28,877 bases of DNA from Gammaproteobacteria bacterium (GTDB taxonomy: Bacteria; Pseudomonadota; Gammaproteobacteria; Pseudomonadales; Azotimanducaceae). The notes under the pieces were generated by a model. That model did no database searches and was not told the DNA's origin. It worked only from the letters and a program-made list of their open reading frames with translations. Both the position numbers and the translations under genes were made by a program. Shown one piece after another: positions 1 through 28,877 of the stretch. The stretch's first letter is position 1; each line of letters starts with the position of its first letter. The stretch spans positions 1 through 28,877 of the forward strand of contig JAPUFN010000238.1 of NCBI GenBank assembly GCA_027293665.1. The letters run 5' to 3'.

Positions 1-680
1 TGAGGTGCAAGCGCCACCGCAGCCTCCTGGCCGTCCTGACCCACCAGCCTCAGGCCTTCTGCGTCCTGGAAGAGCACCAGGCCGTCGAGGTAGCCGACCT
101 CGCAGGCACCGGCAGGTTGACCCAGCAGGCGGTCGCGCAAAAGATATAGCGTCATGTCGTGTGAAACGCAGATGTCGAGCTGCTGCTCGGCAAGCGGCGC
201 GGCGAGCTTTGCTGCCAGAACCTGCAATACCAGCGAGGCGGCAAGCTGCGGGGCAATCATCGCATCATCGGGCACGCTACCTGCGAACCACTGTTCCATA
301 TACGGCACCAGTCCACCGGCCTGATTCATGCCACGCCACATCTTCATCTGATCGAGGACGTAAAACACCCCAAGCGCCTCCAGCGGGCGGTGACGGGTGG
401 CCGGCCCTCCACGGCGGGCATGTTCGAACAGAATCAATTCAGCCGTCTCCATGCAGCGCGCAGGCGGGCTGGCGTAACCGCGCAGCGTGTGCGATTTGGG
501 CAGCCGCTCACCCAGCCGCCGCGCGAGCGCTCTACCCTCATCGGTCAGGGGATTGTCCAGGTCATGTATCTGCGGACGGTACTCCCGGGCGGAATGCCGC
601 AGTAGCACAACCGCGTGGTGGACACCGCGCTCGGTGACGCCTGCAACGAGTTCGACGATGGCATCCCCGCAGGCCGTCAT
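1..680 (-). CDS. Histidine phosphatase (phosphoglycerate mutase-like) family protein, 3' end truncated by window edge
   Basis: Manual translation from ATG 680: MTACGDAIVELVAGVTERGVHHAVVLLRHSAREY...DNPLTDEGRALA...YASPPARCMETA...ICVSHDMTL. It has the RH[G/S] motif, the 'LT..G' and 'SP..RC.ETA' segments and a second His (SHD). The frame is open to base 1. Confidence 0.85.
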   Translation of the reverse strand, partial: MTACGDAIVELVAGVTERGVHHAVVLLRHSAREYRPQIHDLDNPLTDEGRALARRLGERLPKSHTLRGYASPPARCMETAELILFEHARRGGPATRHRPLEALGVFYVLDQMKMWRGMNQAGGLVPYMEQWFAGSVPDDAMIAPQLAASLVLQVLAAKLAAPLAEQQLDICVSHDMTLYLLRDRLLGQPAGACEVGYLDGLVLFQDAEGLRLVGQDGQEAAVALAP

Positions 681-759
681 GCTTGCATCCCGTAGCGTTG
701 CTAATTCGTCTGTATTAGTATCGAAAATTCGCCTTTTTTGCAGGAATTTTTATAAGACC

Positions 760-822
760 CGCCGCAGGCGCTTTATACGCCGCCGCAGGCGCTTTATACG
801 AGCCGCCGCGGGCGCTTTAAGC
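760..822. repeat. Three-copy imperfect tandem repeat (21-23 bp unit, CGCCGCAGGCGCTTTATACG) in a divergent intergenic region
   Basis: 760-780 cgccgcaggcgctttatacgc; 781-803 cgccgcaggcgctttatacgagc; 804-822 cgccgcgggcgctttaagc. Confidence 0.9.
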
Positions 823-861
823 CACGGCTGGGAAGAATGTACAACTACGGAGAACAGACAG

Positions 862-1776
862 ATGGGACGACTAGATGACAAAGTTGCGGTAGTTACCGGC
901 GCAGGTCGCGGCATCGGCCGCGAGATCGCCATGCTTCTGGCAAGCCACGGCGCGAAAATCGTGGTGAACGATCTGGGTGGCAACACCGACGGCACCGGCA
1001 CGGGGAAAATAGCCGACGATGTGGTCGAGGAAATCTGCGCAGCCGGTGGCGAAGCGGTGTCGAATACCGATTCCGTGGCGGAGGTGGCTGGTGGCGAAGC
1101 TCTGCTGCAGACAGCAATCGATGCGTTCGGCAGTCTGGACATACTGATCAACAACGCCGGGATTCTGCGCGACAAAACTATTTTCAATATGGCGGAGTCC
1201 GACTGGGATGCGGTGCTCGCCGTGCACCTGAAGGGTCACTACTGCTGCTCGCGGCCCTTCGCAAAATACATTCGTGAAAATAACCGTACCGGTTGCAGGA
1301 TCATCAACTTCTCGAGCGTTTCGGGCCTCTTCGGCAACTTCGGGCAAGCCAACTATGGCGCCGCCAAAGCCGGCATCGCCGGTTTTTCCCGGGTTCTCGC
1401 CCTGGAGCTCGCTAAATATGGCTGCACCGTGAACACAATTTCTCCCGGCGCACTTACCCGCATGACGATCCCGTTGCGCGAAGGCCGCGGTGAAGAGGTG
1501 GGCGATAGCGAGCTTGAGCAGAGCGGACCGCAACACATCGCGCCGATCGTTGCCTGGCTTGCGACCGAGGCTGCAGCCGGCATCACTTCAGAGATTTTTC
1601 ACACCGGCTACGGCGGCGTTGCCATCATGCAGCAGCCGGCTGTAATCAAGCAGTTCAAAAAAACAGACGGTGTGTGGAGCCTCGATGAACTCGATGCAGT
1701 CGTGCCGCAACTCATAGCGGCGAAGAAGGCGAACGTGGAGGCCGCCAAGGAAGCTGGAGCAGCCGTAGAGATTTGA
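862..1776 (+). CDS. Short-chain dehydrogenase/reductase, MFE-2/HSD17B4-like (3-hydroxyacyl-CoA dehydrogenase type)
   Basis: Motifs TGAGRGIG, 'VVNDLGG..DG.G', NNAGILRD, catalytic S and YGAAK. GGAG lies 9 nt before ATG 862. The N-terminal extension in the ORF track (from 487) overlaps the divergent gene and is rejected. Confidence 0.92.
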   Translation: MGRLDDKVAVVTGAGRGIGREIAMLLASHGAKIVVNDLGGNTDGTGTGKIADDVVEEICAAGGEAVSNTDSVAEVAGGEALLQTAIDAFGSLDILINNAGILRDKTIFNMAESDWDAVLAVHLKGHYCCSRPFAKYIRENNRTGCRIINFSSVSGLFGNFGQANYGAAKAGIAGFSRVLALELAKYGCTVNTISPGALTRMTIPLREGRGEEVGDSELEQSGPQHIAPIVAWLATEAAAGITSEIFHTGYGGVAIMQQPAVIKQFKKTDGVWSLDELDAVVPQLIAAKKANVEAAKEAGAAVEI

Positions 1777-3308
1777 GCGGGGAGGACGACCACCTGAATA
1801 TCGCCATCGTCGGGTCCGGCATCTGCGGGATGTGCTCGGCTATGGCGTTGGCGCGACAGGGTCACACAGTGAGTGTGTATGACCGCGACCCGGCCCCGCC
1901 GGACGGTGACGCAGACGCTGCATTTTTCAACTGGCAGCGCCGCGGTGCGGCCCAGTTCCGGCATCCCCATGCATTTCTCGGCCTGCTGTGCAACATCATC
2001 GAGGAGAACTATCCGGATCTGCTCGAGGCTTTTTACGCCGCTGGCGCACGCCGGGTGGATTTCGCGGAAATGCTGTCAGCCGAGCTCAGGGCCGCCTACG
2101 TTGCCGAACCAGGGGATGCAAAGCTCTGGGTACTCATGTGCCGACGGGCAACGATGGAGACGGTGTTCCGGCGTTACGTTGAGTCGATGGCGAATGTCAG
2201 CATTCACAACGGAGTCCGGGTCACCGGTATGTGCACGCAGGTCGATTCGCAGGGCACTCTCGACGTAACCGGGATCACCATCGAGCAGGCAGGACGCACG
2301 AGTGAACGTACTGCGGACATCGTCGTCGATGCCAGCGGCCGGTTGTCGAAATTTCCCGGTTGGTTCGCAGCACTCGATCGCACGGTGCACGAAGAAAAAG
2401 ACGATGCGGAAATCGTTTACTACACCCGCCACTATCGCCTGCAGCCCGGCTGCGAAGAACCACCGCGTGGCGAGCGCCCGGGGGCGGGTGATCTGGGCTA
2501 TCTGAAGTTCGGCGTGTTTCCAGGCGACAATGGCACCTTCGCGATCATCCTGTGCCTGCCGGTTGCCGAACGCCTCCTGCAGCGTGCAGTGCGTGCAGGC
2601 GCCACCTTCGATCAGATCTGTTTGAGTATCCCGGGACTGGAACCCTGGCTCGTCGACAACCGTAGCTCACCAACCACCGAACCATTCGGCATTGCCGACA
2701 TTCAGTCTGTCTGGCGCCACTATGTGACTGCCGGTGAACCGTTGGCACGCAACTTCTTCGCTGTAGGAGACGCAGCCCTGCGCACCAATCCGCTCTATGG
2801 CCGCGGTTGCAGTACTGGAATTCTGCACGCCCACATCCTGGCGGACGTCATCGCGGAATCGCGCGATCCTGTGAGCCGCGCGCATCGCTTCGATGAGCGC
2901 ACCGAGAAGGAGTTACGGCCGATTTTCAGCGCCAGCCTGCGCGAAGACAGGAATGGTATCGCCCGCTCAGCCGCGGTACTCGAAGGTCGCACACTCGACA
3001 AACCCGACGGCCTGAAAAAATGGTTTCGCCTCGCGTTTGGCGACGCCCTGGGTGCTGCATCACGCGAGCAGCTTCACGTTCTGCGCGGAGCGATGAAATC
3101 CTTCCATCTGCTGGAAAATCCGGGGGCTTTTCTCAAGGATCCGAAGATACGCCGGACGGTGCTGCGCTACATGCTCAAAGGTCGCCGGAGGAATTCAGCG
3201 AAGCGTTTGCAACCCGGACCCGGGCGGGCGGAAATGCACGATCTGCTCGGCCTGTCGGCGGACGCTGCCGTGAGCCCCGACGAATCAGAAATAGTAAACC
3301 CAGCGTAG
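1773..3308 (+). CDS. FAD-dependent oxidoreductase/monooxygenase
   Basis: N-terminal GSGICG Rossmann motif, QFRHPHAF, DIVVDASGR, and GDA...NPLYGRG. The TTG start overlaps the SDR stop (TTGA). Confidence 0.85.
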   Translation: MSGEDDHLNIAIVGSGICGMCSAMALARQGHTVSVYDRDPAPPDGDADAAFFNWQRRGAAQFRHPHAFLGLLCNIIEENYPDLLEAFYAAGARRVDFAEMLSAELRAAYVAEPGDAKLWVLMCRRATMETVFRRYVESMANVSIHNGVRVTGMCTQVDSQGTLDVTGITIEQAGRTSERTADIVVDASGRLSKFPGWFAALDRTVHEEKDDAEIVYYTRHYRLQPGCEEPPRGERPGAGDLGYLKFGVFPGDNGTFAIILCLPVAERLLQRAVRAGATFDQICLSIPGLEPWLVDNRSSPTTEPFGIADIQSVWRHYVTAGEPLARNFFAVGDAALRTNPLYGRGCSTGILHAHILADVIAESRDPVSRAHRFDERTEKELRPIFSASLREDRNGIARSAAVLEGRTLDKPDGLKKWFRLAFGDALGAASREQLHVLRGAMKSFHLLENPGAFLKDPKIRRTVLRYMLKGRRRNSAKRLQPGPGRAEMHDLLGLSADAAVSPDESEIVNPA

Positions 3309-4532
3309 ATAGCCCTGCTTTGCACCACCGCTCGTGACGCCATCACCCAGCAGCGGCACCCCACCGAATTCATCACCCGCGCGCCCGAATGGCACGACCA
3401 CACCGAGCTGGACACGCGAATGATCACCCGGTTCGTAGGTCAATTGCGTCTGCAGCAGACTGCTCGCGTCGTGCAGATTACTGATAACCGTGAGATTCTG
3501 CGTCCACAGCGGATGCCACTGAACACTGCTGCCTGCGGCGACGTAATCCTTCATCAGATTGAAAACCTCACCACGACCCAGCCGGTCCAGCAGTGGCTGG
3601 GGCAGCAGCACGGGACTTGCGGGTAGCTCGCTGACCCCGAAACTGTTGTGAAAGTACTCGAAGTAGACATAGAGGGTTTTTTCGTTAATGGCAAAGCTGT
3701 AATCCAGATTCACGATTCCTGAGATTTTCCAATCGGAGTCATCAGCCAGCCGGGTGGCAATCACATCGGATCGCAGTAACGCACCACCGAGCGGCAAGCG
3801 GGTGGAAAAGCCATACACCTGATCGCGGTAGTGCTTGCCCGCGACGAGATCGAACTCAGTGCTGCCGGTGTAGCCGTGCCATTTCAAAGCGACGCTGTCA
3901 GCCTGCCCCGTGACGTCTCCATCGGCATCGCGCCGCGCCACGGCGAGCAACTGCAGATCGCTGCCGTTGCCGAGGAGCTTTTCGACGAGCAGCAGATCAT
4001 CGCCCGCCTTATAGTCGCGATCGACTGTCGTCGGCGCAAACGGGCTGAACAGATCCATCGGCTGGAACACGATTCCATTACCCCAGCTGACCGCCTGCCG
4101 ACCGAGCGTCAGCCCCCAGTTACCACGCCGATATTCAACCGCCAGACGATCAAATCGTTGTACTACACGATGCCTGTCGCCGTCGCCGATCTCCCACGAC
4201 AGATCCATGAGCCGCATATCGTCATCGCCGGGCGATTGATCCAGCGTGATTCCAGGCGCCGAATTGAAGGCGAAAGAGTCGCCGCCGTTGAGCGTGGTCG
4301 ACAAATCGGCGATCCAGCGGAGCGACCCCGAACTGTGGCGGAACATCAGGCGCAGATCGGTGGTGTAGTCGTAGGCTGGCGTGCCATTGAGCTCGCGCTG
4401 GAAATCGTGGCTCGGTAGCGCAGCACCTGTGGCAAACGCTTTCGTTCGGGCGCTGAATTCCAGTGCCAGCGCGGGCCCGCAAACACAGCATGCTGCCACC
4501 ACGAGCAACGCGCGGACCACACCCGTGTTCAT
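3285..4532 (-). CDS. Uncharacterised exported protein, putative outer-membrane beta-barrel of the ABC/LolA-like operon
   Basis: The start MNTGVVRALLVVAACCVCGPALA is signal-peptide-like and lies 1 nt after the ATPase stop. It has many alternating polar/hydrophobic strands and the C-terminus YLRWVYYF ends in Phe, typical of BAM substrates. Confidence 0.7.
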   Translation of the reverse strand: MNTGVVRALLVVAACCVCGPALALEFSARTKAFATGAALPSHDFQRELNGTPAYDYTTDLRLMFRHSSGSLRWIADLSTTLNGGDSFAFNSAPGITLDQSPGDDDMRLMDLSWEIGDGDRHRVVQRFDRLAVEYRRGNWGLTLGRQAVSWGNGIVFQPMDLFSPFAPTTVDRDYKAGDDLLLVEKLLGNGSDLQLLAVARRDADGDVTGQADSVALKWHGYTGSTEFDLVAGKHYRDQVYGFSTRLPLGGALLRSDVIATRLADDSDWKISGIVNLDYSFAINEKTLYVYFEYFHNSFGVSELPASPVLLPQPLLDRLGRGEVFNLMKDYVAAGSSVQWHPLWTQNLTVISNLHDASSLLQTQLTYEPGDHSRVQLGVVVPFGRAGDEFGGVPLLGDGVTSGGAKQGYLRWVYYF

Positions 4533-4533
4533 G

Positions 4534-5232
4534 TCAGGCAGCCCGGCTGGAGTTGTCCTCGACAATTTCGCCGTCGCGCAGGTTGACCTGCCGTTTGGAA
4601 TAGCCCATGACCATTGGATCGTGGGTAGCGGTAATGATCGTCACACCCTGCCGTTCATTGAGCGTACGCAGCAACTCGAGCAGCTCCTGAGTGGTGCCTG
4701 AATCGAGATTGGCGCTGGGTTCATCGGCGAGCAGCAGTACAGGATTGGTGACGATGGCCCTGGCCACGGCGGCGCGCTGTTGTTGCCCGCCGGACAGTTC
4801 ACCCGGCCTACGCCCGGCCATGCTCGCAAGCCCCAGATCTTTCAGGAGTGAAGATGCGCGCTCGCGGCGCTCGTCAGCCGCCACGCCCTGCAACTGCATG
4901 ATGAATTCAACGTTCTCCTGCGCGGAGAGCACCGGAATCAGGTTATAGGACTGAAAAACGAAGCCCATTTGGTGCAGCCGCAAGTCCGAAAGTTCGCTTT
5001 CACTGAGGTCGTTGAGGGTTACGCCGTCGACTTCCACGGTGCCGCTATCGGGCCTGTCCAGGCCGCCGATGAGATTGAGCAGCGTCGTCTTGCCAGAGCC
5101 CGAAGGTCCGGCGAGACTCACGAACTCGCCACGCTTCACCACGAAATCAACGCCCTGCAGGGCCACTACCGGCACAGCGTTGTCCTGATAGGTTCGCGTT
5201 ACACCGCTGCATCGAACTACTACGTCGCTCAT
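4534..5232 (-). CDS. ABC transporter ATP-binding protein, LolD/MacB-type
   Basis: Walker A GPSGSGKT, Q-loop GFVFQ, signature LSGGQQQR, Walker B LLLADEP, H-loop ATHD. ATGA overlap with the upstream permease. Confidence 0.95.
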   Translation of the reverse strand: MSDVVVRCSGVTRTYQDNAVPVVALQGVDFVVKRGEFVSLAGPSGSGKTTLLNLIGGLDRPDSGTVEVDGVTLNDLSESELSDLRLHQMGFVFQSYNLIPVLSAQENVEFIMQLQGVAADERRERASSLLKDLGLASMAGRRPGELSGGQQQRAAVARAIVTNPVLLLADEPSANLDSGTTQELLELLRTLNERQGVTIITATHDPMVMGYSKRQVNLRDGEIVEDNSSRAA

Positions 5233-6440
5233 CTTCTCAGAGCCTCCAATGGTTTGATTTTTACGGCGCGCCAGGCGGGATAGAGGGCTGCCAGGATGCC
5301 GAATACCAGACTCAAGCCGGCGACCAGAACCATGTCCTCTACCAGCAGCCGTGGTACCAGCAGACTGCGCATACCGGCCAGTTCCACGCCCTCAGCCCAC
5401 TGTGACAGATCGATTCCGTCCTGCAGCCACAGGTAGAAACCCCAGCCCAGCAGCAGTCCGATTGCGATGCCAACCGCCATGATCAACGTCGACTCCAGCA
5501 CGACCTGCGCGATCACGGCTCCCGGCCGCATGCCCACTGCCCGCAACATGCCGAACTCCTGGACACGCTCCATCACCGCGGTGACCAGCGTATTGACGAG
5601 GCCGAATATCAGGGCCCCCATCATGATCAGAAACCAGATGAAGACGGCGGCATCGGCAAAGACGAACATCGCCGCAGCCTGTGGCTCGAGTTCCTGCCAG
5701 TCGAGCACATCCAGGCCGGTGAAGAATTCGACGAATACCTGCTTGATACTGAATTCCTTCGGATGACTGGCAAACTTGATCGACACCTCGGTAACCACGT
5801 CTGCATCCAACATAGCCTGCAGGGCAGTGATGCCGGTGAAGACGAACTGTTTTTCAAGGCCAGTGCCTTCCGCGTCGTAGGTCCCAGCGATACGGAAACC
5901 AGCCTCGCGATTGAGCCCATCCAGGCCCTGGGTGATCAACACCAGCCTGCGACCCACTGCAGTCTCGAGCTGGCGCGCCAACTCTTTGCCGATGACGACC
6001 CGTCGATCTGCAGCTGAGGCCAGCCGCTCTCCCGTGTAGGTCGCGTTGCCGATGAACGAGATATGTTCCTGTGCAGGATCGATGCCCACGAATTGAATAC
6101 CGCGTGTTTCCCGCTCGCTCATGATGACGGCGGGGATCCGGATCCGCGCAGCCCAGCCCTCGAGCTGATCGGCCGGCAGATCCGGTTGCCAGTCGTGCGC
6201 GAGGGCAAAGCTCTTTTCGATGTTGGGATCGTCGAGGTAACCCGGCGCAAGTATCTTCACATGGCCGGTGAGATTGGCGACGGCTGCTTCCTGCATGTCG
6301 TATTGAAATCCCCGGATCAGGCTGTTCATCACCGTCACACCTGCAACGGCAACGCAGATCGCCAGCAGCAACATGATGTTGCGCCGGCGGTGGCGAAACA
6401 GATTGCGTTGACTCAACTGCAGCAACAATTTCAAGGGCAA
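5229..6440 (-). CDS. FtsX/LolE-like ABC permease (type 'A' copy)
   Basis: Motifs RNLFRHRRR, TM1 plus a large periplasmic domain, 'NTLVTAVMERVQEFGMLRAVGM' and 'YPAWRA.K.KPLEALR'. TTG 6440 follows GGAGA by 5 nt; the longer ORF-track start overlaps the previous gene. Confidence 0.9.
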   Translation of the reverse strand: MPLKLLLQLSQRNLFRHRRRNIMLLLAICVAVAGVTVMNSLIRGFQYDMQEAAVANLTGHVKILAPGYLDDPNIEKSFALAHDWQPDLPADQLEGWAARIRIPAVIMSERETRGIQFVGIDPAQEHISFIGNATYTGERLASAADRRVVIGKELARQLETAVGRRLVLITQGLDGLNREAGFRIAGTYDAEGTGLEKQFVFTGITALQAMLDADVVTEVSIKFASHPKEFSIKQVFVEFFTGLDVLDWQELEPQAAAMFVFADAAVFIWFLIMMGALIFGLVNTLVTAVMERVQEFGMLRAVGMRPGAVIAQVVLESTLIMAVGIAIGLLLGWGFYLWLQDGIDLSQWAEGVELAGMRSLLVPRLLVEDMVLVAGLSLVFGILAALYPAWRAVKIKPLEALRR

Positions 6441-6468
6441 CGTATTCTCCTGTTTCCTTAAGCGCGCA

Positions 6469-7755
6469 TTACTCTTTGGCGCGAAGGGCTTCAATGGGGC
6501 GCATGCGACGGATTCGCAGTGCCGGGACGATTGCGGCGATCTGCGTTCCCAACAACATGACAATCGTCGCTGTCCATGCCGCATCCGTGCTGAACTTGGG
6601 ATATATCCGATCGGGCAGGTTGTATTGCTTGAGCATCTCCGCAGCATCGGCGGGCAGCGGCATGCCGGTGCTTGCCAGTATCGCGACCAGCCCGCCACTG
6701 ATCGCCATCCCGAGCAGCACACCCAACGCAGCCAACCAGAACGCCTCGAGCAGCAACTGCAGCATGATCGAGCCCGGCCGCATGCCAATCGCCATCAACA
6801 TGCCGAACTCGGGCGTGCGTTCAAAAATCGTCATCATGAAAGTATTCACAACACTGAACGTGACGATGATCACCAGCATCGCGAAGAAGAACTGCATGCC
6901 GATGTACTTCAGGTCAATTGTCTGTTCGGCTTCCGGCATGAGGTCCCGCCAGTCCTGCGCGATCCAGCCCGTACCTGGGACGCTGGCGGTGCTTTTGAGG
7001 CCGCGGGCAACAACTTCGCTGTCGGCAACTGAATCCGCCAGAACGACGAACATGTGTACTTCATCTGCGGCCAGTTCCCAGCCAGCACGGAAATCTTCGA
7101 GCGGAATCTGCACGAGTGCCCGATCCAGTGCCGCCTGACCGGTCGTGAACGTGCCAACAATCTCGGCGACTGCAGCGGCGACGCCACCTTCTTTCGCCGT
7201 CCCCAGCAACACCATCTCGTCGCCGATTGCGAGGCCCAGATTGCGAGCCAGCACCGAGCCGACAAAAGCCTCTCCGGGTCCCGCAAGGTAGCGACCGGTC
7301 CGTTGCATGTCCGGCAGGGTCGACCAGCTTGCCTCTTTGGCGAAATCCACACCGATCACCTGGGTGCCGAAACTGCGATCCGTACTCGACGCAAGTGCAA
7401 AACTCATGGCCCGTGGCGACGCGACCGCGACTGTGGGTATCGCGGCGAGCAACGATTCGAGCCGGTCTGCGTCGCGAATCGTGTGTTCGAGCGAGGGATT
7501 GTTAGCATATTCCGGATGCTGAATCTGGATATGACCCAACCCGAGCCGGGCACCGTTGTCGATCATGATCTCGAACGTACCCACCTGCATGGACATGCCG
7601 AAAACGAGCATCCAGACCGCAAATGCGATACCACATGCTGTCAGCCAGGTTCGCCGACCATTGCGCCACAGATTGCGCCAGGCGATCGTGGCGACGCTGT
7701 AGGTACCGCCAAACTTGGCGGTTGCCGGAGCTGCTTCGGCGGCGATCTCAGCCAT
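6469..7755 (-). CDS. FtsX/LolE-like ABC permease (type 'B' paralogue 2)
   Basis: Motifs AWRNLWRNGRRTWLT, VTFSVVNTFMMTIFERTPEFGMLMAIGM and PALRIRRMRPIEALR. Confidence 0.92.
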   Translation of the reverse strand: MAEIAAEAAPATAKFGGTYSVATIAWRNLWRNGRRTWLTACGIAFAVWMLVFGMSMQVGTFEIMIDNGARLGLGHIQIQHPEYANNPSLEHTIRDADRLESLLAAIPTVAVASPRAMSFALASSTDRSFGTQVIGVDFAKEASWSTLPDMQRTGRYLAGPGEAFVGSVLARNLGLAIGDEMVLLGTAKEGGVAAAVAEIVGTFTTGQAALDRALVQIPLEDFRAGWELAADEVHMFVVLADSVADSEVVARGLKSTASVPGTGWIAQDWRDLMPEAEQTIDLKYIGMQFFFAMLVIIVTFSVVNTFMMTIFERTPEFGMLMAIGMRPGSIMLQLLLEAFWLAALGVLLGMAISGGLVAILASTGMPLPADAAEMLKQYNLPDRIYPKFSTDAAWTATIVMLLGTQIAAIVPALRIRRMRPIEALRAKE

Positions 7756-7769
7756 CAGATGCTCCCGGG

Positions 7770-9038
7770 TTATTCACTGCGCAGGGCCTCGACGGGACGC
7801 AGACGGCGAATACGCAATGCGGGTATCAGCGCCGCAAGCTGCGTACCCAGCAACAGGATCAACGGTGAAACCAGTAGCACTTCAGTCGTGAACGCGGGGT
7901 ACAACCTGGGCGGCATATAGTACTGGGCTGCCATTGCTTCCATGGCTTCACCCATGTACAGACCCACATCGGCAAGTCCCAGGATGATCGCAATGGCAAT
8001 ACCGGCACCGATGGCAGCACCCACCAGCCACACGAAGAACGCCTCCCACAAAACTAACCCGACAATGCCGAATGGCCGCATGCCGATGGCCAGCAACATG
8101 CCGAATTCCCGCGTGCGCTCGAACACCAGCATGATGAATGTGTTCACGACACTGAACGTCACGAGGATGATGATCAGTCCGTACATGATCAGCCCGCCGA
8201 GTCGGTCGACTTCTATGGCCTGTTCGAGCCCGGGCAAAACTTCGTTCCAGTTGCGCACTGTGATGTCTGCCGGCACCCGCGAAGCCAGCTGCTTCGTTAC
8301 CGCTGCGCTATCTTCGAGGGAGGCGATCCGTATCGCCAACGTGTGAACCTCATCTCCCAGCCCGAATGCATTCTGCACGGCGGCAATCGGCATAAGCAGC
8401 AGAGAGCGGTCGAGGTCGGGCATCCCGGAGGAAATAATACCGACGACATTCACGACCAGTGCCGCAACCCCACCGTGTTTTTGGGCGCCGAGAATGACTA
8501 ACTCGCCTCCCACAGCCACATCGAGGTTGCGCGCGAGTTTCTCGCCGATGACAGCTTCATCGGGGCCAGCGGGTACACGGCCATCGTCAATCATATCGAG
8601 GAGCCGAACCGTCGCGGCCTCCGCCGCCACATCGATGCCCAGGATCTGGGCGGCAAAACTGCGCTCGTCCGAGGAAACCAGTGCAAAAGCTTCGACGCGT
8701 GGTGCAATGGCAACGACGTCCGGCAGCGCAAGCAGTTGTCTGCGCAGCACGCTTGCTTCGTCGATGGTGTGTTCGAAGCGCTCGCTGTCTATGTATTGAG
8801 TCGCCTGAACTTGCACGTGACCGCTGATGAGGGTCGTCGCATTTTCCATCATCGCCGCGTACTGACCATGCTGCATGGCCATGCTGAACATGACTAACAA
8901 TATTGCGAACGCAATTCCGCCACTGGTCAACCAGGTCCGCCGCTTGTTGCGCCACAAATTACGCCAGCCGATTTGAGCGGAGCGAAAGCCACTCCATGAG
9001 GAGGCTTGTGCAGGTAGCTCGGCGACCGCCTCACTCAT
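7770..9038 (-). CDS. FtsX/LolE-like ABC permease (type 'B' paralogue 1)
   Basis: Motifs GWRNLWRNKRRTWLT, VTFSVVNTFIMLVFERTREFGMLLAIGM and PALRIRRLRPVEALR. ATGA overlap with the upstream gene. Confidence 0.92.
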   Translation of the reverse strand: MSEAVAELPAQASSWSGFRSAQIGWRNLWRNKRRTWLTSGGIAFAILLVMFSMAMQHGQYAAMMENATTLISGHVQVQATQYIDSERFEHTIDEASVLRRQLLALPDVVAIAPRVEAFALVSSDERSFAAQILGIDVAAEAATVRLLDMIDDGRVPAGPDEAVIGEKLARNLDVAVGGELVILGAQKHGGVAALVVNVVGIISSGMPDLDRSLLLMPIAAVQNAFGLGDEVHTLAIRIASLEDSAAVTKQLASRVPADITVRNWNEVLPGLEQAIEVDRLGGLIMYGLIIILVTFSVVNTFIMLVFERTREFGMLLAIGMRPFGIVGLVLWEAFFVWLVGAAIGAGIAIAIILGLADVGLYMGEAMEAMAAQYYMPPRLYPAFTTEVLLVSPLILLLGTQLAALIPALRIRRLRPVEALRSE

Positions 9039-9901
9039 GGATCCGCACCGGATTGCAGGGTGAATACGGTAAAGGTCCGGTCATCGAGCTCCACATCGAA
9101 GGTCATCGAATCGTAGTTGAACTCGGTGTACCTATCCGGCTCATCCAGTTTGGTAATGCGCATCCGGGTAGCGAACACCCGGCCGCCGAGTTCGCCAATC
9201 TCCAACGCTTCCATGCGTTTGAGGGGAATGAATGCCTGATCATAAAAGGTCTGCGAGATGAGCACCGAATCGTCGCGCAACACCCACTCTTCTTTACCCC
9301 ACACGATCGGCGCATCGTCATGTGGGACGGCCTCGATCGTGTAGAACGTGTGTGGGGGATTGGCTTCAACCTTGATGATTTCCAGGTCATAGTGACGCAG
9401 CAGATTGTCGGTACGCGAAAGATCGTTGTAGGAAAAATCCGAGCCTCCCCAGCTTTGTGACATCAGGCTGAACGGCAGGCGAATGACACGTTTGAGCTTT
9501 GGCGTATAGGTCCACATCCTATCGCCCTGCTTGAGGGTCGCGTTACCAGCGTCTTTCGCCGGTGCGGTGAAGCGGATCAGTGCATCATCGCGGCCGCGTG
9601 TCCAGGCGACCATCTGGGTGGTGCGCTCCCAGGTCGGCCGATGCACGAGCATGGTCATCTCCGAATGAGAGGTTGCACCGCGGGTCAGATCGATGGCAGC
9701 GGCGATGAGATCATAGGCGGTTACCTCAGATTCGACCGCGGCCCTAGCTGAGCCTGCATCGGCGCCCGCAGTGGCGGCCACAGCGGCGGCCGATGCCAGT
9801 GGTGTCACCAGGCAGGCAATCATCCCGGCGACTTGCAGCCGTTTCAGCAGTCTGCCGCGGACACGTTGTTCGCGGACTGCCACGGTCACTATCTGCGTCA
9901 T
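9035..9901 (-). CDS. Periplasmic LolA-like ('outer membrane lipoprotein-sorting') protein
   Basis: Signal-like N-terminus (basic residues, then hydrophobic, then ASA). Family-typical 'IRFTAPAKDAGNATLK...MWTYTPKLKRVIRL...SWGGSDFSYNDL'. GAGGT lies 4 nt before ATG 9901. Confidence 0.85.
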   Translation of the reverse strand: MTQIVTVAVREQRVRGRLLKRLQVAGMIACLVTPLASAAAVAATAGADAGSARAAVESEVTAYDLIAAAIDLTRGATSHSEMTMLVHRPTWERTTQMVAWTRGRDDALIRFTAPAKDAGNATLKQGDRMWTYTPKLKRVIRLPFSLMSQSWGGSDFSYNDLSRTDNLLRHYDLEIIKVEANPPHTFYTIEAVPHDDAPIVWGKEEWVLRDDSVLISQTFYDQAFIPLKRMEALEIGELGGRVFATRMRITKLDEPDRYTEFNYDSMTFDVELDDRTFTVFTLQSGADP

Positions 9902-9944
9902 TGACACCTCACTCCAATCAGGCAATATATACTCGCTCTAATTA

Positions 9945-9957
9945 TTGACTTTGTCAA
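9945..9957. promoter_or_regulatory. Candidate TetR operator, TTGAC-TTT-GTCAA
   Basis: Perfect 5-3-5 inverted repeat in the 68-bp AT-rich divergent spacer, 12 nt upstream of the TetR ATG. It reads TTGACA on the minus strand and TTGACT on the plus strand. Confidence 0.55.
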
Positions 9958-9969
9958 AATATTCGGCTC

Positions 9970-10575
9970 ATGTCCATAAGAGAACGAAAAAAACGCCAGG
10001 CGCGGCAGGACATTCTAGGCGCCGCCCGTCAGCTCATCGACGAGCGCGGCTACACCGCTGCAACCATGCGCGAAATCGCGACGGCGGCCGACATCAGTTA
10101 TCAAACGCTCTACAACTATTTTCCCACCAAAGCCCAGATCCTACAGGCAATCCTGATCGGCAATGTCGAACGGCTGGGTGCCAGCATCGATCACATTATC
10201 GAGGAATACGATCACAATCTGCTCGCCACGCTGCAGACGGTCAACCGTGCCCGGATGGGCGCTTTCGCCGAGGGTGACCGCAGCCTGTGGCAAGAGGTGG
10301 CGGCTGAAATTTTTCAGCATTCAGCGGAAGCCAACACCATCTATCACGCAGTCGATCAAGCCGCTCACCGACTGCTGCAGGCGCTGTTCGAGGCAGCACA
10401 GCGGGCGGGAGAGCTGGACGAGACTGTCTCCAGTGCGCTACTGGCAGACACCGTATTCGCGCTGAGTCAGCATGCTTTTGGCCGTTTCATTGCAGATACC
10501 ACGATCACCGAGGACGACACTCTGCGGCGGCTCGGAGCCCAGGCAGAGCTGTTGATCGCGCCCTATCTGCCATGA
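9970..10575 (+). CDS. TetR/AcrR family transcriptional regulator
   Basis: N-terminal 'RERKKRQARQDIL.AA..L..E.GY.A.TMREIA.AADISYQTLYNYFPTK' HTH; divergent from the transport operon. Confidence 0.95.
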   Translation: MSIRERKKRQARQDILGAARQLIDERGYTAATMREIATAADISYQTLYNYFPTKAQILQAILIGNVERLGASIDHIIEEYDHNLLATLQTVNRARMGAFAEGDRSLWQEVAAEIFQHSAEANTIYHAVDQAAHRLLQALFEAAQRAGELDETVSSALLADTVFALSQHAFGRFIADTTITEDDTLRRLGAQAELLIAPYLP

Positions 10576-10613
10576 TGCCGGGTCGCCGTACACGGCTAAA
10601 AAGTCGCCAAGTG

Positions 10614-11075
10614 CTATCTACGGCGCGGCCGCGAGCGCAGTGAAATCACGTTGTCACCCTGCACCACGTCCTGCTTGAGCGAGAAAGCAATCTCCCAGGT
10701 GAACACGGTCTCGCCATCGCGCAGGAAACCACGCAAACCGCAGCCTGCGGCAATCGCAAACAGCGTGAAGGTCGCATAGACGCTACCGCTATCGTTCCAC
10801 AGCAAGCCGAGGTTCGGCGCGCTGTCGAGCTTGGCCGTCCCGTGCAACAGCTCCGCCCCCGTCTGCACATGCAGCGTGTAAGTGCCGACGTCGTTGCCAA
10901 CCACGCGAACCACGTACTCATGCGGTGGTGCGTCCTGCAGCGTCAACCCGGCGCGCAGGGTCAACCCACCCTCATCCCGCTCGATCTGGACAGCGCATTC
11001 CGCAGTCGTGCCGAGGCTGTGTCCTTCCACCAGAATACTGCCGCGACCCAGCCAATGACCTGGCTGCAGCAACAT
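10614..11075 (-). CDS. Hypothetical beta-rich protein (153 aa)
   Basis: ATG immediately follows the SRAP stop (0-nt gap). N-terminal PGHWLGRG, many short strands, and the basic tail NVISLRSRPRRR. Confidence 0.7.
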   Translation of the reverse strand: MLLQPGHWLGRGSILVEGHSLGTTAECAVQIERDEGGLTLRAGLTLQDAPPHEYVVRVVGNDVGTYTLHVQTGAELLHGTAKLDSAPNLGLLWNDSGSVYATFTLFAIAAGCGLRGFLRDGETVFTWEIAFSLKQDVVQGDNVISLRSRPRRR

Positions 11076-11777
11076 CTAGCTCGTCACCCCGGTGTCAGCC
11101 GGCAATACGACTGGCGTACCGATCGGCTCGACACAGCGCGCATCCTTGTGGCGCGCATTGTTGACATGAGTGGAGACCGGGATCGCCGCCAGAGCCAGTG
11201 GGATGTGCGGAGCGAGCAGCTCCGCGTGATCTGCATTGTCACTGTCCAGCCAGCTGTGCGCCTGGGCCAGCGACAGCATGACCGGTTGCCGATTGTGGAC
11301 GAACGCCATGGCTTGAGTCGCCGCCGCTGTCAGCACAGCAAAGCTTTCGATGATTTCGCCGGTGTCTCGGTTGGTCCAGCGGTCCCACAACCCCGCCAGC
11401 AGCAGCCCGGGCACCTCCTGCGGGGTAACGTAGTACGGCAGCTTCTGGCCATCGCGCCGTGACCATTCATAAAAACCACTGACGGGGACGACACAGTGCC
11501 GTTTTTTGAAGGGTTCGCGAAAGGCGGGGCTCTTATGCGCGGTTTCCGATTTGGCGTTGAACATGCTGTATTTTGTCGACGGCGCCTTCGTCCAGTAGGG
11601 CGTCAACCACCATCGCAGTGGCACCAGTTGTGGCTCACCCGTTGCAGACAGACGCAACACCGTGATCATCTCGGTGGGTGCGGCGTTGAAATTATCCGGC
11701 CCGGGATGCGCCATGCCCACCAGCTCCATCAGCAGCTGCGACAACGGATCGGAAGTTACATTGAATCGCCCGCACAT
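11076..11777 (-). CDS. SOS response-associated peptidase (SRAP / YedK / HMCES) abasic-site protection protein
   Basis: Starts MCGRF (catalytic Cys2), then FNAKSET, GFYEW (Glu) and VHNRQPV (His, Arg). Confidence 0.95.
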   Translation of the reverse strand: MCGRFNVTSDPLSQLLMELVGMAHPGPDNFNAAPTEMITVLRLSATGEPQLVPLRWWLTPYWTKAPSTKYSMFNAKSETAHKSPAFREPFKKRHCVVPVSGFYEWSRRDGQKLPYYVTPQEVPGLLLAGLWDRWTNRDTGEIIESFAVLTAAATQAMAFVHNRQPVMLSLAQAHSWLDSDNADHAELLAPHIPLALAAIPVSTHVNNARHKDARCVEPIGTPVVLPADTGVTS

Positions 11778-11783
11778 ACCGCT

Positions 11784-12734
11784 TCAGCCCTGCTCCGGGC
11801 GCAACAATTCTGCGACTTGTGTCATCTCAGCATCGCTCAATCGCCAGGGTTCAGCTGCGGTGACGTTTTCGACCACCTGTTGCGCCGTGGTAGCCCCTGC
11901 GATCACGCTGGCGATCACCGGCTGGCTCAGCAGCCAGCACAGCGCAAGCGAAAGGATATCCCTGTCCTGTGCCGCAGCATATTCACTGAGACGTTGCAGC
12001 ACGGCGAAGTTGGCTTCGGTCAGCGACCGGCGCGCCAGTCGCTCCACCCGCGCAAGCCGCGTCCCGGCGGGCGGCGGCTCGTCGGCTTTGTACTTGCCCG
12101 TGAGCAGACCGCTGGCGAGGGGAAAATAGGGCAGCATGCCCAGTTTGAAACGCTCACACGCCGGCAGCACCTCATTTGCGACCTCCCGCTCGAGCAGGCT
12201 GTAGTGGTTCTGCGCCGTGACAAACTTAGCGTAGCCGCGTGTCTGTGCCACCCAGTGAGCATCGGCAATCTGCCAGCCGCTGAAATTCGAGTGGCCCAGG
12301 TAGCGCACCTTACCGGCAGTAACGAGATCGCTCAGGGCATCGAGCGTCTCGTCGATCGGTGTGTGGCGATCGGCCACGTGAATCTGATAGAGATCGATAT
12401 AGTCGGTGCCCAACCGTGCAAGGCTCGCCTCTACTGCGCGCATGATGTAGTGCCGTGAACCCCCTTTGTCATGCCGGCGCGGGCCCATCGGCATACCGAA
12501 TTTGCTGGCAATGATCACGTCGTGGCGGCGCGCCCCGAGGGCTTTGCCCAGCATCACCTCGGAAAGGTGTTCGCCGTAGACGTCGGCCGTATCAAAAAAA
12601 TTAACGCCGTGGTCTATTGCTGCATCAACAACCGCCCGGGTACCCGATTGATCAAGCCGGCCGCCAAAGTTGTTGCAGCCAATACCAATCGCAGAGACGA
12701 AAAGTCCCGAGTTGCCCAGACGCCGTTGTTCCAT
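11784..12734 (-). CDS. Aldo/keto reductase
   Basis: Starts MEQRRLGNSGLFVSAIGIGCNNFG; tetrad in DTADVYG (D, Y), ASKFG (K), LYQIH (H); also QNHYSLL and PYFPLASGLLTGKY. AGGAG lies 7 nt before ATG 12734. Confidence 0.95.
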   Translation of the reverse strand: MEQRRLGNSGLFVSAIGIGCNNFGGRLDQSGTRAVVDAAIDHGVNFFDTADVYGEHLSEVMLGKALGARRHDVIIASKFGMPMGPRRHDKGGSRHYIMRAVEASLARLGTDYIDLYQIHVADRHTPIDETLDALSDLVTAGKVRYLGHSNFSGWQIADAHWVAQTRGYAKFVTAQNHYSLLEREVANEVLPACERFKLGMLPYFPLASGLLTGKYKADEPPPAGTRLARVERLARRSLTEANFAVLQRLSEYAAAQDRDILSLALCWLLSQPVIASVIAGATTAQQVVENVTAAEPWRLSDAEMTQVAELLRPEQG

Positions 12735-12747
12735 TTCCTGGCTCCTG

Positions 12748-13395
12748 TCAGCCGTGTTTGCCCGCACTCCAGGCAAGCGCTCCCAGCGCCTTTTCGGCAA
12801 ACGCCACAGGCGCTGCTTCAAGTGTGGTTGCCAGCGTATCGTTCCAGCGATTGAGGAATCCGAACATGGCGATTACCGCAACGATCTGCACAATCTGCCG
12901 CTCGCTGAAATGCTCACGCAGTGCTGCAAAGTGATCTGCCTGTGCCTCGTTGGGAACTTGGCCTGCGGCAAACGCAAGCGTCAGGACGGCCCGCTCTGCC
13001 TGGGAGTAAAGCTCAGAGGTCTCATAGGCGAGTAACGCATCGAGCTTCGCTGCATCTTCACCGCGTTTGTCCGCGCCGTGTGCCGTGTGTGCCTGGCAGT
13101 AGCGGCAACCAGCACTGACGCTGCTGGCAAGCGCGATCAGCTGCACCAGGCCCGGCGCCAGACTCGCTGCCGGATCATCGTGTTCGGGTACGCTGTCTTT
13201 AAACGCGTCGACCGTGCTCTTAAGATCGCCGCCGAACACGACGCTCGTGAGCATCACGAACGCCATCGGCAACTGCGGCATGTGCGCCATGGTCAGCATG
13301 CTGTTCGGCACGAACCCCATAGCCGCTTCGGCGGCGCCAAAAACACCCGCAAGTTCCGGCAACTCAGCCGCGGGGCGCGGGGCAACATTAGCCAT
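12748..13395 (-). CDS. Carboxymuconolactone decarboxylase / AhpD-like peroxidase-related protein
   Basis: Motifs GFVPNSMLTM, CRYCQAH (CxxC + His) and FGFLNRWND. GAAGGAG lies upstream of ATG 13395. Confidence 0.88.
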   Translation of the reverse strand: MANVAPRPAAELPELAGVFGAAEAAMGFVPNSMLTMAHMPQLPMAFVMLTSVVFGGDLKSTVDAFKDSVPEHDDPAASLAPGLVQLIALASSVSAGCRYCQAHTAHGADKRGEDAAKLDALLAYETSELYSQAERAVLTLAFAAGQVPNEAQADHFAALREHFSERQIVQIVAVIAMFGFLNRWNDTLATTLEAAPVAFAEKALGALAWSAGKHG

Positions 13396-13503
13396 CTTCT
13401 TCTCCTTCAGCCACAACATCGGTGTGTGCGATCTTAGCCCTTTGCGTTGTGCGCTTCATTGCTTACCCTGCGTGTCCTGCAAGCCACAGACCTATGACGA
13501 TTC

Positions 13504-15570
13504 ATGCAGCCGCCGATTGCCGCACAAATTCCACATCGCTCGAGTCACCACGGTATCGAGATCGATGACCCTTATCACTGGCTGAAGGATCCCGCCTATC
13601 CGCAGGTAAGCGACCCGCAGGTACTCGCCTATCTCGAAGCGGAAAATGCGTACTTCGAGCATGCGATGGCGCCGCATCAGCCCCTGATCGGCAGCCTGTT
13701 CGATGAGATCAAGGGCCGCCAACCTGCGCTGGATGAATCGGTACCCTATCGCAAAGACGGCTACTGGTATCGCTGGCGCTTTGCTGAAGGCGCCCAGTAC
13801 CGCCTGTGGTTGCGCTCGAGTGTGGCTGACCCGGACAACTGGACAGTCATTCTCGATGAACCAGCGCTGGCTGCAGCCCACGATTATTTTTCCCTGGGTG
13901 GCATGGCCATCTCGCCGGACGGGCGCTACCTCGCCTGGAGTGCGGACACCAATGGCAGCGAACGCTTCACGCTATCGATAACCGACCTCGCCGATAACGT
14001 CGCGCTGGATGAACCGATCGAGCTCACCATGGACAGTCCGGTGTGGGCCAGCGACAACGAACACCTTTTCTACCTCCGCCTCAATGACAACTGGCGACCT
14101 TACCAGGTGCTGCGGCATCGTCTTGGACGGCCGATCAAAGACGACGTCGTCGTCTACGAGGAAACCGACGAAGCCTTCTTCGTCGGTCTGGATCAGACCC
14201 AGTCGGAAGCCTTCATACTTCTGACGACGGGCGATCACGTGACTTCCGAAGTTCGCTTCCTGCCGGCAAACGCGCCGACCGCGAGCCCGCAACTCATCTG
14301 CCCCCGGCGCACCGGCCACGAATACGATGTCGACCACAGGGAGGGCGAGTTCTACATCCGCAGTAATGACGAGCACAAGAATTTCCGCCTGATCAGAACC
14401 CCGCAAAGCAAGCCGTCACCCGAGCACTGGGAAACCGTCATCGCCGGCAGCGACGATCACTATCTCACCGGCCACCTATGCCTGCGTCATTGGATCCTGG
14501 TGAGCGAAAGAATCGCGGGGCTCGATCAGCTGCGAGTGATGCATTGCGAGCCTGAACTCGAGTCCCACTACATCGAATTACACGAGCCGGCCTACAGTCT
14601 CGATTTCGGCGCCAACGCCGAGTACGACACGGACGTCGTGCGTCTCACCTACCAATCAATGGTCACGCCCACAACCGTGTACGACTACGACCTGGCGGCA
14701 CGGCAACTCAAGCGCAGAAAGGTGCAGGAAATCCCGACGGGTTATGCCGCTGAGAACTACGAGACCGTGCGCATCTCGGCCCCAGCGCGGGACGGCGCTG
14801 CCATTCCGGTCAGCGTCGTCTTTCGCAAAGGTTTGCAGCGCGATGGCACCGCTCCTTTGTACCTCTATGGTTATGGCGCGTACGGCATTGCGATCCCGCC
14901 GGGGTTTTCACCCAGCCGTCTGTCGCTGCTCGACCGCGGATTCGTCTTTGCAATCGCCCATATTCGCGGCGGTGACGATCTCGGCTATCACTGGTACGAA
15001 GACGGCAAGCTGGCAGCGCGTGAAAACACATTCAACGACTTCATCGATGTCGCAAAACACCTCGTCGAGCAGCGCTTCACGGCAGCAGGGCACATTGCCA
15101 TAGCCGGCGGTTCCGCTGGCGGTGAGCTCGTGGGTGCTGCGGTAAATCAGGCACCGGCACTGTTCGGTGCAGCGGTCGCCCATGTGCCCTTCGTCGACGT
15201 CCTCAACACGATGCTGGATGCCGAGCTACCCCTCACGCCAATCGAATGGCCCGAGTGGGGCAACCCGATTGAAGATAAGAGAGTCTTCGAACACATCCGC
15301 TCCTATTCCCCTTACGACGCACTCAAAGCAGGCAGCTACCCGGCAATGCTGGTGACCGCGGGGCTCAACGACCCACGTGTGACCTACTGGGAGCCGGCAA
15401 AGTATGTCGCGCGATTGCGCACGCTGAAGACCGATCAGAACTGGTTGCTGCTGAAGACCAACATGGGCGCCGGCCACCGGGGAAAATCAGGCCGCTATGA
15501 TGCGTTGCAGGAAGTGGCCGAGGAGTACGCCTTCATCCTGGTCAGTCTGGGACTGTCACGGCCTGGTTAG
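13504..15570 (+). CDS. ptrB: Oligopeptidase B (protease II), S9A family
   Basis: Motifs DDPYHWL, a beta-propeller region, YGYGAYG, HIRGG, GGSAGG (Ser), NDPRVTYWEPAK (Asp) and GAGHRG (His). Confidence 0.93.
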   Translation: MQPPIAAQIPHRSSHHGIEIDDPYHWLKDPAYPQVSDPQVLAYLEAENAYFEHAMAPHQPLIGSLFDEIKGRQPALDESVPYRKDGYWYRWRFAEGAQYRLWLRSSVADPDNWTVILDEPALAAAHDYFSLGGMAISPDGRYLAWSADTNGSERFTLSITDLADNVALDEPIELTMDSPVWASDNEHLFYLRLNDNWRPYQVLRHRLGRPIKDDVVVYEETDEAFFVGLDQTQSEAFILLTTGDHVTSEVRFLPANAPTASPQLICPRRTGHEYDVDHREGEFYIRSNDEHKNFRLIRTPQSKPSPEHWETVIAGSDDHYLTGHLCLRHWILVSERIAGLDQLRVMHCEPELESHYIELHEPAYSLDFGANAEYDTDVVRLTYQSMVTPTTVYDYDLAARQLKRRKVQEIPTGYAAENYETVRISAPARDGAAIPVSVVFRKGLQRDGTAPLYLYGYGAYGIAIPPGFSPSRLSLLDRGFVFAIAHIRGGDDLGYHWYEDGKLAARENTFNDFIDVAKHLVEQRFTAAGHIAIAGGSAGGELVGAAVNQAPALFGAAVAHVPFVDVLNTMLDAELPLTPIEWPEWGNPIEDKRVFEHIRSYSPYDALKAGSYPAMLVTAGLNDPRVTYWEPAKYVARLRTLKTDQNWLLLKTNMGAGHRGKSGRYDALQEVAEEYAFILVSLGLSRPG

Positions 15571-15594
15571 CTCCTGCTCTGGAGCCCGGACGGC

Positions 15595-15612
15595 GGCCAG
15601 GTACGTCTGGCC
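15595..15612 (+). terminator. GC-rich hairpin between convergent genes (GGCCAG-GTACGT-CTGGCC); possible terminator or 3' stabiliser
   Basis: 6-bp perfect stem; on the + strand a G-U pair closes a UACG tetraloop. There is no U-tract, so intrinsic termination is doubtful. Confidence 0.35.
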
Positions 15613-15617
15613 AGAAA

Positions 15618-15869
15618 CTAGTTAACACTCTCGAGTCGATGGGTCCGCCGGTGCTTGAGCTCGTTCGCCTGAACCATTCTGTTTTTAATGATTTTCTGCA
15701 CGACCATCACGGTCGTCCAGTCATGCAGCATGAGGCGTCGGCAGCTGTCGCATTCGGCTTGCCGGGAATGCGCCACCAGCCGCAGCAGCTCGCTATAAGG
15801 CAGTCGTGAGATGTGATTGCAGTGCGAACATTCCAGGCCCACTGCGGGGTCGATACCAACGTAGTCCAT
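15618..15869 (-). CDS. Small putative zinc-ribbon protein (Cx2C-x22-Cx2C), 83 aa
   Basis: CSHC and CDSC pairs; AGGAAAAGGA upstream; fills an otherwise empty gap between ptrB and the CoA-transferase gene. Confidence 0.7.
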   Translation of the reverse strand: MDYVGIDPAVGLECSHCNHISRLPYSELLRLVAHSRQAECDSCRRLMLHDWTTVMVVQKIIKNRMVQANELKHRRTHRLESVN

Positions 15870-15901
15870 GTCCCGAGAATTCCTTTTCCTATGCGGGACA
15901 T
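15868..15901. promoter_or_regulatory. Perfect 8-bp inverted repeat (ATGTCCCG-N18-CGGGACAT) spanning the RBS and start codon of the zinc-ribbon gene
   Basis: 15868-15875 atgtcccg and 15894-15901 cgggacat are exact reverse complements. The loop carries AGGAAAAGGA on the minus strand. Confidence 0.55.
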
Positions 15902-15966
15902 TTTAAGTAACCATTCAGCGCTACGGAGTTTCGAGGTGTCGATTTGTGACCCGTGCCTCACGGACA

Positions 15967-17184
15967 CTATGACGGGAGTTGCCTCCGCAAGCTCTCGCGG
16001 AACTCAGGCGCCGCAATATCGAGTAGAGCCTGCGCGCGCGCCCGAACCGGCAGATCTGCAATCTGCGCAACTCCGTACTCGGTCACCACCGTGTCGATAT
16101 CCGTACGCAGCGCGGTCACCATCAGCGTCTGTGGAACAATTCTGGAGACCGTTCCGCCGCGCGCGGTTGCCTGCATCGCAATGATGGAACGCCCGCCCGA
16201 CGAGGCCCTCGCAGCGCGCATGAAGTCCACTGAGCCACCCGTACCCGAAAGTTGCCGGCCGTTCGCAAACTCTGCATTGAGCTGACCGTAAAGGTCTATC
16301 TCCAGAGCGGAATTGATCGAGACGAACTGCGGAATCTGCCTGATCACTGCGACTTCATGAGTGTAGTCCGCGCCTTTGAAGACGACGGCCGGCGTGTCGG
16401 CAAGCCACTCGATGAGCCGGTGGGAGCCAAGCGCCATCCCGGTCACATGCTGCTCCCGGTCGATGGGTTTGTTCTTGCCTGTGACATTACCGGCGTCGAT
16501 GAGCGCCATGCCGCCATCATCGAGCAACCCACCGTGCAGGCCCAGATCGTTGCGTTGCGTTAACGCCGCAAGGATCGCCGCCGGGATGGCACCGATGCCG
16601 GTCTGTATGCAATCACCATCGGCAATCAAGCCAGCCACGTGATGGCCAATCTGCCGGGCGGTTGCATCGATCACCGGCGGTGGCAGCTCGAACAGCGGAC
16701 GCTGCGATTCCACGAGGTAGTCGATCTGTGCTGCGTCGAGTTCGGGGCATCCCGGCGGCGCGACAAAACTGCGATTTACCTCCACCATGAGTATTTTGGC
16801 ACAGCCGAGAACGGCAGCCGCGTAGTCCACGTTCGGTCCGAGGCGCAGCGTGCCCGCGGCATCGTACGCGGCCTGCAGCATGGCAACATCAATGTCCTTT
16901 GAGAGGTAGTCGAACACCCTGCGCATCTGCTTCGGCAAAAAATTGAGCCTGGCAGGATCTGCATCTTTGAGGTGCGAGGTCATAAAAAAGGTCGTGAAGC
17001 GGCTGGTCTCGTCGAGCGCCGTGAAATCCGTCCGGTTATAACCACCCAGCGGGAACTGCACGAATTCCAGATCAGCCGGCAGTGGCTGCTGGCTCAGCTC
17101 ATCAACCAGTGCGGTGGGTTCGTTGACGCTGCCAGCCACGAATATCCGCTGACCGCTTTTGAGGTAGTTACTCAATTCAGCCAC
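15967..17184 (-). CDS. Acetyl-CoA hydrolase/transferase (family I CoA-transferase) homologue
   Basis: Motifs LGPNVDY, CIQTGIGAIP, NSALEIDLYGQLN, SGTGGSVDF and DTVVTEYGVA. GGAG lies 8 nt before GTG 17184 (the ORF-track start 17217 is also possible). Confidence 0.9.
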   Translation of the reverse strand: MAELSNYLKSGQRIFVAGSVNEPTALVDELSQQPLPADLEFVQFPLGGYNRTDFTALDETSRFTTFFMTSHLKDADPARLNFLPKQMRRVFDYLSKDIDVAMLQAAYDAAGTLRLGPNVDYAAAVLGCAKILMVEVNRSFVAPPGCPELDAAQIDYLVESQRPLFELPPPVIDATARQIGHHVAGLIADGDCIQTGIGAIPAAILAALTQRNDLGLHGGLLDDGGMALIDAGNVTGKNKPIDREQHVTGMALGSHRLIEWLADTPAVVFKGADYTHEVAVIRQIPQFVSINSALEIDLYGQLNAEFANGRQLSGTGGSVDFMRAARASSGGRSIIAMQATARGGTVSRIVPQTLMVTALRTDIDTVVTEYGVAQIADLPVRARAQALLDIAAPEFRESLRRQLPS

Positions 17185-17308
17185 GCAACAGGCTCCGAAC
17201 TGTGCCAGCTGAGGCAAAGGTGTCAGTAGTGTTTGTCATTTCCAGCCATTACTCCCAAAAACCGTGACCGAAGTGCGAGAATCGCAGTCACGCAAGCATA
17301 TTGTGACG

Positions 17309-18178
17309 ATGATTCACGGCAACTTACAGGACCTGTGCGATCTGCTGACGGTGACGCGCACGGCTGCCGGGATGTTTCTCGGTGGCCAGCCGCTCGAGGA
17401 TCGCTATCGGGTTTATGGTGGCCAGTTTCTCGGCCAGGGGCTGCTGGCTGCGTGCTGGGATCAGCCGTACCCGGCACACTCGCTGCATGCCATATTCCTG
17501 CGTCCGGGTACGCCTGATACGCCAATCGAGTACCGGGTCCAAAACCCCGATCCCACGCTTACTCCGACAAGCCTGCGCACAGTCAGCGCCCGGCAAAATG
17601 GCAGGGAGCTGTTCCTGATGGACGTGGTGCTCGCCGATTTCGTTCCCGCGGATCCGCAGGCAGCCATGAAGCTTGCCGGACCCGACAAGGCGATACCCAG
17701 GGAGGAAGGCATCCGGCATCTGGCTACAAACACCCAGGCCAGCTGGGCAAACGCCGACTCGCCATTCGACAATCGCTTCGTCGAAAACATCTGGCGTGAC
17801 GACTACAACCAACCCGGCCACCATGTCTGGTTCCGCACGCGTGGGTCACAGCCCACTTCTGCAACAGCCGGGCTGACCGCACAGCAGATGCGGCAGGCGG
17901 TCCTTGCGTACTATGTTGACGACACCATCATGGACAATGCGCTTTTTCCCGGTGGCTGGCTGACCAGCTGGGACACGCTGGAAACCGCGAGTCTGGATCA
18001 TTGCATGTGGTTTCATCAGGATTACCACTACGACGAATGGCTGCTGCACGATCAGGACAGCCCCGTGGCCGCACACGGCCGCGGCCTGACTCGTGCAACG
18101 GTCTACACCGAAGACTGGCGACCGGTCGCATCGTCGTATCAGGAGATCCTGATGCGGCTCAGTGCAGCGCAACCGTGA
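17309..18178 (+). CDS. Acyl-CoA thioesterase II (TesB-like, double hot-dog)
   Basis: Motifs RVYGGQFLGQ, AHSLHAIFLRPG, AYYVDD (Asp), ASLDHCMWFH, W.L..Q.SP.A..GRGL and QE. The start is uncertain (GTG 17264 is in frame). Confidence 0.9.
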   Translation: MIHGNLQDLCDLLTVTRTAAGMFLGGQPLEDRYRVYGGQFLGQGLLAACWDQPYPAHSLHAIFLRPGTPDTPIEYRVQNPDPTLTPTSLRTVSARQNGRELFLMDVVLADFVPADPQAAMKLAGPDKAIPREEGIRHLATNTQASWANADSPFDNRFVENIWRDDYNQPGHHVWFRTRGSQPTSATAGLTAQQMRQAVLAYYVDDTIMDNALFPGGWLTSWDTLETASLDHCMWFHQDYHYDEWLLHDQDSPVAAHGRGLTRATVYTEDWRPVASSYQEILMRLSAAQP

Positions 18179-21100
18179 GCTCAGCTGTATTTCATTCGAG
18201 TGTGCAGAACTGGTTCAGCCGGGAGTTCCCAGGCCCTACGAGTGTCCAGAGTCAGAGCTGGCCGCTGATCGCAGACGGGGCACATGTCCTCATCACGGCG
18301 CCCACCGGCAGCGGTAAAACGCTCACGGCATTTCTGTGGTCCCTCAACCAGTTTGCCACCGGCGCCTGGTCACCCGGCCACACGAGTGTTGTATACATCT
18401 CACCACTCAAAGCGCTCAACAACGATATTCAGCGCAACCTGTTAAGCCCACTCAGCGCGCTTAGAGAGGTTGCCGGCTACCCCCGGATCAACGTCCAGAC
18501 TCGCTCGGGCGACACCCCGCAAAGCGAGCGTCAGCGTATGTTGCGCCGGCCGCCCGAAATCCTGATCACCACGCCAGAGAGCCTTTCGTTGTTGCTGACA
18601 ACGCACAAAGGCCGGCAGGCGCTGACCCAGGTAAAAACGGTGATACTCGATGAGATTCATTCGATCGTCGATAACCGGCGCGGCGTCCAGCTCATGACCT
18701 CGCTGGAGCGCCTGGTGGATCTGGCGGGTGAATTTCAACGCATCGCGCTCTCGGCAACCGTGAATCCACTATCGGTGATCGCAGCATATGTCGGTGGCTT
18801 CAGCGCAGAGGGGCGGCCGAGAAAGGTTGCGATCGTGGAAGCGCCACAAGACAAGGTCATCGATTTCAGAGTCCGGTTTCCAGAAGCCGCGCGACACGCC
18901 GCAGAGAATGGCGAAAAAATCTGGGCGCCGCTGGCGGACAGCTTTCGCGACATCATCGATGCCAATCAGTCGACGTTGTTTTTCACGAACTCACGCCGGC
19001 TTGCAGAGAAGATCACCCTGCAGATCAACGATGACCGGATCGCACCAGTTGCGTATGCCCACCATGGATCGCTCGCCAGAGACATTCGCACGGAAGTTGA
19101 AAGCCGACTGAAGGCGGGCGAGCTGCAGGCAATTGTCGCCACAAATTCGCTTGAAATGGGTATCGACATCGGCCATCTCGATGAAGTGGTACTGGTGCAA
19201 TCACCACCTTCGGTTGCCTCGACACTGCAGAGGATTGGCAGAGCGGGTCACCAGGTAGGCGAAACAAGCGTGGGCACGCTCTATCCAACACACGCGCAGG
19301 ATTTTCTCGAAGCCGCCGTGCTGTCACAGGCCGTTGCCGAACGCGATATCGAACCTCTGACACCCATGACGAATGCACTCGATGTGCTCGCGCAGATAAT
19401 TATCTCGTGTTGCGCCAACGAAACCTGGGAAGTTGCTGCGCTCTGGGCCCTTATTACGCGCAGCACGCCCTACCGAAACCTGCCGCGGCAGCAGTTTGAT
19501 CTCGTGATTGAGATGCTGACCGGCCGCTACTCGGGATCCAGAGTCAGAGAACTGAAACCGCAGCTGGCCTTCGACCGAATTGCGCAAACGCTCAAAGCGA
19601 ATAAAAGTGCCCTGTTTTCGCTCTACAACTCCGGCGGTACCATTCCGGACAGAGGCTACTACAAGCTGCGTCACGCAGATTCAGGTGCGGTGATCGGCGA
19701 ACTCGACGAAGAGTTCGTCTGGGAAGCCCGCATCGGCCAGACCTTTACGCTCGGCACCCAGAGCTGGCAGATTCAGCGCATCACCCACAATGATGTGATG
19801 GTTACAACCGCGCGGCCAGGCGCGCACGTCCCACCATTCTGGCGTTCGGAGATGGCCAGCCGCAGTTTCCACTTCTCCGAAAAAATTGCTCAGTACCTGG
19901 AACTGGCAGAAACGCAGCTGGCCGGGCGCAAAGAGGCTGAACTGCAACAGGATCTGGAATCCGATCGCGGCTTTGAAGCCACGGCGGCAGAAGAACTCAC
20001 CGCATACCTCGTAAGCCAGCGCGCAGCGACTCGCACTCTGCCACACCGCCACCACCTCCTCATCGAACAGGTTAACGCCGGGCCCGGCGGGTACCGCGGT
20101 CCCGACGGGATTTCCCAGCTGGTATTACACACGTTCTGGGGCGGCCGCCTGAACCGGCCCTGGGCGCTCGCGCTAGCGGCCGCCTGGCATGACCAGTTTG
20201 CAAGCACGCCGGAAATGCATGCCGACAACAACACGATCGTCATCCAGGCCAGCGAGTCGATCGAACCGGCCAAGCTCCTGGCGCTTGTGAATTCCGGCAA
20301 TCTGCAGGCATTGCTTCGCGCTTCCCTTGAACAGTCCGGCTTTTTCGGCGCCCGCTTCCGCGAGTGTGCAGGCCGCTCGCTGCTGCTTACCCGGCAGCGT
20401 TTCAACCAGCGGCTGCCACTGTGGATGAGCCGCTTGCAGGCGAAAAAACTGATGACTTCGGTCGCAGGCTATTCGGATTTCCCCATCCTGCTGGAAACCT
20501 GGCGTACCTGCCTCGTCGACGAGTTCGATCTCGCTGCGCTCGGCGCTATGCTCGACGAGTTGCGCGATGGACAAATCAGCTGGTCACACGTCACGACAGC
20601 AGCGCCCAGCCCGTTTGCCGCGAATGTCACGTTCGACCAGATAAGCCGGTACATGTATGCCGATGACTCACCGACCCGAGCGGGTTCCAGCTCACTTTCC
20701 GATGAGCTCATCGCAAACGCCATCGCCAACGAGTCACTGCGGCCAAAGCTGAGCCCGGAGACAATCGAGGAATTCCTCAGCAAGCGCCAGCGACGCCTGG
20801 CGGGCTACGAACCGGCAACCAGTGAGGACTGGCTAGAGTGGCTCAAGGAGCGGGTATTCATTCCGCAGCACGAACTGAGCGAGGCGCAAACTCACGAGTC
20901 AGAGATTCCGTTCGGTAAATTTGCAACGCTTAACCGCGGATCCCGCACATGGTTTACCCATCCTGAACTGCTCCACTCCCTGCAGGATTGTGGGCTCATC
21001 ACCAACGACATGTTCGACCACCCTGCCGCCGAGGTCATCGACGCGCGCACGGCTGAACAGTTCGCCCAGGAATTTCTGTCCTTCTACGGGCCGCTGAGCA

Positions 21101-22452
21101 CAGTGCAGATTGAAGCACTGCTGCCGTTCGTACCGGCTGGTCTGCTGGACGACGACGAAGCATTCATCTGCGGTCAACTTGTGGCCGATGACGCGACAAC
21201 TTACTACTGCAATCTGGACAACTTCGAAATTCTTCTACGCTTCCAGCGGGCCAGATCGCGACCTGCTGTCGAAGCTCGCAGCGTCTCCGGATTACCTGGC
21301 TTCATCGCCACCTGGCAGCGCTTCGGGCAGGTAAATTCCGCCACCGCCATTAACGAGACGCTACTGTCCTTGCGCGGTTGGCGGGCGCCACCGGGCATCT
21401 GGTTGCAGGACCTGTTCGCTGCGCGATTTCCGGCCTTTTCTGCCCACCATCTCGATACCGCGCTTGCGGATCTGCAGCTCAGCTGGTTCGGCTGCGGACG
21501 CGAATCCGTGAGCGTGGGATACCCGGAGGACGCAGACCTTGTGAGCCCGGCCGGTGTAAGTTCGTTGCGCGAAATGTTCGTGGATCCCAACGCGCGCTAC
21601 ACGTTTTTCCAGCTCGCCGATCGGCAGGATGCAGGGCTCGATACGTTCAACGAGCTGTGGTGGAACAGTATCTGGGCGGGTGAGCTGATCGCGGATTCGC
21701 TGCAACCACTGCGCCAGGGTCTGGCGCGCAACTACTCGTTTACCGGCACATCCAGTCTTAGCACACGCAGGCAAACGAGTCGGCGCGCTGCGCGCACGAA
21801 GAGCCAGGGCTGGGGTGGCAACTGGTCTGTGAGAACTCCGCGCGAGCAGGAAGTCGACCCACTGACGCGACTGGAAGATGAAAAGGAGTGCGCCCGGTTG
21901 CTGTTGGACCGGTACGGGTTCGTCTGCCGGGAACTGGCGAATCGCGAAGGCGGCGAGTTGAAATGGTCGCGCGTGTTCAAGGCGCTGCGCACGATGGAAC
22001 TCGCAGGGGAAGTGTTCGCGGGCTATTTCTTCGAGGGTCTTTCTGGTCCGCAGTTCATCTCACCCGCCGGATTGAATCTATTCCAGCGCAACGACGCGCC
22101 GCCGGCAGCATACTGGGTCAACGCGCTCGATCCGGTCTCGCCCTGTGGTCTGGGGCTGGGAAGCGATACTCTGCCGCAGCGCAGGGCCGCAAACTATCTA
22201 TCCTATCTTGGTCACGAGCTTGCACTCATCACCGAAAATCTCGGTCGCCGGTTGACGTTTCACGTGCCACCGGATCATGCATCGATTCTGCAGGTGGTCG
22301 CCGTGCTCAGTTATCTGGTCACGACCCACAAACGTCTCCACGTAGATACCATTAACGGCGAACCCACGCGCAGCAGTCCCTATCTGGAAGTGCTCACACA
22401 GGTCCTGAAGCCAGTGAAAGACCACAAGCAGATTTACTTCGAACTGCCTTAG
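18175..22452 (+). CDS. lhr: Full-length Lhr ATP-dependent SF2 helicase (core plus C-terminal winged-helix/HTH_42-like domain), about 1425 aa
   Basis: Motifs APTGSGKT, YISPLKALNNDI, TTPESL, DEIH, SAT, FTNSRR, ATNSLEMGIDIG, QRIGRAGH, GGTIPD and PFW. CTD motifs LLDRYGFVCRE and GYFFEGLSGPQF. The GTG start overlaps the tesB-like stop (GTGA). Confidence 0.93.
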   Translation: MSSAVFHSSVQNWFSREFPGPTSVQSQSWPLIADGAHVLITAPTGSGKTLTAFLWSLNQFATGAWSPGHTSVVYISPLKALNNDIQRNLLSPLSALREVAGYPRINVQTRSGDTPQSERQRMLRRPPEILITTPESLSLLLTTHKGRQALTQVKTVILDEIHSIVDNRRGVQLMTSLERLVDLAGEFQRIALSATVNPLSVIAAYVGGFSAEGRPRKVAIVEAPQDKVIDFRVRFPEAARHAAENGEKIWAPLADSFRDIIDANQSTLFFTNSRRLAEKITLQINDDRIAPVAYAHHGSLARDIRTEVESRLKAGELQAIVATNSLEMGIDIGHLDEVVLVQSPPSVASTLQRIGRAGHQVGETSVGTLYPTHAQDFLEAAVLSQAVAERDIEPLTPMTNALDVLAQIIISCCANETWEVAALWALITRSTPYRNLPRQQFDLVIEMLTGRYSGSRVRELKPQLAFDRIAQTLKANKSALFSLYNSGGTIPDRGYYKLRHADSGAVIGELDEEFVWEARIGQTFTLGTQSWQIQRITHNDVMVTTARPGAHVPPFWRSEMASRSFHFSEKIAQYLELAETQLAGRKEAELQQDLESDRGFEATAAEELTAYLVSQRAATRTLPHRHHLLIEQVNAGPGGYRGPDGISQLVLHTFWGGRLNRPWALALAAAWHDQFASTPEMHADNNTIVIQASESIEPAKLLALVNSGNLQALLRASLEQSGFFGARFRECAGRSLLLTRQRFNQRLPLWMSRLQAKKLMTSVAGYSDFPILLETWRTCLVDEFDLAALGAMLDELRDGQISWSHVTTAAPSPFAANVTFDQISRYMYADDSPTRAGSSSLSDELIANAIANESLRPKLSPETIEEFLSKRQRRLAGYEPATSEDWLEWLKERVFIPQHELSEAQTHESEIPFGKFATLNRGSRTWFTHPELLHSLQDCGLITNDMFDHPAAEVIDARTAEQFAQEFLSFYGPLSTVQIEALLPFVPAGLLDDDEAFICGQLVADDATTYYCNLDNFEILLRFQRARSRPAVEARSVSGLPGFIATWQRFGQVNSATAINETLLSLRGWRAPPGIWLQDLFAARFPAFSAHHLDTALADLQLSWFGCGRESVSVGYPEDADLVSPAGVSSLREMFVDPNARYTFFQLADRQDAGLDTFNELWWNSIWAGELIADSLQPLRQGLARNYSFTGTSSLSTRRQTSRRAARTKSQGWGGNWSVRTPREQEVDPLTRLEDEKECARLLLDRYGFVCRELANREGGELKWSRVFKALRTMELAGEVFAGYFFEGLSGPQFISPAGLNLFQRNDAPPAAYWVNALDPVSPCGLGLGSDTLPQRRAANYLSYLGHELALITENLGRRLTFHVPPDHASILQVVAVLSYLVTTHKRLHVDTINGEPTRSSPYLEVLTQVLKPVKDHKQIYFELP

Positions 22453-22479
22453 CGAGCTACCCCAGGAGGTTGTCGAACA

Positions 22480-23406
22480 TTGAATTCAGTTCTGTATTTC
22501 AGTCACCCGGACTGTCTTGCCCACGAGATGCAACCCGGGCACCCGGAACGACCCGACCGCCTGCGAGCCATCGCCAGCTATCTGGGGGCAACCGGTCTGG
22601 CCGATGATCTGCTGCTGCGCGAAGCAACGCCGCTGACCGATGTCGCGCTCGAGTCAGCCCACGGTGCCGAGTATCTGCAGCATCTGCGCGACAGTGTGCC
22701 GCGCGAGGGCCTGGTGGCCGTCGATCCCGACACGGCGCTGGGACCACAAAGCCTCAACGCCGCGCGTCTGGCAGCGGGCGCAGTGACGGACGCGGTAGCG
22801 GCGGTGCTCGACGGGACAGCCAACCGCGCGTTTTGTGCGGTGCGGCCGCCCGGACATCATGCGGAACATTCGGCTGCGATGGGTTTCTGTTTCTACAACA
22901 GCGTCGCACTTGGCGCGCAGGCGGCATTACGCGATAGCGAAATCGAACGAGTCGCAGTGTTAGATTTCGATGTGCACCACGGCAACGGCACAGTGGACAT
23001 CTTCAAAGACCAACCTCAGGTTCTGGTGTGTTCGAGCTTTCAGCATCCTTATTATCCCTATCGGTATGCCGACATCGAGCGTGACAATATCGTCAACACA
23101 CCGTTGCCGGCCGGGACCACGGGCAGCGAATTCAGACATGCAATCGAGCGGGACTGGCTGCCGGCACTGGAAAAGCACAAACCGCAGCTGATCTTCGTCT
23201 CAGCCGGGTTCGATGCGCACAGACTCGATCCGCTCGCGCAACTGGAGCTGACAGAGACTGACTTTACCTGGGTAAGCGAACTCATTGTCGGCTCGGCGGA
23301 ACAATTTGCCGACGGCCGAATCGTTTCCACGCTGGAGGGTGGCTATGATCTGGACGCGTTGGCACGCAGCGTTCACGCGCATCTCGAAGTGCTGCTAGCC
23401 CATTGA
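22480..23406 (+). CDS. Zn-dependent histone deacetylase family protein (class II/AcuC-like amidohydrolase)
   Basis: Motifs HPERPDRL, RPPGHHAE, GFCFYN, DFDVHHGNGT, SAGFDAH and LEGGY. AGGAGG lies 10 nt before TTG. Confidence 0.95.
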   Translation: MNSVLYFSHPDCLAHEMQPGHPERPDRLRAIASYLGATGLADDLLLREATPLTDVALESAHGAEYLQHLRDSVPREGLVAVDPDTALGPQSLNAARLAAGAVTDAVAAVLDGTANRAFCAVRPPGHHAEHSAAMGFCFYNSVALGAQAALRDSEIERVAVLDFDVHHGNGTVDIFKDQPQVLVCSSFQHPYYPYRYADIERDNIVNTPLPAGTTGSEFRHAIERDWLPALEKHKPQLIFVSAGFDAHRLDPLAQLELTETDFTWVSELIVGSAEQFADGRIVSTLEGGYDLDALARSVHAHLEVLLAH

Positions 23407-23416
23407 AGACAGCGCA

Positions 23417-24184
23417 CTAATTGGCTGACTGGCCTCCACCATCGCAATAAACGCGCTCACCCGTCAGATAAGTATTTTGCGGAGACACAAAGTAGCGCAC
23501 GACATTTGCAACATCTTCGGGTTGGCAGACTTTGCCGAAAGGCATCACGTGGTCGAGCTCCCTGAGATCCTGCACACCCGCCGTGGCTTGCATGAGTCGC
23601 CGGCCCATCTCCGTCTCGACGAGTCCGGGTGCGACGATGTTGACCCGGATACCGTGCGGTCGTTCTTCTTTCGCCAGCGTATAGGCAAGTGCTTCCATCG
23701 CACATTTGCCCATGTTGTAGGGTGCACCGTAGCCACCCAGTGAGCGTGTAGCAACGCTGGAGATCATGATGATGTCACCGCGTGGCAGTTCACGCATCTT
23801 CGGCAGGACGAGTTTGGCCAGATAGTGAGGGCCGAAGGCATGTGTCGCGACCACTCTTTGCAGCTCCGCTATCTCGGTGTCTACGACCGAGCGACCGCGG
23901 CTGGCGATCCCGGCATTGTTGATGAGTATTCCAACTCCACCGAAGTCGGTTTCGACGGCTGCGACCATCGCCGCATCCTGCTCGTAATCATCAACCGACG
24001 CCTGGTAGGCTGCCGCCTTCCGGCCAAGTGCCTGTATCAAGCCGACCACTTCCTGCGCGGATTCTGCATCGCGACGGTAATTGACCGCTACATCCGCACC
24101 GGCTTCGGCCAGCGCAAGTGCAATAGCCCTACCCACGCCACGACCGGCACCTGTGACCAGCGCTACTCTGCCTTCCAGATCCAT
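23417..24184 (-). CDS. Short-chain dehydrogenase/reductase (FabG-like)
   Basis: Motifs TGAGRGVG, NNAG, ISS, YNMGK and NIVAPG. Confidence 0.92.
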   Translation of the reverse strand: MDLEGRVALVTGAGRGVGRAIALALAEAGADVAVNYRRDAESAQEVVGLIQALGRKAAAYQASVDDYEQDAAMVAAVETDFGGVGILINNAGIASRGRSVVDTEIAELQRVVATHAFGPHYLAKLVLPKMRELPRGDIIMISSVATRSLGGYGAPYNMGKCAMEALAYTLAKEERPHGIRVNIVAPGLVETEMGRRLMQATAGVQDLRELDHVMPFGKVCQPEDVANVVRYFVSPQNTYLTGERVYCDGGGQSAN

Positions 24185-24186
24185 TT

Positions 24187-24978
24187 TTATTCTCCTTTGA
24201 ACTGCGCGTCGCGCTTTTCTAAAAAAGCGCTGACACCTTCCGCGAAATCTTTTGTCGAGCCTGCCTGGTTTTGCAGCTGCGCTTCGTATTCGAGTTGCTG
24301 CTCAAAGGCATTGTGCCAGGTGCTCCAGTAGGCTTTGCGTATCAACGCAAGGGACTTCGGCCCATCGGCGAGTTTTTTCGCAATGCCCATCGCGCCATCG
24401 AGCAGCGCTTCGTTATCCTCATAGAGTCGATTGACCAGTCCCCACTCCTGCGCCTGCTCGGCCGGCAGGCGCTCAGCGAGCAGCGACAATTCCATCGCTC
24501 TGCCCCAACCCACCAGGCGCGGCAGCATGAATGTCGATCCGCCATCGGGGATCAGACCGATACGGGCAAACGCCTGCAGAAAAAAGGCGCCTTTCGCCGC
24601 GCAGACAATGTCACCCATGATCGCGAAACTCATTCCGACACCCGCGGCTGCACCGTTGACCGCGGTTACGATCGGCATATCCAGATCGCGCAAGGCAAAC
24701 AGAATTGGGTGGTAGGTGGAGCGCAGGCCATCACCAGCACCACCGGGTTCGCCCCGATTCTCGTCCTGCAGGTTGGCACCGGCACAGAATGCCCGACCCT
24801 CGCCGGTGAGCAACAGCGCCCGCGCCCCGTTGCGCGGATCTGCGATCTGGCGAATGGCACTGCCGAAATCGACGAGCATCTGCGAGCCAACGGCATTCAA
24901 GACTTCCGGATGATTGAACTTCAAAACTGCGACATTGTCTTGAAATTCGAGGGACATTCTTTGCAGGTCGCCTGACAT
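24187..24978 (-). CDS. Crotonase superfamily enoyl-CoA hydratase/isomerase, PaaG-like
   Basis: Motifs GRAFCAGANL, AVNGAAAGVG, QAFARIGLIPDGG and DFAEGVSAFLEKR. AGGAG lies 8 nt before ATG 24978. Confidence 0.92.
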   Translation of the reverse strand: MSGDLQRMSLEFQDNVAVLKFNHPEVLNAVGSQMLVDFGSAIRQIADPRNGARALLLTGEGRAFCAGANLQDENRGEPGGAGDGLRSTYHPILFALRDLDMPIVTAVNGAAAGVGMSFAIMGDIVCAAKGAFFLQAFARIGLIPDGGSTFMLPRLVGWGRAMELSLLAERLPAEQAQEWGLVNRLYEDNEALLDGAMGIAKKLADGPKSLALIRKAYWSTWHNAFEQQLEYEAQLQNQAGSTKDFAEGVSAFLEKRDAQFKGE

Positions 24979-25118
24979 TCTTGACTCTCCTGTTATTACA
25001 GCGGGTTGTGACGACAGGTTGTTACACCCATGCGCGCGTGAGGACGTGAAGAAAAGGCGCAAGACGATAGCGTATTTTCCGGTACGCTCACAGCGTTTTG
25101 CAGTGGGAGGAGAGACGC

Positions 25119-26558
25119 ATGACACTATCGGCAGGTCGCCGTCTGCGGCTCACATCGATACTGCTGGGCCTGCTGGTCACAGCCAACGCGCTCTCAGCGA
25201 GACAATCGCCGGATCGCTGGCAGCAGCTTGCAGCCACGCTGCACGAGGTACAGATCGCCAACCAGGTACCGGCACTCGGGCTCGCCCTTTTTGACGCCGG
25301 GCAACCGGTGCTGATCGGCGGCTATGGCGCAGCCGATGCCCAGACGCCGTTTCGCTGGGGCTCGATCAGCAAATCATTTACCGCACTTGGTGTCCTGCAA
25401 CTGGCTGAACGGGGCCTGGTGGACCTCGATGCACCGTTACGCGATTACGTTGCAGCCGGGGCTTACGTCAATCCCTGGGCGCCAGCACAGCCCGTTCGCC
25501 TCATCCATCTGCTGGAACTGAGCGCCGGCCTGAGCGATCTGAGCGGCGCAGAGTTCAACGACAACGTGCCCTATCCGCTCGCCCAGGCACTGGCCCGCAA
25601 CGCCAGCGAGCGAATCCTCCGCTGGCCTCCCGGCTTGCAGCACAGCTACACCAACGTCGCGCCCGGCATGAGCGCTGCGGTCATCGAAGCCGTCAGCGGC
25701 CGGACCTTCGAAGATTTCATGGTGCAATCCGTGCTGCAGCCCATGGGGATGCGGACCGCAAGCTTTCTGGCGCTTAGCGGCCTGCCGGGTGGCTTCAAGG
25801 CCGATGGTCGCAGCGAGATCCCCTACTGGGAAATGACCTTCCGCGCCTTCGGCGCGCTCAATGCGCCGGTGCGCGAGATGAGCCGATTTCTGCAACTGCT
25901 GCTTAACGGCGGCAAACTCGACGGCGAGGTGGTATTCCAACCGGCAACGATCGAGCGAATGTTCGCCCCGGCCAGCACCCTGGGCGCTCGCGGCGGGCTG
26001 CGTATCGGCTATGGCGCCGGGGCCTATGGCTGGGTCCGCAATGGCCACCTTTTCTGGGGCCACGGCGGCGATGCCGACGGCTACCGGTCCCGTTACGCCG
26101 TGCAACGGACGAGCGGTCGCGGCTATCTGATCGTCATCAACACCGACAACCCGCGCTTGTTGCGGCGGTTGCAGAAACTCATCGAAATTGAACTCACGCG
26201 TGATCTGCCAGCAGGCAGGCCGCCGAAAATAATTCAGGCCCACGACCTCGAACGCTACACGGGCGAATATTATCCCGCTTCGAGCCGATCCGGTGGTACC
26301 CGCTGGCGCGAGGGCGATGCCGCTGGGGCACAGATCACTGCAGCAGGCAACAGCCTCGTCTTCAGCCGGGGAAAACGCCGCATCCGCCTGTTTCCGGTGG
26401 CTACAGGCCGATTTCGCCGCGCCGAGGACCCCGCAGTGAGCGTCGTTTTCGGGCGCGATGAGGCGGGCAGCTGGTATATGCAGGGTGAACTTGGCAATTT
26501 CGTGAACCTATCGCGCGGCCCTTGTCCAGGTTTCCTCGAGCCGTGCATTCGGCAATAA
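25119..26558 (+). CDS. Exported serine hydrolase, beta-lactamase class C / PBP-like
   Basis: Signal peptide, SISK (SxxK), YTN (YxN) and HGG motifs, plus a C-terminal extra domain. GGAGG lies upstream of ATG 25119. Confidence 0.9.
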   Translation: MTLSAGRRLRLTSILLGLLVTANALSARQSPDRWQQLAATLHEVQIANQVPALGLALFDAGQPVLIGGYGAADAQTPFRWGSISKSFTALGVLQLAERGLVDLDAPLRDYVAAGAYVNPWAPAQPVRLIHLLELSAGLSDLSGAEFNDNVPYPLAQALARNASERILRWPPGLQHSYTNVAPGMSAAVIEAVSGRTFEDFMVQSVLQPMGMRTASFLALSGLPGGFKADGRSEIPYWEMTFRAFGALNAPVREMSRFLQLLLNGGKLDGEVVFQPATIERMFAPASTLGARGGLRIGYGAGAYGWVRNGHLFWGHGGDADGYRSRYAVQRTSGRGYLIVINTDNPRLLRRLQKLIEIELTRDLPAGRPPKIIQAHDLERYTGEYYPASSRSGGTRWREGDAAGAQITAAGNSLVFSRGKRRIRLFPVATGRFRRAEDPAVSVVFGRDEAGSWYMQGELGNFVNLSRGPCPGFLEPCIRQ

Positions 26559-26608
26559 TCAGACTATGGCTGAACTGGGGGTTCAATCAGACCATGGCTG
26601 AACTGGGG
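26557..26608 (+). repeat. Tandem duplication (28-bp period, 23/24 identical) of the GNAT translation-start region
   Basis: 26557-26580 aatcagactatggctgaactgggg; 26585-26608 aatcagaccatggctgaactgggg. Confidence 0.9.
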
Positions 26609-27076
26609 ACTTGCGAACTGAGACTGGCAAAACCCGCCGATGCGGCTCTGCTTGCGCGGATGTCGCGCGACTACATCGAGCAGGGGACGGGCTGGCGCTG
26701 GCGCACAGCACCGCTCAAACGCAAGATCGCGGCCCCCGAAACGGTCGTCCTGGTTGCAGAAGTCGAGCTCGCCGGTGTGCGCTTCACCGGTGGCTTCGCT
26801 GTAATGGATTTCGAGCTGAACAAGGCGCTCTTGAGTCTTCTGGCGGTGCACCCGAACCTGCGTCGTCAAGGCGTGGGCAGCAAGCTGCTGCGCTGGCTGC
26901 ACAAGAGTGCGCGATATGCACAGTGCCAGCACATCGAGTTGCAGGTCCGCGCCGACAATCACAAAGCCCGACGCTTCTATCAACAACTGGGCTATCAGGA
27001 AGAAGCGCTCATTCCAAACTACTACAACGGCAAAGACGCCGCCTACCAATTGAAGCTGAGACTGCTCGATCGATGA
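26594..27076 (+). CDS. GNAT family N-acetyltransferase (RimI-like)
   Basis: Motifs LAVHPNLRRQGVGSKLL (motif A), LQVRADN..A..FY..LGY and NYY. Confidence 0.9.
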   Translation: MAELGTCELRLAKPADAALLARMSRDYIEQGTGWRWRTAPLKRKIAAPETVVLVAEVELAGVRFTGGFAVMDFELNKALLSLLAVHPNLRRQGVGSKLLRWLHKSARYAQCQHIELQVRADNHKARRFYQQLGYQEEALIPNYYNGKDAAYQLKLRLLDR

Positions 27077-28239
27077 GCGAGTCGGCCGCAGCCGGGCCAC
27101 TCCAGCAGGTTGCAAAATTCGCCGCAGAAATCAGACGCCGCGGTGACGAATTCGAACGCAACCGGTGCATGGCCGCTGACCTGGCACAACGCATGGCTGA
27201 AGCTGGCTTGTTCCGACTCCTGGTCCCCGCCTGCTATGGTGGCGGCGAAGTTCATCCCCGACTGTACTTCGACACACTGACTGCAACCGCGCAGGCAGAC
27301 GGTGCAGTCGGCTGGGTGCAGATGATCGGAGTCACCACCGGCATCATGGCAGCCTCGCTGCCCCATGAATGGTCCGAGATTCTCTACGGTGCCAATCCCT
27401 GCAATATCACAACCGGCGTCACAGCGCCCATCGGCAAGGCCTACCCGGAGTCGGGGGGGCTGCGGGTCAGCGGCCGCTGGCCGTTCGCCAGCGGGTCGCA
27501 GATCGCCGATTGGATCTGTGGTGGCTGTCTGATCATGGACGACGACGGTCCTCGCAAGGACGAGCACGGTGTGCCGCAATCGCTCCTGGTCTTTTTCCCT
27601 GCAGCGGATGTCACGGTGCATGGGGATACCTGGGAGACATCGGGTCTGTGCGGCACCGGCAGCCACGATATCGAAGTGAGCGATCTGTTCGTACCCGAAG
27701 GTCGCTGGGTCGAGCTTGGCAAGCGGGCACGAGTGGATGCACCGCTCTACCGGTTCCCCACGTTCGGGATGCTGGCTCTGGGGGTATCGGCCGTGGCGCT
27801 TGGTATCGCTCTGCACGCGATCGAAGCCTTCGTCAGCCTGGCCACGGAAAAGGTACCAACCGGCTCACGCCGATCGCTGGCACAACGCTCCGGAGTGCAG
27901 AAAGATCTGGCGCGCGCCGAAGCCGCTGTGCAATCCGCCAGGGCGCTTACCGTTGATGCAATCGACGAGGCCTGGCAGCACGCCAATGCGGAGGGTCGCT
28001 TGAGCATGGAAATCAAGGCTCGATTACGCCTGGCAGCCACGAACAACGCCTGGTCGGCGGCCACCGCGGTGGATCTCGTGTACCACGCAGCCGGTGGCAG
28101 CTCGATCTATATGAAAAGTCCCCTGCAACGTTGCTTTCGCGACGTTCATGTCGCCACCCAGCACCTCATGGTCGCCCAGCCCACCTATGAGGTCATTGGT
28201 AAAGTGCGGCTCGGCCTGGATCCGAAAACTCCCCTGTAA
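27073..28239 (+). CDS. Acyl-CoA dehydrogenase-fold flavin-dependent monooxygenase, oxygenase subunit (HsaA/HpaH-like, group D)
   Basis: Motifs AGLFRLLVP..YGG.E, VSGRWPFASG...ADW, W...GL.GTGSHD and LQRCFRDVHVATQH. ATGA overlap with the GNAT. Confidence 0.88.
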   Translation: MSESAAAGPLQQVAKFAAEIRRRGDEFERNRCMAADLAQRMAEAGLFRLLVPACYGGGEVHPRLYFDTLTATAQADGAVGWVQMIGVTTGIMAASLPHEWSEILYGANPCNITTGVTAPIGKAYPESGGLRVSGRWPFASGSQIADWICGGCLIMDDDGPRKDEHGVPQSLLVFFPAADVTVHGDTWETSGLCGTGSHDIEVSDLFVPEGRWVELGKRARVDAPLYRFPTFGMLALGVSAVALGIALHAIEAFVSLATEKVPTGSRRSLAQRSGVQKDLARAEAAVQSARALTVDAIDEAWQHANAEGRLSMEIKARLRLAATNNAWSAATAVDLVYHAAGGSSIYMKSPLQRCFRDVHVATQHLMVAQPTYEVIGKVRLGLDPKTPL

Positions 28240-28877
28240 TGTTGCTCGGGACAATCGCCTCACCTGCCCTGCTGTCGGCCAGTCCACGCGATCGACGCAA
28301 CTATGTCGCGCGCATCCTCGACAACGGCATCGATCATGTTTTCGTTGCGGACCATGTGAGCTTTCACGTCGGCATGGGCATGGACGGTCTGATAAACGCA
28401 GCCACCCTGAGCGCGCTCGACGAACGATTGAAAGTTTGTGTCGGCGTCTACCTCCTCGCACTGCGGCATCCAGTCACCGTCGCCCGCCAGCTTGCAACGC
28501 TCGCTGAATCCGCCCCGGGCCAACTCATCTTCGGCGTCGGCGTTGGCGGTGAAGACCGCAATGAAATCGCCATGTGCGGCGTCGACCCGGCCAGTCGCGG
28601 AAGGCGCACGGATGAGTGTCTGCATATCGTGCAGAGCCTGCTCAGCGGAGAACCACTCGACCACGGTGGGGAGTTCTACGATTTCGAGCACGCCTGGATC
28701 CAGCCACCGCCACAACCAGCCATTCCTTTCCTTATCGGCGGCAGGGCCGACCGGGCCATCGCCCGCGCCGCCCGCTTCGGCGACGGCTGGTTGGGTGTGT
28801 GGACTTCAGCAGCGCGGTTCGCCGAGGTCGCCGCCCCGATACACGACCAGGCCGCCAAGCTGGGACGGGCAACCCCG
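28239..28877 (+). CDS. Luciferase-like (LLM class) flavin-dependent oxidoreductase, 3' end truncated by window edge
   Basis: Manual translation from ATG 28239 (TAATG overlap): MLLGTIASP...DHVFVADHVSF...GVYLLALRHPVTVARQLATL...LIFGVGVGGEDRNE...RGRRTDE...IPFLIGG...RAARFGDGW. The frame is open to the end. Confidence 0.9.
   Translation, partial: MLLGTIASPALLSASPRDRRNYVARILDNGIDHVFVADHVSFHVGMGMDGLINAATLSALDERLKVCVGVYLLALRHPVTVARQLATLAESAPGQLIFGVGVGGEDRNEIAMCGVDPASRGRRTDECLHIVQSLLSGEPLDHGGEFYDFEHAWIQPPPQPAIPFLIGGRADRAIARAARFGDGWLGVWTSAARFAEVAAPIHDQAAKLGRATP

What the first reader, a model, noticed from the sequence alone, without database searches (positions are those of the whole stretch)
15967..17184. 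Family I CoA-transferase homologue with the catalytic glutamate replaced by glycine
Seen: the segment reads NDLGLHGGLLDDG; the Gly codon GGG is at 16530-16528 on the minus strand. Established: 4-hydroxybutyrate CoA-transferase-type enzymes have DLG(I/V)H(S/T)E(M/L), whose Glu (E238 in Clostridium aminobutyricum AbfT, from memory) forms the glutamyl-CoA thioester. The other CoA-binding motifs (GIG.IP, GGSVDF, NSALEID..GQ) are intact and the ORF is unbroken. Inference: it cannot use the canonical ping-pong mechanism. It may be an acyl-CoA binding or sensing protein, or use different chemistry such as direct transfer or hydrolysis. I recall other homologues with H-S-G, so this may be an uncharacterised subfamily rather than a unique mutation.
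Basis: partly seen in the sequence, partly recalled or inferred. Interest (0 to 1): 0.62.

Follow-up and report, generated by a model that had tools for sequence, protein, structure and literature searches.

The report
Glutamate-less CoA-transferase-like enzyme (ThnP-type)
This gene encodes an intact, strongly conserved relative of CoA-transferases that lacks the glutamate those enzymes work with; it belongs to a very large, almost unstudied branch whose one tested member (ThnP) moves CoA between the two acid groups of a single molecule.

Summary
Window 15967-17184(-) encodes a 405-aa Cat1/4-hydroxybutyrate-CoA-transferase homologue. Gly219 (GGG, 16530-16528) sits in the column of the catalytic Glu of 3eh7, RipA and AarC.

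It is not a one-off mutation. All 120 closest homologues have Gly there, as do 121 of the 147 nearest full-length 50%-identity cluster representatives. Across 72 loci the states are G+H in 54 and E+N in 18, with no mixed state. The CoA-binding motifs and the external oxyanion-hole Gly are kept. dN/dS is 0.10, and the AlphaFold model has pLDDT 96.7 and TM 0.9 to AbfT and RipA.

A published precedent exists. ThnP (PMC11659651, 2024) is a Cat1 enzyme with the same Glu-to-Gly change and is an intramolecular CoA-transferase on a dicarboxylyl-CoA.

More distant Glu-less homologues often sit beside family III CoA-transferases, acyl-CoA dehydrogenases, hydratases and PrpD- or CitE-like genes. The window's own orthologues stand alone.

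Best reading (about 45%): a nucleophile-free, substrate-assisted intramolecular CoA-transferase whose substrate is unknown. I could not fetch the ThnP sequence, so shared ancestry with ThnP is untested. The scan has noted the same motif before on other DNA.

The parts
15967..17184 (-). Gene for the 405-aa Glu-less Cat1-type CoA-transferase homologue (P0001), stop codon included
   Evidence: Translation. Pfam PF13336, E 4e-49. PDB phmmer hit to 3eh7, E 5e-67. AF2 pLDDT 96.7. Foldseek TM 0.90-0.92 to 4n8i, 2oas and 3gk7. dN/dS 0.10 against L038.
16528..16530 (-). GGG codon of Gly219, in the column of the catalytic Glu (AbfT E238, RipA E249, AarC E294)
   Evidence: Invariant Gly in 121 Glu-less representatives.
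16357..16359 (-). CAT codon of His276, in the column of the internal oxyanion-hole Asn (AarC Asn347). It is preceded by Thr275.
   Evidence: His in 96% of the Glu-less clade, Asn in 100% of canonical relatives. G+H in 54 loci, E+N in 18, no mixed state.
16582..16599 (-). GIGAIP (residues 196-201), part of the QxGhG flexible CoA-contacting loop, retained
   Evidence: G196 invariant and G198 at 98% or more. The loop is described in PMC11659651.
16222..16239 (-). GGSVDF (residues 316-321). Gly317 corresponds to AarC Gly388, the external oxyanion hole, and is retained.
   Evidence: Role of Gly388 from PMC4876117.
16270..16278 (-). N303-A-E305 of the GQxNxE motif. Asn303 is typical of the clade: 93% in Glu-less relatives and a minority residue in canonical ones.
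   Evidence: This motif was the pattern used.
17193..17196 (-). GGAG Shine-Dalgarno-like sequence 8 nt upstream of the GTG start at 17184
15618..15869 (-). Conserved small (83 aa) Cys4 protein gene immediately downstream on the same strand (P0272). It may be co-transcribed. No family match.
   Evidence: Homologues lie downstream of the orthologue in L013, L014, L017, L018, L023, L024, L063 and L076. No terminator-like site lies between the genes.
17264..18178 (+). TesB-type acyl-CoA thioesterase II gene, divergent from the Cat1 gene. The neighbourhood is lineage-specific.
   Evidence: Pfam PF02551 and PF20789. The same arrangement is seen only in the 92%-identical relative L038. It is absent from the other orthologous loci.

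Best explanation
P0001 is a functional enzyme of the Glu-less branch of the Cat1 (4-hydroxybutyrate/butyryl-CoA:acetate) CoA-transferase family. It most likely works as ThnP does, as an intramolecular CoA-transferase that moves CoA from one carboxyl group to the other within a dicarboxylic (or tricarboxylic) acyl-CoA.

Proposed mechanism, which is inferred and not shown. The retained CoA-binding loops and the external oxyanion hole (Gly317 NH) hold the thioester. The substrate's own free carboxylate takes the place vacated by the missing glutamate side chain (Gly219) and attacks the thioester carbonyl. This gives a cyclic anhydride plus enzyme-held CoA thiolate. The thiolate then re-attacks the other carbonyl. 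The internal oxyanion hole, needed only for the glutamyl intermediates, has been rebuilt (Asn to His276, with Thr275 and Asn303) into a polar pocket for the second carboxylate or the anhydride.

The physiological substrate of the window's orthologue group is unknown, because its genomic context is uninformative.
For: Shown:
- Gly219 occupies the catalytic Glu column.
- The change is invariant in a large clade: 121 of the 147 nearest 50%-cluster representatives and all 120 close homologues.
- It is coupled to Asn-to-His at the internal oxyanion-hole column: G+H in 54 loci, E+N in 18, no mixed state.
- The external oxyanion-hole Gly, the QxGhG loop, GGxxDF and TE(Y/H)G are kept.
- The gene is under purifying selection, dN/dS 0.10.
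- The fold is confidently Cat1: pLDDT 96.7, TM 0.9.
- A tree in which all Glu-less representatives form one clade is not rejected and is the better of the two trees compared (p-AU 0.83). This is compatible with one origin.

Published: ThnP is a Cat1-subgroup enzyme with Gly at the same position. [quoted passage not shown] An internal-anhydride mechanism was proposed for it (PMC11659651).

Context in more distant Glu-less homologues. Within three genes lie acyl-CoA dehydrogenase (12 of 54 loci), enoyl-CoA hydratase (10), a genuine family III CoA-transferase (9 of 54, against 0 of 18 for canonical relatives), PrpD/MmgE (6), and in one annotated locus an HpcH/CitE-type lyase. This fits di- or tricarboxylyl-CoA pathways that already have their own intermolecular transferase. 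An earlier scan note (e1-5228620) records the same pairing.
Against: - No assay exists for this protein or its orthologue group.
- The ThnP sequence could not be fetched, so a shared origin of the Gly (and a His at column 276 in ThnP) is inferred, not tested.
- The window's orthologues lack the dehydrogenase or family III transferase neighbours. They sit between an Lhr helicase and a prolyl oligopeptidase, so nothing points to a dicarboxylate substrate here.
- The orthologue group has its own signature (H-G-G, D222) that differs from the H-S-G majority.
- ThnP's own mechanism is a proposal. Its authors also considered a displaced Glu269, which has no conserved equivalent here.
- The neighbour counts come from related genomes and are not independent.
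Confidence: 0.45

Rival explanations
1. Acyl-CoA hydrolase. With the glutamate gone, a water molecule occupies the cavity, His276 activates it, and the thioester is cleaved with no CoA transfer.
For: His276 is a plausible general base and is 96% conserved in the clade. From my own knowledge, the Glu-to-Asp mutant of glutaconate CoA-transferase becomes a hydrolase (Mack and Buckel), so the fold can support hydrolysis. Source databases name homologues 'acetyl-CoA hydrolase', but only by family. AarC-N347A places a water at the Asn site (PMC4876117).
Against: ThnP alone produced no observable conversion, that is no mass change, of its CoA thioesters, which behaved as an equilibrium of isomers. 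Frequent co-location with a family III CoA-transferase and beta-oxidation genes would make hydrolysis wasteful. In the window and in L038 a dedicated TesB thioesterase lies next door, so a second hydrolase would be redundant.
Confidence: 0.15
2. Intermolecular CoA-transferase without a covalent enzyme intermediate. Acyl-CoA and a free acid bind together and exchange CoA through a mixed anhydride formed directly between the two acids (ternary-complex mechanism).
For: All CoA-binding elements, the mobile QxGhG loop and the external oxyanion hole are kept. Gly219 would leave room for the carboxylate of a second substrate. The stand-alone context of the window's orthologues does not call for a dicarboxylate.
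Against: ThnP showed no intermolecular transfer with acetyl-CoA or succinyl-CoA as donors. Gene clusters holding Glu-less homologues often already encode a family III transferase. I found no precedent for this mechanism in family I in the papers searched.
Confidence: 0.15
3. Non-catalytic CoA or acyl-CoA binding protein (pseudoenzyme) that acts as a sensor or a regulatory or scaffolding subunit, possibly with the conserved small Cys4 protein encoded downstream.
For: Both the nucleophile and its buttressing Asn are lost. The window's orthologues sit in a non-metabolic neighbourhood with a conserved small Cys4 partner gene. Earlier scan notes read Glu-less Cat1-like domains fused to acetyltransferases as CoA-sensing modules (e1-5132271 and others; unchecked).
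Against: The replacement residues are themselves nearly invariant across a very old clade: Gly 100%, His 96%, Thr275 91%, Asn303 93%. That looks like a rebuilt active site, not relaxed decay. The external oxyanion hole is kept. One Cat1 enzyme with the same Glu-to-Gly change (ThnP) is catalytically active. More distant homologues are embedded in enzyme operons.
Confidence: 0.12

Closest known systems
ThnP (N47_E41340) of the sulfate-reducing naphthalene-degrading culture N47, an intramolecular CoA-transferase (PMC11659651)
   Same: Family I, Cat1 subgroup. Catalytic Glu replaced by Gly (G238 in ThnP, G219 here). QxGhG loop retained. About 400-420 aa, single chain. Other Glu-less homologues, like ThnP, lie next to acyl-CoA dehydrogenases.
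   Different: ThnP sits in a catabolic operon beside ThnO, whereas the window gene has no dehydrogenase neighbour. ThnP's discussed Glu269 has no conserved counterpart here. The host here is a Pseudomonadales MAG, not a sulfate reducer. The substrate is unknown.
4-hydroxybutyrate CoA-transferase AbfT (3gk7), Shewanella 2oas, P. gingivalis 3eh7 and 3d3u, Yersinia RipA (3qli, 4n8h-l)
   Same: Same fold over the whole length (TM 0.90-0.92, 30-34% identity). Same CoA-binding motifs, external oxyanion hole and TE(Y/H)G glutamate.
   Different: These enzymes have H-[ST]-E with the catalytic Glu, and Asn at the internal oxyanion hole. P0001 has H-G-G and His276. The Gln of GGQxDF is Ser318 here.
AarC, succinyl-CoA:acetate CoA-transferase of Acetobacter aceti (4eu3-4eud, 5ddk; PMC4876117)
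   Same: More distant Cat1-type homologue (E 1e-14, TM 0.8). It served as the mechanistic reference: Glu294, Asn347 and Gly388 map to columns 219, 276 and 317.
   Different: AarC uses the acyl-glutamyl anhydride and glutamyl-CoA ping-pong mechanism. P0001 lacks both Glu294 and Asn347 equivalents.
[quoted passage not shown]
   Same: It performs the same kind of reaction as proposed here: intramolecular CoA shift within a dicarboxylyl-CoA without release of the acid.
   Different: Unrelated fold (family III). It keeps an enzyme Asp nucleophile. This is functional analogy only.
IpdAB-type CoA-transferase-like ring-opening hydrolases (own knowledge; also cited in earlier scan notes)
   Same: Another case of a family I CoA-transferase fold recruited for non-transferase chemistry.
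   Different: Two-subunit Gct/SCOT-type architecture with a relocated catalytic Glu. P0001 is single-chain Cat1-type, with no relocated acid detected.

Membership tests
Class I (family I) CoA-transferase, Cat1/4-hydroxybutyrate CoA-transferase subgroup, as a mechanistic class | Catalytic glutamate in the H-[ST]-E-[ML] motif that forms the acyl-glutamyl anhydride and the glutamyl-CoA thioester | tested here: not met
   Gly219 in that column. No acid is specifically conserved nearby.
Class I (family I) CoA-transferase, Cat1/4-hydroxybutyrate CoA-transferase subgroup, as a mechanistic class | Internal oxyanion-hole Asn (AarC Asn347) that polarises and orients the Glu | tested here: not met
   His276 in that column. 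Asn is 100% conserved in canonical relatives.
Class I (family I) CoA-transferase, Cat1/4-hydroxybutyrate CoA-transferase subgroup, as a mechanistic class | Homology and fold: two alpha/beta domains, PF13336 C-terminal domain, GxGxxP and GGxxDF CoA-binding and external oxyanion-hole motifs | tested here: met
   Pfam E 4e-49. PDB E 5e-67. TM 0.90-0.92. Motifs invariant.
Glu-less Cat1 clade (H-x-G / T-H), ThnP-type | Gly in place of the catalytic Glu | tested here: met
   ThnP G238 as reported in PMC11659651.
Glu-less Cat1 clade (H-x-G / T-H), ThnP-type | Coupled T-H at the internal oxyanion-hole column and Asn in GQxNxE. These features were defined here from the clade, not from the ThnP paper. 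| tested here: met
   T275, H276, N303. Not known for ThnP itself.
Glu-less Cat1 clade (H-x-G / T-H), ThnP-type | Groups with ThnP in a phylogeny | not tested
   The ThnP sequence was not obtainable. The paper's supplement holds only images, and no stored protein has G238 plus E269. A single clade of all sampled Glu-less representatives is not rejected.
Glu-less Cat1 clade (H-x-G / T-H), ThnP-type | Operon partner acyl-CoA dehydrogenase (ThnO-like) or other acyl-CoA pathway genes | tested here: not met
   The window neighbours are TesB, Lhr, a small Cys4 protein and prolyl oligopeptidase. The feature is met only in more distant homologues.
Glu-less Cat1 clade (H-x-G / T-H), ThnP-type | Intramolecular CoA transfer activity with no intermolecular transfer | not testable with these tools
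   Needs an enzyme assay.

The most novel reading that the evidence does not exclude
The H-x-G / T-H clade, to which this gene belongs, may be a widespread and ancient family of nucleophile-free 'carboxyl-swap' isomerases. It would be as diverse as the canonical Cat1 transferases and would span Pseudomonadota, Acidobacteriota, Actinomycetota and Bacillota. In this family the substrate's own carboxylate would replace the enzyme glutamate, and a His-based pocket would replace the internal oxyanion hole. The stand-alone Pseudomonadales orthologue group would then act on a housekeeping dicarboxylyl-CoA rather than in a dedicated catabolic operon, for example by correcting the regiochemistry of methylsuccinyl- or glutaryl-type thioesters.
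Probability: 0.35. Interest if true: 0.65.

Novelty: new member of a known kind. Interest (0 to 1): 0.5.

Why it matters
Automatic annotation calls thousands of these proteins '4-hydroxybutyrate CoA-transferase' or 'acetyl-CoA hydrolase'. None of them can run the class I ping-pong mechanism, so pathway reconstructions that count them as CoA-transferases (for butyrate or 4-hydroxybutyrate, for instance) are wrong.

The strict coupling found here gives a simple sequence rule for separating the two kinds: Glu to Gly together with Asn to His at the internal oxyanion hole. It also gives a concrete mechanistic handle (His276, Thr275, Asn303) for testing how ThnP-type enzymes work without a nucleophile.

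The recurrent pairing with family III CoA-transferases suggests a general two-step logic in dicarboxylate catabolism: first activate the acid, then shift CoA to the correct carboxyl.

Tried and rejected
- Compensating 'DD'. D223 is conserved in canonical enzymes too, and D222 is rare in the clade. Rejected as a substitute nucleophile.
- A relocated Glu like ThnP's E269. No conserved acid at columns 242-255. Column 250 is Met here and hydrophobic in the clade.
- Decaying pseudogene. Rejected by dN/dS 0.10, an unbroken ORF, and orthologues at 50% identity or more in 19 of 24 genomes of the same family.
- TesB thioesterase as a functional partner. The adjacency exists only in the window and its 92%-identical relative.
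- Fetching ThnP. The paper's supplement holds images only. A scan of stored proteins for the G238 and E269 numbering found none.
- Looking for an AarC-type protein in relatives to anchor the numbering. None in 21 relatives. One was found in a class-wide draw and used.
- treekit's own one-clade test did not finish in three runs. It was replaced by an IQ-TREE LG+G4 fast search with an AU test.
- Whether neighbouring acyl-CoA dehydrogenases are glutaryl-CoA dehydrogenase-like, as ThnO is. The best PDB matches are generic FadE-type enzymes, which is not informative.
- Profile search over 200 genomes of the phylum. It mostly recovered canonical H-x-E proteins in long open frames of about 620 aa, so it was not selective for the clade.
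- The promoter and terminator scan found nothing.
- Model coordinates are not exposed, so distances around Gly219 and His276 could not be measured.
- No complex prediction was run, because no binding claim is made.
Full report
**1. The observation**

Window 15967-17184 on the minus strand is an unbroken ORF of 405 codons (P0001). The GTG at 17184 is preceded by GGAG at 17196-17193. The 405-aa length matches the closest homologues at 100% coverage, so this start is preferred over the upstream TTG at 17217.

Residues 212-224 read NDLGLHGGLLDDG.

Pfam finds the acetyl-CoA hydrolase/transferase C-terminal domain (E 4e-49). NCBIfam gives only sub-threshold matches to butyryl-CoA:acetate and succinate CoA-transferase models. 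phmmer against PDB sequences gives 4-hydroxybutyrate CoA-transferases as best matches (3eh7 at E 5e-67, then 3d3u, RipA, 2oas, 3gk7). It aligns 'dlglhggllddg' without gaps to 'dlgihtemfsdg'.

To anchor the mechanistic numbering I fetched an AarC-like protein (L031), aligned it to AarC 4eud, and added it to the family alignment. Gly219 falls in the column of AarC Glu294. Gly317 falls in the column of Gly388, the external oxyanion hole.

**2. A clade, not a mutant**

All 120 best homologues (63-92% identity, mostly Pseudomonadales and other gammaproteobacterial MAGs) carry DLG[LMIF]H[GS]G.

An exhaustive HMMER search of 1.84 billion cluster representatives found 5793 relatives. Among the 147 nearest full-length representatives, the catalytic column is Gly in 121, Glu in 25 and Pro in 1.

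Comparing the two groups column by column shows a coupled set of changes:

| Column in P0001 | Canonical relatives | Glu-less relatives |
|---|---|---|
| 219 | Glu 100% | Gly 100% |
| 276 | Asn 100% | His 96% |
| 275 | Val 52% | Thr 91% |
| 303 | no majority residue (Cys 32%) | Asn 93% |
| 318 (GGQxDF) | Gln 92% | Leu, Gln, Ser or Ala (Ser in P0001) |

The following are equally conserved in both groups: the QxGxG loop, GxGGxxDF, N291, D297, G300-Q301, T368-E369-x-G371 and R383.

In an independent set of 72 loci from named genomes, the states are G+H in 54 and E+N in 18. There is no mixed state.

In a FastTree of 148 sequences the 25 Glu-bearing representatives form one well-supported clade. 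In an IQ-TREE comparison, the tree that holds all 54 sampled Glu-less representatives together against 15 canonical ones plus the AarC outgroup is not rejected. It is the better of the two trees compared (logL -50996 against -51034; p-AU 0.83 against 0.17). This comparison used a fast search under a simple model, so it shows compatibility with a single origin, not proof of one.

**3. The protein is functional**

- dN/dS against the 92%-identical relative (L038) is 0.10, with dS 0.38.
- In the window's own taxonomic family, 19 of 24 genomes searched hold a homologue of at least 50% identity. This includes 12 of 13 genomes of the genus, and the one without a hit is only 57% complete.
- AlphaFold2 on a 100-sequence alignment of Glu-less members gives pLDDT 96.7 and pTM 0.93.
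- Foldseek matches RipA, 2oas and AbfT at TM 0.90-0.92 and 30-34% identity. No solved structure of a Glu-less member appears among the matches.
- The near-invariance of the replacement residues argues for a rebuilt active site, not a decayed one.

**4. No hidden nucleophile**

I scanned for acidic residues conserved only in the Glu-less clade.

D222 occurs in 8% of the clade.
- E305 is acidic in both groups.
- The stretch where ThnP's authors discuss a displaced Glu269 (about 31 residues after the Gly) has no conserved acid. Column 250 is Met here, and is Val, Ala, Met or Ile in the clade.
- Only E22 (85% against 36%) and D364 (81% against 24% Asp, or 83% against 36% counting Asp and Glu) are enriched. 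Their positions relative to the thioester could not be measured, because model coordinates are not exposed.

**5. Published precedent**

A full-text search found one directly relevant paper (PMC11659651, Environ Microbiol 2024). ThnP, from the anaerobic naphthalene degrader N47, is a family I, Cat1-subgroup enzyme in which 'the conserved active glutamate ... is replaced by G238'.

[quoted passage not shown] The authors propose that the substrate's own carboxylate attacks the thioester to form an internal anhydride.

Further searches found no other description of Glu-less Cat1 enzymes. In the passages I read, the authors do not mention the Asn-to-His change. I could not obtain the ThnP sequence, so ThnP's membership of the clade defined here is inferred from the shared Gly and not tested.

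**6. Genomic context**

The window's orthologues (the H-G-G type, in Candidatus Azophilus, Azotimanducaceae, K189A and other Pseudomonadales MAGs) occupy a conserved but metabolically uninformative position.

- An Lhr helicase lies divergently upstream.
- A conserved 83-aa Cys4 protein (P0272, window 15618-15869, no Pfam family) lies immediately downstream.
- A prolyl oligopeptidase lies convergent beyond that.
- A TesB-type thioesterase is inserted between the gene and Lhr only in the window and its closest relative.

More distant Glu-less homologues (33-57% identity) tell more. Within three genes of 54 loci I found acyl-CoA dehydrogenase in 12, enoyl-CoA hydratase in 10, a family III CoA-transferase in 9, PrpD/MmgE in 6 and GntR/UTRA regulators in 4. 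Among 18 canonical loci, none had a family III transferase.

Recurrent arrangements are:

- ACAD, then family III transferase, then the Glu-less Cat1 gene, either directly or after one unannotated gene (Pseudomonadales; L026, L079, L080).
- Family III transferase | ACAD - one further gene - Glu-less Cat1 - hydratase in Caulobacter and Novosphingobium (L107, L122, L130, L132). In L107, the only one of these annotated with Pfam, the further gene is an HpcH/CitE-type lyase and a Rieske oxygenase follows the hydratase. In L122 the ACAD position holds an unannotated gene on the other strand.
- Thiolase - SDR - hydratase - Glu-less Cat1 - ACAD - ACAD - hydratase in Haliea and Halioglobus (L095, L096).
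- PrpD - PrpD - Glu-less Cat1 - GntR in Hyphomonadaceae and relatives (L040, L109, L114, L117, L120, L133).
- Family III transferase plus a B12-binding protein (L036, L037).

The genomes are related and the neighbour labels come from phmmer with a handful of reference proteins, so the counts are descriptive only.

They do fit pathways for di- or tricarboxylic acids that already own a real intermolecular transferase. That is the situation in which an intramolecular CoA shift is useful.

**7. Mechanism, and how sure**

What is shown is a loss of two residues and a retention of the rest. The covalent nucleophile and the residue that serves only the glutamyl intermediates are lost. Everything that binds CoA and stabilises the external (substrate-side) oxyanion is kept.

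From this I infer catalysis in which the substrate's own carboxylate supplies the nucleophile. It would occupy the space freed by Gly219. His276, Thr275 and Asn303 would form the pocket for that carboxylate or for the cyclic anhydride.

From my own knowledge, succinyl- and glutaryl-type CoA thioesters form cyclic anhydrides spontaneously, which makes this chemistry plausible. I did not check that in the library.

| Reading | Weight |
|---|---|
| Intramolecular CoA-transferase | about 0.45 |
| Hydrolase with His276 as base | 0.15 |
| Direct intermolecular transfer through a mixed anhydride | 0.15 |
| Non-catalytic acyl-CoA binder, possibly with the small Cys4 protein | 0.12 |

The remainder is left for something else. 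The main weakness of the best reading is that the window's own orthologue group has no pathway context and carries its own motif variant (H-G-G, D222).

**8. Comparison and novelty**

As a homologue, the protein is a Cat1-type family I CoA-transferase. As a mechanism class it fails two defining features, the catalytic Glu and the internal oxyanion-hole Asn, so it should not be annotated as 4-hydroxybutyrate CoA-transferase or acetyl-CoA hydrolase. It is best filed as a new member of the ThnP-type Glu-less kind.

Three things appear not to be in the literature I could search: the size and age of the clade, the strict Glu/Asn to Gly/His coupling, and the recurrent pairing with family III transferases. 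The scan has met this motif before on other DNA.

**9. Limits**

- There are no model coordinates and no ThnP sequence.
- The trees use fast searches.
- The neighbour annotation is partial.

Noticed in passing
window 15618-15869 (-): An 83-aa protein (P0272) with two CxxC pairs (MDYVGIDPAVGLECSHCNH...CDSC...HDWTT). It has no Pfam family. It is conserved immediately downstream of the Glu-less Cat1 gene in many genomes of the same family, and no terminator-like site lies between the two genes. It may be a partner or a co-transcribed gene.
   Followed up: partly
window 17264-18178 (+): A TesB-type acyl-CoA thioesterase II lies divergent from the Cat1 gene across about 80 bp. This adjacency is present only here and in the 92%-identical relative (L038:2114-3019). 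It is absent from the other orthologous loci, where Lhr lies next to the gene with at most short unannotated ORFs (one of 416-431 aa in L022 and L076) between.
   Followed up: partly
L107:2536-9426; similar in L122, L130, L132: A conserved cluster in Caulobacter and Novosphingobium: family III CoA-transferase | acyl-CoA dehydrogenase - one further gene - Glu-less Cat1 - enoyl-CoA hydratase. In L107, the only locus annotated with Pfam, the further gene is an HpcH/CitE-type lyase and a Rieske oxygenase follows; in L122 the dehydrogenase position holds an unannotated gene. It looks like an undescribed C5-dicarboxylate (methylsuccinate, mesaconate or itaconate-type) route in which the Glu-less protein could play the role that Mct plays elsewhere.
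   Followed up: partly
L109:3232-7949; similar in L040, L114, L117, L120, L133: A recurrent cluster of two MmgE/PrpD-family genes, a Glu-less Cat1 (H-A-G or H-S-G) and, in five of the six loci, a GntR/UTRA regulator, in Hyphomonadaceae and relatives. A family III CoA-transferase lies nearby in L109, L117 and L133. No known pathway could be assigned.
   Followed up: no
L041-L051, L058 (e.g. L042:5899-7848): Many Pseudomonadota carry canonical (H-[ST]-E, V/T-N) Cat1 homologues in open frames of about 610-650 aa, some 200 residues longer than usual. The extra domain was not identified here. Earlier scan notes describe CoA-transferase/GNAT fusions.
   Followed up: no
L030:1280-2746 (-) (G003), with similar hits in G001, G002, G006: Complete genomes of the window's genus also hold a second Cat1 paralogue of about 490 aa with an intact H-T-E motif, but with Leu-Asn (YLLNP) shifted at the Asn column and GGQPDT instead of GGQxDF. 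No such paralogue was found in the 74%-complete window genome.
   Followed up: partly
window 18001-22452 (+): The longest ORF of the Lhr-type helicase starts (TTG 18001) inside the thioesterase gene. The real start is probably near 18180. This is an annotation detail only.
   Followed up: no
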